A DNA stretch of 64,000 nucleotides from Neophaeotheca triangularis (taxonomy: Eukaryota): assembly GCA_054600435.1 (NCBI GenBank), contig BAAIJX010000001.1, positions 1,054,001 through 1,118,000 on the forward strand, in the 5' to 3' direction. Shown one piece after another: positions 1-64,000 of the stretch. Each line of letters begins with the position of its first letter. Within the stretch, counting starts at the first letter, position 1. Both the position numbers and the translations under genes were made by a program. The notes beneath the pieces were generated by a model. The model was not told where the DNA came from. It saw nothing but the letters and a program-made list of their open reading frames with translations, and did not search any database.

Positions 1-471
1 GGCTCGAGGTGAATCTCGCAAGAGTCGAGAAGCCCAGGTGAGGTGAAGTTAACGTGAGGTAACAGGCCAGAAACGCGTAGAAGGCGCGACAACATGTGCA
101 CCTTCAGAAATGCTTCAAGGCATTCGCGGCAAGCCTTGGATATTACATGGCATACCTGTATTTGAACATAACCAACCTAGATTGTGGTAAAAAGGCGTTT
201 GTCAAGGCATCGTGCTCCGCTTGACGGGAGCCCAGCGCCCCGGGAGACGGTCACCCAAGCATACCCAGCGACGGATTTCTGTCCTAACGCCCTACTTGAA
301 CTTTTATCTTGCACTTTCCTAGTCCTAAGATAATTGTATATACCTCGCTATATAGACTTCTACTGTCGAGCGGCGCGAGCACTCGAGACGCCGGGAGACC
401 AGTTTTGCTCGGGGAGGTATTGTTCGCAGCGGTTGCGAATAATGTAATAGGATCGGGAATTAGGTATAGTC

Positions 472-694
472 TATAAGACTAAGACTATAACTCGGTTAGG
501 ATCACGGTATAGCGAGGGCGGGACGTAATAATGGTAACAATAGTAACAGTCCTTTAATACAGAAACTATTCGATAGTAGATAGGAGACTTCATTGTTAGC
601 TATCTTATATACTTTCGTAGTATGTATACTTAGTACTCCTAAGCTACTCCGTAGCTTAGGCCGCTAATATCCTACTAGCGCTACGGTCGTGACA
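472..694 (-). repeat. 3' LTR of Gypsy element A
   Basis: TATAAGAC...GGTCGTGACA, colinear with 20938-21160; all differences are transitions. Confidence 0.95.
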
Positions 695-1827
695 ATTGCC
701 TCTCTCTCTAGTAGCTCGTCCTCGAGCTAGCACTCATAAATATAGTTATATAGGACCCTAGTATAGCACGTATGTTAGTATCCTCGTTAAAAACCTTAGT
801 AGTGTCTTTACTAAGGAAAAGAGTGATACTACATACTACCGTCATACTATTAGGTCCCTAGAGTGAATTCACCCCAAACCTGAGTTCGCTATAGCGAGGT
901 GCATTATTGTTATGATAAGCGGTATTAATGGCTACGTGGCGGTGATCTAGTAGGGTAGTAATTACTAGTAGAGCCTTAGCGTAATTATGCTATAATTATG
1001 CGGAGGTGACCTACTAGCCGCTTCTCTTTCGAAGACTTCCTCCTTTTAACTACAACAACAATAACAGCCTCTACTCCGTCGTAGTCCCTTCGGTATACTA
1101 GTCTACCTTTTAATAAGGTAACCTTCTTTATTAGTAAGTGAACTTTAGTTCTTTATGTATACGCTACTATTAGTCCGTATGTAGTTCTTATTGTTCTTTA
1201 ATAATGAAACTAACCTCACCTAGTTTCCTATTATTACCTGCTTCTAGTGACCTTTCGAAAACCTTACCTAGCGCGGTTTAATAAAAAGGCGCTCCTCGTA
1301 CCTCTAACACCTTCTTGCCTTCTTTATTAACTACTTTTTTCGTGATCTCGCTATCGCCCTTTTTTCCGCTAGCTTTATTCACTACCTTCATTACTCTACT
1401 ACTATTCTATCATACCTCCGCGTGTTAGTAAGCGTCTAAAGGCGCTAGTCGACTATAGCGTTAGCGCTATAGCCATTAATAGTAAGGGTACCTTTACTAT
1501 AGATAGAGCGATTATCGCTAAGGGAGTCTTTATGACTAAGGGCTACTATTAGATCAACACTAGTAGTTTTATAGAGGAGGAGTTAAAGGATCTAGTTAAT
1601 GAGTCGAAGTCTATCAAGAAGGATTTGAAGTTAGAGGGTGTTAGTACGAAGCGTACTGTAGCTATTAAGGGCGTAGGCTCGAAACGTAAGTATGCTATAG
1701 GTAATAATAGTAAAGAGAGTGAGTCTAATAAGGGTATACTAGCGTTCTGTCGCTTCGCCGACATCGATAAGGGTAAGAAGCTTACTCCTATTAATGTTAA
1801 TCGCCCTCGTTATTCGCGCTACATTAA

Positions 1828-1979
1828 TGTTATGGTAAGAGGGAGGGAGCCCTTTTGGTTTAGTAGGGAAGGTAGTAGCCTAGCCCTAGGCTAGCTACTT
1901 CTACCTCTATAGCTAGATAGCTTCATTCATCTATCTTGTTTACATCTCACACTTTGTACTACACCTATTAGTCGTAGTA
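1828..1979 (+). repeat. 5' LTR of element B
   Basis: Colinear with 14588-14739; followed by AT-TAGTAGCTA, a possible RIP-altered TGGTAGCTG primer-binding site. Confidence 0.95.
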
Positions 1980-2045
1980 ATTAGTAGCTAAGAATAGCAA
2001 GGATCCCTTGATTACTAATACTAGACAGCTAGCTCTAAACCTATA

Positions 2046-2235
2046 AGTCGTCTCTACCTACTAAAGTCGTCTTAACTAGCTAAAGTCGTCTCGACACCCT
2101 AGAGTCATCTTAGCACCTCAAGGTCGTCTCGACACTTTATAGTCGTCTCGACACCCTAAAGTCGTCTCGACACTGTGATGTCATCTCGACACGCTAGAGT
2201 CGTCTCGAACCTCGCTAGGCGTCTCGGTACCGTAC
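2046..2235 (+). repeat. Tandem array of ~10 x 19-bp units (core AGTCGTCTCGAC) in the 5' leader of element B
   Basis: Cores start at 2046, 2065, 2084, 2103, 2122, 2141, 2160, 2179, 2198, 2217. Confidence 0.9.
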
Positions 2236-2690
2236 CGCTATCCTAACACTACCTACCTATCTCGGCCTACTATAGGCGTTACTACAACCCCTCGGTCGTT
2301 AGCGAGCCCCTAGTTCGTCTCGAACTACTCCGAGCGCTACGATACTTATTAGCCGCTTCGAGCTAACCTTACGCTACTTAACGACATCCTACTACTCTAA
2401 GTCGATTAGTGATACACATTAGGTTCGAAGGTACACTACCTTATAAGAATATAAGACTAATCCTAGACCTAGTATCGATTATAAGTGTCTCTATACATGC
2501 CCGAGCCACTATAGCGCTTAGTACCCACGCCTCTAATCCCTTTCGCCCCTCTACCTAAGCTACTTAGCATTAGAACCCCATATTGCCCTCCCCTTTCCAC
2601 TACTCTAATTTAGTAGTTTACGGAAGCTATAAAGGCCTTCCGACTCCGCTTTCCGCCCATAAGTTTAGTTAAGCGCTTACCGATTGAACT

Positions 2691-5600
2691 ATGTTTATTA
2701 CACTAGACCCCTTACCCGAACTACCTACGTAAATCGTACTCGTAGCTTACTAACTTCACGCTTTCTACTCCTACCCCGGCCGCTCGAAAGCCGTCTATAG
2801 TAGGAATCCTTAACTCTAGGACACCCTTCTCCTAATTACCTAGAGCTACCCTATTAACTAGGACCTTAGAGAGTTTAGCTTCCCTACTAGTTAGTTAGTC
2901 GAAAAATCACTTATTACTCTAATCGTGTACGACTTACTTACCGCTTTTGAGGGGATATACTACTACCTAGCCCTCTACTTAGACCTACCCGAGCTAACCC
3001 TTATAGGTGTACTAGCTACTATTATTACTACTAAAAGCTGCCCTATATGTCCCCTAAGGAAAGTTATAGTCGCCCCTATGAGACAGGTTATAACTACTCC
3101 CTAAAAACCCCCTACTATAGAAGAACCCTAGCTTCCTATAGCTATTAATCCGGTCTACGACTCCCTACTAGCGACTACTCCCCAACAAATCCTCGCTATA
3201 CTAGACTCCTACCCTTCCCTAGCCGTTAATCCTATCTAGTACCCCTTACCGCTTACGCTACCTTTAGAGATCTAAGTACTACTAAGTAAAGACATTAGCT
3301 CTACTATTAGCGACGACAGCCCCCTAGAACCGTCATAGTACCCCGGTTTCGAGGACCTACTAAAGACTAAGCGGTCGACGCCCTCCGAGCCTTTATAGCC
3401 CTTACTAACTATAAAGGCCTCCTCGGAGTCACCTCTATGTACTTATAATGAATTTAGAAACGCCCCCTTCCCCTTCCTCGCGCCTAATTAGACTTTTCCC
3501 TACTAACCTGTATTAATAGTCGTGATAACGTCTAGATAGGAAGGTACCCTCTATAACGGCCCTATCGACTACGACGAGGACGACTATTAGTTAGCTCTAG
3601 CTAGCCTAAGTGCTAGGACCTAGGGGAAATAACCCTAATAGGATCTAGAGCCGGATTATATTACACGAGACAGCATTCGGGAGATGCTCTATGAGGCGGT
3701 AGAAGAGACGAGAAGTGCTTTAGTCGCCGAGTTCTAACATACTATAGTATAGGTTCGCTCTAAAGCTAGTACTGATCTCGATAAGCGCTTCTAAGCGTTT
3801 CGCTATAAACTCGGACAACCTAGACTACTCCTAAACACTACCTCGTACTAGCCGTTACCCTCTATCGAATCCTAATAGGAGATTCGTTATCATGCCCCTC
3901 CTCATGACGAGCGTCTTAGGAGAGCTAGTTTATTCGCCTACCCTAGCGAGGAACAACTAAATGTACGGCCTCTATCCCTCTAGCGACAAATCCCCCGTGA
4001 CTCCCTACCTAGATACCGTACCCGGGATGAGCCTAATAACCCTAGCTCTTTAAGCTTAGACTCTAACTACTACTTATACTCGCGAAGGGAGCGTTATAGG
4101 GATCGTCGCTCTCGTAGGACCTCCCGTAGTAGACGCGACTCCTACTACGACTATAACTAGAACGCGTCATGCTTACGTTCTCGCTAGGGCAACTTTAGAC
4201 CTAACGATATAGGCTATTTCGATCTATATCTCCTAGTCATAACTAAGGCACTAGTAGGTAACTCTATTACTTATTAGAACAAACAATTCTTCTACTCCGT
4301 TCACTATTTCCTCTAATCTGCCTAGGATTACTCTACTATTAACTCCGCTACTACTACGAGGTAGTAGTTACTGAAATGCTTATGTAGAGGCGCGAGCTAG
4401 TAGTTTATTAGCTAACTCACTGATGCCGATAGGGCCTACCTTCGCAGTAGCTATAGTATCGAACATTAGGAGATAGCCCTACGCGACAAATTCCGTGTCT
4501 TAGTCATAACTACGCTCACTAATCTTAACAAGGAGCTCTTTTCGCGCGATAACATGTAGTAGGGGAGAGCTCCCTCTAAGTTCGTACTAAGCTACTACTA
4601 ATAGGCTTTAGAAGTATAGATCGATAGCCTAACTACTAGGATAGCTTAGTGTTAGCTTCGAATCGAGCCCTAGCTCTAATGAGATATCGATAAGCCTAAC
4701 TATACTACTATATAGGAGGAATTAATACGTGAGATAGAGGATTACATAGACACTTGGGCTAAGTTATACCCCCTCTACCCTACTAACCTACTAAGTAAGC
4801 ATTATTATCCTAACCCCCTAATCGATACTAATAGTATAGGTAACCGCTACTTTAGAGGCGATAATCGCTATACGCCTAACCCTAACCTCTAGGCTCGACT
4901 TCCTAGAAACGGAGTAGACCGTTACCTGCTAAGATAACAACCCTAGAGTGCCCCCCCTACCTAAAGAGAGTTCGGTTTATAAGACAATGTAAGCTATCTA
5001 TAGAATTAAGGTCGCTAACGCCTACCTTACTAGGACAGATAACCCCCCTAATCAGCCCCCCTACGTACTTAGCTAAGGCTAGCTAATAATCACTTAGCCG
5101 ATATCGACGAGGATAACGAAGTCGATGACTATAATCATGTAGTAGAGCCCGACGAGTTAGAGGAGTACGAGGACTACGAGGAAGACGCCCTAGAAGTTAA
5201 CTTCGCTGACATCGTAGCCTATAACGATAACGACGACCAATTTCTCACTTCGTCTAATCTAGTCTAAGCCTATCTAAACGAGGCTTTAGCCTCTAGCCTT
5301 ATTATAGCTCCTATACTAGTAGTACCGCGACTAGCGCTATCCGTTTAGCCCCGCCCGGCTAAGCTTAGGTATTTGGAATGTAATGATTCTTTCGGTTCAC
5401 GAAACTCTCTCTATAGGCACTTATAGCTCGTATATAGCGCGGTAGAGGACTCTAAGTCTACCTAACTAGCTAAGGTTCCTAAAATGACTTCCTTACCTAA
5501 GTATAAAGAGGAACTCCTAGTCGTTAAATCATTAGCTCTCGGGACTAACTATTAAGGATATGCTTTCCGTAATTTTTACTATCTCCGTCTCGCTATTCGA

Positions 5601-8600
5601 CTAGCTAAGTTAGGCGTCGACTACTCCGTCTACCTCGATATAGGAGCTGTTATATTAATAATTGACAAGCGATTTTTGGCTACTTACTTACCTAGTATAT
5701 AGCTCTACAAACTAAAAGTGCCTTTTTAGGTATATAGAGTTAGTTCCTAACTACATACTTGCTCCGAGTACGCCGAACTTACCTTCTAGACTCTTACCGA
5801 TACCCTAGTAGGAAGGGGCCTCTATGAGATGACCTATAAGGTATACATTATTAGCGACTTAAAACCTTTAATGCTCATTTCTATAGACATTATTACCCCC
5901 TAGGCAATAAAGATTGACATCCCCTATAAGCTCGTGACTATTAGAGCCTATAGAAACGCTAAAGTACCCCTACTCATCAAGCCTAGAGACCGCTTAAAGC
6001 TCGGGTTGTCACTAAAAGCCACACACCCTATCACTATTCTACTACGCTTATTAGCGAAAGTTCCCTTAGCCTAGATAGACCTCCCTATAGATAGGGATTT
6101 CGACTTCACACCTAGCCTAAACCTTCCTCCTAGGTTAAAAGGATATAACTATACTACTAACGCTAATTTGGCCTTTATACTAATTAGGAACGACTTACTC
6201 TAACCCGTAACGCTACTAGCTAGGAAGCCCCTCGGCCGTTTAACTAAGTAGACCGACGAGGAGGGCTATCACATTAGCCCTAACAACTATTACCTAGTAG
6301 GGCTCCTACCTAAAACCGTTTTTAATGGCCTACCTATAGCTGACTAGCTAGTCTTACCTAATGGAATCATAGTGTTCGGCGATGACATATAGGTAGTAGC
6401 CTTTAACATGTTGTTAGCCGACTTCCCCGACTTGTTTGTCGATAAAGGCTAAACTGTAGACATTCCTAAGCATCGTCACATACCTATCTATCTTAAAGAT
6501 AGCTAGGAAAAGGAGAAGCTATCTATAAAGGGGTATCCGCTCTACGCCTTAGACCGCGTTATGCTTAACGAGGCCTATAATAGACTATACCGCTAAGGCA
6601 AAATGGAGTGGTCTTATAAGTATATAGCTTTTAGCTCCCTAGTTTTTGTCATGTAGAAAATAGTCTATTAAGATAGAGCCCTAGTAAGAAAGGGTCGTAT
6701 AGTCGTTAATATCCGCAACCTTAACCTCGTTATAGTCAAAGATAGCTACCTACTCCCTCTCTAAGAAGACCTTCTTTAGGCAACATAAGGTACTAAACTT
6801 ATCTTAGTCATAGACGTAGTCGCCTTTTTCTTCTAGTGGCTTACTACCGTAAAAGACCGGTATAAGCTCGCTGTCAACTCCTATTATAGGCAGGAAATTT
6901 TTAAGGTCGCTATTATGGGTTTCAAAAATTCAGTAGCCTATGTCTAGAGGGAGCTTAACAATATCCTATACTACCTCTACCCATTTTGCCGCGCTTATAT
7001 AGACGATATTGTCATCTTTTCCGCTAACCTTAACGAGTACCTCGACTACCTCTAATAAGTGTTCACTGTCCTATAAGGATACTACGTCAGTATTAGCCTA
7101 GTCATAACCTTCTTAGGTTTCCCCTCTACCGCCTTACTCGGCTAGTAAGTTAGTAGACTAGGCCTAGCGACCTATGAGGACAAAATTAAGGCTATACTAG
7201 ACCTCTAGTTCCCTCGTTCCTTAAAGGACTTAGAGAAATATCTTAGGCTTACCGGTTAGTTACGACAAGCCGTCCCTTATTATGCCTAGATTACCTAGCT
7301 ACTTAAGGGTAGCCCTATAAAGGGTAACGCTAGAAAGCGTTACTTAGCTACTATAAAGGTCACTCTCGATATAGACGAGCTCTATGCCTAGGCATATACC
7401 GCTTTCGAGGCCTTATAGGCTATCTTTAAGGACTCCCCTTTCCTTTACTACCTTAATCTAAAGAGACGGCTTTATGCCGACGTCGACGCCTCTAAAGAAT
7501 TTGGGTTTAGAGCAGTCATCTATATAGTGGCTAGAGACCCCGACCTAGTTATGTCCGGAACGAAAGCGCTATACTTTCCTAGGAAAGACATCTAGCCTAT
7601 CGCCTTTTTAAGTAAGGGACTTACCCTTATAGAGAGTCACTATTAGCCTATAGAGTTAGAAATAGCCGGCTTGGTTTAGCTTCTACGAAAGGCACACTAC
7701 ATCATATAGTCGTCACTACTTCCCACTCTTATTTTCACTAATCATATAGCTATAACGGGCATCGCTACCTAATGTAGCCTCACTACTACTACTTATACTA
7801 ATAAGCTTAACCTCCGGCTAGTTAGAGCTAGCTAATATGTCTCCTAATTTAACCTAGACGTCTACTATAGGCCTAGCTATATCCACTTAGTCCCTAATGC
7901 TTTAAGCCGCCTACTCGGTAAACTCGCTACTCTAGTAGAGGCTCTTACTAACACGCTCGACCCTATAGCCTATAAGGAAGTACACTACGCCTCTATTAGC
8001 GCTACTGATTACGATAGCGCGGATGCTTAACACTTCCCAGATTTCGCTGATTTATAGGAGCCGTTAGCCTTCTACACGGCCTTAGTAGAAATAGCCGACG
8101 ACCTTAAGTAGGAGATTCGCGCTAGCTATCGTTTAGACCCGTACTAGGCCCCTCGCCTCCTCTAACTCTAGGCATAGGAGGAGCGCCGCTATCGCGATAC
8201 TACTAAGGAGTCGACGCCCTTATAAGAAGCTATGACCGCTCTATAGACCGTCCCTACTTAGCCTATAGAAGTCGTTAGCGAGACTAAGGATACTTTAGAG
8301 GGCGAGCCTAAATCATCCCTATTAGGCCTCCGATTCTTCTTACGCGACGACCTTATCTACTATAGAGATGACGCCGATAGCTAGGAACGCCTATATATTC
8401 CCTACTTAATCTTTAAGGAGGTTTTCGCGATAGCGCACGATAATCACCACCATACTAGTTTCTTTAGAGCCTATACTCGCGTTCAGGCTAGCTTTTATAT
8501 CCGCTACTTACCCTAGGAGCTACGACGCTATATCTCCTACTACCCGGACTACGTATTACACTAGACATGATAACATAGGCCCCTAGGCGAGCTCTAACCT

Positions 8601-9737
8601 ATAGAGGTTCGCCTAATCCCATATCACACTTAAACCGCCGACTAGGTACATGCCCTACCTCCTACCCTAACGGGCTTCGATTCCTTACTTATAGTTACTA
8701 ACCGCTTCTCTAAAAAGATCCTGTTAATTAAAGGGCGCGCTGATTAGTTAGCACCGGAATAGGTAGTAGCTTAGCTAGAGGCACTCCGAATAGCTAATTA
8801 GAATATTCCCACTATTCTTATTAGCGATAGAGATCCCCTATAGCTCTCTACTTTCTAGAAGGAAGTTTTTAGGTAGCTTCGTACTAGGTTCCTCGCTTCT
8901 ACTACCTACTATCTATAGACCGATGGTTAGTCTAAGCGAACTAACTAAACCGTAGAGATCGCTATCCGTTTCTTTGTCAACTCGAACCTAGACACGCCTT
9001 AGGATATAGCTCTACCCTATATCTAGTCGACGCTTAATAATGCCTAGAACGCCTCTACAAATGAGATTCTAAACATAGTTATCTAAGGCTTTAGAACAAA
9101 TTTAGACGCACTTAACACTCTTATCGAGCTCCTAGCTACAGATTACGTTACGCTTAGACAAGTCGTAAGGGACTAAGCGTCGGATGTACTAGCGATAGTA
9201 GCTGCCGTAATAAAAGACAGGTATGACTATACCCATAAGCCTATCTACTTCAAACCTAGCTAAAAGGTCTTACTTAAGCTCTAGTATAGTTACACTATCC
9301 CTAGTTTCATTCCGAAAAAGTTAGCTATATAGAGAACAGGCCCTTTCAAGATACTATAGGTAGTAGACCGACTAGCCTACAAGCTCGATCTCCCGCTATA
9401 CTAGAAAATCTACCTAGTAGTTTCCATTACTTAGTTAGAACTAGCTCTCTAGGCCCCGGATCCTTATAACTATAAGCCTACCGAATTAGGCCCCGTCTCT
9501 ATTAACGATAATAGGATTTCAGTCTGTGAAATCAAGCGTTTACTAGCTAGGAGAGTCTGTACGTAGTAGGGCAAGCCGATAAAACAGTATCTAGTGAAGT
9601 GGAAAGACTAGGGCCTAGCACATAATCTCTAGTATAACGCTAACGACTTAGCCGACGCTTAGGAGTTAATAGTAGAATACGACTATATCTATCCTAGTAT
9701 AGACGGCAACCTTAGGGTAAGGGGTAGACGCTATTAA
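2691..9737 (+). pseudogene. gag-pol: Single-frame gag-pol of element B (gag, C2H2 finger, protease, RT, RNase H, integrase, chromodomain); ends approximate
   Basis: All in one frame: DIGYFD (4206), (Y>C)LECNDSFGSRNSLYRHL*LV(Y>H) (5370-5435), YLD(I>T)GA (5631), KGRIVVNIRNLN (~6690), AYIDDIVIF (6993-7019), YADVDASKEFGF (~7473), AHDNHHH (~8433), YYL*TDG*SKRTN*TVE (~8907), YLVKWKD*G (9588). Stops are TAA/TAG at expected Q/W positions. Confidence 0.92.
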
Positions 9738-10232
9738 CTACCCCTACCTCGACTCGATTCCCTCTAGCTACCTTAGCTAGTACCACGACACCTAATAGTA
9801 GTCATCCTACCCCCGACACGCTACCCATTACCCTCCGCCTCCGAAGGAGAGCCTAAAGAGCTCCTATAGTAAGCTAACCCCTACCGCCTATATCCCGCTT
9901 TCTAACGCTCTAGAGCGGAAGTCTACTAGTAAGTTAGGAGGGTAGCTACTTATGCCTTTAGGGGTGCCTAAGGCATCTCGGCGGCATTACCATTCTTATT
10001 AGCGCTATCGATAACGCCCGCCGTCGCCACGACGACATATGACGCGGCACCTTTCACTTCTTAGCATGACTTCTTACTTTCCGCTTTTAGTAATAATAAT
10101 AATAACGCGACTCCGCACCTTTCTAAAAAAGTTCTCCCTTATCCTATGACTATACCTAGCCATAACACCCTTTTCACATAACACCTTCGCTCTATAATAA
10201 CACTTCTTCGTCTACCTACTTTATACTCTTAT

Positions 10233-13200
10233 ATGTCAGATAACTCTAACTTGTTACTACCTAGCGATAACATCTCTAAAACCGAGTACACCTCTACCTA
10301 CCCACTACTAGTAGCTCTTACGCTAAACGAGCTCATACTCTTACTATGCTTCATACTAAGATGCTTTCTTCGCATGTAAGAGACTAACTCAACCTAAAAC
10401 ACACGCCCTCGTCTCCTATAGGGAGAGAATAGTATAATAGCTAATACATCTTAACCCGCTACGCCTTTAGTAGTCTACTATTCTATCGAAAAACCAGACC
10501 TGCTACTAGCTTAGTGGTCTCCCTACTAGCGTGACACTTTCGCATGTAACGGATTGTAGATCCTAGATACCTACTCTCTCCCCTCTCTATCGCTACCATT
10601 CTAGCCCTACGAGGCCTAGTTAATTGAGAACATAGTAGTAGTTCTCCTTTACGCTAACCTTAGCGTCTTATTCACCTAAGACACTTTCACTCTTAGCCTC
10701 TTAGTAGTAGCTAATCTTCTCGACCTAAAGCATGAAGACCTTCGCCCTTAGACGTTAGCTAAGCTTCTCTTTACCTACTTCCGTTTTATGCCGCTCGACT
10801 CACTCTTTAGTGGTACACTCTTCCTATACCTTTTAGAGCTTAACGACGACTCCGCGTTACTACTCTAGCTTAAAGCTATCTACGGCCCCTAGGGTATAGA
10901 ATCCGTAGCGCTCATATTAGCTTATATAGGCCCGTCGCTTTTCGCCGGCCTTTCTTAGTTAAACGAAGAATACTAGCCGTTACTTCGCGCTTCGTTTCCT
11001 ATAGCCCTAAAAGACCTAAAGGACTATACCCTTACCTAGATTAAGTATACGAAGCGCGTAAAGGTTATCGTTACGCTAGGTTTTACCTACCTCGTTAGCT
11101 ATATGACAGCCGAGCAACTCCTTCTCGACGGAGCCCTACTCCTATAGGAATTAGCGATATAGGTAGCTACCTATTATAGGAGAGGAGACCGACTCCTCGC
11201 TACTCTCGAAGCTTAATTAACTATCGACAATACTTTCTACGACACTAAGCGCTAGAGCGCTATCTATAAAGGCGTCGAGCGCGAAAACCCTAAGGAGTCC
11301 CTAGAGTACTACGATAAGTAGGCTATCGCTAAGCTCGCCCTTAAATAAGCTAAACTATATATATGCCTAGTAGACTATATCTTAAACGCCTAGCCCGGGG
11401 TAATCGCCTACTTCGCGTACGAAGACGATAACTAAGTCATCGCTATACCTACTAATCCACTCTACTTTTCGATCTTCTACGCCTTCTCTATAGACGCGGT
11501 AGCCCCTATAGAAGAGCTCGCTAGGATTACTAAGTGCGAGCGCTAGGTAACTAATCGTCTAGGTCAACTCTACTCTTTCGAGGTCTTAAAGACGTTAGCA
11601 CTAGACGACAGATTCACTATAGCACTTTCCTACTTCGTCGAAGTCCTTTTAGAAGGTCGTTACTCTACGCTCTAACAAGCCTACTAGAAGACTAAGAACG
11701 AGCCCTATAGCTATACCGAGCTCGTCCTCTACGCTATCGGCCTTATAGTTCGTGACGCCTAGTCACTATCCCCTTTCGTTAACTCTACTATAGGCGGCGG
11801 AATTCCTAACCCCTTCACTACTATACGCCGCTATGACGGTATCGATAAGGTAGAGGACTAGTTTCTAATGTACGACAAAACCCGCCCTAAGAGCGCCGAA
11901 ATTTCCCGGGAGCTAGGCTCTAAGCTTAACCTAGCTAAGGCTTAGGGCTACTACTAGTACTATATAATACACTCCTATTTCTCTCGCGAAAACCTCCTAC
12001 CTAGGAATGCTATCCTGAGCGATTGTGACGTATACGAGCTCATACTACTCTATTATATAGATAAAGTGCTCTCGAAGAGGTTCCTATACGATAACTAGCC
12101 AGCAAATTTTAACTAGGACGTGTTACCACTCCCTATTCGCCGCCCCTATAGCCTACTAGTAGTTATCTATGTTAAAAGCGACAACTACTACTACTATGTT
12201 TATGTCTAGGGCGTATACACCCTTAGTAGTAGAAGACACTACTATAACACCTTAGAGGCAGCCCACGATAACGATCGCTATATCGACTACGACACTAATA
12301 ACCTCGTCTTTTACCCCTAGATACGCCCTAACACAGTAGGTGTATTAAAGTCTTATCACTCCTAGAAAGGAAAGCCTGTCTTTAGATACGACCTAGACAT
12401 AGAGGTTAATTGGACTAAAATCGAGTGGCCTAAGTACGTAGATATAGACCGCGTATAGGACGACTTACATATATACCTCGACATATAAGCCTCTATAAGC
12501 CTAACACACTAAGCCGTCCCCTAAGAGGTCGTCGAGATCTAGCTTTAAGGCCGTAATACCCTCGCTAGGCCCGTCCCCTACATTCCTAGCTAAGAGGCAA
12601 TTAGGGAGCTTACTAACGTCGCGGAGTTCTACGACACTAACTCTTTCCCAATCTAGCATTATGTAGTCAACCTACCTCTACCCTAAGACTAGGACGATGT
12701 TTTACTAGTAAGCGCCGCCCTCCCTCTAGCGGTATCAACTAGTAAAACTAGTAATACTTTCCGTTTGCCCCTATCCCGCTCGACTCCTACTAGGCCCTTA
12801 ATAGGGACTACCCCCGCCCTAACTACTACGACGTCATATCGCTTACCTATAGGACTAGCCCTATTCCCGTCCTAAAGCACGACGGCTATAAAGCACTACG
12901 GCCCTACGGCACTCCCTAATCCTTTCGTTAAAGACAAACACCACGCCTTAGTAGCCGTAAAGGCTCCCTATAAGGGCGCTTTTGCGTAAAGCGCTACTAG
13001 CGCTAATGCCCTAATGATGTTAGGAGCCCGACAGGACCGCCCTCTACTACTCGATAGCGAGATGACCGCCGATTCTTAGTACGGCTATGATGACGCGGTA
13101 TAGAGATACTACACTGCCCTTAAGGTATTAGAGCGCGTCTACATTAAATCGGAGCGCCTCTAGGAGGAAGCTAGGGAGTAGCTAAGACTAATAACTAACA

Positions 13201-13676
13201 TTAAGCGCGACACTCTCGCTATAGTAGCTACTAACATTAAGCTAGCGAAGGATAGCGCTATACGCCACGGCGATCTTAACATTATCGACCTACTACCTTA
13301 GGTTACTATAGCATGGAACAACTAGGCTTTTAAGTAACTAGACGCTCCCCCTCCCTCTATAGGAAACGCCTTAGGTATAGACGTTACTTAGCTATTCTAG
13401 GTCCTAGTTCCTCCTAAGGACATTCCCGAGCCCGACTTCTAGTCCTTACTAATAGTAGGTAGGATAGCGCTACGAGCTACTACCGGCCTATAAGCTACCG
13501 TCGAACTAACCCCTATAGGCCCTACTCGTAACACTCGATCTAGAGTACTTACTAGTAGCGCTAAGCTAGCGACTATCCCTCCCTATAGCTTAAACAAGAC
13601 GCCCTACCCTAATAAGTATCTACTACCTACGAATGCTCCCTAGTTAGTAAGCAAACGTACCCGTACCGTTCTATAG
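10233..13676 (+). pseudogene. Extra ORF (~1150 codons) of unknown function downstream of pol in element B, RIP-degenerate
   Basis: From ATG 10233 one frame reads as protein-like for ~3.4 kb (e.g. KGVERENPKESLEYYDK, ELVLYAIGLIVRDA, VNWTKIEWPKYVDIDRV) with only TAA/TAG stops and no apparent frameshift. No domain recognised; 3' end uncertain. Confidence 0.65.
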
Positions 13677-13699
13677 CTCTAGGTTGTAAACGGTACTCT

Positions 13700-14072
13700 A
13701 GGTGAAATCCCTTATAACTACTAGGCACCTTCGCTCTACTAACTTAGGGCGTAATCCCTTTTAACTATTAGGTACCTTCGCTCTACTAACTTAGGGCGAA
13801 ATCCCTTTAACTATATAGTACCTCCGCTCTACTAAAGCGAGGCTTATACCTCTAAGCTTATCCTAGTATAGCTTTATACTCTCTACGAGCTCTATATAGA
13901 CTAGCGTTTTAACAGCTCTTCCTAGTATTAGCTTTGTCCCTCTACGAGCTTTTTCTATAGACTAGCGATTTGACAGCTCTACCTAGTATAGCTTTATCCC
14001 TCTACGAGCTTTTCTATAGACTAGTACTTTAATAGCTCATTCTAGTATGGCTATCGCCCTCTACGAGCTTTT
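13700..14072 (+). repeat. Two tandem repeats in the 3' region of element B (~47 bp x ~3; ~59-60 bp x ~3.5)
   Basis: ACCTTCGCTCTACTAACTTAGGGCG repeated within 13700-13835; CTAGTATAGCTTTATCCCTCTACGAGCTTTTCTATAGACTAG repeated within 13862-14072. Confidence 0.85.
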
Positions 14073-14266
14073 ACGCGAGCGACATATGACCGGTATAGTA
14101 CATAGTATATTTATCTAAAGCATAAAGGAACTTCCCTATACTACTAAAACTCTCTAGCCTTATTTTAACCCTACCCTGACTTCCTACCACGACTAGCTAT
14201 TACGCTACTACCTCGCGTAGCGCTAATAGCTCCTCTAACACTATAAAGCAAATATAACCCCTCGCC

Positions 14267-14545
14267 GTCGAGACGATTTCTCTATATCGAGATAGCTCTT
14301 CGCTACCGATATGGCCCTATAATGTCTAGATAACCTTTCCCTATTAAGACGACCTCTAGTAGTCGAGACGACTCCTAATAGTTAGGACGACTCCCGATTG
14401 TCGACACGACTCCTAGTAGTTAAGATGACTCCTAGTTGTCGACATGACTCTAAGTAGTCGTCACGACTCCTTGTTGTCGAGACGACTCTAGGTTGTCGAG
14501 ACGACTCCTACTTGTCGAGATGACTTCCCCTTAGGGAAGACGACC
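14267..14545 (+). repeat. Tandem array of ~11-15 x 19-bp units (core GTCGAGACGACT) before the PPT of element B; reverse complement of the 5' array
   Basis: Cores at 14343, 14362, 14381, 14400, 14419, 14438, 14457, 14476, 14495, 14514, with weaker copies from 14267. Confidence 0.9.
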
Positions 14546-14587
14546 TTAGCCTATAAGGACATGTACGCCTCTTAGGGGGGGGGAGTT

Positions 14588-14739
14588 TGTTATAGTAGGA
14601 GGGAGAGAGCCCTTTTAGTTTAGTAGGGAAGGTAGTAGCCCGGCCCTAGGCTAGCTACTTCTACCTCTATAGCTAGATAGCTTCATTTATCTATCTTGTT
14701 TACATCTCACACTTTATGCCACATCTATTAGTCGTAGTA
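14588..14739 (+). repeat. 3' LTR of element B
   Basis: Preceded by the GGGGGGGGGAG polypurine tract, followed by TSD ATTAA. Confidence 0.95.
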
Positions 14740-15813
14740 ATTAAGGAGCTCTTAAGTAACGTTCTCGATAGGTCTATCGACTTTATCCTACTATATAAGA
14801 CAGTGCCTTCCGCGACCGGATCAGTATGTAATACCTACTCTAACGCGAAGTAATCGTGCCTCGAGGTAAGCCTACTATAGCTCTATCGTCATTACGAGTT
14901 TTCACTAACGTCTCTTTAGATCATTCCTAACCTCGCGAGCTAGCGTAGCTATCATGTCTAGATGAACTATACCACTATGCTCTATTATGCTAATCGCGCT
15001 AGTAGTAGCGCCGCTAGTTCGCTAATGTACCTTAAGGTCTTAGAAGTTAACGCTAAGGTCTCCTAGTACTTCTATAAGAATAACTACGCTATCATTCTAA
15101 TAGGGGGCCTTCATCGTTCCGGTCCTAATAACGATAAGATCTTAACTCTATACGATATAGCACACCTAATCACGGATTAAACTCGCGACTTCGCTACGAT
15201 CGTCACTAATGCTGTCGAGAGGCTTATCGCTATCTACTATATAGAAATGTCTATACTTATTAGCGAGATGTCTAGCTACTATCGCGCTACGCCTTCTTCT
15301 TCGCTAGTATACGATATGCCTAGTTTTAGTAAGTCGCCACCTTACGATAAGACCGTTAGTATGCTAGTACTAGTAGTAGCTCCTAAGGTACTAGTAGTAG
15401 AGACTAAGGGTCTAGTTCGGAAGAGTAGTAGGGACGATGCCGGTACGCTACTAGAGGTGTCTTCTAGTAGAAGTTCTTCTTCTTCGCTAGAGTTAGATAA
15501 TAAGGAGGATAAGGCTCTAAAGAAGCCTTCTAGTCTCTTAGGCTTCCTTAGGATTCGCTATAGGGACGACGCTACTCTATTAGTAGGAGAGAATGTAGAG
15601 AAGTCTATTAGTACCGAAGATTAGCTAGAGGCTAATATTGCTAAGGTTTCGAAGGAGTTAGACACTAGGGCTTGAGCGTTTATTAGATTATTTGCATACT
15701 CTCTATAAGCGCTATTGTCCTGTCGCTAGCCTATCTATAGTAGCTATTAATTAAGAAGCTTATGTACTACGTCCTTTTCCTATAGTTTTCTTCTTTTTTC
15801 CTAGCTATGTATT

Positions 15814-18800
15814 CTCAACATTCTTTTTCTTCGGGCTTTATGTTTTCTTTCTATACTTCTTTTTCATGCTACTATAGGTCTACTAGTGTTGCTTAAAGTC
15901 TACGATCGCTTCTTTCGCGTTGTTTAGATGCTTCTCTTTCTCTTAGGTTCCCTCTTCTATTAGCTAATCTTTCTAAAGAACATAGTATGTCTCATTACTA
16001 TTATCGTCGAGACCGGATGCTGTTATTTCGTCGACAACCTATTTATTACCTCTATTGACTTCTCGCTCTACTAGTAGTATGAAGTCGGCGCGTTAGTAGT
16101 ATAGTTCGAGGAGGGAGATATAGAAGATGTTATAGATCTTTCTAAGGTATAGAGGTAGGGCTAATCAGTATACTTATTTTCTAACCCTTATTATAATTCG
16201 GAAGGGCCCTACATAACGTGAGGAGTACTTTTTTGTTAGTCTTAACGTTTTCAGGTTTTTCGCGGAAATAAGAACCTCGTTATTAACACTAAATACTATA
16301 GGATTGTGTTTTTAGTCATAGTATTCCGCCTACTTACTAATAGTATGCCGAATGTTATCCTCGACGACTTTGCGAATTGCTTTCTAGTTTTCGGTTCTTT
16401 CTTAGAGGTTAGGGATTGTTAGTTCGCTACCTCCCTCTCTAACGGCGTTGTCTATAATGCCGCTAGGCTGTTAGGGCTCCGCCCTATAGATAGTAAAGAA
16501 CGGCGACACTTTAGTTAATATACTTATACTATTATTGTGGGCGAATTCAGCCTATATGAGGTAATAAGGCCAATCTGTCTATATAAAGTTAATAAAACAT
16601 CGTAGATACTATTCTATTATCTAGTTTTGCCTCTCCGTCTACCTATCGGACTAAGGGTAGTATGCCGTCGATAACTTACGCTCGGTTTTCTAATACTAAA
16701 GGAGCTCTATCTAAAATGCGGAGGTGAATATACTGTCTCTATTAGTTATAATCGATTTTAGCTTACCGAACTTAGTAAGAATTTCATGCTCGAAAATATT
16801 AGCTAGTTAGTAGGCCCCTATCGCTTCGCTAATAGGGATGTACCTCGTAAACTTTAAGAAGTAGTTAATAATAACTAACATAGAATCGACTATTTCACCC
16901 TTATATGTCTCTACGATAGGCAACTTAACTACTATGTCTATAGACTAATACTTGAAGATCTCATTAGCACCTAGAACCCTTAGCGATTATAATGCGCCGT
17001 AGGGCTAGTAGTAGCGCGACTTGTGTCTTTAGTAGGTATTACACCTAAGGATATACTCTTCGACATCCTTAGTCCACTTAGACTACTAAAACTCCTTATA
17101 GAAGACGGCTTTAGTCTTCCCTACTCCTAGGTATCCTACTAATAGGTCCTCGTAGTAGTAGCTTAGTATAGCGGCCTATAGGCTTTCTACTAGTAGCATA
17201 TATATCTTTCTATTAATCTTAAGAAGTCCTATAAAACTAACCGACTATATAGGCGCGGTGCCGTTAGCGTCTCTATAGTGCTATCCCTTATCGATCTCTT
17301 TACGAATGCATTTAGTAAAGGGGTCTCCCTACTATACATATAATATATCCGCTCTAAGGTCAATTCGGTCTACTACTATATTAGGCTCTCTAATGTCTAG
17401 CTCGGTAATAGCGAGTATACCTAGCTACTTACCTATAGGGTCATGATAGGTTAGCGCTACTATAGCGATAGAGCTAGTTAGGTTTAGTTCACCTCCCCCT
17501 TAGAGCGTTCGCTTAGTGTATATAGTATCATTACTCTAAAGCTTATTGTTTAGAGGACTAGTGTCTCTAGTAGCTATCGTGTAGCCTACTAGCGAGGTAG
17601 CTAATACCTAGTGGTTTACTAGCGCTATGTATCTTAGCGACATAGATAGGATCTCTACTCTATCTTCGGCGGCTATCGTGTAGCTACTCGCCGGAACTTC
17701 GGTAGCCTTATAGGGGCCCGCTAGGGGAGCGAAAAGCCTAGTTAATGTAGGTAGTATTTCTGCCCTACTCAGTTCTCTATTAGCCTCCATGTTAGGATAG
17801 CGCGAGAGCCTATCTACTCTAGGGTTTAATTTACCTTTATAGTATATGATCTCGATGTCGTATTATAATAGCTCTTCTATAGCGCGCGCTTAGCGGCCTA
17901 ACAATTTCTTTATTAATAGGAAGTATTTCAGATTGTTATAATCTATAAGTACCTAAACTTTACTCTTAGCCGACAATATATAGTGCCGCTATTAGCGCGT
18001 CGCCTCGACGATAGCGAGTAGTTCCTAATTATATACTAGATATCGTAACTCTAGCCCTTTAAGCTTCTTAGAGTAGTATATAACTAGATACTATAGCGTG
18101 TCTAAGTGCTGCTATATAAGTATGCCTCCTAATATGTATCCTAATATATTAGTCTTAAGGCGGGTCTCTAGTATAGCGTTAAAGTGCTATAGTACTAGTA
18201 CTGAAATAAAGCTGTACTTCAACCTTTTAAAGGATTTTTAGGCATCTTTACCTAGTAGCTACTATTTACTACTCCTATACTATAGGTAGTCCGTAAGGGG
18301 AGCGGTAATCTTTATATATCCCTCGATGAAGCGACGATAGAAATTCGCGAATCCTAGGAACACTTAGAGTTCTTTTAAGGACTTTAGTATTAGCTAATCC
18401 TAGACTATAGCTATCTATAGGGGCTCCATCGCTATTCCGGTAGAGTTAATAATGAAACCGAGGAATCTAATCTCTTAGACTATGAACTCGTATTTCTCGA
18501 GACTAGTATATAGCTTAGCGTTAGCGAGCTAACGGTAGACCGCTCGAATGTGTTCGTAGTGTTCTACTTTAGTACGGGAATAGATAAGAACATTATCTAT
18601 GTATACTATATAGTAGTGGTCAACTAGCTCTATAAGCACCTTATTAATAAAGGCCTGAAATAACGCTAGTATATTAGCGAGTCTAAAAGGCATGACCTTA
18701 TATTAGAAATAGCCGTACTAATAGCGGAATGCTGTCTTCTACTCGTCGCTCTAGGCGATACGTAAATAGTAGTATGCTTCGACTAAGTCGATTTTCGAAA

Positions 18801-19743
18801 ACCATATTAATCCGCGGACTCTATCTAAGAGTTTACTAATAAGTAGTAAAGGATGCTTATTCTTAATAGTAATTTTATTCAAGCCTCGGTAATCGACGTA
18901 TATATAGAGTTTGCCGTTTTTCTTCTTAACGAATAGTAACGGTATACTAGTAGGGCTAGTACTAGGCTTAATGCGGTCCGTCGCGAGTAGGTTGTTAATC
19001 TACGACTACATTTCCTCGAGCTCTAGCTCGGAACATAGGTAGATTAGTCTACTAGGAGGATTCTTCCCCTCGACTAGTTCAATATAGTAGTCATAAAGCA
19101 TATACGGAGGTAACTCTTTCGCCTTCTCTAATTTAAACACCTTAGCGTACTCTACTAACTACTTAGGTACCCGCGGCTCTACTAGGGTCCTATATAGGTC
19201 TTCTACGCTAATAGCGAGGATAGATGCTCTACCATTAATATCTTAGGCTAGTTCTTCGGCCTCGATAATTTCGACTTCTTCTTTATTATACATACTACTA
19301 TAGCGTCACTATACTAGTAGCGACGCGAAATTAAGCTATGCTTTTATAGATCGGATCTAAGGCATTCTAAGAATCATTTCATAATCCTTCTAGTTTACTA
19401 CTTCGAACATTTGTAGAATAGTCTGAACTATACTGTCTAAATTAGCGACTTTAGTATAGAGTCGACATTAGCTTACTATTAGGGCTTCGATGTCGCTAAA
19501 GGCTCGTAGCCTACGAATCCGGTCACCCTTTATCAGTAGGTTATACTAGACCGCGATGTCTTCTAAGATAATATTATAATACGCTCCTATATCGATAAGC
19601 CTATAGGCCTCGAAGCGTAGCCTGTCGTAGGTTCGATTATATATCTTTACGACTACCTATAGGCGCTCCGTTAATGCACTACCTACTTACTACCCTAAGC
19701 CTTTAAGGCTAACAATTAAATGACCTAGGGCTAGGCTTTTCCC
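15814..19743 (-). pseudogene. pol: pol of element A (protease-RT-RNaseH-integrase-chromodomain), RIP-degenerate
   Basis: One frame contains LID(I>T)GA (~19582-19599), VMPF(R>G)LAN (~18675-18696), VYID(N>D)VLIY (~18580-18606), LSTAY(Y>H)P*SD(R>G)*TERQN (~16624-16674), GPFRI (~16195-16209) and chromodomain YYVL*KD*LIEEGT*E (~15940-15987). End approximate. Confidence 0.92.
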
Positions 19744-20888
19744 TTTCGGCAATTTTCTTACTAGTAGCCTTTACTACTACACTTGAAATAAAGGTTTTCT
19801 TTAAGGGCTTTATTGTTTCATTCGCTACTATTAGTCGAACCTATACGGTTCACACTAGTCGCTAGTGTCCTATTAGTATACTAGTAGCGCGGTTTAGAGT
19901 TATTATCGCTTATACTCTAGTTTTGTTCTCTTTTCTTATAGCTAGAACCTTTTAGGTCGGTCTTATATAGCTTATCTACTATCTCGTCTCTAGCGTCCTA
20001 GCCGCTATAGCTAGTATTGTCGAGGCGTATATAAAGCGCGATGAGGTTATACTAGTTATCTAGTACTATTAGCTAGGCATTTAGCTTAGCCTTAAGGTTT
20101 TCCTATAGACCTATCTTAATGAGGGTAAGGAGTATATACTCTAGTAGTAGAGCGACATCGGCCTCATAGAGGGAGTCTTCGATATACGAGAGGTAGTCGT
20201 GAATAGATTAGGTTGCTCCCTAAACATATCTAAAACCTCAGAACGCTATGTTTATAGCGCGGTTTTCAGGGTCGAGGATCTAATCTAGTAGCTATTCTTT
20301 AAACATAGGCTATTTCATCTCTTTGCGTTCGAGTCGTGACTCTTTACTCTCCTAGTTCTAGCTAATACGGCCGTATAGACAGCCCGTAGTATACTAGACA
20401 TACTCATACTAATAAAAGTAAATATAAGGGTACGTCTTAAACACATACTCGTATTACTAGATAAATGTCTATACTTTTAGGAGGTTAGGGTGACTCCTAT
20501 AAACTACTAGTTTAGCTAAGCGAAAAGCTTTCTTAATATCGATGTAAGACTTTCGCTCCTTTATCGTTATATCGGTAGGTAGATCTTCGTCTACTATCTA
20601 CTTATATACTACTAGGGTAGGGGCAATGTCCGCTAGGTCCTCTAGTTCGATATATCCTCTTTTAGACTCGTCGCGGGGGACCGTCGCTCTATTAGCGGCT
20701 CGCTAAATAGGCGCTATACGCTCTACTAATTGTTGTCGGAGTTCCGTAATAGTAGTAGTAAGGACCGTGTATTAGTCTATAGCCGCCTCTTCTTATTCTT
20801 ATAGGGTGTTAACTCTAGTAATAGTGTTAGGGGAGTCTACTAGGTTAGTATCATCGACCTATAGGCGTAGCGAGTACGATAGTACTAT
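19716..20888 (-). pseudogene. gag: gag of element A (RIP-degenerate) with CCHC zinc knuckle
   Basis: The minus frame reads (Y>C)FKCSSKG(Y>H)**ENCRKGK at ~19740-19790, i.e. CX2CX4HX4C after reversing RIP. A likely start ATA (<ATG) at 20888 is in the same frame. Confidence 0.8.
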
Positions 20889-20937
20889 AATGTCTAAGCG
20901 AATCTTAACCTAAGAAGGTTCTAAGATCGAATAGAAT

Positions 20938-21160
20938 TATAAGACCGAGACTATAACTTAGTTAGGATCACGGCGTAGTAAGAGTAGGACGTAATAATGG
21001 TAATAATAGTAATAGTCCTTTAATATAGAAACTATTCGATAGTAGATAGGAGACTTCACTATTAGCTATCTTATATACTTTCGTAGTATATATACTTAGC
21101 ACTCCTAAGCTACTCCGTAGCTTAGGCCGCCGATGTCCCGCTAGCGCCGCGGTCGTGATA
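20938..21160 (-). repeat. 5' LTR of Gypsy element A
   Basis: Second 223-bp copy; minus-strand TATATAAG at 21070-21077; gag starts ~50 bp downstream. Confidence 0.95.
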
Positions 21161-21339
21161 TAGTCGAGAATTAGGGATTGTTCGTAGCGGTTACGAACAA
21201 TGTAGCGGGATCAGAAATTAGTCGAGTCGGTCGAGTTAGTCATAGCGGACGGAAGCTACTTTAATTAGTCGCAATTCATTCTATGTGTGTCTGTCTAGGT
21301 AGGTGTCTAAGATATAAGTACTAGGGGAGGTGTACCTAT

Positions 21340-22040
21340 AAGGCCCTATCGCATTATGAGGCTCCGTCGTATTATAAGGCCCCGTCGCGTTATAAAGGCC
21401 CCGTCGCATTATGAGGCCCCGTCGCATTATGAGGCCCCGTCGCATTATGAGGCCCCGTCGCATTATGAGGCCCCGTCGCATTATGAGGCCCCGTCGCATC
21501 TTACCCCGTCATATTATAAGGTCGCCGTCGTATTATAAGGCCCTATTACATCTTGCCCGGGCCCCGTCGCATTATGAGGCCCTATCGCATCTTGTCCTAT
21601 CGCATTATGAGGTCGCCGTCGTATTATAAGGCCCCGTCGTATCTTACCCTGTCGTATTATGAGGCCCCGTCGCATCTTGCCCCATCATATTATAAGGTCG
21701 CCGTCATATTATAAGGCCCTATTACATCTTGCCCGGGCCCTATCGTATTATGAGGCCCTATCGCATCTTGTCCCGTCGCATTATGAGGTTGCCGTCGCAT
21801 TATAAGGCCCCGTCGCATTGTGAGGCCCCGTCGCATTATGAGGCCCCGTCGCATTGTGAGGCCCCGTCGCATTATGAGGTCGCCGTCGTATTATAAGGCC
21901 CCGTCATATCTTATCCCGTCGTATCTCGAGATTGCCGTCGCATTATAAGGGCCCGTCGCATCTCGAGGCCCTGTCGTATTGCGAGGTAAGACCCTGTCGT
22001 ATTGTGAGGGCCCGTCGCATCTTGAGGTCGCTATCGCATT
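21340..22040. repeat. 18-bp minisatellite (GAGGCCCCGTCGCATTRT) with interspersed shorter variants, inside the TIR element
   Basis: Directly visible; it produces the spurious (MRRGLI)n and (HYEAPS)n ORFs. Confidence 0.95.
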
Positions 22041-22531
22041 GAAACATTGTTGTCTAGGTAGGGGGGGAAGAATAGGTAGAAGTTTAAGCAGGACATTGGG
22101 ACAGAAATCCGTCGCTGGGTATGCTTGGGTGACCGTCGGGAGTGGGTGATACATCGCACACTGAAACAACAATCGCGCTTCCACTTACGAGCAGAGCGGG
22201 TTTTCGACTTGCACATGCTGTGGCTATAAAATTCAAAAAGCATACCATTGGGTATCATACTAGAAGGTACAAGAGACTGATTACTCCTCGCTCTCGAAAT
22301 GAAGCGACGTCTCTATGGGGCTCCCTGGCAAGTCGAGACTCGTTGCACCAAGCCGTGGCACCATCGCCAGCTGTTGGCCAAAGCTACCATGCTACTCTCT
22401 CTGCGCCCTTGCCATGACTTCTCGCTCATCCACCTGTCTAAAGCATCTAAAACACTTTGTTGAGACCAATCCCGGTCCCCTGTTGTAGCTAATTCATGCC
22501 GTGCTTCGCCTCTCCCAAACCGCCCTCATCT

Positions 22532-24796
22532 TCACCTCCCAGCGCCAATCCCCCTGCCCACCATCCCATTATTTCCGACCCCAAGCTTCAACTTCTTGCG
22601 ACAATCCGGGCAATACCACTTAGTACGCCTCGGCGGCAAATCATCCAAGTCCACACACGTCAGATGGAACCATTCCTTCTCGCAATCGTCGTTATCGCAA
22701 GCAATCATAGTCCCCCAGCTCACGTCACCGCAGACGCAATACCGGGGCTCGTCTGGGTCGATGTACTCATCCGGACCCTGCACGCCGTCAGAAGAGGGTA
22801 GAGCCGCAGCGGCAGCACTGTTGCTGCTAGCATTTGTCGTAGTGGTGGAAGTGGTTGTAGACTTCTTGTTTGCGCCGGACTTGCGGGGCGCGGCTTTCCG
22901 CTTGCTGAGGAGGAGCTTGGCGCTATCTTCGTCGCCGTTGGCGATGATGCCGGGAGCTGGGCGCTTGCTGCGGCGGTTGCTGGTTTTGGGGTGTGCTGGA
23001 GGGACAGGGGCTACGGGCGGTGCTGTTGCTGTGGGAGCTGGAGAGGTGAGCGGGTTTCCGCTTGCATTGGGGAGGCTTGCGTTACTACCTCTGCGCAGGC
23101 TGGCGCGGCGATTGGGAGGTTCTTCCGATACCGCTTTCGTGGCCTTGAGTGAGATGATCGGTTTACGGGCAGGAGGTGTGGCGGCTCGACGGGAAGTAGC
23201 GCCTGGTTTCGATGAGCCATCGGCTGGAGCGAGCGGGACCTTGCTGCCTTTTGGATCTGGTGCGGAAATCTTAAGCTTCTTCTGTGGTGGTGCGGGTTTG
23301 GATAGTGGATCGGGGGTCTCGGTGGCCTTCCCAATAGGCTGGGTCCCGACCGGAGTCGTCTCGCGCTTTCGCTTCTTTGGTGGCTCTGAAGGCCCTGACA
23401 CAGTTTTAGCAGAGTCGGCAATTGGCGCACCCTCACCGCCCTGCTCCCGCGCAATTTGTGCCTGCAAAGCCTGCTCCTCCAGCATACGCTGGCGCTTCAA
23501 CTTCTTTGCCTCATTAAGCCTCATACCTCGGTTAATCAACTCTGCATCCGCGTCATCGTTTTCGTCGTAAATTTGCGGGCCAAGCATGTCGTTCATCTGT
23601 GCTGTTTCTTCGCCGCTCAAGATGACCTTCGTTGGGTCCGGCTGATCGAATTCGTCCACAAACGCCTCGCCCGTAGCTTGCGCATTCTGCCTTGCTGCCT
23701 CCTTGCCAGCCACGCCGCGCCCAAGAGTCTTCAACTCCCTTCGCACCATAGTCTGCGACGGCACCCATATCGCATTCTTCTTCATTCGCTTGCGCAGCTT
23801 TGCCATCTCAAACTCGGTTAGTTTGGCCCATGGTAGCCACTTGCTCCCATTTGGCGCATCTTCAGGAGGCGCTTTCAACGCTAGCAACGCATTGGACGTG
23901 CTGATGCCTGCCACAGCCGAGTGCGCATTTGTCCCCGTTTGCCCCGGCTGACGTGGAGCGCGGGGCTTGATTTGCTTTTTCTCAGCACCTTCCTGCTCCG
24001 TCTGAGGCTGCTCGATTATGTCTGTCCCAGGCGCTTTCTCCACCATCTCCGTCTGCTGGGTCTTCTCTGCCTTTTCTGCCTTGGGTATCTTTGGTGTGCG
24101 TGAACGTGGCCTCGACGTAGCTTTGGGCAACTGCAGCGGCGCTTCTTCAATTGGTGGCGATGCGCGAGGAGAAGTCCAATCGGACATGCTTTCAGCCGGT
24201 ACAGTTGGATCAGGCGGTGGGAGCACCTCACCGGGTACCATGATCTTGCGCGTTCGGAGTTTGCTGGCAGCCTTGTCCTGAGCTCGCTTTTGTGGCTTCT
24301 CTGTTGTCACGGTGCTGTCCTCGGGGCGTGTGCCAAGCCTGCCCTCGCGCCTCAAGTTAGGAGAAGTCAGAGCTTGCTGGTGCTCAGGAGTAGGGTCGCG
24401 CGAAGGTGGCATAGGCTGTGCTTTCAAGCGCTCGGTGACCAGATCCAGCCTTGCGGCTTCCCGCTTTGCCGTATCATCCAGCCTTGTCGCCTCTTCCACC
24501 GACATTCTACATGCCCTCTCTGCATCCTCCAGCGCATAGCTTATGCGTTTGCGCAACTCCACCGGGTCCGGTCGGTCCTTGGCTGGGAGGGTAGGTAGGA
24601 GGGCGTATGTGGTGGTATCATTGTGAACAGCCCTGATCCTTTCCTCGGCGCGTATGCGCTGGTCTTGAATGAGATTGAGCGCGCGCGTCAGGTGTGAGGG
24701 GAAGTGCTCGGTGTAGGTCAAGAAGTCGGATAGGGTTGTCTGGACATCGGGGTCCGGCGGTTGTTGACCGGCGAACTCTGCCTCAGTTGCCGCCAT
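22532..24796 (-). CDS. ING-family PHD finger protein (754 aa, single exon)
   Basis: N-terminal helical ING-like region ([20 protein letters not shown]); C-terminal PHD YCVC...[17 protein letters not shown]...WYCPDC. Confidence 0.9.
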
Positions 24797-26998
24797 GGCT
24801 GTTGTGTCCGTGGTGAGTCTTTACATGCGTCGCAAAGGTATACGCGAGCCCCAGATCGCCTGTTTACTAAGTAAGCGCAATGTGTGACTGGTAGTGAGAT
24901 AGCAGTAACAGGCCGGGTGTGTTGTTTGGATGCGACGTTCAGCTTGAAGGCAGGGGACGCGTTAGGCAGCTGCGACGGCTTAAGCTTCGCGTTGACACGT
25001 GAATGTCTTGGCAAGATTGCAGCTCTGATCTCAAACTCTGACCCTCTGGACTGTACTTTCGAGCCGTGGTCACGTCCGGGTATTCGCATATGGGTACTGT
25101 AGGTTTCCATACCATCAAATGGAGCTCGCTTACAAAGTCGACAGACATCAAGGAGGCTGCCTCGCTCGAACGAGTGGATGGGACCATTGCAATAGCGTCT
25201 GCCGTACTGGAAAGCCATCTCCTTGTCTTCTATAAGACTTGAACTGCGCCTACGGTCAACAGAAGATTCCCGGCACCTTGAGATTACTACCGTCAAGTTC
25301 GCCTTTATAACCAAAGCTGGATACAAAAGCACCAAACGAGCCTCTTAGTGCACTTAAAGGCGAGCGGGTCTCGCTAAATCACACTCCAATATGGCCTAGG
25401 CATGCACACAGCCACGTACCTCGATCTACCTGGAGATGCAACCATGAGCGTAGGGAGCTTGCGAACCGAGCAACTGTTCCCTAGGAGGCGGCTTGTCAAC
25501 GCTATCACGGCGAAATGATGAGAGGGTGCTTGAAGGTGCGTGAATGTTCCTCGCCGGCACCAGTCTAGCCCCCGAAGCCCCTGAGCCGGCAACTGCGTAG
25601 TATGGAGTTAGCCATCTGAGACAACCACGGCCTGACCCCCTAGACAGCGCAAATTCTGCGCAATGCCCTGTACGAACGGCCTGTCGTGGGACTTTTAATA
25701 TGCTGGGAGTGGAACTTGCAAGGGCACTCCGTCGCATTGACGTTTGAGTTCCTACGTCAGCCGAATAGCCGTGCGAATAGTGGTGTCCGATGAAGAGCAC
25801 AGCAGCTCGATCAGGCGTGCTCGGGCAGGTGTGCACCTTTTTGATGACGGTGCCATTCTGATTAGAAAAGTAACGATAGACTCTAGCTTGCCCCTTTAAC
25901 CATTTCACGAGGAGCCTTCTCGGGCAGCGGAAGACTTGGAGACTTGTACAGACTTGCGCACACCCTTGGGCTCAAGCCAGCAATGAAAGAACAAGGATGC
26001 AATGGGAAACGCCCAGTCCATCATATTCATGTTCGACCGAGTCGTCGAAGCTATGCAACCACTTCCATATATGCCGCCGCTCTGGTCCGAGTGGCGATGA
26101 ATCCACTGGAGGATCGCTGTCGGGAGAAGCCTCGACCGAAAGCAGTCTTAATGACTTGGTCTGTTACGAGCGCCAGGGTGACGAATCGAGCAATGTGGTT
26201 GGGCAAAGGGAGAAAGGCAAGGCGAAGGCCGGGAGCCTCGCCTGACTATGTGTCTGACATCCCACGGCTAGGACCCTTCTACCTTAGGCGTGCAAGCGAA
26301 TAGATACACTTTGACTGGCCACGGTAGCATTGCATAGGTGAAGCCCTATGATACGGGAGTCGCAGCCACCTGGCACTAGGAGGCAGCATAAAGATCAGCT
26401 ATAAGCTGCGGATCCACTAGAGCTCCATCTATTCGCTAGAGGTGCAAAGTCCAGGCATCAAAAGCAAGGAAGACAGACTAGAGGCATGCAAGTGATGAGC
26501 CAGCCGAGACGTGTACGACCAGCCTCATCATGCACACGAAGGGTCCGGATAGCTTGAAAGGGGCATTCCGTTGACCATCCCACGCTTCCAAGCGGCTGAC
26601 GGCAGGCTGCTGATGCTCGAGACGATAGACAAAAGGAATGAGAAGCATAGCATAGGCCATGATCATGAGACGTCCCCACTCACACCACTCGACCTACCTC
26701 CACTCCTGGCACCTGCGCCGAGAGATGCGCCGCAACGATAACATGACAAAAGCAAAAGCACGGAAAGCACAGGTGCAAGGTCAGTAGCAGTCGGAAGTGG
26801 GCATGATAAAGGGTAAGGGTATATATACCGTCGACTTCCAGCGTTGGGTCTCTCTCCCCCCTCCATCCATCAAGGTCATCCATCAAGGTATCTCAAAGCC
26901 AAACCCAAGCAACCAAGCAACCAATCACCAATTACCACCACCAATCTCCAAACAACCTAACCTACCTAAACCGTCAAAACAAAAACAAAATTATAATC

Positions 26999-27207
26999 AT
27001 GGGCTGCACCGACTGCACCAACACCGCCTGCAACTGCGCCCAGGGCCAGTGCTCGTGCAACAAGAAGTTCACGGGCTGCGGTGACTGCTCCAGCGCCAAT
27101 TGCAACTGTGCCAAGGGAAGCTGCACCTGCGTAAGTTCAAAATCCTCTGCTGCCCAAGGTAACGTTACCGTCTGCGGCAGTTGATCTAATCTCTGGAATA
27201 GAAGTAA
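26999..27207 (+). CDS. Metallothionein, 45 aa, 12 Cys in two repeated modules; exons 26999-27130 and 27202-27207
   Basis: MGCTDCTNTACNCAQGQCSCNKKFTGCGDCSSANCNCAKGSCTC, then intron GTAAGT...CTAAT...TAG (27131-27201), then AAG TAA. TATATATA at ~26820; AC-rich leader; C-ending codon bias. Confidence 0.88.
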
Positions 27208-28010
27208 ACGATCAACAACCTACCACGCCCGCTGAGCATGGACGAGGAAGGCTCATGAATATATCTACCTTATGAGCTGGGGTTTCGTGATGGACGGACT
27301 GACCGACGGTACGGGCCACGGGGGAGGAGGAAAGAGAGGGTATATAGTATGCCCAAAGTATCAGATCAAGAGAATCATATCTAGGTACTGATGATTCAAC
27401 ATAAATCACCATTTGCCTTCACCTCGATGCCATCTTCCTACTCTTGTCACAAAACTTTTGCTAAAGTTCCCGGCGTCAGCTGTGAACCCCTTGCCACAGT
27501 CTTTTGCCAATACGTTAATTTGGGGAACAAGCATGTCTGCAACGACACCTTACCTGTCGAACCCCCTGCTCATCCACGCTTTTCTGGATGGGTAACGACG
27601 ACGATGCCAAGGAGTGCGAGGCCAACTGGACCCGGCCTATATAGATGTGGCAGAACGACGTTGACAGACATATCAAGACGGCGAAGGTATCGTACCTGTC
27701 TTGGAGATTTAGCTGGAAGAGTTGCAAGTCCACGGGTGGAAGATTTGACGATGATGTCAAGTGAAGCACGTCAAACACTTGGAAAGCCGAGGAACATGAC
27801 TTCACGGGCAGCTCCACTGAGACGACCTCATTGATTACCAAGCACGCCTTTTCTCCACGACCTCACCCATATCCACGAATAAATATCGTTTCACTTCGTT
27901 TCGTTTCGAGGCTTCCAAACAAGGTTTCCAATTGATAAAACCACCAAAGAAGCAGACCATACACCTTCCACTAAACTACCCGACTCATCGTCTATAAACT
28001 ATCAAACAAC

Positions 28011-28998
28011 ATGGCCACCGATCTTGACATTCACCTTTACACCACACAAACGCCAAACGGCATCAAAATCTCCATCCTCCTGGAAGAGCTCGGGTAAGAC
28101 CGAAGCAAACCTTCTGAAACCACAAGACCAACCCATCACTAACCACGCAAACCCAGCCTCCCGTACGAGCACACCAAGATCGACATCTCCAAGAACACTC
28201 AAAAGGAGCAATGGTTCCTCGACATCAACCCCAACGGCCGCATCCCCGCTCTGACGATGAAGCACACCGACGGCAAGCAGATCCGTCTCTTCGAGAGCGG
28301 CTCCATCATGCAGTACTTGGTGGCGAGATTTGACAAAGAGCACAAACTCAGCTACCCGGAGGGAAGCCGGGAAGCCGTGGAGGTGAATCCGCCACTCCGC
28401 CCCGACCATCAGAACCCCCCAACCATCGTACTAATGCTAAGCCTCTAGGTCACCAACTGGCTCTTCTTCATGAACGCCGGCGTCGGCCCCATGCAAGGCC
28501 AAGCCAACCACTTCACGCGGTGTAAGCCCCCACCCACCAATTAAAACCCCCCCCCCATAAACCCATAAACCCAACTCCCACTAACACCCACCCCCCCCAG
28601 ACGCCCCCGAACAAATCCAATACGGCATCAACCGCTACCAAAACGAAACCCGCCGCCTATACGGCGTCCTGGACAAACACCTCCACGACAGCCAGACGCC
28701 GTACCTGGTAGGCAGCAAGCCGACGATCGCGGATTTCGCGCACTGGGGATGGGTCTCGGCCGCCGGCTGGGCGGGCGTCGAGATCAAAGACTTCCCCGCC
28801 CTGGCTGCTTGGGAGGGCCGCTTGTGGAGCCGGCCGGCGCTGCAAAAGGGCGCCAATGTGCCCGATCCGTACCGCATGAAGGAGTTGCTGGGGGATAAGG
28901 AGGCCATGGAGAGGCAGGCCGCCAAGGCGAGGGAGTGGGTGCAGTCTGGTATGAAGGAGGATGCGGAGAAGAATAAGGCGCGGTCTGGGCAGTTGTAG
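28011..28998 (+). CDS. Glutathione S-transferase, Ure2/GST-II (Nu-like) class; 4 exons
   Basis: [70 protein letters not shown]. Introns ~28094-28157, 28383-28448, ~28521-28600. Confidence 0.93.
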
Positions 28999-29785
28999 GT
29001 GGAGGAATTGATTTTTTATGTCAATGAGAGGTTTCTCTCTTGCAGGGGGGTTGTCTTTTTTTTTAACATGGTAGTACATTGGGCTCATTGCTGTACATTT
29101 CTATGAACAGGTTTTAACCTCGGGGAATCTATCCTGTCAAGTTACATCATAGCACCAATGTGCTTCTCACCTCCCTCTGCTTGCCCGCCGTACGGTGAAC
29201 ACTTCAAAATCGACCCCGTTAGCATTCGCTCCCGAGGAGCCAGAGGTAACAAGCGCGACCCAAAAGCAGATACAATACAAGGCCCACAAGACACAGGTCC
29301 GACCAACAGGCTACTGCCAACGCCAACCGCTCCAGCGGGGAAAAAGAAAAAAGAAAAAGAAAAAGAAAACAAGCTCAGCTCGCCCGGACAGCTAAGTCTC
29401 CCACGCAAGCAAAGAAAACCGGCAACTCGTCGCAACGTAAAACCACGAGAGCGCAAAAACAAAAGCCGCAAGCCTCTTCTCAGCGCAGCCCGCAGTCCCA
29501 GTCTGAGGACGCTAGACCACAGCTAAGGCAGCATCATTTTCGGGGTGCGTGGGGTTAGAAAAAAAACCCAGGCAAAAGCCAGGCCCACGCACCTGGAGCC
29601 GGCCGGCGGCTCAACACCGACCCTCTGTTTCAAACCAAAGTAAGAGTAGGCGATCGACGGTGAGATCCGCATCGTTGCGGTGTATCCATACATCCAAAAG
29701 GGCTTGGTTCCAACACAGTCTGAAAGCGTAGCAAGCGAGACGCCCTTAGCCTCCCACCAAAAGCCACCCCCCCTAATGAAAGCTC

Positions 29786-32700
29786 TCACTGCATCCTGCC
29801 CAAATGATCCAACCCCTGGTTCGCACCCGACTCGCTGCCCATGTCCTGCTGCTGCCCGGTATCCAGATCCCCAGGGGCTCTGGGAGTCAGTCCCGTCGAG
29901 GGCAAGTCGCCCAACCCGCCAAAGCCGCCTTGCCAATCGAAAGTCGAAGGGTTGAAGATGTTGTCGTCGCCGCCCATGAGGTCCGTAGGCGGCTGCATGT
30001 TGAAGGGCATGAACCAAGCGGAGGAGTTTGCGTGGTCGGGCCAGTAGCTGGAGTTGTTGTTGGTGAGGTGGGCGTGGAGGTCCGGGTCGAAATGGGGGTC
30101 GCTGGAGGAGTTGGGGAGGTTGTTGGGGTTGGGGTTGTGGAGGTCGAAGAGCGGGTCTGAGTGCATGTTTTGTGGGGTTAGGTTCGTGGAGGCCGGGTCT
30201 AGGCCCGTGTAGGAGGAGAGCACGATTTGGCGGTCGAGTTGCGAGAAGGTGCTGGGAACTTGTTGCATTAGGTTTTGGGAGACATCGAAGCCGGAGGCGA
30301 AGGCTTGTTGGTGGGGAAAGTCGACTGGAGGGCCGAATTGGTGGTTGAGGAGGTCAGTGTGCTGGAGGGGCTGGTGCTGCTGCTGGTGCTGCTGCTGTTG
30401 CTGCTGGTACATGCCCTGTGGGTCCGAATTGGGGAGGTGTTGCAGCTGTTGTTGGTCGAGAGGCTGTGGCTGTCGTTGCGTGGACTGCGCATCTCCGGCC
30501 CCTCCGGTCGCTTGTGAGTTCTTGGTGGTCTTCTTCCTGGGCGCTTTTCGCTGGACATGTGCAGCTCGGCTTGGAGGGCTCATCTTGCTGAAGAATTCTT
30601 CTACCGTTTGCAGATCGCCCCTTTGTCCAAGCACTGCATCAGAGCCTGGCTCTTGCTTCACGCCTTCCGCAGGCTCTTCGTAGTCTGTACCACTAACGCC
30701 ATGGGGATACCTGTCGAACCAATCGCCATACTGGAATATGGAATCGCCATCCTTGCTCGGTTTCGAGCTCGGACCCAATCTCGCAGTGTCGGCATGCTTG
30801 CGATAGAGCTCTTTCAAGTTTTCCGCCATGTAATGGAACATGCCCCAGTATCGCTTCATCTTTGTCAGGTACTTGACATTGCGTGCAAGATTCTGCTTCG
30901 AAGACGCCTCGAGCTCTTTATTCTGCGAAAATGCGCCACGGATGTGCAAAGTGCTGCTGAAGTAAGCGCAATAACCTGCAAAAGGGGCGACTAGCAGATG
31001 GTCCATGCCTTCATGCACCAGAGTAGATATCATGTTTGCATGTTCCAGCGAAGCACGATTTCCATCTGCTATGAATTGCGTGGGCATATCTTTTGGCCAG
31101 GTAGCTTTCCCTTCTAGCGTTACCAATGCTGGCATTGCTGCTCTCGCCAAGAAGAGCTGGATTTGGTGGTACGTAACATGCATGAATAAGAACTGGTTCG
31201 CGATCTTTTCACTGGCGTGACTGTGCAGGTTCCCTTCATTGTAATGGAGCCATGCCGGCAGGTTCGTCAGCCAGGTGTCGGCTGCTCGCTTGATGCTTTG
31301 AAAATTGGACCGTTCGTCCCACACTGGATGCTTGTCTCTATCTTTTTCGCCCATGTTCATGTAACGTATGAGGGTACCCCAAATGGCAACTAGGCGGATG
31401 AGGTAGGCAGCCACACCCATGTTTTCTCGCGCGTCCGATGGTTGGCCAGTGTCCGGTTCGCAAGGATGCGGCACATCCCCATCGAGGTCCTCTGTAGGAC
31501 CTGTAATCTCCATGTGGAAATAACTCTCCTTGATGGGCAACTGCGCCCGTATGTACTGCTCGCTTACGAAGAGCGGCCGATCCGTCCCTGAAGAGTTGAA
31601 GCGGTCCATGAGGAAACACGACCACATTGTTCTCCGCCGTATTTCTCGATCTGTAAATGTCATCTCGACATTCTTATCCTGGCCGGGTGCCCTCTCATGG
31701 TCGAGATCTTGATGGAGCTGGAGCGCGTACGCCATCCTCTGAGCCATACCTCCAAACATCCAACTACGGCCTCCTTGGCAAGTGCCAAACGCATGCAATC
31801 CGAGAATAAGGTACACTATGAGTATGGTTATGTTTGGCGTGTCGTATCTTCGCAAAGCAATATCGCGAGCCGCACCCGCCCACTCCTCTCCCCGTAGAAA
31901 TGCAGGTTCCTTCCTCACTGCAGGGTGTGTCGAGAAACGCGCAGATATTGCGCACACAGCAAGCATCAGGACTGGCGGAACCGTGCCACTAGCGAGCTTG
32001 CGCATGAAGCTGGGTTTGTGCAGCAGATGATAACTCTGCCCGTACACAAAGTCGAAGAACACCTCGGACAAATGCTCTTGAAGCTCCTTTGGCGGCAACT
32101 TGTCCGCGCCCTCAACGAGAAGGTTATGTTCCTGACCATCTCCGTCTTTCACCATTCCCGGTTCCCTTGATGATGGCGCTTTCTCTTTCGGCTCCGAGGC
32201 TGCTGGGCCTTTCGCCTGCGCCCACTCCCCAATCTCGTCTCCAAAAGCCTGGTCAGCGCCTCGCTTTTTATTTCCGGGTGGAGGTGGAGGCAGAGCTGGT
32301 TTGACCGTCGCCCGAGCCGTCTTCCCTATCACGCCCTGCTCTTCCTTCGGTATGATTTTGATCACGCGGTCTTCCATCCTCTTCAACCGCTTGTCCAACA
32401 TGGCCATGTAGTCCGTCCTCGGCGCAGCTTTGCGCGTCGTGACCTTGTAGACGCAGGGTATGCGCGACCGCAGACAGTGCTTGCAAGCCGGCTTCTCACC
32501 ACTGCATCGAATCTTCTTCCGCCTGCAAGCTATGCACGCGAGTGGTAGTCGCTTGCGCTCTTTCCCAGCTTTCGTCTTGAGTTCGCTCCAAGCTGGCGCG
32601 GCACCGCTAGAATCGTTGCCTTTTACACCTTCATCGCCTTGTTGGTGCGAGGTGACCGTCTCGTTGCTGTTGCTCCCGACCGCATTCTCGCCAATTCCTT

Positions 32701-33169
32701 CCATCGCCATACCAGCTGTCGCGCGAGAGCCAGAGGGGCTCGTAGTGTCGGATCCATCGATGCTGTTGCTGTGGCCTTGTACAGCATACGGGCCTGGGCC
32801 ATTGCTCTCGACACTCAAGCGATTACCACGACCCATAACGGGCGACATAGCGTCCGGTAAGCTCGACATGGACTCGCGGTATTGATGATGACTTTTGGCC
32901 CCGAACCCAGCTTGCGCCTGCACGAGAGCGGGATCGTAAGGGCCTCCAAAACCTTGCATTGTCGGTATCACGCCAGGTCCGGGGGTGCGATGCGGTTGCC
33001 GGGAGTGGATGGCAGGCATAGCAGTAGCGAGGTTGGGCGATGGGACCACGGCGAATGTACAGTCTGGCTCACGTCCCGTGACGAGCACCCCACTGGAACC
33101 CGCATCCGGCCCGCTCGAAGGTAACGTTAGGTGGAGAAGATTCGAGGAAGAGTTCTGGTCTGAACTCAT
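29786..33169 (-). CDS. Zn(II)2Cys6 transcription factor with fungal-specific TF middle domain (resembles Prf-type C6 factors); start uncertain (33169 or 33019)
   Basis: LACIACRRKKIRCSGEKPACKHCLRSRIPCVY; EIRRRTMWSCFLMDR; Q-rich C-terminus. Confidence 0.92.
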   Translation of the reverse strand: MSSDQNSSSNLLHLTLPSSGPDAGSSGVLVTGREPDCTFAVVPSPNLATAMPAIHSRQPHRTPGPGVIPTMQGFGGPYDPALVQAQAGFGAKSHHQYRESMSSLPDAMSPVMGRGNRLSVESNGPGPYAVQGHSNSIDGSDTTSPSGSRATAGMAMEGIGENAVGSNSNETVTSHQQGDEGVKGNDSSGAAPAWSELKTKAGKERKRLPLACIACRRKKIRCSGEKPACKHCLRSRIPCVYKVTTRKAAPRTDYMAMLDKRLKRMEDRVIKIIPKEEQGVIGKTARATVKPALPPPPPGNKKRGADQAFGDEIGEWAQAKGPAASEPKEKAPSSREPGMVKDGDGQEHNLLVEGADKLPPKELQEHLSEVFFDFVYGQSYHLLHKPSFMRKLASGTVPPVLMLAVCAISARFSTHPAVRKEPAFLRGEEWAGAARDIALRRYDTPNITILIVYLILGLHAFGTCQGGRSWMFGGMAQRMAYALQLHQDLDHERAPGQDKNVEMTFTDREIRRRTMWSCFLMDRFNSSGTDRPLFVSEQYIRAQLPIKESYFHMEITGPTEDLDGDVPHPCEPDTGQPSDARENMGVAAYLIRLVAIWGTLIRYMNMGEKDRDKHPVWDERSNFQSIKRAADTWLTNLPAWLHYNEGNLHSHASEKIANQFLFMHVTYHQIQLFLARAAMPALVTLEGKATWPKDMPTQFIADGNRASLEHANMISTLVHEGMDHLLVAPFAGYCAYFSSTLHIRGAFSQNKELEASSKQNLARNVKYLTKMKRYWGMFHYMAENLKELYRKHADTARLGPSSKPSKDGDSIFQYGDWFDRYPHGVSGTDYEEPAEGVKQEPGSDAVLGQRGDLQTVEEFFSKMSPPSRAAHVQRKAPRKKTTKNSQATGGAGDAQSTQRQPQPLDQQQLQHLPNSDPQGMYQQQQQQHQQQHQPLQHTDLLNHQFGPPVDFPHQQAFASGFDVSQNLMQQVPSTFSQLDRQIVLSSYTGLDPASTNLTPQNMHSDPLFDLHNPNPNNLPNSSSDPHFDPDLHAHLTNNNSSYWPDHANSSAWFMPFNMQPPTDLMGGDDNIFNPSTFDWQGGFGGLGDLPSTGLTPRAPGDLDTGQQQDMGSESGANQGLDHLGRMQ

Positions 33170-34677
33170 TATTTCCACGCGGCAGGGCAGCCTTAGCCTC
33201 ACCTACTAATAATACCTAGACAAGGTATGCTTGAAGGTGTTCGCTCCGGCTGTGTCGGAATAATCTGTCGCAAGCCTCCTACTGCTATTTTACATTATTA
33301 TCCGATCTCGCCCAAAGTGCCACTCTACATGCCTCATGCCGTACCATCAATCTCACAGGGCAGTTGGCAGATGCGATTGCAACACCGTGCTGATGCGGTC
33401 GTCCTGGCCGTGTCCCCGGCTTCGCGCCAGAAAACCTCTAGAACAAGTAGGAGGGGTATAAGCTCGAAAGCATGCGACAAGCTGTACACTCTATAGCATT
33501 GATAGAACAGCCTCGGTAGCCGCAAAGAACAGTGACAAAGGATACACGGTCGACATACGAAAAAAGCGGGAACCTTTGCTCCATGGCAGAGACGATTCTC
33601 AGAGTGTGGAGTGAAATGCTTATTAACTACGAGTACAAGTAACTTGTATTCATTATTACCTCTGCCAGTGAAACCACTCGCCCGCCATTAATCAATAATA
33701 CCTACCTCCCTTAATGCTGCGAGGAGCTTCGACCCTCGAGGCTTGAGCTGCACTTCCCCGCAATAATGCACTGCATTTGCGACGCGCCGCGATACCACGT
33801 GCAAAGACTCCGGGAGGTTTCCACTCACCTTTACTTTATTATTGCCCACCCCGCCAGCCATCGCGAACAGGATCTTTACTATCACTTCGACCCAACTTGG
33901 GAGACTGAAAATTGCCGTTTTGCCAGAATTGGCAGAGAAAAACAATGGCAGCCTCGCGCACCCTTGATAAGCCAGCCCAGCACAACTGTCCCGCTTCCTC
34001 CACTCCTCCCTCTCGAGATGCCTACCTACATACCTACATAGTATTAGCTGATATTAATGTATCGACTATTGACCCCATCATGTACCGTCTTGGCGAGCTA
34101 GAACCCCTGCTGTCTTCTAAAGGCCCACTACTAACTAGATCCGAAGTGGCGCCTTTAGTGCCAAAGCTGCTTAGAAATGGACGTTAATTGTTTTCAGAGC
34201 ATCTCTCTCGAGCATGCAGGTGCTGTGCCGTGCTAGGATTCGAGCAGTCATGCGGCCGTGACAGGGGCGCACCAGTGGTTCGCATGGAAAGCGTGCTGCT
34301 AAGCCAGTAAACACCACTACGCTAATGGTCTCGTGGAATGGGTACCGAGCAGACCAGTAAGTGTAACTACCTAGGTAGGCAAGAGGACGAGGTGAGGTCG
34401 AAACAGCGGCTTCACACACTGTGAAAGGATGAAAAGGAAGATATGAAGAAAGACAATCGCCGAAACGAACATGGTGCCAGCAATCTCTATACCCACCCGT
34501 GTGGTATCAATGCTTCACACTATAAAACCTTTTCGTCCTCCAAACTGTCCAAAAGTGCCAGCTTCTGTATAGGTAAACCAGCTCCAACGAACTTGATAAA
34601 AAAGGGTATCATTCTTGCAACCTCCACATTCTCGCCCGCGCAAACTCTAGCCTCGCCCCCTCGCAGGAAACAAGCCT

Positions 34678-36930
34678 CTACCCACTCCCTTCCATCCCCA
34701 GCGCATACTTCTCCCCCTCGCTCTCCCTGACCCACCCCTCAATACGCTCCGCCACATCCCCAACCAAGCGCTCATACCGCTCATCAATAAAGAACAGCCC
34801 ACAATGCGCGCCAACTTCATCCACGTCCTTCATAAAAACCCGCACCCACGTGGGATCGCGCTCGCCATTCGCGTCCTTGGGAGGCAGAGTGCAGAACTTG
34901 CGGTCTTTGGGCGGGGGATCGTCGTTGTCGTCGGCGTTGTCGTCGCGAGAAGGGTCTTGGACCGTCGTTCTGTCGTCGCCCGGTGGAGTCATGTGGCCCG
35001 TGAAAGCGCCCGGGATCGTTGGGAGGTTTTGCAGAGCGGAGGTGGTGTCGTAGTCGGGGGAAGCGGGTTCTTCTTCGGGGGTTGATTCGCCGCGCATGCG
35101 TCTTGCTTCGGCTTCCATGCGATCGCGCTCGCGCTGGAGGCGGAGCATTTCGCGCCGCTCGTGGGTCATTTCTTGCTCGGCTTCTTGGAGGTAGGCGGGC
35201 AGTTCGCCTTCGGTGGGTTTCTTGCCATTGGCCTTGGCTTGGGAATTGGCTTTTTGCGCGTCCTTTTTCGCCTTGTCTAGGTCTTTGCGGACTTTCAATT
35301 GTTGCTTTTTGGCAAGTTTGGCGCGTTCTTGGATGACTTTTTCTCGGTCTTTGAGTGTTTTTTCGTAGGATTTGACTGCGCGATTATGTTCTTTCTCGGC
35401 GAGCTTGCGGGTGTCTTTGTCGGTGACGTTGGAGAGGTCAGGAGGTGTAGGTGCTTGGGGAGGATCTGGCACCGCGGGAAGGGACATCGAGGGCGTCAAA
35501 GTTAGGCTTTCGTCGCCGGAAGAGGCAGTGACTTGGTCGTCGTATCCTGGACTTGTTTTTCCTTTGGTTCCGTTAGTTCGCTGCTGAGGGTCATGGATTG
35601 TCAAAGATTCTGCTGCGTTGTCCAAATCTTCGCTGTCGGATACTGGCGCCGGAGCAAGCTGCTTCATGTCGTTTGACTCGTTTCCGCCCTTTTCATCCGG
35701 TACTTGAGGCTCCTTGGAGATCACGCCACTGTTTCTGTACTCCTCGACGGAAATTTCCGGGCTCGGTGATTGTGATGGTGCTCGATCGTCGGAGCTGCCA
35801 TCCTCTGAAGATCTACCCACGATTTGCTTCAATTTTGACTTCACGTCATCTGACCTATTCGCATCGTCTTCATGAATAGAAGGAGATTGCCCAGGGGATT
35901 CGGGCCTCTTGGACTTGCCATGGCTAGCAGTGTAGTAATTGATGAAGCGAACTCTGGGCGGCGCTCCCTCGTTCTGCGTGACAGAAGCTCTGATCCTATT
36001 ATTGTCTTCTTCCAATGCCCTTATCCTCGCGTATCTCGCCTTCAACTCGCTGTAATTGGCCATGGCGCCCCCGAATTCCAAATGCGAGGTCACCAGTTGC
36101 TTCGTAGCATGTGTTAGATTCTTGTGGTGTTTCTGAACGAAGTGCCACGCATTGCGCCATCCTTTCCTGACTGGTAGTACCACATCATTCTGGAAGCTGG
36201 GGTTGTAGTGAGGGTCGTCGCTGGACCGTGTCCAGAGGGGGTCCTCCTTTTCAGCGCTCGGAGAAAGTTTGTCTTCGGGCTCCTCACCGGGCTTGAAGAT
36301 ACTTGCTAAACCGCTCTTGATGATGCCTGGGTGCATGCCCAAAAACGGAACATCGAAGTTTATGGTCCCCAAGATCCGATGTTTTAGGGGTCTCCTCGAC
36401 GGTGACTCTGGAGGCTTCAGAACGACCTCTGCCTGCAAAAGTCCTCCCATGGAATGTCCCAATAAAACTACATCCGTACTCGGACTTTCATGCGGTTCAA
36501 GCCATTTGCTAAAGTTGTCCCTCGCAAAGCTAATGTTCTGCCTGCTCCTGTATCGCGGGTAGATCTTGGTGTGTACCACGTGCGTCTCAACCAAAAGGAC
36601 TGTCAGGAGGTTGTGTACATGTGCCGGAAAGCTGCGGAAGCTCGTCTCGTCCCCCATGAAGCCATGAATGAATACGCAGAGCAACTTTCTCCTTTCATTC
36701 TGCTGATTGGAGTCTGACGGTACGAGGGATTGTTGGGAGGATGTGCGGGGGTCTTGAGAATCCCAGTCGGACCTCGCAGTAATATCCCTGGACATGGTCG
36801 TCTCATACGAAGGCGGCGTATCATCTGCGGCGGGAGGGGAGAGTGTTGTTGTCGAGGTGTCTCTCCGTCTGGGGGGTAATGGGGGAGGATTTTTCCTCTG
36901 GTCTGGGAAAGAGCTCTCACTGGGAGCCAT
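34678..36930 (-). CDS. Alpha/beta hydrolase, DUF676-like putative serine esterase (750 aa)
   Basis: VFIHGFMGDETSF; nucleophile elbow GHSMGG; FDVPFLG; C-terminal DEVGAHCGLF. Confidence 0.85.
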   Translation of the reverse strand: MAPSESSFPDQRKNPPPLPPRRRDTSTTTLSPPAADDTPPSYETTMSRDITARSDWDSQDPRTSSQQSLVPSDSNQQNERRKLLCVFIHGFMGDETSFRSFPAHVHNLLTVLLVETHVVHTKIYPRYRSRQNISFARDNFSKWLEPHESPSTDVVLLGHSMGGLLQAEVVLKPPESPSRRPLKHRILGTINFDVPFLGMHPGIIKSGLASIFKPGEEPEDKLSPSAEKEDPLWTRSSDDPHYNPSFQNDVVLPVRKGWRNAWHFVQKHHKNLTHATKQLVTSHLEFGGAMANYSELKARYARIRALEEDNNRIRASVTQNEGAPPRVRFINYYTASHGKSKRPESPGQSPSIHEDDANRSDDVKSKLKQIVGRSSEDGSSDDRAPSQSPSPEISVEEYRNSGVISKEPQVPDEKGGNESNDMKQLAPAPVSDSEDLDNAAESLTIHDPQQRTNGTKGKTSPGYDDQVTASSGDESLTLTPSMSLPAVPDPPQAPTPPDLSNVTDKDTRKLAEKEHNRAVKSYEKTLKDREKVIQERAKLAKKQQLKVRKDLDKAKKDAQKANSQAKANGKKPTEGELPAYLQEAEQEMTHERREMLRLQRERDRMEAEARRMRGESTPEEEPASPDYDTTSALQNLPTIPGAFTGHMTPPGDDRTTVQDPSRDDNADDNDDPPPKDRKFCTLPPKDANGERDPTWVRVFMKDVDEVGAHCGLFFIDERYERLVGDVAERIEGWVRESEGEKYALGMEGSG

Positions 36931-37576
36931 GTTGGGTAAAGGTGATGGATTGCTGCTGACCCTCAGTCGACGGTGACCGGGCAGCTTTCTAGACGGAGGA
37001 CTACATCTTGACAGAAATAATACTGGAGTGTACCGTATCTACTGCCTAGTACTGCGGATGCAGGAAAGCTGCTCTGCCAATGCAGGCTGACGTGACTCGC
37101 CAAGGAAACCTAATCAGCCCTACGGCCTTTGCCTCTACCAGTAACAACAGCTTCGCTTTTCTCGCACTCCTTCGCAACTTTCTTCAATTTATACGACAAA
37201 TGTCTGGAGTGATGCCTCGCGACAAGCGAATGCTACACGGAACCAATCAGCTATCTTGCTGTGGTCCCACCGAATAACAGCCCAACAATGGATTTCTTCC
37301 AACTAGTCTCGACATAAGCAACACCACAGCATCACCAGTGGTCATTTTGGTTGGCTGGGTTCGCGCGGCACCTGGCCATCGACGGTGCCAAATTTGCAAA
37401 CGATGAAAATGCGGAGATGAGTTGGATTTGCCATAAGATGCTTCTCACTAGCATTGACTTTCCGTGAGAAGACGCCCTAAGCTACGTGGCATCAACGGAA
37501 GGCGAAATCTCTGGCGAATTGGACCAGTTCTGTGTTTTCCCAAGCCTCGACTCCTGTTCTTACCACTTGAGCCGCC

Positions 37577-37813
37577 ATGGATGAAGACCTGGACAACGAC
37601 ATCTGGCTCGCATGCCTGAAGTTCCTCGGTATGCTTGCGACGGCGCTGGGTGGGTATATCCTACTGGATGCGCGCCTCGATGTATTGTCAGGCAGAGCCA
37701 ACCAGTGGTTGTCGGCTCTGCGACGGACCAGCGAAGGCCATCAAGTCGGAAGCCGTAATGCCTACACGCGATACGGGTCTGGTCCAGGCACTACTCGAGA
37801 TTCAATAATGTAG
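37577..37813 (+). CDS. Possible small single-pass membrane protein (78 aa)
   Basis: Strong start context GCCGCCATGG; acidic N-terminus followed by hydrophobic IWLACLKFLGMLATALGGYILL; no recognised homology. Confidence 0.25.
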   Translation: MDEDLDNDIWLACLKFLGMLATALGGYILLDARLDVLSGRANQWLSALRRTSEGHQVGSRNAYTRYGSGPGTTRDSIM

Positions 37814-38448
37814 CCCTTCGACCGGACATGGATTCATCACTCAAGACCGGACTGCCTCTTTAGCACACCACGTGGTCGCGCGAGGTAGGCGTAATGAAAT
37901 CGACGGACTCGTTCGACGTTCGACCATATGATTGCTTTATCCTTCGACTTTAGGCTTTATTTTGACTGGCAGGTCAACAGGCAACTAAGTAAGATTAAGC
38001 GTCTCTTAGTAGGTAAGCGGCAATCGGTCGTCAGGGATGCGTGCATTCTTACTCGCAAGAAGGCCGTTGATGCAGCACGTTGTTCTTCTAACCGCCGGCC
38101 CAGCCCATCTTGCGGACACTGCGGACTTATCCCACCTGAACGGTGTCTATGGGCAAAAGAAAGCTGCGATTTGTGTGGAACGCCGAGGCATCACGTGCGC
38201 GCGACTTTTGGCTATCTCGACTTCCACCAATCCCGAAAATGGCTCAAATCCAACCGGATGGACCCGCGCAATGTGCTCGCAGCAGATCAACAATGCAACT
38301 ACTGTGTAGCACGACAGTCGATGACTGCGCCACCACCGTGCTTTTGCGTCTAAACGTCTCTCGCGTTGCTTCAAATCTACCCCATCCGCCGCTGGATGTC
38401 TTCGTTGTTTCCTAAAGTCCCATCAGCTTCGTTGCACTTTGCCCGATC

Positions 38449-40962
38449 ATGGCATTTACGAAACACCTCGATTTCCTCAGTCTTCACTGTAAGTCGTAAA
38501 GGTTCGGCCATCGCCGAAACAGCACGACTTATCAACTAGCAGACGCCTACATTCTGACCTGCGCGCTTGTTGCGTTTATCATCCTGGTGGGAGCTCGGAA
38601 CATTTCGGTGGTCGATGCATTCTTCTTTGCCTGCAGTGGCAATACAGAATCTGGACTCAACACGTACTGCCTCACCGACGATGTAAGAGATGTTGCATAT
38701 GCTGACTTGTGAATGTTAGCATCGATGTAAACGATTTGCTACTATATCAACAGCTCGTGATCTACTTTTTCCCAATCATCACGAATCTCGGTTTCATCAA
38801 TATCATCGTTGTATTTGTGAGATTGTACTGGTTTGAGAAGCGACTTAAGGAGTTTGGTCAGTACATTTAATGACTTTCAGGCTCTCGGCATTGCGTCTAA
38901 CGCTGGAACAGCACCCAGGCTGTTGAAATCGAAGTCAGCATGCAATGATACTGAAGACCAATATGGCTCATCTCACCCAAGAGACGCCGACCCTGAAGCG
39001 CCCCGTCTCTCTAGAACTGCTCAAGGAAACGGGAAGGATGTTAAAGATGACAACAAGTTTCACGAGCAGAACACAGGGACCGCAGCTTCCTCAAACGAAT
39101 ACGCAGACGATGAATATGTACCAAGCAGTAAGGTCGTTTGGGCTGACGAAGTTGATCGCTCTAGGAAGGGTAAGGGCAAGGCACTTCGCATCCCGACGCC
39201 TAGAGATTTCGAAAAGGGTAAGGGAAACATCTAAGGAGCTATAGCCTGGAATGACTAATCGAGATTCAGGACTACCCCTTGAGGAAGTAGACATGAGCGA
39301 TGAGGGTATGTTTCACGCTTCGTTCCCTTTTGGTACATTGTTGACTTGGGAACACAGAAGACGAAGACGACATCACCGAAATCAAAGACCGCATCGCTAG
39401 CGGCTCTGATGGCCCATCGGCATATCGTAGAAGGTCTATGAGCCGCAGGGGCTCCATGGCGCTAGAGAGGATCGCCTCTTCGAGCGCCAGCATGGCAGCG
39501 ACAGCCACCCGATCGTTCTTCGTATTGGGTGACGCTCCATCACGCGGCCGGAATGACGACCCAAATGTAAGGCTATCGCCGCGAAGATCTCGCTCCCGGT
39601 CTCCCCAGTATGCAGCTCGAGCTCAGGAGACCCTACCGACCTTGTCATCCAAGGCGACCATCGGCCGTAATTCCAACTTTGACCATCTCACAGCCTTGGA
39701 TCGAGAGAAGCTGGGAGGTATAGAGTATCGGAGCCTCAAACTGCTTCGGACACTGGTACTCTGCTACTTCTTCGGACTACATATCTTTGGCGTTCTGGCT
39801 CTGTTGCCTTGGATCCTGAACACGCCTCAATATCGCGAAGTCCTCGCGCCGCTGAGCATCGAGCCAGTATGGTGGTATGAATGTCTCTTATCGTACGTGA
39901 AGTCTCCAGTATACTGACAGCTTCTATCGTAGGGCATTCTACAGTGCACAGACCATGGTCGACAACCTTGGCTTCACCATCACCCCCACGAGTATGATAC
40001 CGTTCAATACCGCCACTTGGCCCATGCTTGTCATGACGTTCCTCGCCTTCGCGGGAAACACCTTCTACCCAGTATTGCTACGGCTACTCATCTGGACAAT
40101 GCACAAGGTCCTCCCAAAAAGCAGCGGTCTCCAAGAACCTCTACGTTTCTTACTGGATCACCCTCGCCGCTGCTATACCCTGCTCTTCCCAAGCCGAGTA
40201 ACCTGGACGCTCTTTAGCATCCTCTTCGCACTCAACTTCGTAGACACTCTGCTGATCATCACCCTTGACCTTGATAATCCTGAAGTAAACGCCCTCGCGC
40301 CCGGCCCCCGAATCCTCGCCGCCCTCTTCCAAGCCGCATCCTCCCGCCACACGGGCACGTCCTCCTTCGGCCTCGCCAACGTCAACCCAGGCGTCCAGTT
40401 CAGCCTCGTAGTCATGATGTACATCTCCATCTTCCCGATCGCCATCAGCATCCGCTCCTCAGACGTCAACGAAGAAAAGGGTCTCGCGCGCTACACGCCT
40501 CCTAGAACCGCTCCCTCGAATTCCCAGCCCGCCCAGACCTATATCCGCAACCACATGCGCAGCCAGCTCTCCTTCGACTTGTGGTACATTTGCGCAGGCG
40601 CCTTTATGATCTGCGCCGCCGAGAGCGAGAAAGTCATGTCTGGCGAGAACACGGCTTTCACCGTTTTCGCCATCTTGTTCGAAGTCACGAGCGCTTATGG
40701 TAACGTGGGCTTGAGTTTGGGGACTATGGCTACAAACACCAGTCTTTGTGGGGAGTTTGGTACTTTTGGCAAGTTGGTCATTTGTGCTATGATGTTGAGA
40801 GGTAGGCATCGGGGGTTGCCGACTTCGTTGGATCGGGCTGTTACGCTGCCTGGTGAGGAGTTCATGACTGATCGAGACGATGATGTTGCTGGTCCGCCGA
40901 GGGAGGAGGATGCGGTGAGAGATGAGAACATGATGGAGTTGCGGAGGCCCAAGACAATGTAA
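38449..40962 (+). CDS. Trk-family K+/cation transporter (multi-exon)
   Basis: DAFFFACSGNTESGLN; EKLGGIEYRSLKLL; DNLGFTITPTSM; FLLDHPRRCYTLLFP; FQAASSRHTG; LFEVTSAYGNVGLSLG; MLRGRHRGLP. Confidence 0.93.
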
Positions 40963-41744
40963 ACACGCTGTCTTGCGCTGACTCACGAAGGCTTTGAGAC
41001 AAGAAGCTTCTCTGCCTGTAAGCGGTTCGCTGGGCAAGATGGAGACGCTTCTCGAAAGCAATCTCGTGTCATCCCGTCTTTTTTCCTTCTTGTGCCCGGT
41101 CCTTCATCGATACCAACGGCTTAAGACGCCATTCTTTCGCCATGTCTCCGGTGGGAATGGATTCAAACACGCCTAACGAATCTTAAGCTCGGGCGATGCT
41201 TATCTTGGGGTCCTTTAGGGCGGCATCCGCGTATCTAGGTATAGTCCGCGTTGGCCGAGATAGGACTTCAGACCGGTTCAACTGGATTTTGCTATCGAGG
41301 GATGTTTTGTTCCGACGAGGGCAGGATGCTTGAGTCCTCTGTCAAGACCGGCAGATGCAGCTGCAGCTGCAGCACTTTGCGACTCCTCCTGTGACCTCGC
41401 TTCAAGGCTTGGCACTGATAAGAGTCTTCACTCACATGAAGACTACACTTGGCTACTATCGTGCTACAGACGACTCTCTAAGTCAAGCAGTATGGAGCCT
41501 CCCCCACGTCTTCTCGTGTTCTTATCAGCTCGATATGCACGAGGTTCTGAATCGGCAGTAGAGGTTGGCATGCGCCGATGATAAGGAATGGCATACAGAT
41601 CACCTTAGCAGGATGGTGCGGTATCGGGACAGTTCTGCCTGGATGGCGATGATGGCCGGCACTGAATAATCTATAAAAGGTCACCATCTTTCGTCACAAG
41701 CATGTTGCAGATCATTGTTGACCACCCTCTGAAAATCTATCACG

Positions 41745-44311
41745 ATGCATTCAGGCCTCCTCCTCGTTGGCTGTGCTGCTATTGCAGCTGCTGTTCCCAA
41801 CCCTCCACTGGGCTACGAAAGACGTCTTTTGCGTGAAGCATGGGACAAGAGAGGTTACAACGACAGTTCATCGACGACTTGCCCAAGAGACGCCGCGCCT
41901 TCAACCACGGCTCCTCTTCCAAACTTTTACCAGCAGATTTCTGCTAAAGACAACGCTGCCGTTTGGGGCTTTCTCCATGACCCAGCTACCGGGCTCAACC
42001 TGACCCATCCAGATGAGGCAACCCTGACAGACAATTATGTTTTCTTCATCGACACCGTGCCAGTCAACAAGAGCGATGTACTCGCCTACAAGGAAGGCGG
42101 CCCTCTGCCTCCCAAATTTGCCAGGGTTATACTTTTCGAAGGTGGCAAAGAAGAACCAGATTCGCAAGAATACATGGTCGGACCGTTGCCAATGTCTGCT
42201 GAAAGCGGCATTAAACCTCTTGACTGGATTTACAATGGTGGTATGGGTGGCAAAGTACCTTTCAATGCCCGCTATTTCGATGGACCGCGATCGGCAGCGA
42301 CGGAGCCTTTGATTGCACGCACGATGTCCAGCATCGCAGACATCACGTCTTCCATGTTCCAAGGGGGCGTCTACTATGGCTCAGACAACGAGCGCACTAA
42401 CCTGACTTTCACTGAGGGCACTCCTATCTCCTGGGATGGCATGCAGGCCTTCCGCAACATAATGTTCAGATACCCCGGGCCGGCAACCTATCTTACTCCC
42501 ATTGACTTCTACTTGCTCATCGACTGCACCGGGACAGATGCCTCTCACTACTTTGTCAAAGGCTTTGTGACCAACACCCGCTTCTTCGAGACGGAAGCCG
42601 ATCTTCGTGCGGCTTTTGAAGCCGGAGAGGTTGCACAAAAGTACGACCAATCCCTCGATGCAAGCTGGGCGATGCTCGACTACAAGCCCGAGTTGGGTGT
42701 TCGTGATCTTGAGGAGCGCCTTGCGCCTTCAAGCCTCGAGCTCGATGGCAAACGATACCGAGTCGACCCTGAGGCGCAGTACGTTGAATACATGGGCTGG
42801 TCGTTCTTCATCTCCTTCTCGAGAACGGTCGGCATTTCCCTGCACGATATTCGGTTCAAAGGAGAGAGCGTCATTTACGAACTCAGTCTGCAAGAAGCCC
42901 TCGCGCAATATGCAGGCAATCAGCCAAAGGCTGCCAACACTGTGTACCAAGAGTATGGCCTTCAGAGAGCGTTATTGATGTAAGGAATTTACTAATTGCC
43001 TGTGTCAGCACATATTACGGTATCGGTACTTACATGGCCAGCTTGATTGAGGGCTTCGACTGCGTGAGTTCGCTTCTGCTCGCCACCTTGCTTTCCGAGG
43101 TACGATTGGCTGACAAGTTGGCAGCCCTTCGGGTCGACCATGTGGAACGTTTCATGGCATGAGGCCGACGAGACTGTCGTTGCGAGGAACGCCATCTGCA
43201 TTTTCGAGCACGATCTTGGGTTTCCCGTTTCCCGTCATCGTACCGGGGGTGGCCCTAGCGAATATGGCTTTGCCAATTTTGGTGCGGTGAAAGGTGCCCA
43301 GCTGACCGTTCGTACGATCGCCACCATCGGAAACGTTGGTCTTCTCACTCGGCGTGGACATGCTGCCACGGCGTTATTATCTTGCTGACCGTCTGCTACC
43401 ACTTCCAGTACGATTACATGTTCGACTTCTCGTTTAACCTTGACGCCGTGGTCGAAGTCGCCGCGAGAGCCTCTGGATACCTACAATCGAGCTTCTACTA
43501 CCCTGACCAAAAGAGCTTTGGCCCTCGAATCCAGGAAGGGACCATGGGCAGCCTCCACGACCATGTTCTGACCTTCAAGGCCGATTTCGACGTTATAACT
43601 CCCGGCTCCAACAGCTTACAGGTCAGCGAGCTCGAAACCATCAACGTCACGCAACCATGGTTTCCTGAACTAGGCGAGTTCGAGATGTTCGACCTGAACA
43701 TTAGTTACATGCAGGAAGAGCAGCAGTTTAACTGGGGTGACAACAATCAGAAGATGTTCGTCATCTTGAACAAGAACGAGACTAACCAATGGGGCGAGCC
43801 AAGGGGTTACAGGATCGTCCCCGGCCTCTCTGACATTCACCTGTCCACGATGAACTCCCCGTTCTCGCTGAAGAACAGCGAGTATGCGAAGAGCCACCTC
43901 GCCCTTACTAGACAACACGACAACGAGCCCTTTGCGAACTCCATCCAGAACGTCAACCTCCCGTGGGCGCCTCAACAAGACTTCGCAAAATTCTTCGACA
44001 ATGAGAATGTTGACGGCGAGGACGTTGTACTTTGGTTCAACTTGGGAATGCATCATTACACCCGCGCAGAGGACGTCCCTGTCACGTTGTTCACGGAGGC
44101 CTACTCTAGCATCAAGTTTTCGCCTCAAAACTTCTTCGCGCGCGCCCAGGATGGAGATCTTCGCAATCGAATCTGGGCTGTGCCCACAGAGACGGAAGAC
44201 GGGAGCGGGGAGTATTACCTTGACTCTGAGCTCTTGGCCGCACCTTTGCCTACTTGCAGCTTGCGTTTGAATGACCCTGTGGATGGGATTGAGACTTTGG
44301 TGTATGTCTGA
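41745..44311 (+). CDS. Secreted copper amine oxidase (TPQ-dependent), multi-exon
   Basis: Signal peptide; YMGWSF...HDIRFKGESVIYELSLQEALAQY; TIGN|YDY cofactor motif joined across intron 43335-43408; Cu ligands GSLHDH and NLGMHH. Confidence 0.93.
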
Positions 44312-44728
44312 GGGTCCTAGGTAAGAAGCATGGCGAGAGTCAGGGGCTCAGGGGTTACTGAGATGAAAATTCAAGTACTGAGTGTCGGAACGGCCAGCGA
44401 ATAGATACATAAGAACGTCTTACAAAGATTGTTTCAATAACTCACTTTTGAATCGCTCACTTCTGTCGTTGTGGAGCGAAATGATACTGCTCCATTTCTG
44501 AACCTAGTTGCCGTGAAGCTGACACGTGACGTCACCCTGGCAACGCAGCCGAAGCTTTGCCGTCAAAACACCACATCGCTTGTGCTGATTGGAACGCGCA
44601 TCGCATCGTATCGAATCGCATCGTCTCGACTCTTGAAGTGCGCCCAGACGAACAACTACAGCGCCGACTACAAGGTCACCGCCCCCAAGGCAGACTCCAT
44701 CCTCAATTACCACGTCGCCGCCGACAAT

Positions 44729-45782
44729 ATGGACCCATCCTCGTCGCACTCCGCCAGGACGCGCCCAATCGTGGCCAGTCGCTTGCCCGCGTCGCTGCGC
44801 TTCGTCCTCGTCTACATCCTCGCTCTGAGCCTGCGTACGGGGCTCTACACGCTGCTAGGCGACTATGTAGGCACTGAGATGGCTGCTATCAGCAGAGATC
44901 TCGAGGACAAGCCTTACCAAGTCGGCGTGCTATTCGCATGGAAACTGACGGAGCTGGGAAGTACCTGGTTGGCGGGATACGACTGTAAGTCGACGCGACC
45001 TGTCGACAGGACAGCAAGGGCACGGCACTGACAGGGAATTCACAGACGCGGACGTGGGCTCCCTTGCAATCCTAGCGCATTTGCCATACTACTTCCTCAT
45101 CACGTCGTTTTACACCATTTCCCTCCAAGACGCAGCGATCGCTTTCGCAATCGAAGTCTTCAGCGTGACTCTCCCGTTCCGCCTTCTCCGCGGCGTCAAT
45201 CAATCCCACGACCCTGCCTACCCCGATGACACCTCCGCGCCCAACCGCGCCCTCGCCAGCGACAAGAGCATCGTAGCCCTCGTAACCATCCTCGGCGCGT
45301 CAATACAATCCATCGTCATCTACAGCAGCTTCTACACCTGGCTCCCTACGCACCTGATCCTGCACTTCGACGGCCTGCGTAGTCTAGCACGCGCCCACGA
45401 AGACAGTCTAATCTTGCTCGTACGGTCCTTCCTGCCAACAGGCCTGGCGGCCATGGCCTTCCTCTTCGCGCCCACGATCGGCGCCCCTCAGAACCCCGGC
45501 AGGACTAAGCCCAAGGATATGCGCTTCAATCCCGAGACTGCCACTTTCATGGAGACGCTGGTCTACAATTTAGGGCTCGGCGAACACGGGCTGACGCATA
45601 GGGCAGAGATCCTGACCAAGAGGACAGCCGTGCTCGCTTTCAGTGTTTTTGCCAACACTGTTGTGAGGACTTACTCGACGATCGAGGGCACGGACCTAGT
45701 AGGCTCGCTGGGGTACGCGAGTGTGTGGAGTGTGACGAGCTTGTTGATGGGGGTTGCGTACGCGTGGGTGAGCGATGAGTAG
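44729..45782 (+). CDS. Fungal multi-pass membrane protein of unknown function; intron 44984-45045
   Basis: Two hydrophobic ORFs join in frame across GTAAGT...CACTGAC...CAG; coding-like codon usage. Confidence 0.8.
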
Positions 45783-46535
45783 AGGGAGTCGGCTGCGCAA
45801 GAAGGGTAGAGGCGTTTGGAGATGGTGGTGTGAGAGTACTGAAGAATTGTGTGTTTTCTACTAATGCCAGGTCTTCGGTTGGCAGGAGCTGATATAAAAT
45901 GGTGGGGATGGGAACGGTATACCCTGGGCTTGTAACTCTAGCTTCCCGAATATATCGAGTGCTTCATGATTCACAACGTGGCTGCTTCCCGGCGGCTTGA
46001 GCTGCTTCGCATGGATCTGTTTGTTGTCGTGAAAGCATTCAGCCTGTGTCACGCCAGGCTCTCTAAGAACATGACGCTTCTCGATCGCGTGTCCAGCGTC
46101 GCCCGGGAGGTCATAAGTATCAAAATTTAGATCGTTCATCCAGCAACACATATCGCTTTCGCCCTGAGCATCAATAAAGATGAAGCAACCCTGTCGACTG
46201 GTGATAGCTACGCAGCTCAACCTCGCGTTTACATGGACGCCTGCGATGAGGCGCGAGCTTTGCGGCATGACTAGATTACTCATTTTGCTGACAATCGATT
46301 GGATTTGTAAGGTAACGCATCGAGTCTCCTCTTACCGCAATCAAAAGCTATCGGTTGGCTTCGGTTAAAGCGTGAATGCGTCAGGCTGAGAAATCAAGTG
46401 GCAAGTAGCAGGTAATATTAGACGACCATAGGGACTCTACTTTGACATTATCTACAAAGCGATCAGCAAACCACCTTGGCAGCAAAACCCCTTCACATTA
46501 CCCAAACAATCACCACCCCAGACAAACTCCCAGTC

Positions 46536-48079
46536 ATGGCATCCAAACTTTTCAAAAACGGCACCATCATCACCTTCTCGGACGAAGCCAATGGCCTCAA
46601 AGTCCTCCAAAAAGCATCCCTCCTAATCACCAACGACCGCATCACAGCCATCGAAGAAGACCCGACCCAGCTCCCCCGGCTGCCACCGGACACGGAGACC
46701 ATCGACCTCGAGAACAAGATCCTCAGCCCAGGCTTCATCAACACCCACTTCCACAGCTGGCAAACCGCCTTCCGCAGCCTCGCGCCCGATGTCTTCCTCG
46801 CGCAATACTTCTCCTGGCTCTCGCACATGTCTCCCCAAGTCGCCTCCGCTTTTGAGCCCGAGGATGTCTACTGGAGCGCGCTACAGGGGTATTTGGAGGG
46901 CTTAAATGCCGGCGTCACGGGGTTTGTCGAGCATGCGCATAATAATTGGCGAAGGGAGGTTGTTGAGCCTGGTTTTGAGGCTGCTTTGGATGCTGGGGCG
47001 CGGGTTTGGTGGTGTTTTGACGTTTTGGAAAGGGAGGGGTTTGGGGCTGAGGAGCAGTGGGGAGTTTTGAGTGGGTTGGCGGGGAGGGAGGAGGGGTTGG
47101 TGAAGTTGGGGCTTTCGTTGGATGGGAGTCTGGGTTTTTCGGCTGGTGAAGGGGCAGTTGAGAAGGTTAAGGAGATGGCTGGGTGAGTCGTCGCGCTTTG
47201 AAAGATGTCGCGGTTGGCTGACTGTTATCAGAAAACTTAAGCTTGAGGCACTTACCGCCCATCACCTTGGTGGCCCTTGGCCTTGTAAGTCCCGAACATC
47301 TAGTAATAGGGACTCGCTCCTTGGCCTCTGCTAACACCTGTACAGCCGCCAGCAGTCCCCAAACTCTCGCGAAAAAGGGCCTAACCTCCCTCAACATCCC
47401 TATGATCCTCTCCCACGCCTCACACTTGACAGATGCCGAGATAACCACCCTCCGCGCCGAGAACATCTTCACCTCAATCACCCCAGAATCAGAACTGTCC
47501 TACGGCCATGGCCAAACAACCGGCCATCTAATCACCGACCAAGCCAGCCTAGGCATCGACACCAACCACACCTACAGCGGCGACCTCCATTACCAAGCCC
47601 GCCTCTGGCTGCAATTCACCCGCAACCGCCTCTACCAGCAAACCCTCGACGAGGGCAAGATCCCAAACGCCAATCCGTTCCCCGTGGAGCAAGCTTTCCT
47701 ACTGGCGACGCGTCAAGGCGGGAGGTCACTACGAAGGGATGACATTGGTGTCATAAGGGTTGGCGCGAAAGCTGACATTGCGGTCTTTGATGGCGACTCA
47801 CCGAGTATGCTTGGCTGGACGAATGCCGTGGCTGCGGTGCTTTTACACGCAAATGCCGCGGATGTAGAGCATGTAATTGTGGGCGGCCAGTGGCGGAAAA
47901 GGGATTTTAGGCTGGTTGATGGTGAGGGGTTTTCTCTTGCAGAGGTGAAGGCGCGGTTTGTAGAGGCTGCGAAGAGGATTCAGGGGCAGATGCGGGAACC
48001 GCCAGAGTTGGGAGAGAGCCTTTGGGGGGTTGCGGAGTTTGGGGATGTCGAGAAGGTTTCAACTCTTCGACGGGAGTAG
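46536..48079 (+). CDS. Metal-dependent amidohydrolase (MTA/SAH-deaminase / chlorohydrolase-like); 2 introns near 47182-47231 and 47285-47345
   Basis: LSPGFINTHFHSWQT (HxH); ILSHASHL; SITPESELSYGHG; SLGIDT; GVIRVGAKADIAVFD. Confidence 0.9.
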
Positions 48080-49304
48080 ACCATTGCCGTAGTTGACTGG
48101 TCAGGCTGATCGTGGCTCTTTCCTGCATGTTCACTGCTCAGTCCTCTATGACCCGAGGTGCAGCGCTGTTCATATCCGAAAATGGCTTTTCATTAGCGTG
48201 CAAAAGCAGGAGCTGAACATCACGGACGACCTCAGTTGACGTGGGAGTCTGGGGTAACGCAGGTCTCTACGCTGCTGGCGTTTGCTCGCTGCCCAGAGTC
48301 TAGCAATCAAGATTGCATCGCTGTTGGTGGCGTGGTTCCACCCATGTGAAGTAACGACTCACCGTGTTATGGTTTCTCTTCTCCAGGCCCTAGCATCAAG
48401 AGCCAGGGCAGACTGATGAAAAGTGTCTTCTTGCGAAGGTGAACCATCAAAAATTCCGCCAGTGAGGCCCCCGAAGGAGACTCATGTGAGGACTTTACCG
48501 CGCTGTGCAATGCAGAAAGTCTTCGCACCTGGAAGGCATGCGTGAGCGCCCACAGGCTGACAAGGTAAGTATGGGAGAGAAAAGAGAAGGAGAGAAGAAG
48601 TTGTTTGGAAGGGAAGCTTCGTTTTGTGTCGGGGCCGGCGGAACTTCGGAACTGGGATCTAGTGTGGATGCCTCATGAGGCACCCTCACGGTAGGCAATG
48701 TCCGGCAGTGAAACCGGGGACAGCGATGTGACCTCTTCTCGCTCGCCGTCTTTAGACAAAGAGAGGCGAGGCAATCGAAGACGAGCCTCAATTGCGCTGG
48801 AGCTGGCACCAAGATGCCCATACCCATGTCACCTTCGAATCGCGCCTTGGTCTTTAAGTTAGTGCACCTATCTGCATCAAGGACAAGACCACCATCAGCT
48901 GTCCTACTGTCGGCATGCGCGTCACACCGCGTGCCTTTCAATCCCGATACCTGCTGACTCTGAGCTACCAAACAAGGCTGGCACGCGCGATACCACTCGT
49001 TATCTAGCTCCACCACAAAGGAGTCGGCCAGGCCGTCGATTGGAATGTAAGCGAGCGGACCCCGCAGGATTGGCGTACAGAGCTGCAGAGCAAGAAGCTG
49101 TTTTTTGCCTGGGAACTGCCTAGGCGCGCCTGTCCATGCTATATTATCATGCTAGCTCGAGAAAGCTGGGAAGGCTCAGGTGATAGAAATTGAGCGCTGC
49201 CCCGTGTAATAAGTCTGAGCTACATATAGGTGAACGTTTTGTCAAAGACACATTTTGTAATTATTTCCTTGTCTGCCATAGTTGAAGAGAAGTGTTGGAA
49301 AACC

Positions 49305-49985
49305 ATGTCGAAGACCACACAATACCAGGATAACGCTCCAGGGCAAGTCGAGCACGGAGCCCTCGCACAGCGGACACAAGCAAAAGATTTCTCGTCAGGC
49401 CCAGAAACCCGACCGGAGACTCAGGAGGCTACACAGGCGCTGAGCAGACATGCGAGCCCTCGGCCACCCTCGCAGCACTCACAAGAAGGACGACAATCAC
49501 CGAGTTGGGCAGGCGAAACTGCTACGCAATTGCTTGACACCGGATCGTCACCCCCGGATTTCTTCGCAGTGACGACAGAGGACAGAAACCACAAACGACG
49601 GCACAGCTCGAAGATCGGCCACACGGAGGCTGCTGGCGCAAAAAATCATACGAGCACAAGCCCCCCGGCTAGAGCCCAAGGCTCGCCCAGCAAAACTGCA
49701 AGCACCCGAACAGAAAGCCATGCCGGCATCTTCAACACATACAACGAGCCCCAAAGCCTGAGCGACCCATACGCCTCTGCCGAGGACGATGCTGATGGCC
49801 CTCTGGATGAAGAGAGCGGCCTTCTGCGGCAGCGGAGCAGACCAAGGAAGCTTGGATGGAGGAGAGTGGGCGGCTGCTGCAAACCCAGGGCTTTGACCAA
49901 CTGGATTTTGGCGTTTGGGATTTTGATTGTGATATTCTTTATCGCCAGGGCCACTAGGGAGATTGCGAATAGCTCGCCCAGGTGA
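49305..49985 (+). CDS. Hypothetical protein: disordered N-terminus with one C-terminal TM segment (3' end may be spliced)
   Basis: AACCATGT start; ~226-codon ORF; DEESGLL motif, then WILAFGILIVIFFIA. Confidence 0.55.
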   Translation: MSKTTQYQDNAPGQVEHGALAQRTQAKDFSSGPETRPETQEATQALSRHASPRPPSQHSQEGRQSPSWAGETATQLLDTGSSPPDFFAVTTEDRNHKRRHSSKIGHTEAAGAKNHTSTSPPARAQGSPSKTASTRTESHAGIFNTYNEPQSLSDPYASAEDDADGPLDEESGLLRQRSRPRKLGWRRVGGCCKPRALTNWILAFGILIVIFFIARATREIANSSPR

Positions 49986-50467
49986 GGGATATCCCAATGA
50001 GGTGTGTTCGAGGTTGGAAGCTTATTCGCTATAGGGACGATGGCATTCATACCTGATTTTTGACGTGGACCACGATGAAAGGCGTTGGTGTTGTTCTCCG
50101 TAGATTGCAGTGCTCTCTTGCATCTGCTCAAAAGTCTTGTTTTCTTGAGCGTTCGATCGATTGCTACGGTTGCGCTGGAGTCTGCTGGGCAATTTTCGGA
50201 TTACAAGGTAGATCTACAGCTGCGAGGGCGTATCAATGGTTCGATGGCATCTTTCTCATGCTCTCTCAGCTGCTCTTGACATGTGGTGCACTGTGGTATA
50301 CCCCCATCGCTGCGGTAGGAATAGGCTTCGGAGACCAAAGTATATATATCCAGCGAGCGGGGCAGGTGACATCTAGTCTCGATGTTGATCATCTCGCTGT
50401 ATTTACTGTTCATACTCAATGCCCGAAAACCTCAAGAAACATCATCAGAGCATAGCATTTAAACGAA

Positions 50468-51233
50468 ATGTGGACACTAATCAGCGCAACCCCTTCACCA
50501 TACGCAAGGAAGGTCCGAATCGCCCTGCAAGAGAAGGGCATCACGAACTGGCAATTACAAACCGAGGTGCCTTGGGACTCAACGACCCAGACACCGCAAT
50601 ACAACCCCCTCGAGAAACTCCCCGTGCTCATCCTAAACGACGGCACGAGTATCTACGAGTCCAGCTACATCCTCGAGTGGCTTGAAGCGAAGTAAGCATC
50701 ACATCCAAAACTCCAAACCTCTGCAGTTTTAACCGACATCACCCAAGGCACCCAGAGCAACCGCTGCTCCCCAGCGACATCGACCAACGCCTCTTCGCCA
50801 AGAAGATTGCAGTCGTCGCCGACGGCATCTGCGACGCCCTGCTGCTGGCCTTCTTCGAGCGCCTGCGAGAACCGGACAAGCAGTCCGAGCCATGGAAAGC
50901 CAGGTCCGCCAACACAAAGCCCTCCCCATCAAAACCCAATCACCTTCCCTGACTGTTCCGAACAGACAAATGCGCAAAGTCGACGGCGGCATCGCCGCTC
51001 TCGCTTCTTGGGCCAGTGAAGCGAAGCCCAGCCATTACCTCGTCGGCGATAAGCTCAGCCTCGCGGATATCAGCGCCGGTAGCGTGCTGGGTTACATGGC
51101 TGTGAGGTTCCCGGAGCATCCGTGGAAGGAGAGACATCCGGAGTTAAGGGAGTATGCGGAGAGGTTGGAGACGAGGGAGAGTTTTGCTACGACTAGGCCC
51201 AGTCCGCAGACGATGAGGGATAAGGTTGTGTAA
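50468..51233 (+). CDS. Glutathione S-transferase (SPYARKV type); 3 exons
   Basis: SATPSPYARKVRIAL; NPLEKLPVL; IYESSYILEWL; ADGICDA; YLVGDKLSLADI; RESFATTRP. Introns ~50692-50747 and ~50903-50965. Confidence 0.9.
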
Positions 51234-51837
51234 GTTGATTGTGGTGGGTTTGCTGGACGAGGGGCGAGGTCTTGAGTGATGGTGTTGGTTTCGTTCATAG
51301 TGAATTCGTCGATGTTGATGCCGCGAGGCAGAATCACTATGGGGGTGGGTGGTGAAGCCGATATGTATGCCTCTGTGCTCATCCTCGCTACACTCTTTGA
51401 GTGCATCTAGCCTTTCTTGACCTGAACAGATAACAACTCTGTCATGTTTTCTCGCTAAGTTATACAAAGCAAACCAACTCTCGCTTTGGCATCAGCATGG
51501 AAGAGTAGGGCAGATTCGGGTAACGGCACGACTTGCGAGGTACTCAGCCTCAGCCCTGCCCGTTTTCGGCCGTGTCAGCAACGAGACGCATTTGCGGATT
51601 GCTTCTCAGCCCACATGTCAGCCGTAGAGGTAATCTGTTGTTTGCGAGAGAAGGCTCTAGGCACAGCCTCAGCAAGCAGACATGTATGTATACATATTTC
51701 AACCAGCTGCTCAGTAGGTAAGTGGAAGCGCCGAATCTGCCTGCAGTCTACTACCTGAGTCTATCAAGGGGCGCTCTTGTCGATTCATAACAACACAACA
51801 AACGAGGACCGACTACCTTTCGGACATCTGCGCGAAA

Positions 51838-52317
51838 ATGACCATCGAAACGGACCCCCCAGCCTACCAGCCTGCTTCGGCCCCCCCAAAACGTTCGATT
51901 CAAGACCTACGCGCTCAAATCATTGCAAATGGCTCCGTCATACGCCAGCGCTACAATCAAGAGCGCAGCTCAGACGACCACATAGAGCTGGTAGTTGCTC
52001 AAAAACCTGCCTCCAGTAACGGCAATCCCGACGGCAGAAACTTCTCGGAGAAGCAACCCGCCTTCTCATGGACACGCACGCAGCAACAGCAACCCTCTGC
52101 CGCTTCAGCTTCGTCTGATGCGCAACCACAGCACTACGCATGCTTGCTTCAGCGCTCTAGTAGTCGGAAAATAAGAATTATTCACAAGAGCGACCCCAAG
52201 GATACGGTCGAAGAGGCTCTCGAGGCGTTGCTCGTGTATACCGAGATGGTCATGCATGATTTGATCTTTCAGTATGGCAACATCGATAGCGGTCAGCCGG
52301 AATGCTGCGTCATGTAA
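51838..52317 (+). CDS. Hypothetical 159-aa protein ending in a CaaX box (CCVM)
   Basis: AAAATGA start; PPAY motif; stop directly after GQPECCVM. Confidence 0.7.
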   Translation: MTIETDPPAYQPASAPPKRSIQDLRAQIIANGSVIRQRYNQERSSDDHIELVVAQKPASSNGNPDGRNFSEKQPAFSWTRTQQQQPSAASASSDAQPQHYACLLQRSSSRKIRIIHKSDPKDTVEEALEALLVYTEMVMHDLIFQYGNIDSGQPECCVM

Positions 52318-53171
52318 CAGGAGGGTTTGGCGACGAGGTAGACTCGGACAGTGGTATGGCTGAACTCGAAGATTTAAATTGCAAGCTTGCAGAGTGGTAA
52401 GGCTGAGAGAGGGGTTTGTTGGAGTCAGTCATGGGGAGCCGGCCGGATTGATGGCAACACGACGAACATGTCCAGCTGGTGAGGAAATGCTCGCGGTCTT
52501 GCTTTTCTATACCATGCAACATACCATTAGCGCGATACGTCGTTCGCAGGATCGATGGCGCCCAGAAGTGACGCTCATTCTTCGAAACGCTCATGGCAAC
52601 ATTTTGGTCAACGATGCGAACCTGCGTCTCGAGAGCTGTTTCTCGCGGCAAACTCTTTGAACTATTATGAGTTCCACCATCACAAGCAGCAGCTTGGTAG
52701 AAGTTAGGTGTTGTGCCTAGCAACATCACCTAATAACATAACCTCGTTGCATGATGACCCCGCTTAGCCAAGATTCATGCCCAGGACTCATATCATGACT
52801 CCTCCACTCGAGCTCTCCAACTATCAGAGCCCAAAAAACACCCCCAAATGCATCTTTGCGATCCTTGCGACTCCACAAATGGTCTGACCTGCTTGTTTTG
52901 GATGATAGACGGACTATCACCTTCCGAACAACTTCTAGCTCGCGATAGCTGTACGCTTGGTTGCGGGTATCTACGCGCAACGGCTGCAAGGAACCAAGAG
53001 CTATACTCCCTGTTGACTAGACTACGGACGGAGAACGACATCGAGAGGAAGTAAAGTATCCGATGGTGCAGAATGTAGGTCGACGGCGAAGAAGTGCTGG
53101 CATTAAAAGGTAGCCCTGTCTCCTTCGAGATCATCTTTCCTATCTTTTCTACCTTCACCAGCATTTCCAAG

Positions 53172-55020
53172 ATGTATTCCTCCCTCCCTGCTTGGGTTCT
53201 TCCCCTCTGCTTTCAAGCCGTCAAGGCTCAGTCTGGTGCACAGCCAGTTGGCCTTGCATATGGCAACAATGCCTTGCCAGTCACCAAGGACAGCGACATC
53301 GTTTCTCAGGCATTCCCTGAGGTCGAGGGCATCGAGCTTCTTTCGCCAGCCTTCCTCAACCCGGAGACCGTTCCTGAAGGTTTCGAGGATGGTACCAGCA
53401 GTCCTACGGACCTTAGGGTGATGGGTGGGTACAGAACAACGCCGTCACGCCAGACGACGGTCACTAACACAGAGGCACAGACAGCTTCTACCGCAACCTT
53501 GCAGCTCGCAATGACTGGCTCACCTACCAGAGTGGAGACTTCTTGTCCGAGGAGAACCGCCAGATCCCTTACCTCTACCTCACGTCGACTCCATACGAGC
53601 CCTGTGAGCACACCAAGCTCAAGGTCTACATTCAGGCCGACATCCATGGTAGGGCTCCATGGAAAGACAGGTCCGGTCTCGATATTAACGGTGACTAGGT
53701 AACGAACCCGCTGCGGGCCAAGGTCTCATGGCCCTTTTGGGTAAGATGGACGCCAACCAGACCTGGACTGAGTCCGTCCTGAGATACGCGGATATCCTTG
53801 CTCTCCCACGCTACAATGTCGACGGCGTTGCGTAAGACACACTCCTTTCTCCATTTACAATATTTCCACTTGCTAATGTGTGATTCTAGGTACTTCCAAC
53901 GCCAACTGGCGAACAACTACGACCCCAACAGGGAGCACATCAAGCTCTTCCGCAAGCAGTCCAGGGAGATCAAGCAGAAGTTCAGCGACTTCTCCCCCGA
54001 CGTCAGCATCGATCTTCACGAGTATACCGCATCCAACGTATTTGGGGGCGAATATCAGCACGCTTCGGATTCGCTCATCAGCGGCGGCATTAATCCCAAT
54101 ATTCACGAGGATATTCGTTCGCTTCTTCTCGATAACTTTATCCCTGCCACAGAGTCTGCTCTCGCAGAATACGGTCTTCGCCAGGAACCCTACGTAGTCG
54201 GACCCAGCTCTGACGTCCCGGGCACACCAATCGAGTTCACCGAGGCCGTTACTGAGGCCAGGACGGGTGAGTAAAAACATTCCCCTACTTCAAGCCATCC
54301 TTCTCTAACTCTTGTACAGGCCGCAACGCCTACGGCCTAACGCAAACCGTCTCCTTCCTGCTCGAAATGCGCGGCATCCGCATCGCCAACCAACACTTCC
54401 AGCGCCGCTGCGCCACAGCCCTAATAAAACTCACCTCGATCCTCGAAACGATCCGCGACGACTACGAAAACGTCTCCAGCACCATCGCCCGCGCGCGCGA
54501 CGACTTCATCTCCAGCGACTCCGACATCATCATCACCGACTCCTACCGCCCCACCAACCGCACCTTCACCCTCGTCGACATCAACAACGGCAGCGTCGTG
54601 CAAGTCCCCGTGGGCTTCGAAGCCACCACCCCCTCGGTCGCGAACCTCACCCGTCCCCGCCCGGAAGCCTACCTGATCCCCTCGACCCACTACGACGTCG
54701 CGGAGCGCTTGCGCATCCTCGGCCTCGAAGTCCAAACTCTCGACTACGAGTACCGCGGCCCCGTCGAGGCTCTGAACATCACGTCGAGCGTGCTGGACCA
54801 AGAAGTGTACGAGGGCACCGTGCTGAATAGCGTCGAGACTGTTTCGTACGCGACCGAGGTCAGTCTGCCGTACGGCAGCTATCTTGTCAGCACGAGGCAG
54901 AAGAATGCCGCTTTGGCTTTTATTGCTCTCGAGCCGGAGAATATTGATAGTTTTGTCACGTATAATATCGTGCAGGTTACCGAGGCGGATCAGTATCCGG
55001 TTTTTAGGGTTATGAAGTAG
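53172..55020 (+). CDS. Secreted zinc carboxypeptidase, family M14 (multi-exon)
   Basis: Signal peptide; IQADIHG|NEPAA (HxxE) across intron ~53649-53698; [28 protein letters not shown]. Confidence 0.9.
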
Positions 55021-55456
55021 GTTAGGTGAGAACTGGGGTTGAGAGTTAGGAGATGGGGTGGATGGGGGGTTGGGAGAGGTGGATGTAGGTTAGAACCCTA
55101 GATAGGCCTTCAACAAAGGTGATTAGACATTTGTCCTTTTTTTTTTTTTTTCTTTGAGCGTAGTGCCAGCCATCGGTGATCGACGAGGCAGTACTCGAGC
55201 AAAGGCAAGTCGAGCGTACCATGGCGCGAGCGGTGAGCAGGCCCGGGACTTGTGGTTTTGCCGGCAGTTCGGTGAGGACGTCTGCGAAAAGCCCCAAGTC
55301 CTGATCCAAGCGGTCGCGGTCGAGGTTCTCTAGCAAAGCAAGCAAGGAAGCAGAAGCATTAAAAAAAAAAGCAGATAGCATATTTACAGAACCAACGACC
55401 CTCGAAGCCAACATAAATACAGTGCAGAAATCATCGCAAATCCTAACAAAACCTAC

Positions 55457-57418
55457 TCACTCTTCCCTTTTGCCCCCCTTGGCCCACTCCCTAAGAACAT
55501 TCTTCCTCACCTTCCCCGTCGAAGTCTTGGGCAGCTCCTCCACGACTTCGGCAACCTTGGGAACCGCAAACCTCGACAACCCGGGATGCTCCTTGGCCCA
55601 CTCGACAAGCTCCCTGCCTTCGAAACCGCCCTGGCCCTCTTTGACAGTCACGTAAGCCACGGGAATTTCGCCCCATTTCTCGTCCCCAGCGCTCACGACA
55701 CCCGCTTCCAAAACTCGCGGGTGCGTCACCAAAACTGCTTCCAGAGCTACGGAACTGATGTTCTCGCCGCCGGAGATTATGATGTCCTTGGCCCTGTCTT
55801 TCAACTCTATCGCCCCGTCCGGATGCATGACGGCCAAGTCGCCGGAGTGCTGCACACCGCCGGCGAACATCTTGCGTGTGGCGGCGGGGTCCTTGTAGTA
55901 AGCGCGCGCGCAGATGTTGCCGCTGAAAACGATCTCGCCGATTTCTTTACCGTCGCGTGCGACGTCTATGACGGCGTTCGGGGGCAGGGTGCTGTCTTCG
56001 GAGCTTGCGGAGGTGGGTTTGATGACGCGGGCGGGCAGGGAGGTTAGGAAGCCGTGGCCTTGGCGGGCCATCAGGGCGTATTTCTCTTTGGTGGCGAGGG
56101 TGCTCCAGTGGGGGAGTTGGTAACCTTTGGTTATGGGGCCGTAGGTTTCCGTCAGGCCGTAGACGTGTACGGGGTTGAGGTTTAGGCTTTCCATTGTTTC
56201 GAAGAGGTAAGCCGTTGGTGGGCTTGCGGCGACCTGGGGTGTGGTTAGTAGTTAATGGGGGGAGTGCTGAGGTGGACGGGAGTGTTGAGGTAGACTGACA
56301 GTGACGCGAACGGGTTCGAGAAGCTTTTGCGCGCTGGGATCGGCGCAGAGCAGCGTGTTGACGGTGGGTGCGGCGTTGAAGTGGCTGATTTTTTCTTCGA
56401 GTAGGAGTTTCCATATCGCTGGGTAGTCGATCTTGCGCAGGCAGTAGTGAGTCCCTCTCACGGCGGTCACGGCCCTGCGTGAGGAGTATTAGCGAAAAGT
56501 CTTGCTTCAACGTTTGCGGAGGGGATAATAATACCAAGGGAATGTCCAACCCCCGGCGTGGAACATCGGCAGCGTCCAGAGGTAATGACACCGCTCAGCA
56601 GCCGAATTCCAGGAGTTGAGGTGCGACTCTATCACATTGCCGAGAGACGCGAGGTAGGCCCCTCGGTGGGTGTATTCAACCCCCTTGGGTCTCGAAGTGG
56701 TCCCAGACGTGTACGAGAGAGCAATGAGATTCTCCTCGTCTGAAACCTCAGTCTCCAGCCCCTCCCATCCTTGCGATCCCGAGGCAGAGTCGTGTTCAAG
56801 GCCTTCTAGAACAGCATGATCGAAAGGTCCAGAGTCTGAGTCGGTGTCGGTATCGATGATGAAAGGCACGCCGGGATGTTTTTCGTGGAACATCTCCAAC
56901 AAGTTTTTGTACTCCTCATCAACGATTATCACATCGACTTCCGCATTATCAAAAATGTAATCAATATCATCAGCCTTCAACCTATAGTTAATAGCCACAT
57001 TCACCGCCCCAGCAGCCCCAATACCGAAGATAGACTCCAGGAAAGCGGGAGTGTTCGGCGCCAGGATGCCCACACGCTTGAAGTTCTGTTGGCGCAGGTA
57101 ATAGGCTAGACCCCGAGCTCTGTCGGCCGTCTGTTGGTAGCTTCGGCGGAGGACCTGGCTGTTGGCGGTTACGTGGTAGACTGCTGTTGCCTGAGTTCGT
57201 TATTAGTGAGTCTTGGGTTGGGGACTCGGAGGGCTACTACGCACATTGGGCTCTATGGATGCTGCTCTCGGGAGAAAGAATGTTGGGGAGAGCTGGTGGA
57301 TGTGGTGGCGGTGTTTGAAATCGCCAGCTTTTTCGATTGTGTCTGTGGGTGTAGGGGAGGCTGAGGCGGGAGTAAAGTGCGCGGCGAGGGAGGAAAGGCG
57401 TTTAAGAGCTGAGGACAT
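55457..57418 (-). CDS. AMP-binding acyl-CoA synthetase with N-terminal PTS2-like signal (multi-exon)
   Basis: YTSGTTSRPKGV; LPMFHAGGW; VYGLTETYGP; HSGDLAV; DRAKDIIISGGENIS; LPKTSTGKV; N-terminus MSSALKRLSSLAAHF. Confidence 0.93.
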
Positions 57419-58147
57419 TGTTGTGGAGGGAGCGGAGGAGCGGACGATGTATGCTTTGCTGTTTGAGCCGTACGTCTCAAATGTCTGTTGTGAGTGTTTC
57501 GACCGAGATTCCAAGGTGACAACAACGTAAGAGTAGCTACCTAGTGCATGGATGAAATGGACAAGTCCTTTACCAGCACGCTCCAGAGAATGTTTCTACT
57601 CTTTCTCAGCAGCAAGATGGCTCCAGAAATGGAGTGTAGGTAAGGTAGTTTGGTAGTGTAGTTGAATCCAAGAATTGCCCAAGCTCCAAGTGAGGTCCCC
57701 TCATGAGAGGTGATGCATTGTGGGGATCTGGGGTAAAGCAGGGTATCGCCCGAGGTCGGGTACGGTACATTGGATTGGATGCGTCAGTCTTGCAGCGGAT
57801 CGCGCCGCATAAAATGCTTCATCCGAGTCTTGTTTGAAGCTGATACCTATCTGAGACTGTACCTAGCAAGGCAGTGATAATATCACCTTGAATATTCCCT
57901 GAGTGCGCCAGAACGTTTGGGGAGTATACGCTACGCTATGCTCCTAGACAACATGCAAGTAAGCAACCGAGTAGAACAGCACTATACATGCTCAGTATGA
58001 TCGCCCCGAGACGCCTCGCCAACAATCATTTCGCTGATCGAAAGCATTCCACCATGGGATGAGAAACACCAAAGCACCACTCGCGGCACCCAAACTACCC
58101 CCCCATCATGCATCCTGTTTTCCAGCCTGCCCAATCATCTAATCCCA

Positions 58148-59074
58148 TCACGACTGGTTCCGCTTATGTCCCTCATCCACCTCCGTCAACGCCGCCTGCG
58201 CTTCCTTGACCAACTCCTTCCGCCTGGCCCTAGCATCCTGATCACCCTCCGTCTCGACACCATCCAGCTTCAACAGCACTTGCGCTAGAATCATCTCCGA
58301 CAATCTTTTATGCTCAAAATCAAACTTGGCTGGATCGGCTGGCGGATTGCGCACGTATTCCTTGACTTGGTCGGAAAAATCGTGGAGAGTGGTTTGAAGC
58401 GCGTTGAGTTTGTCCATGGGAGTGGCGGGAGAGGGTGCTTGGGATGGGTGACCTTGCGGAGTTGAGAGGTTGTTGGGGGTGGAAGTGCCGGACTCTTTGG
58501 CCTTTTGACGGCGCTTCTTGTTGCGGTTGCGATTGCGTCTGCGCTTGCCCGTGTCGCCGTCGCCTGTCGCTCTGCCGTCGATGCCTTCCTCATCGTCGTC
58601 TTCCGAGTCGCTGCCGGACTCGGAGGGTGCAGGTCCGTCGCCTATGGTGCACAGTAGTTCCGCATGGTCCTTGAGCCCAGCAGATCTGCACGTGCGGTTG
58701 TCGTCCTTAAGATTGCTACCTTTGTAGAGCAGCTTCACTCTTCTCGAACTCTCAGCTCCTGTCTTCTTGGCCACAGCATCGCGCAACTGCCCCACGCTCA
58801 GCTCGCCCTTGGCGATACTGTAAGCGGGGAAGTGCACAGGATACTGCATGCGCTTGTGCTTGACAATGACAACGTCGGTATCCCTGGGCGGGCCCATGTC
58901 TTGCGGCGGGGAATCAGCGCCATCTGATGAGGAGATCTGGTTGCGGCGTAAGTCGTCGGTGGTGATGTAGCTGAAGTCTGCATCACTAACTTGGGTTGAG
59001 CCTGCTTGAGTGGGAGAGCGGGCGAATGGGGAGAAGCGGCCTAGATTGCTGCCGAGGCGCGATGTCCAGGACAT
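58148..59074 (-). CDS. BAG-domain Hsp70 co-chaperone with ubiquitin-like domain (first ATG 59074; frame open further upstream)
   Basis: UBL-like RRVKLLYKGSNLKDD; BAG EHKRLSEMILAQVLLKLDGVETEGDQDARARRKELVK. Confidence 0.9.
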   Translation of the reverse strand: MSWTSRLGSNLGRFSPFARSPTQAGSTQVSDADFSYITTDDLRRNQISSSDGADSPPQDMGPPRDTDVVIVKHKRMQYPVHFPAYSIAKGELSVGQLRDAVAKKTGAESSRRVKLLYKGSNLKDDNRTCRSAGLKDHAELLCTIGDGPAPSESGSDSEDDDEEGIDGRATGDGDTGKRRRNRNRNKKRRQKAKESGTSTPNNLSTPQGHPSQAPSPATPMDKLNALQTTLHDFSDQVKEYVRNPPADPAKFDFEHKRLSEMILAQVLLKLDGVETEGDQDARARRKELVKEAQAALTEVDEGHKRNQS

Positions 59075-59747
59075 GGCTAGGAAGAAGAAAGTGCAGAGAG
59101 CGAGGAGGATGGAAGTGCTCTCCAAGGACGAGCGGTTTTCAGTGAAGTTGGAAAGGAGGAATAAGTAATGGTTTACCCTGTCCTGCCAAGGAGTGGTATA
59201 GGGAGATGTTGGGCTTGTGAAGAGACGCTCGATTGCTTCAGTCGCATGCGATGTCACTGCACTGACGCTGTAGCTTGGGGAAGTGAAGTTGGTCCAACTG
59301 TTGAACAAGGACTCGAGGTAATTTTGCGTAGTAGCCACGGTGGGCGAGTCGTGAGTGGAAGGAGTTGGAAGGGTAGTAGTAGCAGCGGATATGTGTTGGC
59401 GGTGGTGGAGGGAGGGAAACGGGTACAGCAGCAGCAAAACTTGAGCAGTTGGTATGACGCCTGATCATCAGCCCTACTTTTCCGGCCAACCAGGTAAGTC
59501 AGAAGAAGCCGAAAGCGCGGAAGAAGCCGAGATAACGAAGTTGCTTTGCTTGTGGATAGATGCCTTAAGGCATCTATCTCTCTCCTCCCGCTGTTTGTGC
59601 GGGCGTTAAGCTTGGCATCGAAATCCAACGCCGGCGTCTGTCTGTGCGATACGGCTTCGCTCGACTTCACGGGCTTCAGCGACGACACCACCACCGGCCC
59701 TTCACCACCACCCCAAAGGACGATACTAACCCGCAGTCGAGGCCATC

Positions 59748-60700
59748 ATGTCGGGAAACTTCGAGCCAGTCGTTGTACGTACACTCCACTCGGACGGGCG
59801 GTTCGCAATTCCTTGAGCATCAAGAGGGCGAAATTGAAGATTTGTATGGTATGGGCGTGCGAAATACTGACACGTCCACCACGCAGGTCATCGATGGCAA
59901 GGGCCACCTTCTCGGTCGCCTGGCCTCCATCGTCGCCAAGCAGCTGCTCAACGGCCAGAAGATTGTTGTTGTCCGCTGCGAGGCCCTCAACATCTCCGGC
60001 GAGTTCTTCCGCGCGAAGCGTACGTCTTACCTCCACACACCTACTCCCGCACCCGACCCTACACTTCAGCGGGGCTATCACCAGGAATGAGCAGCAATGG
60101 AAAAGAAGAAAAAGAGCAAGTGCAAAGGGGAACACCGCACTGACACCGCTTCCACAACAGTAAAGTACCAAGCCTTCCTCCGCAAGCAGACCCGTTTCAA
60201 CGCCTGGCGCGGTGGCCCATGGCACTACCGCCAACCCTCCAAGATGTTCTGGCGCACCGTCCGTGGCATGATTCCCCACAAGACTGAGCGCGGCGCCAAA
60301 GCCATGGAGCGTCTGAAGACCTTCGAGGGTGTGCCCCCTCCCTACGACCACAAGAAGCGCATGGTTGTGCCCCAGGCCCTCCGCGTGCTCCGCCTCAAGC
60401 CCGGCAGGAAGTACTGCACCCTCGGCAGGTTGGGCCACGAGTTCGGCTGGAAGTACCAGGACATTGTCGCGAGGTATGTGACTTCACCATACAAGATGCA
60501 GTGAAGGGTATATGGACAGGGCCAAGAGAACGTGCGAAGGCTAACCGGAAGATGTGTGCAGGCTCGAGGAGAGGAGAAAAGTCAAGGGTGCGGCGTACTA
60601 CGAGCGCAAGAAGGCGGCCAAGAGGCAACTCGCCGATGCGCAGAAGAACGCCAAGATCGACGACAAGACCAAGCAGCAGCTCGCGTCTTACGGCTACTAG
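59748..60700 (+). CDS. RPL16: 60S ribosomal protein L16 (uL13); 4 coding exons
   Basis: [73 protein letters not shown]. Introns ~59775-59886, 60020-60160, 60474-60561. Confidence 0.97.
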
Positions 60701-62569
60701 AGTCGTTTCGTTGCGCGCCTGATCTGTGGAGTTTGAGGGAAGACCAGTTCTCCGGTGCTGCGGTTCGAGGGAACAGGTCTGGGAAAAGCTCCAATTGCAC
60801 GACTTCGGCCATCAGCCATCATTACTCGCCCTATGGTAGTGGTAGCGGAGGCTCGATGCTGCTTTGGTGCCGACGGGCTGTTGAAAGAAGTCGATAGCTA
60901 TTGCAAACAATCAAACCAAAATTCAAGGCCAGAAGAAATACAAGTCTACGGTGCTAGGGTCTTTCTGAGGGATCCCGTTCGAAGAGCGAGAGAATTGGAT
61001 GTCTTCTTATACGATATTGGGCGTTCCAAACTCCCACATGAATTCATGTTCGAAGATACTACCAATCACCGTGGACCAATAGTCATTCCTTATGCGCCCT
61101 CTAAATCACATCTCCCACGACCTCTGCGTTTCCCATCGCTAATTTTTTGTTTCCCTTGACGCCCAACACTTCGCGCCAACACTAAGGACACGACTTTACG
61201 TATCCCACCGTCCACTGCATGCATCCTCTACGTTCACGCCCAAAGACACAGCCTCCCTCCACCCATCTCTGCTACTGGAACGAAACTTTTCGAGGAAACA
61301 TGGTAGTCACGAGGGATTGCTACGACGACTTCTATAGAGTGCTCGCTCTGATCTGGCGCATGACGTAAAGATGGTCACAACCTCCCGGCGGTCTTTGTAT
61401 AGCTGGGAACAGGAGCATCAACATGTTTGGGGAAATGGGAAGTGTGAGGAGAGCGACGTGGACCCAGGGATCACGCACGTACGGGTGTGTTGTTCCTCAA
61501 CCTCTCTCAATTCACGTTTGTTGATGTACTTGGAAAAGGTTGCTTGGACAACAAACATAATCATGCTGGAGGTTTTGTGTCTGGATAGATGCAGTCCGGT
61601 CTTTTATAAAGTGGGCGCTGGCTTTCGGTTTGTGTTTGTGGCCTAGTTTGATATCGTGGCTGGACTGAACAGGACATTTGCAGAATGCCTGCGTGATGGT
61701 TTTCGCACCAGGCGATGTATCTATTAGGTAGGTGCTTAAGCCTGATGGGCTTCCATCCCCAGGCACCTGTAATATGTGATGTTCATGTTATTAATGTTCA
61801 TGTCGAGGCTGTGATGCTTGGCAGAATGCCAGCTGGCACTGCTTGTGCAGGAACGGATGGTCGGAGGGCCGTGGGAGGCATGCTGATGCCAGGTGCAGTC
61901 GCGTTCAAGATACTTAAGGTTGAGATGCGATATTCATGACATGTCAAAGACGTGCGGGCGGCAGCAAAGATGGAATAAATCGCGTCAATAATGACCATAG
62001 CAACATAAGAATAATCCCTGATGTGGTCTGAAAGTAGGCAAGGTAGTCTGAAAGTATAGGTAGGTAGTAGGGACATGGAAGTTTTTCTGACGCGAAGTTG
62101 CGACGTTTACAGCGGGTCGCTGACTGGCCAAAGGCGGGAAGGCGGCCGTTGCGGGCGCTAGCGCGTCGTGCAAAATTGCCAAGGCTCTCCTGGTGCGTGG
62201 ATAAGTTAAAAGCAACAACGCCGGCCGCTGGCTTCGGCTCAGCTTCACCTCATCATATCCGCCGCCCTCGACTCCAGGCTGCCTGCAACTGTCCCCCTCG
62301 ACGCTCATTGGCCGGCTGGCTAGCTAAGGTCACGTGCATTCACTCATACTACTACTGCTACTACTACTACTACACGCATGACAACGGCAAACCACCCTCT
62401 CTCTCTAACCTGACTGAAAATACAGCACCATGAGTGAATGAATGTATGCCTTGCACGTCATGACGTCTGGTTGATTTCTCTTCCTCCATATTTTGCTGCA
62501 TCTTCACCCGGCGTCTCACTTATCACGGCGTTCACAGTGCTCTAGGCAGAGCTATAATAGTCCTTCAAC

Positions 62570-64000
62570 ATGGCCGCTTCAAGGTTGGTACTATCTCTCT
62601 TGCAAGCGATGACTGCCTATCGACAATACGTACAATTTACTGAGCCCAAGCAGACTTGACCGCCTTGTTACATTACTGGAGACTGGCAGTACCCAACTCA
62701 TTCGAAACACTGCCGCACAACAACTATCCGATGTTCAGAAAAATCACCCTGACGAGCTCTTTAACCTACTAACCCGCGTTGTGCCGTACTTGCGATCGCC
62801 GTCGTGGGATACCAGAACTGCTGCCGCCAAAGCCATCGGTGGTATCGTGGAGCATGCCGAGAAATTCGACCCCAACGCCACACTCGATGACGACCCTAAA
62901 CCAGAGTCCGACGATGCCAACGGCGGCGGCGTGGCCGTCAAGAGCGAAGACCACCTTACGCCAACGGGGGCGCCGGAGCAGCTTCAACTTGCCACTTTGG
63001 ACGTTGAAGCAATCTTAACCAACGGCAAGGAGCTTTTGGGTAGCGCTGGAAAACAGTATGATTTCCGCCTTGCTGGCCTCAATCCATCGGAACGACTTGC
63101 GCATCAAAAGAAGAGTCTTACTGCTCGTCTCGGACTTGGAGGCGAATATATGGAAGACGACCTTGTAAACGAAAAGGATATCGCGATTCGGCCAGGCTCG
63201 TTCTCGCAATCAAACAAGCTACCGGAACTCAAAACGGAAGTATCACACCCTCAATCCGGAAGCGATGACGCTTTGGTCAAGTCACCTGAGGAGCAGGCAC
63301 CACAGACTCCCTCCACCGAGATGAGCAAACGCCAGCTCAACATGCTCAAGCGCCGCCGGAAGGAAGAGCTCAAGCGCGACAACAAAAAATTCAAATACGA
63401 TTTTGCCGGCCCCCGGAAAGAGAGTACACAGGTCTCGCAGACCCCGATTGGAAGCGATGACAAGCAGGAAATCAAACCAGATCCTGATGCGAACGGCAAT
63501 GGTGATTACCTCAGTCTTGATCGCAAGGGACCTGACGATGACTCGAAAGTCGTCTCTGAGTTCAAGGGCATGCCTGTGCAGGAGAAGTCGACGCTCGTCG
63601 CTGACGAAGAGGAGTCCGGTAACGAGTGGCCGTTTGACCGACTGTGCGAGTTTTTGACCGTGGACCTTTTCGACCCGCAATGGGAGATTCGGCATGGCGC
63701 TGCCATGGGGTTACGAGAGATTGTGCGTTCTCATGGTGCCGGCGCTGGTCGGCAAGTCGACAAGACTCGCGAGGAGAATGACAAACTCAACTGCGCCTGG
63801 CTGGAAGATCTGGCTTGCAGGATATGTTGCGTCTTCATGCTCGATCGATTCGCTGACTACGTTTCCGATAATGCCGTGGCGCCGATCAGAGAGACGGCTG
63901 GACAGGTCCTGGGATCGGTGTTGCAGTATCTACCCGCGTCGTCGGTTCGCGATATAAATCGCATACTCTACCGCCTGGTGATGCAGCGGGACCTCAAAGT
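62570..64000 (+). CDS. MOT1: TBP-associated SNF2-family ATPase Mot1/BTAF1, 5' part (runs off the window); intron 62584-62653
   Basis: MAASRLDRLVTLLETGSTQLIRNTAAQQL; WDTRTAAAKAIGGIV; DLFDPQWEIRHGAAMGLRE; LDRFADYVSDNAVAPIRETAGQ. Confidence 0.96.

Follow-up and report, generated by a model that had tools for sequence, protein, structure and literature searches.

An antisense, probably spliced six-cysteine gene in a RIP-inactivated Ty3/Gypsy family of Neophaeotheca triangularis

The window analysed here is a stretch of 64,000 nucleotides from Neophaeotheca triangularis (contig BAAIJX010000001.1, positions 1,054,001 to 1,118,000). Its first 22 kb consist of repeats strongly marked by RIP, the TA/AT ratio being about 2 there and 0.71 elsewhere in the window. 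This region contains element A, a RIP-inactivated fungal Ty3/Gypsy element of 7.8 kb with 223-bp LTRs, into which a second element, B, was later inserted. The parts of the two elements, other than the gene on the opposite strand of element A, are as follows.

467-471 and 21161-21165: target duplication TAGTC of element A
472..694, minus strand: 3' LTR of element A, 223 bp
695..709, minus strand: polypurine tract of element A, its GGCAAT end abutting the LTR, as in the related element L028
15751..19755, minus strand: element A pol, encoding protease, RT, RNase H, integrase, SH3 and a chromodomain-like tail; it has RIP stops and converges on the antisense gene, and its lower boundary is approximate
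19735..20900, minus strand: gag of element A, with a zinc knuckle near 19750-19790 and in a frame different from that of pol; ends approximate
20938..21160, minus strand: 5' LTR of element A
1823-1827 and 14740-14744: ATTAA duplication flanking element B
1828..14739, plus strand: element B, a later Ty3/Gypsy insertion that splits the cysteine motif of the antisense gene
1828-1979 and 14588-14739: 152-bp LTRs of element B

Element A has the Ty3/Gypsy layout of LTRs, target duplication, and gag followed by protease, RT, RNase H and integrase. RVT_1, RT_RNaseH, Integrase_H2C2 and SH3_Tf2-1 were found above the Pfam cut-off in its pol, and the protease was recognised by eye. At the integrase end of this RIP-damaged copy the Chromo match has an E of 0.015 and 15.7 bits against a cut-off of 25.1, and PF00385 is listed in all 33 of the best pol homologues. 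The two LTRs are identical at 197 of 223 bases, with 26 transitions and no transversions. Dating by LTR pairs was rejected, because every difference is a RIP-type transition.

A search of the 25.4-Mb genome sequence (136 contigs) gave at least 17 matches to the downstream part and at least 18 to the upstream part. Ten other copies that span the element B junction were aligned, as were eight full-length copies (7.73-7.78 kb); tabulations over nine copies comprise the latter eight and the window copy. RIP has killed every copy of the family that was read. At the junction, all ten other copies are uninterrupted, with a single ATTAA and no element B, which bears out the proposal of the sequence-only reading that element B, flanked by the ATTAA duplication, interrupts a continuous antisense frame. 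The window copy is doubly dead, through RIP and through insertion B, and therefore contributes a variant and a conserved intron point, and no function.

The antisense gene lies between pol and the 3' LTR and is divided as follows.

695..1411, plus strand: leader, non-coding, 717 nt, presumed promoter region of the antisense gene; tolerates indels of 1-2 nt
1134..1223, plus strand: candidate second intron, in the 5' leader (GTAAGT...ACTAAC...TAG), with donor and branch/acceptor in nine of the nine copies shown
1412..1827, plus strand: exon 1 before element B, with the start codon, a basic patch at codons 91-96 and motif positions 1 and 2 at 1811 and 1820
14745..14865, plus strand: remainder of exon 1, with motif positions 3-6 at 14794, 14827, 14836 and 14857
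14866..14919, plus strand: predicted phase-0 intron (GTAAGC...ACTAAC...TAG), 54 nt, two codons past the sixth cysteine
14920..15675, plus strand: exon 2, 251 codons and TGA, with a variable Ser/Pro-rich tail

Joining 1412-1827, 14745-14865 and 14920-15675 gives a frame of 430 codons with seven internal stops and a TGA at 15673-15675; the coordinates and motifs first noted, and the frame of about 430 codons convergent with pol, were recovered when the frame was recomputed. The start codon is ATA in the window and ATG in 8 of the 10 other copies. The gene is present, at the same place and on the strand opposite to gag-pol, in all eight of the other full-length copies. In each of these its frame has, for both exons, the fewest stops of the six frames (0-4 against 4-35 in the other frames for exon 1, and 5-8 against 11-42 for exon 2). 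These counts bear on conservation of the frame among copies, one of the two points on which the sequence-only reading had said that it could fail. Indels in exon 2 are, without exception, net multiples of three; the leader and the intron accept indels of 1-2 nt. No 1-nt indel is found in pol, which argues against assembly error behind those in the leader. A 1-nt insertion in exon 1 of one copy counts against an intact frame. Nowhere is the predicted protein strongly hydrophobic (best mean over 19 residues 1.56), and in copy L005 basic patches occupy codons 7-10, 69-73 and 91-96.

The motif is spaced 2-18-10-2-6 in element A and is followed by two codons and then the predicted intron. As first described, only two of its six cysteines are intact in the window (Cys4 at 14827 and Cys6 at 14857), and Tyr codons stand at 1811, 1820, 14794 and 14836. 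These four tyrosines had been taken for RIP-mutated cysteines. Among the nine copies, cysteine is found at codon 134 in two, at codon 156 in six, at codon 167 in one (the window copy) and at codon 177 in seven; at codons 137 and 170 every one of the nine reads Tyr, and so do further partial copies. Natural copies therefore show cysteine at four of the six positions overall, and all six are present in the sister element L028. When the copies were read for retention of tyrosine, as had been suggested, two of the four positions in doubt proved to be cysteine in some copies (codon 134 in 2/9 and codon 156 in 6/9) and two stayed Tyr throughout, cysteine at the latter two being taken from L028 only. 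The integrase zinc finger offers a calibration, since its second Cys and first His survive in only one of nine copies; tyrosine in nine of nine is thus compatible with a lost cysteine. Arg codons close to the motif mostly retain CG, and codons 137 and 170 are for that reason unlikely to descend from Arg. We infer from L028 that the ancestral residue at both was Cys; it may have been His or Tyr. The Cys/Tyr pattern occurs a single time in the six frames of the whole of element A. Of 500 shuffles, 20 gave the pattern with at least four observed cysteines anywhere, and 65 gave the loose pattern.

A query built from element A pol aligned with 17 intact database polyproteins identified 79 metagenome loci and 9 loci of a viral collection. 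At least 800 nt of downstream sequence was available in 49 loci, and the proposed search of antisense ORFs in outside elements for the cysteine pattern was positive in seven of these, with a sense-strand occurrence in two. The seven are not all independent, L042 and L056 being near relatives. As a separate observation, a second family in the N. triangularis genome has ORFs with a short-loop Cys6 and a coiled coil in the same position (4 loci translated of 12 retrieved).

FastTree was run on the RT/RNase H region of 89 sequences, among them two element A copies; L110 and element B, neither of which has one long RT match, were left out. In the resulting tree, L028 is sister to element A with a support of 0.998 and 53% identity, and is the closest of the 87 outside elements; L041 stands next to the pair with weak support. 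L028 is a single element that was assembled as a circle, and its gag and pol frames are open. Its antisense gene is intact, lies at the same place as in element A and encodes C-x2-C-x16-C-x9-C-x2-C-x6-C. The LTR-to-ATG distance is 739 nt in L028 and 717 in element A, the end of the antisense gene is about 100 nt from the pol stop in L028 and about 75 in element A, and both have a leader-intron candidate. The predicted intron of L028 (GT...GCTGAC...TAG, 50 nt) lies two codons past the sixth cysteine, at the same point and phase as in element A. In L041 the first loop is longer, and a 47-nt intron with stops in frame is predicted at the same point and phase as in element A. Since the introns of L028 and L041 are not multiples of three, splicing would be required in both.

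The sequence-only reading had warned that a 54-nt intron preserves the frame and so leaves splicing in doubt. The intron after the sixth cysteine is 53 nt in 3 of the 10 other copies, and with the lengths in the relatives this answers the caveat so far as DNA can. The intron as proposed shares its point and phase with that predicted in L028. The frame with the fewest stops, the ATG in other copies, the in-frame indels of exon 2 and the matching gene in L028 all uphold the proposal of an antisense gene, and it is very probable that this gene is both real and spliced.

Automatic alignments failed to pair Tyr with Cys, and the motif positions were compared by counting back from the splice donor. 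Counted in this way, codon 170 of element A corresponds to the fifth cysteine of L028, and C-S-R-Y at codons 134-137 corresponds to C-M-R-C. The element A protein gave no significant match to those of L028 and L041 (hhalign E 0.56-0.8; hmmsearch E above 10 for L028); the argument for homology therefore comes from the spacing, the place of the intron, synteny and the RT tree. On these grounds the six-cysteine motif and the predicted intron position are kept between the dead family of element A and an intact, distant relative.

No Pfam family was found for five exon translations of element A copies and P0002, nor for exon 1 of L028 or of L041. P0002 has Tyr at all six motif positions. The Zn_clus (PF00172) cut-off of 21 bits was not reached, with no match for the element A copies, L028 or L041. 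Three of the nine peptides scanned from the seven outside loci have a weak Zn_clus match (best E 0.0045), and short-loop relatives reach 13.5-17.5 bits against the same cut-off. DUF3716 (PF12511) is absent at E<=1 from the intact exon 1 of L028 and L041, and at E<=10 from the element A copies. Filing the motif as Zn_clus or as DUF3716 was rejected, the former on loop length and score and the latter on score. Searches of two protein collections with the copy alignment, by word index and by full HMMER, returned only three and two proteins, all of the family itself and RIP-marked.

The ESM Atlas gave nothing usable for the element A protein. For the L028 motif, its best score was 0.87, to unnamed ascomycete clusters, and a cluster with DUF3716 in 28% of its members ranked 13th at 0.77; both are leads only. 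Neither proteins of 77-245 residues nor viral contigs yielded a candidate when searched with the L028 motif, and no match to the integrase alignment of RIP copies turned up in the viral contigs. The full-length element A protein model is uninformative (pLDDT 28). Structure prediction, which had been proposed as a check, gave for the L028 motif a model of moderate confidence (pLDDT 69.8) with two helices, one following each CxxC pair; the zinc-cluster fold was not retrieved, fold searches returning one Foldseek row at E 8.1 and a best Z of 2.8.

We propose that the element A family carries a third, accessory gene opposite gag-pol. Antisense transcription would start from the LTR/leader region, and the transcript would very likely be spliced. 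Introns would survive retrotransposition, since they lie antisense to the genomic RNA and are not spliced from it. The product, of about 430 residues, would have a basic N-terminal part, a nuclear-signal-like patch, the long-loop six-cysteine module, a conserved core whose end forms a long helix, and a tail that varies. The six-cysteine module probably binds two zinc ions, and the most likely role of the protein would be to enter the nucleus, bind DNA or chromatin of its own family and tune its transcription in trans. Gene and mechanism taken together, we give this reading about an even chance. Of the 'DNA-binding regulator' of the sequence-only reading, a gene in a retrotransposon stands; DNA binding has no direct support from the 18-residue loop, the Zn_clus search or the fold search.

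The divergence among copies bears on an unlikely yet serious alternative, in which the gene is real and its product is a host-conflict factor that acts through protein or chromatin contacts, by counter-silencing or integrase targeting, with the cysteine cluster as a structural or interaction module. The antisense gene has 60 transversion columns in 1290 nt, pol 41 in 3975 and the leader 10 in 717, so that the coding region diverges far more than either. Replacements dominate exon 1, where 16 of 18 transversion columns change the residue and 2 are silent, and the first loop is non-canonical. In L025, pol is 4 transversions from that of L023 and the antisense gene is 41-49 from all others; a distant gene beside a typical pol suggests exchange of the antisense gene between element lineages. 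Plant transposons encode anti-silencing proteins such as VANC (PMC5735166, PMC10398659). However, the counts are small and mosaic ancestry alone could account for the excess, short-loop relatives resemble Gal4-type clusters followed by coiled coils, and no similarity to any anti-silencing protein lies behind the idea. A wider version, in which a fungal chromovirus branch encodes a spliced, long-loop zinc-cluster protein in antisense that evolves fast, is swapped between lineages, binds its own chromatin and counters silencing, as a counterpart of VANC and of the retroviral antisense regulators, is doubtful and is offered as speculation.

It is improbable that the gene is a captured host gene or a vestige, its protein irrelevant and its effect exerted by antisense RNA that pairs with genomic RNA, a function named as possible for such RNAs (PMC7264820). 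Purifying selection among the copies is weak, 15 of the 60 transversion columns of the antisense gene being silent against 19% expected over all eight copies (p=0.15, not significant), as such a role would allow; the corresponding figure for pol is 19 of 41 (p=2e-5). With the divergent copy L025 left out, 11 of 32 are silent in the antisense gene (p=0.036). No relative beyond the family was found in the two protein collections, which is also in keeping with a vestige. Against it stand the frame-keeping indels and the absence of transversions among the eight copies from codons 39-129 of exon 2 (15034-15306), a stretch of 91 codons that marks a conserved core. Furthermore, the same layout is intact in L028 despite its distant RT, and an mRNA captured from the host by reverse transcription would normally lack introns and lie in sense. 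That there is no gene, the low-stop frame and the Tyr/Cys pattern arising from chance and RIP, is barely credible: RIP converts several codon types to Tyr and the loose pattern does recur in shuffles, but the start, splice signals, stop, in-frame indels and a sister gene with the same intron point in L028 coincide.

To our knowledge, annotations of fungal LTR retrotransposons stop at gag-pol. What antisense extra ORFs do has been described as an open question (PMC7264820). The motif and intron point shared by element A and L028 turn that question into a concrete hypothesis, a zinc-binding nuclear regulator or counter-silencer, and L028 provides an intact natural gene with which to test it. The findings suggest that elements of this kind bring their own regulator or counter-defence protein. 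Among the small hypothetical proteins annotated in fungi, some of those that are Cys6 or DUF3716-like may be parts of transposons.

Zinc clusters of the Gal4 type, Zn(II)2Cys6, have six residues between the second and third cysteines and basic residues that read DNA. The module described here resembles PF00172 in its six-position cysteine pattern with two CxxC pairs, in the helix predicted after each pair in L028 and in a long helix downstream. It differs in its non-basic first loop of 18 residues in element A and 16 in L028, as against six, and in two cysteines that were not observed in element A. The HBZ gene of HTLV-1 is a spliced antisense gene close to the 3' LTR and encodes a nuclear regulator of the bZIP class. 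Its likeness to the element A gene is a functional analogy only, the protein class being unrelated and the element retroviral. An antisense promoter is known in the HTLV 3' LTR (PMC7264820).

Among transposons, small accessory proteins with DUF3716 are described for REP9, a DNA transposon of Zymoseptoria tritici, under the names REP9-1 and REP9-2 (PMC8232023). The six cysteines of REP9-1 and the carriage of such small proteins by a transposon recall the element A product; REP9, however, is a class II element, and element A, L028 and L041 have no DUF3716 match in Pfam.

The closest parallels in position are antisense genes of other LTR retrotransposons. PMC7264820 reviews plant ORFs that run antisense between pol and the 3' LTR; it gives Boty as the fungal case, calls the function unknown and proposes nuclear, regulatory roles for the plant ORFs. 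The plant aORF-3R of maize Grande (gene23), rice RIRE2, Silene Retand and PvRetro13 match that of element A in position, orientation and presence in most copies, and the maize Grande element has its own promoter upstream of the antisense ORF (PMC7264820). The element A gene likewise occupies this antisense position in eight of eight other full-length copies. The plant genes differ in belonging to plant elements and in having SMC or transposase-28 domains and no six-cysteine cluster (PMC7264820).

In fungi, Boty-like Ty3/Gypsy elements, found in Botrytis cinerea and Sclerotinia, carry the extra antisense gene brtn (Zhao et al. 2011, PMID 21802103, as cited in PMC8365987, PMC7264820 and PMC4227169). 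By the description in those citing passages, which name no zinc cluster and no function, brtn shares with the element A gene a fungal Ty3/Gypsy host element, a chromodomain pol and an antisense position between pol and the 3' LTR. A mostly open-access literature search found no paper on a Cys6 or zinc-cluster antisense gene of fungal Gypsy elements, and term searches within PMC3248453 and PMC10799480 found no such gene in the text covered. Set beside these systems, the element A gene, real but dead, belongs with the known antisense extra genes as a spliced variant with a long loop.

The later Ty3/Gypsy insertion, element B, reaches its length of 12.9 kb because of a second long sense frame. 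This frame and the repeats in and around the two elements are as follows.

246-309 and 22074-22137, inverted pair: 64-nt arms, 89% complementary, with element A and a tandem array of 18-bp units between them
2033-2243 and 14330-14544, mutually inverted: two arrays built from a 19-bp unit, each immediately internal to one LTR of element B
10236-13580, plus strand (sense strand of element B): second long frame, ~1100 codons, after the pol and chromodomain of element B
13701-14068: short, degenerate tandem repeats with unit lengths of 47 and ~60 bp, between the extra ORF and the 3' array of element B
21290-21960: 18-bp tandem array, enclosed with element A by the 64-nt arms

The other frames on the plus strand contain 104-110 stops; the second frame of element B contains 62 and is kept in two other copies in the genome (L129 and L130; DNA identity 81-82%). 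Motifs rich in His/Tyr are found within it near 11990-12500, and a Pfam search of the frame gave no match. The frame may represent a further accessory gene, so far undescribed. The two 19-bp-unit arrays are 73-80% complementary to each other.

Separately, in L038 (3904-8282), a Gypsy relative from a metagenome, the pol match is followed downstream by a sense frame of 932 codons containing a Cys/His-rich repeat region.

Given the 64-nt arms around it and the 18-bp array, element A, the RIP-inactivated Ty3/Gypsy element, seems to have inserted in a small terminal-inverted-repeat element, which would make the whole a three-level nest.

Two other copies of the element A family, L025 (G000:C3:68800-78000) and L011, combine an ordinary pol with an antisense gene of a distinct allelic form, that of L025 being 41-49 transversions from the other copies. 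This pairing suggests module exchange.

The genome also holds a second Gypsy group with fewer mutations and a shared LTR of ~211 bp (L116, L119, L121 and L123, on contigs C22, C4, C2 and C8 of G000), which has antisense ORFs directly behind the chromodomain. These encode a six-cysteine zinc-cluster-like pattern with a short first loop and a coiled coil, and differ in sequence among themselves.

Follow-up and report, generated by a model that had tools for sequence, protein, structure and literature searches.

Mirrored 19-nt tandem arrays near both ends of a RIP-degraded chromovirus, with a possible role in pairing the ends of its RNA

Element B, an LTR retrotransposon in a stretch of 64,000 nucleotides of the Neophaeotheca triangularis genome (the window), contains two tandem arrays of 19-nt units that are mirror images of each other. 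One occupies the 5′ leader and the other the 3′ untranslated region, and both are lineage-specific tandem repeats. As the best explanation it is tentatively proposed, with a probability of roughly 0.38, that they constitute an amplified 5′–3′ cyclisation zipper; its near competitors are an origin as a by-product of hypervariable repeats in the untranslated regions, and a role as binding sites for a protein.

Overall structure of element B

Element B, the host of both arrays, is a Ty3/Gypsy chromovirus that was degraded by RIP and is now dead. The coordinates of its features are collected in Table 1. Both arrays lie just inward of the LTRs, as stated in the preliminary description, but the extents of the LTRs had to be corrected to 152 bp each. 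The two LTRs differ at 11 of these 152 positions, and every difference is a transition. The empty insertion site is represented by two contigs of run X1, corresponding to other copies of element A, which link position 1822 to position 14740 with five ambiguous letters. The primer-binding site, which we take to be that of initiator tRNA-Met, aligns by eye with TGGTAGCTGAGAAGC of L006, the relative nearest to element B both in pol and in the primer-binding site flank; TGGTAGC is found 2–5 nt past the LTR in most relatives and corresponds to the TAGTAGC of element B. Purine runs are also present in relatives at the position of the polypurine tract.

The pol region (6327–9779) shows 45% identity over 98% of length to protein P0001, which has the reverse transcriptase, RNase H, integrase and chromodomain families, and the PF00385 chromodomain is carried by the proteins closest to the element B pol. 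The Pfam domains follow in the order reverse transcriptase, RNase H, integrase in one frame of the + strand, all with scores under the curated cut-offs because of RIP. The LTR pair, the ATTAA duplication with its empty-site contigs, the primer-binding site, the polypurine tract and the domains in one + strand frame together form one coherent LTR element. Past the integrase the same frame continues into an extra region, for which eight homologues were found (best E = 6.9e-28); tblastn places them at 11439–12485. The extra open reading frame matches no Pfam family and no solved fold, and its domain is absent from all 80 related loci.

Table 1. Positions of the features of element B in the window.
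Feature	Position	Strand	Evidence or remark
Target-site duplication ATTAA, left copy	1823–1827	+	Same 5 nt recurs at 14740–14744
5′ LTR, 152 bp, begins TGTTAT	1828–1979	+	Direct repeat with 14588–14739
Primer-binding site region TAGTAGCTAAGAATAGC, RIP-mutated form of TGGTAGC... (reads TAGTAGC)	1982–1998	+	By-eye alignment with L006
5′ array in the 5′ leader: 9 in-register 19-nt units (2047–2217) and 1 degenerate (2218–2240); consensus GTCGTCTCGACACCCTAAA	2047–2240	+	TRF, repeat search, motif scan
Lone degenerate unit TTCGTCTCGAAC, inward of 5′ array	2314–2325	+	Read from sequence
Gag-like region, frame of 1830	4194–4763	+	tblastn, 23% identity over 190 aa to first ORF of L006; weak
Reverse transcriptase	6696–7094	+	Pfam RVT_1, E = 2.6e-4, under cut-off
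RNase H	7398–7778	+	Pfam RT_RNaseH_2, 1.1e-5; RT_RNaseH, 6.1e-5
Integrase H2C2 zinc-binding domain, cysteines changed to tyrosine by RIP	8415–8537	+	Pfam Integrase_H2C2, E = 0.037, weak
Integrase C-terminal SH3, Tf2-1 type	9267–9407	+	Pfam SH3_Tf2-1, E = 1.6e-4
Putative chromodomain	9528–9680	+	Pfam Chromo, E = 2.4e-4, 21.4 bits versus cut-off 25.1
Extra region past integrase, same low-stop frame	9780–13700	+	Fewest stops of the frames; conserved domain at about 11440–12490
47-bp tandem repeat, 2.8 copies, 3′ untranslated region	13704–13835	+	TRF
59-bp tandem repeat, 3.6 copies, 3′ untranslated region	13861–14072	+	TRF
Lone unit, GTCGAGACGAT on +, inward of 3′ array	14267–14277	-	Motif scan
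3′ array: 11 in-register 19-nt units, outermost two degenerate; minus-strand consensus GTCGTCTCGACAACTAGGA	14335–14545	-	TRF, repeat search, motif scan
Polypurine tract GGGGGGGGGAG	14575–14585	+	2 nt ahead of 3′ LTR, read from sequence
3′ LTR, 152 bp	14588–14739	+	Direct repeat with 1828–1979
Target-site duplication ATTAA, right copy	14740–14744	+	Matches left copy at 1823–1827

Organization of the mirrored arrays

TRF reports period-19 arrays at 2040–2213 (9.1 copies, 62% matches) and 14347–14525 (9.4 copies, 73% matches), and a repeat search finds 8 and 9 in-register copies, respectively, at a spacing of 19. The 11-mer GTCGTCTCGAC, with at most one mismatch, has 17 matches in the window versus 0.99 ± 0.92 expected, a number reached in none of 100 shuffles. 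Seven of the matches lie at 2047–2209, every one on the + strand, and seven at 14267–14524, comprising six on the - strand and one palindromic variant scored as +. Two inverted pairs connect the arrays: 2123–2208 with 14439–14524 (86 nt, 73% complementary) and 2159–2208 with 14477–14526 (50 nt, 80% complementary). When the 600 nt inward of the 5′ LTR are aligned locally with the reverse complement of the 600 nt inward of the 3′ LTR, the score is 74 (z = 20.6); the same segments in direct orientation score 25 (z = 2.0). TRF, motif scan and inverse alignment thus confirm that the arrays are real, mirrored and situated just inside the LTRs. The shared core with a period of 19 nt is likewise retained from the preliminary description, but the conserved block is 12 nt long, GTCGTCTCGACA, and is separated by 7-nt spacers that are array-specific and differ consistently between the 5′ and 3′ arrays at 5 of 7 consensus positions. 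That the core lacks CA and TG dinucleotides is true but uninformative, as a RIP artefact: 67% of the 11-mers in the RIP-mutated element B lack them, as compared with 17% across non-repeat sequence in the window.

The 5′ array begins 68 nt past the 5′ LTR, just beyond the primer-binding site, and the 3′ array stops 42 nt short of the 3′ LTR, just ahead of the polypurine-tract module. Since these positions are between the LTRs, both arrays are present in the genomic transcript.

Mirrored motifs near both ends recall DNA transposons. In En/Spm, with its TNPA motifs, and in foldback elements, short motifs are repeated near both ends in mirror orientation, and En/Spm and foldback-type elements have inverted-repeat ends and encode a transposase. 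Element B, in contrast, ends in direct LTRs with a 5-bp target duplication and encodes reverse transcriptase, RNase H and integrase. A separate foldback-type DNA transposon is nevertheless conceivable, with the arrays as its terminal inverted repeats; alternatively, a repeat-bearing miniature element unrelated to element B could have inserted twice. The 8-mer CCTATAAG is found right outside the 5′ array (2040–2047) and just outside the 3′ array (14550–14557), resembling an 8-bp target duplication, and random pairs of 20-nt windows in element B share a 7-mer in just 3.2% of cases. However, the word that could be taken for a foldback element's own duplication at ~2040 and ~14550 turns out to be the unit's own spacer/core junction, a common word with eight occurrences on the + strand of element B, and the true target duplication ATTAA sits at the LTR ends, with the empty-site contigs. 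Moreover, gag and pol lie between the arrays and the primer-binding site and polypurine tract outside them; as pol and the primer-binding site flank are both nearest to L006, the inside and the outside of the arrays belong to one lineage. A six-frame Pfam scan of element B reveals no transposase family. Read depth over the array bins (328–379) is comparable to that of the rest of element B (256–633) and thus not raised, from which it is also evident that the arrays are not a dispersed satellite. No other such array is found within the window, and none of the 80 related loci shows this array pattern. An origin from a separate foldback element is highly improbable and close to refuted.

Predicted pairing of the RNA ends

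Folding of the joined ends, named beforehand as a test, yields a strong intermolecular duplex. In an RNA cofold of 2030–2240 with 14330–14560 the total energy is -177.2 kcal/mol and 138 of 150 pairs are intermolecular, in the present, mutated sequence. The gain over separate folds of the two arrays amounts to -48.1 kcal/mol, as compared with -5.7 ± 2.7 kcal/mol for 40 shuffles, -15.2 kcal/mol for the direct orientation, and a mean of -8.6 kcal/mol (minimum -18.5) for 23 other internal segments. RNAduplex, applied to the first and last 200 internal nucleotides of element B, gives z = -7.3 against cross-element pairs, and the longest exact 5′/3′ complement is 13 nt (cross-element background: mean 6.9, maximum 9). 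Each array also folds stably by itself (-53.9 and -75.2 kcal/mol), and this self-structure competes. Measured against three kinds of control, cofolding thus gives good physical support to the suggested 5′–3′ RNA pairing, whose geometry also fits the primer-binding site and polypurine tract.

In the proposed mechanism, the reverse-complementary arrays of the genomic RNA would pair to form a panhandle, and the minus-strand cDNA, which has the same complementarity, could close likewise at a later stage. The panhandle would comprise about ten 12-bp helices, GUCGUCUCGACA with UGUCGAGACGAC, between internal loops of 7×7 nt; because the period is 19 in both arrays, all helices can form in register. 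Extending from ~50 nt beyond the primer-binding site to 30 nt ahead of the polypurine tract, the zipper would keep the primer-binding site, U5 and R beside the polypurine tract, U3 and R. This geometry is one that helps both strand transfers, the first and the second, during reverse transcription, and perhaps also packaging or dimerisation. We infer that the transcript may form the panhandle duplex in vivo. The placement of the arrays favours the zipper, being symmetric with respect to the LTRs and with one lone unit inward of each array.

A duplex of ~190 bp could come at a cost, by triggering RNA silencing. The panhandle might even act primarily as self-made double-stranded RNA that is processed by RNA silencing, with the arrays serving as a brake, either accidental or as a trigger favoured by the host. 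The long intramolecular duplex that is predicted and the very low copy number of the family are consistent with such a role, but not specific for it, and RIP by itself accounts for the low copy number. This explanation is improbable.

Sequence variation within the arrays and protein binding

The variation among the units does not follow the pattern expected from selection for pairing. The spacers have not been kept complementary between the arrays, and three of the 11 units in the 3′ array have a C-to-G transversion at the core centre, for which no unit of the 5′ array offers a compensating change. Selection for pairing would predict the reverse of such an uncompensated transversion, which is in keeping with a spaced half-site. 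Complementarity maintained by co-variation was not found: the distant relatives have neither the arrays nor end complementarity above background, and the core transversion of element B is uncompensated.

The arrays may instead represent multimeric sites, on DNA or RNA, at which the spaced palindrome GTCG-N3-CGAC is recognised by a dimeric protein, for example a host transcription or chromatin factor, or Gag, integrase or the product of the extra open reading frame. Bound in this way, the arrays could function as an internal enhancer or insulator, or could join the two cDNA ends. The conserved part of the units is precisely the 12-nt core with its palindromic half-sites, in which the variation consists almost entirely of RIP-type transitions, while the non-RIP changes of the 3′ array fall in the central triplet (positions 6 and 7); together with the free spacers this is what a half-site reader predicts. 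The central-triplet variants probably reflect, however, just one or two events multiplied by block duplication. With LTRs of just 152 bp, regulatory sites may need to be internal. The classic example is gypsy, with its array of Su(Hw) sites in the leader. On the other hand, neither the opposite orientations nor the shared period of the arrays would be needed for a palindromic site, and outside the arrays the window shows no enrichment of the motif (three singletons versus ~1 expected). A Pfam search found no DNA-binding family in element B besides integrase, and the extra open reading frame has no recognisable fold. Binding sites of this kind are an unlikely explanation of the arrays.

In a more specific version, the mirrored arrays and the extra open reading frame would form a self-encoded module, in which a dimeric protein of the element binds GTCG-N3-CGAC at the two cDNA or proviral ends and either synapses these, like the subterminal repeats of DNA transposons, or shields the element from silencing. 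If true, a DNA-transposon-like layer of end recognition would have been grafted onto an LTR retrotransposon. The idea of an element-encoded DNA-binding protein, comparable to the VANC module, found no support, since the six-frame scan detects no C2H2 family and the extra open reading frame matches neither a family nor a fold. The C2H2 finger of the preliminary description is probably the H2C2 domain of the integrase, the sole finger-like match (Table 1), the H and C columns of which are invariant among relatives. To our knowledge an H2C2 domain is present in the integrase of every such element. A self-encoded module must be regarded as highly improbable.

Relatives and sister copies

In 24 related elements with both LTRs, mirrored arrays are lacking throughout (z of the inverse alignment no higher than 3.3) and end complementarity never exceeds background (RNAduplex z from -1.6 to +0.9); these relatives are distant, with at most 40% amino-acid identity in pol, and include many near-duplicates, representing perhaps ten independent families. 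The longest exact end complement measures 6–9 nt in the 17 relatives tested, which equals the background. As judged from these relatives, there is no conserved requirement for mirrored arrays, nor any visible trace of a short ancestral motif. With distant relatives devoid of them, the arrays look lineage-specific. A different result is obtained within the same genome, where a contig of a sister copy covers 175 nt or more of the 3′ array, with a joint from 14281 to 14347 that skips 14282–14346. Because the sister copy has the 3′ array, the arrays predate this copy of element B, and they were probably carried through transposition. The preliminary description had named absence of the arrays from sister copies as a refutation; the distant relatives do lack them, but the 3′ array is present in the sister copy.

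The absence from relatives points to a further explanation, that the arrays are a by-product with no selected role. Tandem repeats form readily in the untranslated regions of LTR retrotransposons, through template switching or slippage in the course of replication, and a rare rearrangement would have placed an inverse copy of one array at the opposite end; the arrays would then have lasted a few cycles before RIP froze them, and the RNA pairing would be a side effect, possibly a harmful one. The region is prone to tandem repeats in element B and its relatives alike: the 3′ untranslated region of element B contains two further tandem repeats (47 bp and 59 bp) unrelated to the 19-nt array, and L001 (17 bp × 6.8), L010, L019 and L038 have unrelated arrays within or close to their untranslated regions, most relatives having none. 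TRF also detects higher-order periods of 38, 57 and 76, which are typical of array growth by block duplication. The divergent spacers and the uncompensated core transversion agree with this explanation, as does the size of the family, which has only ~2–3 copies at a likeness of at least 80% and thus shows no sign of success. Nevertheless, the mirrored and symmetric placement beside the primer-binding site and polypurine tract, the equal period and the identical 12-nt core demand several coincidences, and no mechanism for the inverse copy is evident, as homology between the element ends stops at the array borders. In addition, a predicted duplex of this strength is unlikely to be neutral for translation, packaging and reverse transcription, yet the sister copy has the 3′ array. 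A by-product is a close rival of the zipper, and only slightly less probable.

Comparison with known retroelements

The cyclisation zipper would correspond, in a repeat-built and amplified form, to the cyclisation motifs of Ty1, which are single and short, and to the bipartite 5′–3′ primer site of Ty3. In Ty1, the complementary 5′ and 3′ sequences CYC5 and CYC3 are described to cyclise the genomic RNA (PMC7969010), and the bipartite 5′–3′ primer site of Ty3 is proposed to do so (PMC11381356). Like these elements, as portrayed in the two accounts, element B has complementary near-end sequences in its transcript, beside the primer-binding site and polypurine tract (PMC7969010, PMC11381356). The contact between the ends is described as proposed or shown to serve reverse transcription in Ty1 and Ty3, whereas for element B such a role is predicted by analogy. 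Moreover, the yeast motifs are depicted as single and short, that of Ty3 being bridged by the primer tRNA, whereas element B has two tandem arrays of about ten 19-nt units, ~190 nt per side. If the zipper is real, it would be a natural end contact of a retroelement built from amplified tandem repeats instead of one short motif, and would join two features known separately, the hypervariable repeats of untranslated regions and genome cyclisation. It would also suggest one route to new cyclisation elements, and its modular design would be handy for testing how end pairing helps strand transfer. As one mutated family of 2–3 copies, without conservation, the present case is a curiosity and not yet a principle.

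Arrays on one side of an element have been described in other retroelements. In the Drosophila errantiviruses ZAM and Tirant, tandem repeats are located directly past the 5′ LTR and primer-binding site, and are discussed as regulatory or targeting sequences (PMC5408687). The 5′ array of element B likewise follows the 5′ LTR and primer-binding site, but the units of ZAM and Tirant are 100–300 bp long and, in the passages on these repeats, are on the 5′ side only, with no inverse 3′ copy (PMC5408687). Plant Ty3/gypsy elements of the Tat/Ogre type have short arrays between the coding region and the 3′ LTR, which vary in unit and length (PMC7004042) and are thought to arise in replication (PMC7004042, citing Macas et al. 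2009). These arrays are reported on the 3′ side only, and no mirrored partner in the 5′ leader, as found in element B, is mentioned in the description of them (PMC7004042). The hypervariability of these Tat/Ogre repeats (PMC7004042) lends support to an origin of the arrays as a by-product, and in the same manner the 3′ untranslated region of element B contains three different arrays and its relatives assorted ones.

Organization of element B

Element B is a Ty3/Gypsy chromovirus on the + strand, in which RT, RNase H, integrase SH3 and chromodomain matches follow each other in this order in a single frame (starting at 1830). All these matches score under the Pfam cut-offs, because the same frame contains 270 stops. 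The pol region aligns with P0001, the protein of the closest intact relative (on a 61-kb contig), which has the full domain set, at 45% identity across 98% of the length. The RIP indices of B are extreme, with values of 2.3 for TpA/ApT and 0.34 for (CpA+TpG)/(ApC+GpT), as against normal values of 0.71 and 1.23, respectively, in the gene-rich part of the window.

Coordinates of the LTR elements, their terminal features and the 19-nt arrays
Feature	Coordinates	Strand or orientation	Remarks
Element A (host of B)	472-21158	-	RIP-mutated Ty3/Gypsy; RT, RNase H and integrase matches in one frame
LTRs of element A	472-692 and 20938-21158		89% identical
LTRs of B	1828-1979 and 14588-14739		152 bp; 11 differing positions, all transitions
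Primer-binding site of B	after 5' LTR		TAGTAGCTAAGAATAGC; matches TGGTAGCTGAGAAGC in the closest relative, L006 (TGGTAGC in most others)
Polypurine tract of B	2 nt ahead of 3' LTR		GGGGGGGGGAG
5' array	2047-2217 (9 units), plus degenerate tenth unit and lone unit at 2314	+	register reading
3' array	14335-14543 (11 units), plus lone unit at 14267	inverse	register reading

Contigs of sequencing run X1 connect 1822 to 14740 with 5 ambiguous letters. These joins represent the empty site for B in some other copies of host element A, and show that the target duplication is 5 bp long (ATTAA). The summed depth of A in X1 is ∼10 times that over B, and A is therefore present in many copies; B itself has about 2-3 copies at 80% likeness or more in this run.

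The two 19-nt arrays

The preliminary description of mirrored arrays of period 19 near both LTRs was confirmed by tandem-repeat detection, motif counting and register reading, which place the two arrays in opposite orientations. TRF reports arrays at 2040-2213 (9.1 copies) and 14347-14525 (9.4 copies), and a repeat search finds 8 copies in register in the 5' array and 9 in the 3' array, together with inverted pairs that link both arrays (e.g., 2159-2208 with 14477-14526, at 80% complementarity). With at most one mismatch, GTCGTCTCGAC matches 17 times in the window, where 0.99 matches are expected, a number reached in none of 100 shuffles; 14 of the 17 matches lie inside the two arrays. The 5' array is located in the leader, beginning 68 nt past the LTR, and the 3' array occupies the extreme end of the 3' untranslated region, stopping 42 nt short of the LTR. 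The consensus units, GTCGTCTCGACACCCTAAA in the 5' array and GTCGTCTCGACAACTAGGA (reverse complement) in the 3' array, are identical over their first 12 nt. The 7-nt spacers are fairly uniform inside each array, but consistently different from one array to the other. Homology between the two ends of B stops at the array borders, and there is thus no indication of a partial element in inverted orientation.

Assignment of the arrays to a separate foldback element with a target duplication of its own had been named as evidence against the functional reading. The word CCTATAAG is indeed present at 2040 and at 14550, but was rejected as a target duplication: it is the spacer/core junction of the repeat unit, and the + strand of B contains it 8 times. 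The foldback reading was likewise rejected, the genuine target duplication being located at the LTRs. The arrays enclose gag and pol but not the primer-binding site and polypurine tract, which are located outside, and L006, a related locus on a metagenome contig, is the closest relative for pol and for the primer-binding-site flank alike. No transposase family was detected in a six-frame search. In X1, the bins containing the arrays have depths of 328 and 379, similar to the rest of B (256-633), so that the arrays do not represent a dispersed satellite.

No Rfam family matches the region 1-22000 at E values up to 1. A pattern of two cores 8 nt apart gives no matches in viral_contigs and three in bacterial genome bins; the latter were taken as irrelevant, the one examined (L081) consisting of two copies of a 19-bp sequence in DNA that is GC-rich and apparently coding. 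The words ATCGTCT and TCGACACC each occur once in the leader of L006, 34 nt apart, a weak hint that the unit may have grown out of leader sequence.

Predicted pairing of the two ends

Pairing of the two ends of the RNA had been proposed as one role of the arrays, and cofolding of the two ends predicts that such pairing is strong. As RNA, the cofold of 2030-2240 with 14330-14560 has an energy of -177.2 kcal/mol and 138 intermolecular pairs, with a net gain of -48.1 over the separate folds. The corresponding gains are -5.7 ± 2.7 for a shuffled partner, -15.2 for a partner in direct orientation, and on average -8.6 for 23 other internal segments, the best of which reaches -18.5. The duplex would form a row of 12-bp helices separated by 7×7 loops, and would bring together the primer-binding site with U5 and R on one side and the polypurine tract with U3 and R on the other. 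In this respect it resembles the end-to-end contacts that are used or proposed in Ty1 (CYC5/CYC3; PMC7969010) and in Ty3 (bipartite primer site; PMC11381356). Because of the cofold gain relative to the controls and the precedent of Ty1 and Ty3, an amplified cyclisation zipper is preferred as the best single mechanism, with a probability of about 0.38.

Several observations argue against such a zipper. The arrays show no conservation among relatives, complementarity between their spacers is not maintained, and a C-to-G change at the centre of 3 of the 11 units in the 3' array is left uncompensated in the 5' array. Furthermore, each array alone has stable self-structure. Two further points, the low copy number of the B family and the general tendency of its 3' untranslated region to form tandem repeats (47-bp and 59-bp repeats; cf. 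PMC7004042), at the same time favour the reading that the arrays are a by-product of a repeat-prone untranslated region, a tentative but serious alternative. The tandem repeats in question are located at 13704-13835 (47 bp × 2.8) and 13861-14072 (59 bp × 3.6), just upstream of the 19-bp array, and the final 900 nt of B consist mostly of tandem repeats.

Tandem repeats in untranslated regions are already known, as is 5'-3' cyclisation. In the literature covered, which is incomplete, no report was found of an element with mirrored tandem arrays inside its two LTRs. The mirrored arrays are real and odd, with a clear, testable physical consequence, and they are seen in one dead, low-copy family.

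Candidate protein-binding sites and the extra coding region

Alternatively, the arrays might be binding sites for a protein. This reading is rather improbable, but it is favoured by the pattern of substitutions, in which the half-sites are changed almost only by RIP-type transitions and the centre and spacers are free. An element-encoded C2H2 finger, earlier put forward as a candidate protein, was not borne out: a six-frame Pfam search of B gives no C2H2 family, and the supposed finger most probably represents the H2C2 domain of the integrase, which is weakly matched at 8415-8537 and in which the cysteines now appear as tyrosines.

Downstream of the integrase, ∼4 kb of coding-like sequence extends from 9780 to ∼13700 (+) in the same low-stop frame. 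This extra region contains a domain of ∼230 aa (at ∼11440-12490) with 8 homologues (best E = 6.9e-28), which are fungal-type proteins of 417-1467 aa and match no Pfam family; the Atlas lead, DUF6590, is weak (score 0.87). For the extra ORF, the AlphaFold model is confident for residues 42-193 only, and Foldseek finds no match in the PDB at E ≤0.001. The domain was found in none of 80 related loci. L006 also contains extra ORFs (273 and 844 aa), which are unrelated to those of B. Nothing in the family, fold and 80-locus searches ties the extra-ORF protein to the arrays, and a VANC-like combination of repeats and protein is possible, though unsupported.

Comparison with related elements and sister copies

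Relatives were drawn from metagenome contigs, in which an alignment of six close proteins identified the 80 loci. Self-comparison of the 52 loci of at least 6 kb yielded 24 elements with an LTR pair flanking pol, including three contigs (L001, L002 and L021) with identical ends that were taken as LTRs. The LTRs of the relatives are likewise short (99-243 bp), and the proteins are distant from B, the best (L005/L006) showing 40% amino-acid identity in pol. Mirrored arrays are present in none of the 24 relatives, which include many near-duplicates and represent perhaps ten independent families (inverse alignment z ≤3.3, versus 20.6 in B), and their ends show no comparable complementarity (RNAduplex z from -1.6 to +0.9, versus -7.3 in B). 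A short ancestral cyclisation motif was not found in the 17 relatives that remained after setting aside the near-duplicates L043, L057, L060 and L061 and the three contigs with identical ends: the longest stretch of exact complementarity between their 5' and 3' ends is 6-9 nt, the same as in the cross-element background, versus 13 nt in B. Across 756 kb of relatives the core motif gives just 14 isolated or paired matches.

Absence of the arrays from other copies, which had been named as evidence against a functional reading, thus holds for the 24 distant relatives but, as regards the 3' array, not within the genome itself, where one sister contig in X1 skips 14282-14346 and then covers at least 175 nt, i.e., most of the 3' array. 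Other sister copies of B are rearranged or deleted, with one contig joining the end of the 5' LTR (1980) to 7241 on the opposite strand and others skipping 3319-6894 or 6953-8614. At 80% likeness, runs X2 and X3, which carry the same organism label, give no contigs on either element, despite the many copies of A in X1; this is no proof of absence, and either the strains are very different in repeats or the contigs were removed by a filter.

Tandem arrays of other kinds are located within or close to the untranslated regions of L001, L010, L019 and L038, and L003 has six different 12/24-bp arrays around pol. In L054, a RIP-like relative, two adjoining inverse 12-bp arrays (TAGTTAATAAGG × 18 and its complement × 27, at 14079-14746) form a foldback ∼1.1 kb downstream of pol. 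The last 40-45 nt before the 3' LTR of L006 (12740-12796), L008, L013, L050, L053 and others comprise a short, GC-rich putative hairpin, a T-run (in L006, GGCCATTAGGGCCAATGGC and then TTTTTT) and the polypurine tract, a predicted module that looks conserved in this clade.

Finally, an 18-bp satellite, TATGAGGCCCCGTCGCAT, is present in ∼32 copies at 21337-21980, with higher-order periods of 36, 91 and 176. It directly adjoins one LTR of element A, where the RIP-mutated block gives way to the GC-rich gene region.

Follow-up and report, generated by a model that had tools for sequence, protein, structure and literature searches.

A probable third gene, degraded by RIP, downstream of pol in a 12.9-kb fungal Gypsy element

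Introduction

Fungal Gypsy elements usually measure 5-8 kb and are normally regarded as gag-pol only, with extra sequence usually being blamed on nested insertions. An element in the window that we analysed, a 64,000-nt stretch of contig BAAIJX010000001.1 to which all positions below refer, is far longer, and raises the question of what its additional 3.4 kb downstream of pol once encoded. An earlier note on this DNA had read the segment as an extra ORF in the frame of gag-pol, and had offered two options for its product, these being a separate ORF3 or an extension of a very large polyprotein. The answer that we prefer, with a probability of about 0.7, is that the segment is the RIP-destroyed, separate ORF3 of a Gypsy chromovirus, that it was present during multiplication of the element, and that it may have specified a soluble nuclear accessory product.

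Results

Anatomy and RIP damage of the element

Positions 1828-14739 are a single 12,912-bp Ty3/Gypsy LTR element, probably of the chromovirus type, and the 12.9-kb Gypsy element of the earlier note is borne out by an LTR pair, a target duplication, a polypurine tract and collinear pol domains (Table 1). The LTRs are 92.8% identical, all 11 differences between them are transitions, and the TA at the LTR end is the expected RIP product of CA; TAGTAGC in the putative primer-binding site may similarly be a RIP-changed TGGTAGC. The 19-bp units of the array at 14330-14544 are inverted relative to those of the 5' array, each array lying on the inner side of one LTR. Two contigs of run X1, which is the probable source of the window and the only run carrying the element, connect 1822 with 14740 (12,917 bases absent, five ambiguous letters). 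This joint represents the unoccupied target in further copies of the repeat that surrounds the element, and the whole 12.9-kb element is nested within another Gypsy element.

Six collinear Pfam matches follow the Ty3/Gypsy order with E values from 3.5e-6 to 0.34, each scoring under its curated cut-off because of RIP. The Chromo match, at 15.8 bits (E 0.014; cut-off 25.1 bits), falls where a chromodomain is expected. Stops in frame 0 of 2691-9734 number 150, compared to 204-298 in the remaining frames. In the gene-bearing part of the window TA/AT is 0.71 and (CA+TG)/(AC+GT) is 1.23, whereas TA/AT reaches 2.1-2.8 within the element; the two indices are 2.54 and 0.30 in ORF3 and 2.13 and 0.39 in pol, the usual RIP thresholds being ~0.89 and ~1.03, respectively. 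The element is heavily RIP-mutated and this copy is dead.

Table 1. Features of the element, in window positions.
Feature	Position	Strand	Basis
Target-site duplication ATTAA, left	1823-1827	.	Read in sequence; empty-site joint
5' LTR, 152 bp, TG...TA ends	1828-1979	+	Comparison with 3' LTR
Putative primer-binding site ATTAGTAGCTAAGAATAG	1980-1997	+	Position only
19-bp-unit array, ~9 copies, core GTCGTCTCGAC	2033-2243	+	Repeat analysis
gag-pol remnant, frame 0	2691-9734	+	Pfam matches, stop depletion, codon signal
RT (RVT_1), residues 1336-1468 of read-through frame	6696-7094	+	Pfam
RNase H, residues 1570-1696 of read-through frame	7401-7778	+	Pfam
Integrase zinc finger (Integrase_H2C2), residues 1909-1949 of read-through frame	8415-8537	+	Pfam
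Tf2-type SH3 (SH3_Tf2-1), residues 2193-2239 of read-through frame	9267-9407	+	Pfam
Chromo, residues 2280-2330 of read-through frame	9528-9680	+	Pfam
Spacer without coding signal	9750-10470 (approximate)	+	Codon model, stop counts
ORF3 remnant as earlier delimited	10233-13676	+	Stop depletion, codon usage
ORF3 helical mid block (relatives: S-I-F-R ... C-E-x-x-A-L ... G-L-A-x-R)	11439-11759	+	Block HMM
ORF3 alpha/beta core (L-P-P ... D-x-D ... R-R-Q-x-G-x-P ... Y-T-L-x-G-G-G-H ... W-x-R-P)	11868-12479	+	Block HMM
Tandem repeat, 47 bp x 2.8	13704-13835	+	
Tandem repeat, 59 bp x 3.6	13861-14072	+	
Second 19-bp-unit array, ~9 copies, + strand core GTCGAGACGAC	14330-14544	-	Repeat analysis
Polypurine tract AGGGGGGGGGAG	14574-14585	+	2 bases upstream of 3' LTR
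3' LTR, 152 bp	14588-14739	+	Comparison with 5' LTR
Target-site duplication ATTAA, right	14740-14744	.	Read in sequence; empty-site joint

A third coding region downstream of pol

The ORF of ~1150 codons interrupted by TAA and TAG stops only is present as described, in that its 1148 codons include 61 stops (18 TAA, 43 TAG and no TGA), and the other five frames of the segment have 109, 104, 101, 107 and 136 stops with 2-10 TGA in each. By our estimate, complete RIP of Gln and Trp codons would leave a stop content close to the 5.3% seen. We trained a codon-usage model on pol 5100-9680 alone; with it, frame 0 of 10374-13676 scores +0.206 per codon, frame 1 -0.22 and frame 2 -0.20. Scores of 450-nt windows from 10534 to 13683 are 0.11-0.30 and those of pol windows are 0.15-0.29, while 60 control windows taken antisense on the RIPped neighbour reach at most 0.193. 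ORF3 lies on the sense strand and fills exactly the space from pol to the 3' repeats. That it is a real former third gene after gag and pol, of ~1,000-1,150 codons, holds.

The coding signal is strong over ~10470-13500 and, coming from pol, resumes only at ~10470-10560; ORF3 may have started at ATG 10233, at ATG 10374 or further downstream. A RIP-changed start codon was sought at the onset of the signal, where the Ile before W-S-P-Y is not ATA. Upstream of this point, the frame-0 log-likelihood ratio per codon of 240-nt windows starting at 9660 to 10380 stays between -0.03 and +0.08. As had been noticed before, stops in frame 0 of the linker at 9735-10232 are TAA (six) and TAG (five) without TGA; the three forward frames of this linker contain 11, 10 and 16 stops, frame 0 first, and hence there is no frame preference. 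The frame shared with gag-pol is also as reported, because 2691, 4206, 6996, 9588 and 10233 are all 0 mod 3. Since the linker and spacer have no coding signal and no frame preference, and since the relatives of ORF3 are without RT and integrase, a separate ORF3 is favoured, which makes the frame in common with gag-pol a probable coincidence, with odds of 1 in 3. The suggestion of a large accessory protein is thus upheld for the extra coding region itself, and of its two options a separate ORF3 is favoured over a polyprotein of ~3600 aa.

Relatives of ORF3

The middle of ORF3 (11436-12543) belongs, by profile comparisons, to an unnamed, Pfam-less fungal protein family, the members of which are stand-alone fungal hypothetical proteins of 417-1710 aa. 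The relatives considered here (P0003-P0012) include Polychaeton citri K431DRAFT_312371 and Rachicladosporium B0A51_11254. Searching 1.84 billion representatives with the degraded ORF3 in phmmer yields nine matches at E<=1e-3 (best 5.9e-28), BLASTP against P0004 gives 28% identity over 349 aa (E 3e-29), and hhalign gives a probability of 99.8% for query residues 402-770. An HMM built from ten intact relatives has a sole match in the six-frame translated window, at 11439-12542 in the ORF3 frame (E 8.6e-46). Separate HMMs locate the core block (E 2.5e-39) and the mid block (E 1.2e-6, the sole match below E 1 in the window). The HMM of the family's N-terminal block (F-x-x-x-Q-R-K ... L-L-G-R), however, has no match at ORF3 even at E<=100, and that of the C-terminal helical block has none at ORF3, its best matches lying elsewhere with E>=1.3; placement of both blocks on ORF3 by MAFFT is suggestive only. 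Significant homology is confined to query residues 402-770, and the evidence for the first ~400 and last ~380 codons consists of stop depletion together with codon usage.

The relatives also record what RIP has removed. Trp is 6.3 times commoner among them at columns where the query has a stop (27 of 396 residues) than elsewhere (1.1%), one in-frame TAG of ORF3 falling at a column with Trp in nine of nine relatives and another at a column with Trp in seven of nine. Conserved Trp at in-frame TAG is expected because RIP of TGG predicts TAG. In the core, P-P, D, R, G-x-P, Y, G and W are invariant in the family, and the window has TAG in place of this W.

The earlier statement that no domain could be recognised is correct with respect to Pfam, which has no family on ORF3 at E<=1, and has to be amended for the middle third, which falls in a recognisable if unnamed family. 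None of nine relatives has a Pfam family at E<=0.01, four of ten show scattered noise only at E<=5, and RT, RNase H or integrase domains are absent from all ten. A word-index search with residues 380-700 of P0004 found no protein except P0004, and a search of proteins of 392-2000 aa with the core alignment found five and missed members of that very alignment. Scanning metagenomes with P0011 gave just two matches, both of low complexity, which were discarded. The literature that we searched contains no description of the family, including under locus tags K431DRAFT_312371 and B0A51_11254.

Predicted fold and localisation

Modelling predicts a fold for the conserved core with fair confidence (pLDDT 68.7, pTM 0.70). 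The core profile has no match at E<=1 among PDB sequences, and the core model has best E values of 4.6 against the PDB and 3.1 against viral structures (BFVD) in Foldseek and no hit with Z>=2 among 48,161 chains in VIA-align. The full-length model of P0004 (mean pLDDT 43.4) is too poor for a structure search. In the ESM Atlas, no usable match was obtained with the whole protein, and residues 300-650 gave a best score of 0.81, which is at noise level; a DUF6590 cluster (score 0.78) was ruled out given that no relative matches DUF6590 in Pfam. Maxima of Kyte-Doolittle hydropathy over 19 residues are 0.79-1.68 in the ten relatives, none of which has a membrane-spanning or signal-like hydrophobic segment, and these low maxima argue that the ORF3 product is not an envelope protein. 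Basic clusters occur within the last 40 residues of eight of the ten relatives, and KRTRT stands at the end of ORF3 in the window; this basic tail suggests a nuclear protein.

ORF3 as part of the repeated unit

Over 1500-15100, 284 contigs of run X1 align with at least 80% likeness, 174 of them below 99%, and their differences from the window comprise 1671 transitions and 282 transversions. Summed contig depth, which is not copy number, ranges from 359 to 482 across 10126-13303 and from 243 to 511 across gag-pol, single contigs having ~120-150. Two non-reference contigs have in common an indel at 11502, and one contig has indels at 13484-13524. Because diverged contigs cover ORF3 as they do gag-pol, and RIP is equal in both, ORF3 is part of the repeated unit. 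Runs X2 and X3, which bear the same organism label, contain no contigs with at least 80% likeness, and no RNA run is listed with the element; neither result is proof of absence.

Discussion

Any explanation of ORF3 has to account for both its place in the element and its relatives. It is very unlikely that gag-pol simply continued through the linker, by readthrough or for want of a stop, to give a product of ~3600 aa, even though ORF3 is in the gag-pol frame and the linker stops are only TAA and TAG, each of which RIP might have made. A common frame is expected by chance in one case out of three, frames 0 and 1 of the linker have 11 and 10 stops, and the codon signal is ~0 over 9750-10470, yet 0.15-0.30 on either side. 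In addition, no relative of 392-2000 aa contains pol domains, although the absence of pol-ORF3 fusions is weak evidence because word-index searches are insensitive for this family. Least probable of all is that some other mobile element had landed independently in the 3' portion of the Gypsy element. Nesting does occur locally, the whole element itself lying inside another Gypsy element, and published surveys describe "complex transposons" with domains added by multiple insertions (PMC3248453). Around 9700-13700, however, neither terminal repeats, direct or inverted, nor a duplication is present; transposase, RT and other mobile-element domains are absent from ORF3 and its relatives; and the strand is the same, RIP is uniform, and diverged contigs run across the junction region at 9742-10212. 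The absence of bracketing terminal repeats, RIP as in pol, and coverage by diverged contigs all speak against an independent nested insertion.

Less likely than our preferred explanation is capture of a host gene, in which the ORF3 family consists of ordinary ascomycete cellular genes and one of these was taken up by this Gypsy subfamily as a passenger having no role in transposition. The anatomy expected overlaps with that of our preferred reading, the two differing in the origin and role of ORF3. Retroelement domains are missing from all ten relatives, which stand alone as proteins; the clusters of P0004 and P0006 have one member each, from named genome annotations (Polychaeton citri and Rachicladosporium sp.), with P0004 being located on a 313-kb contig; and the neighbouring Gypsy element in the window has no match to ORF3. 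On the other hand, the family is sparse and very divergent, most members being 24-38% identical to one another and only nine representative clusters being reached at E<=1e-3 with a degraded query. P0011 has no initial Met and is recorded on 26 contigs, the P0009 cluster contains 18 member sequences, P0003 is on a 3.4-kb contig, and some members look multi-copy or lie at contig ends. Moreover, the sense orientation of ORF3, its exact fit between pol and the 3' repeats, and its pol-like codon usage count against capture.

In the explanation that we prefer, ORF3 would be a separate cistron set off from pol by a non-coding spacer of ~0.7 kb, with no continuation of the polyprotein, and would already have been in the element when the element multiplied in the genome. 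We infer that it was translated from an internal or subgenomic transcript. Its product, of ~1,000-1,150 aa, would come from a fast-evolving family of large ascomycete proteins, disordered over most of their length, that have a helical mid block, an alpha/beta core of ~150 residues, long C-terminal helices and a basic tail. Such a protein would probably be soluble and nuclear, and may have acted on the nucleic acid or chromatin of the element rather than as an envelope.

The extra 3.4 kb would then be a former gene that moved with the element, and orphan "hypothetical proteins" of other ascomycetes become tied to a possible retroelement origin. Should these relatives turn out to be element-borne, they would define an accessory gene new to fungal chromoviruses, of which intact copies are available for experiment; should they be host genes, the locus would clearly exemplify a fungal LTR element that captured a gene. 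Annotators should check the surroundings of family members before masking or discarding them as junk or naming them as host genes.

In its LTRs, 5-bp target duplication and polypurine tract, and in a pol that has the RT-RNase H-integrase order, a Tf2-type SH3 and a putative C-terminal chromodomain, the element resembles fungal Ty3/Gypsy chromoviruses (Metaviridae) of the MAGGY/Tf1-type layout. Unlike these, the present element is 12.9 kb long, has a sense third ORF of ~1,000 codons after the chromodomain, and carries inverted 19-bp arrays inside both LTRs. Errantivirus and retrovirus env genes share the position of a third ORF after pol, but ORF3 differs in that its ten relatives have no membrane anchor or signal and the core has no viral structure match. 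The literature that we searched contains no description of a sense-strand ORF3 of comparable size in a fungal Gypsy element. The "ORF3" of PMC13159263 is not comparable, as it concerns a Penelope-like element. Among fungal Gypsy elements, Boty-like/BcGypsy1 of Botrytis cinerea is described (PMC8365987, citing Zhao et al. 2011) as carrying one more gene, brtn, which is of unknown function and antisense, whereas ORF3 is sense and downstream of pol. Plant Retand/Ogre/Tat-type Gypsy and bdelloid rotifer LTR elements have a lengthy stretch separating pol from the 3' LTR, or additional ORFs that were captured, as described in PMC11963269 and PMC5408684, but belong to other kingdoms, and the relatives of ORF3 are fungal hypothetical proteins only. 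A third gene in a fungal Gypsy element is an unusual layout, yet not an unprecedented one.

A bolder and unlikely extension is that the whole family, including the Polychaeton, Rachicladosporium and JGI proteins, is the third gene of an ascomycete chromovirus lineage, and that its product binds the GTCG-N3-CGAC arrays sequence-specifically. If so, the cis-sites and their trans-acting regulator would both belong to the fungal retroelement itself, in a manner akin to complex retroviruses.

A coding remnant downstream of gag-pol

The earlier note proposed that the RIP-mutated Ty3/Gypsy element contains a large extra reading frame downstream of gag-pol, and all of its figures for this frame proved correct on recount. 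Of the 1148 codons of ORF3 (10233-13676, frame 0), 61 are stops (18 TAA, 43 TAG and 0 TGA), compared with 101-136 stops in the remaining five frames. No such contrast is seen in the linker at 9735-10232 (11, 10 and 16 stops in the plus frames) or at 13677-14587 (26, 23 and 25 stops). A codon-usage log-likelihood model (in-frame versus off-frame), trained on pol (5100-9680) alone, gives +0.206 per codon for frame 0 of 10374-13676, with frames 1 and 2 scoring -0.22 and -0.20. Windows of 450 nt from 10534 to 13683 score 0.11-0.30 in this model and those of pol 0.15-0.29; among 60 control windows taken from the antisense strand of the adjoining RIPped element, the top score is 0.193. In a finer scan the coding signal drops at ~9700-9800, directly past the chromodomain, stays within -0.03 to +0.08 in windows with starts from 9660 to 10380, resumes at 10470-10560 and fades beyond ~13450. 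The 47-bp repeats start 28 bases downstream of the last ORF3 codon. Fewer stops, a pol-like codon signal and a match to a family HMM therefore bear out the claim that the frame reads as protein.

Relatives of ORF3

Searching 1.84 billion representative proteins with ORF3, stops being read as X, phmmer returned nine matches at E ≤ 1e-3 (417-1688 aa; top 5.9e-28), three of them at ≤ 1e-10 and none at ≤ 1e-30; a tenth relative, P0012 (1710 aa), came from a separate search. The named relatives are the hypothetical proteins K431DRAFT_312371 (Polychaeton citri) and B0A51_11254 (Rachicladosporium sp.), and the others are JGI "hypothetical protein" entries or lack a name. Pairwise identity among the relatives is 24-38%, except for P0011 and P0012 (78%). 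When an HMM was built from the ten intact proteins, with the window sequence excluded, it gave a single match in the six-frame window, at 11439-12542 in frame 0 (E 8.6e-46), with all else at E ≥ 0.22. BLASTP aligns ORF3 with the relative P0004 along 349 residues, 28% of them identical (E 3e-29), and hhalign gives a probability of 99.8% for query residues 402-770. The earlier note had recognised no domain, which holds in that none of the ten relatives has a Pfam domain, but the middle of ORF3 does belong to a fungal protein family.

HMMs of the conserved core and mid block match ORF3 with E 2.5e-39 and 1.2e-6, respectively, and those of the N-terminal and C-terminal blocks have no match there. 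As a result, the full-length collinearity hinted at by MAFFT is not established. Tryptophan in the relatives is 6.3 times commoner at the window's stop columns than at other columns; moreover, the window has TAG at the family's invariant tryptophan and at a second column with tryptophan in 7 of 9. This pattern is the signature of RIP (TGG to TAG) in sequence that formerly encoded a protein of the family.

Organization and origin of ORF3

The earlier note left two options, a separate ORF3 or a polyprotein in which gag-pol continues through the linker. We argue for a separate cistron because the spacer lacks a coding signal and its stops, counted over 9735-10232, show no frame preference, and because pol domains are absent from every relative; the polyprotein is disfavoured on the same evidence, and the frame common to gag-pol and ORF3 then carries no meaning. 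A later arrival of ORF3 by nested insertion, which the earlier note had also considered, is likewise disfavoured. No direct or inverted repeats flanking the segment were found, and its RIP indices equal or exceed those of pol. RIP targets duplicated DNA. Moreover, diverged contigs of run X1, the probable source of the window, align on both sides of 9742-9903 and of 10129-10212. ORF3 thus belongs to the element. In this run, 284 contigs match 1500-15100 at 80% likeness or more (110 at ≥99%, 39 at 95-99%, 48 at 90-95% and 87 below 90%), with 1671 transitions and 282 transversions. Two non-reference contigs have a common indel at 11502, and one has indels at 13484-13524. Single contigs have a depth of ~120-150; summed depth, which is not copy number, ranges from 243 to 511 across gag-pol and from 359 to 482 across 10126-13303. 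Because of this, and because run X1 is probably the source of the window, we claim only that diverged ORF3 copies exist in this data set.

The family's sparseness and fast evolution point weakly to its being element-borne, as do contig-end and multi-contig records: P0011 has no initial Met and occurs on 26 contigs, and the P0009 cluster has 18 members. Two named genomes, in which the annotated gene forms a single-member cluster, weakly favour the opposite. Extra ORFs are already known in LTR retrotransposons. Errantiviruses, for example, have env. They are also described in plant Retand and rotifer LTR elements (PMC11963269, PMC5408684) and in Botrytis Boty-like elements (PMC8365987), where the gene brtn is antisense whereas ORF3 here is sense; a survey of fungal LTR elements puts extra domains down to multiple insertions (PMC3248453). 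In the literature searched, with most subscription journals and Repbase outside coverage, we found neither a description of the ORF3 protein family nor a sense ORF3 of such size in a fungal Gypsy element.

Predicted protein

A core fold model (P0003 residues 2-213 first in a nine-sequence alignment) has pLDDT 68.7 and pTM 0.70, with a mixed alpha/beta topology ordered over 45-190. It has no convincing neighbour in the PDB (Foldseek top E 4.6; VIA-align 0 chains at Z ≥ 2) or BFVD (top E 3.1), and the core sequence profile has no match among PDB sequences. The full-length P0004 model is mostly of low confidence (709 of 1049 residues with pLDDT <50), its features being a helical block (~370-410), the core (~480-640) and two long helices (828-921). 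None of the ten relatives has a membrane-like segment, and eight end in basic clusters, which the C-terminal KRTRT of ORF3 resembles. We infer that the product would be an accessory protein, soluble and nuclear, with a transcript or start site of its own.

The element and its surroundings

Frame 0 of 2691-10232 (stops as X) contains RVT_1, two RNase H models, Integrase_H2C2, SH3_Tf2-1 and Chromo in Ty3/Gypsy order; each match is weak (E 3.5e-6 to 0.34, under curated cut-offs), as expected from RIP. This frame of gag-pol has 150 stops compared with 204-298 in the others. About 1.5 kb (1980-3500), in which Pfam gave no match, separates the 5' LTR from recognisable gag-like sequence, and frame 0 signal is weak from ~2900 (0.09-0.15 per codon). 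RT begins only at residue 1336 of the frame, and the region ahead of it is thus longer than usual as well. In 600-nt windows over 3601-5101, frame 1 has fewer stops than frame 0 (e.g. 9 vs 13, 10 vs 12); gag-like text nevertheless reads in frame 0 at 3600-5100, and this copy may have local indels there. Indels at 4696/4698 distinguish another run X1 contig.

Coordinates of features in and around the element
Feature	Position	Strand	Remarks
LTRs	1828-1979 and 14588-14739		152-bp direct repeats, 92.8% identical
Candidate ORF3 starts	ATG 10233, ATG 10374, ATA 10434/10437		in frame
Tandem repeat, 47 bp x2.8	13704-13835		89% matches; between ORF3 end and 3' array
Tandem repeat, 59 bp x3.6	13861-14072		83% matches; between ORF3 end and 3' array
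Surrounding RIPped Gypsy	14745-21498 and 1-1827	minus	Pfam-type domain matches

The LTRs start with TG, end with TA and differ at 11 positions, all transitions; ATTAA is present on both flanks, and AGGGGGGGGGAG lies just upstream of the 3' repeat. Two run X1 contigs join 1822 to 14740 (12,917 bases skipped, 5 ambiguous letters), which represents the unoccupied site as found in further copies of the surrounding repeat; the 12,912-bp unit thus inserted as a single piece. Just inside the LTRs are two mutually inverted arrays (2033-2243 and 14330-14544), each of ~9 copies of a 19-bp unit containing GTCG-N3-CGAC. All nine occurrences of GTCGWSWCGAC in the window (0.06 expected) fall within them. 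Inverted arrays in a subterminal position are uncommon among LTR elements, and these may be protein-binding sites.

RIP-mutated repeat takes up the window's initial ~21 kb (GC 0.38-0.46, TA/AT 1.8-2.8), the remainder being ordinary gene-bearing fungal DNA (GC 0.54, TA/AT 0.71) with genes for a Zn2Cys6 transcription factor, a TrkH transporter, a copper amine oxidase and a BAG-domain protein. In the database searched, the TrkH exon has its top identity (67%) with Zopfia and Alternaria (Dothideomycetes) proteins, Aspergillus reaching 66%. This places the host among the Pezizomycotina (Ascomycota), with no closely related sequenced species in the same database. The second Gypsy, which surrounds the 12.9-kb element, has RVT_1 (5.7e-22), RNase H, an integrase zinc finger and a Tf2-type SH3, and the family HMM finds no ORF3 match in it. 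In run X1 the summed contig depth of its flanks reaches 1432 and 2244, exceeding that of the nested element severalfold. At its far end, the minus-strand translation of 21400-21500 shows a short-period repeat (ATGPHN, MRRGLI and CDGAS units), which looks like a tandem repeat where RIPped DNA meets normal DNA.
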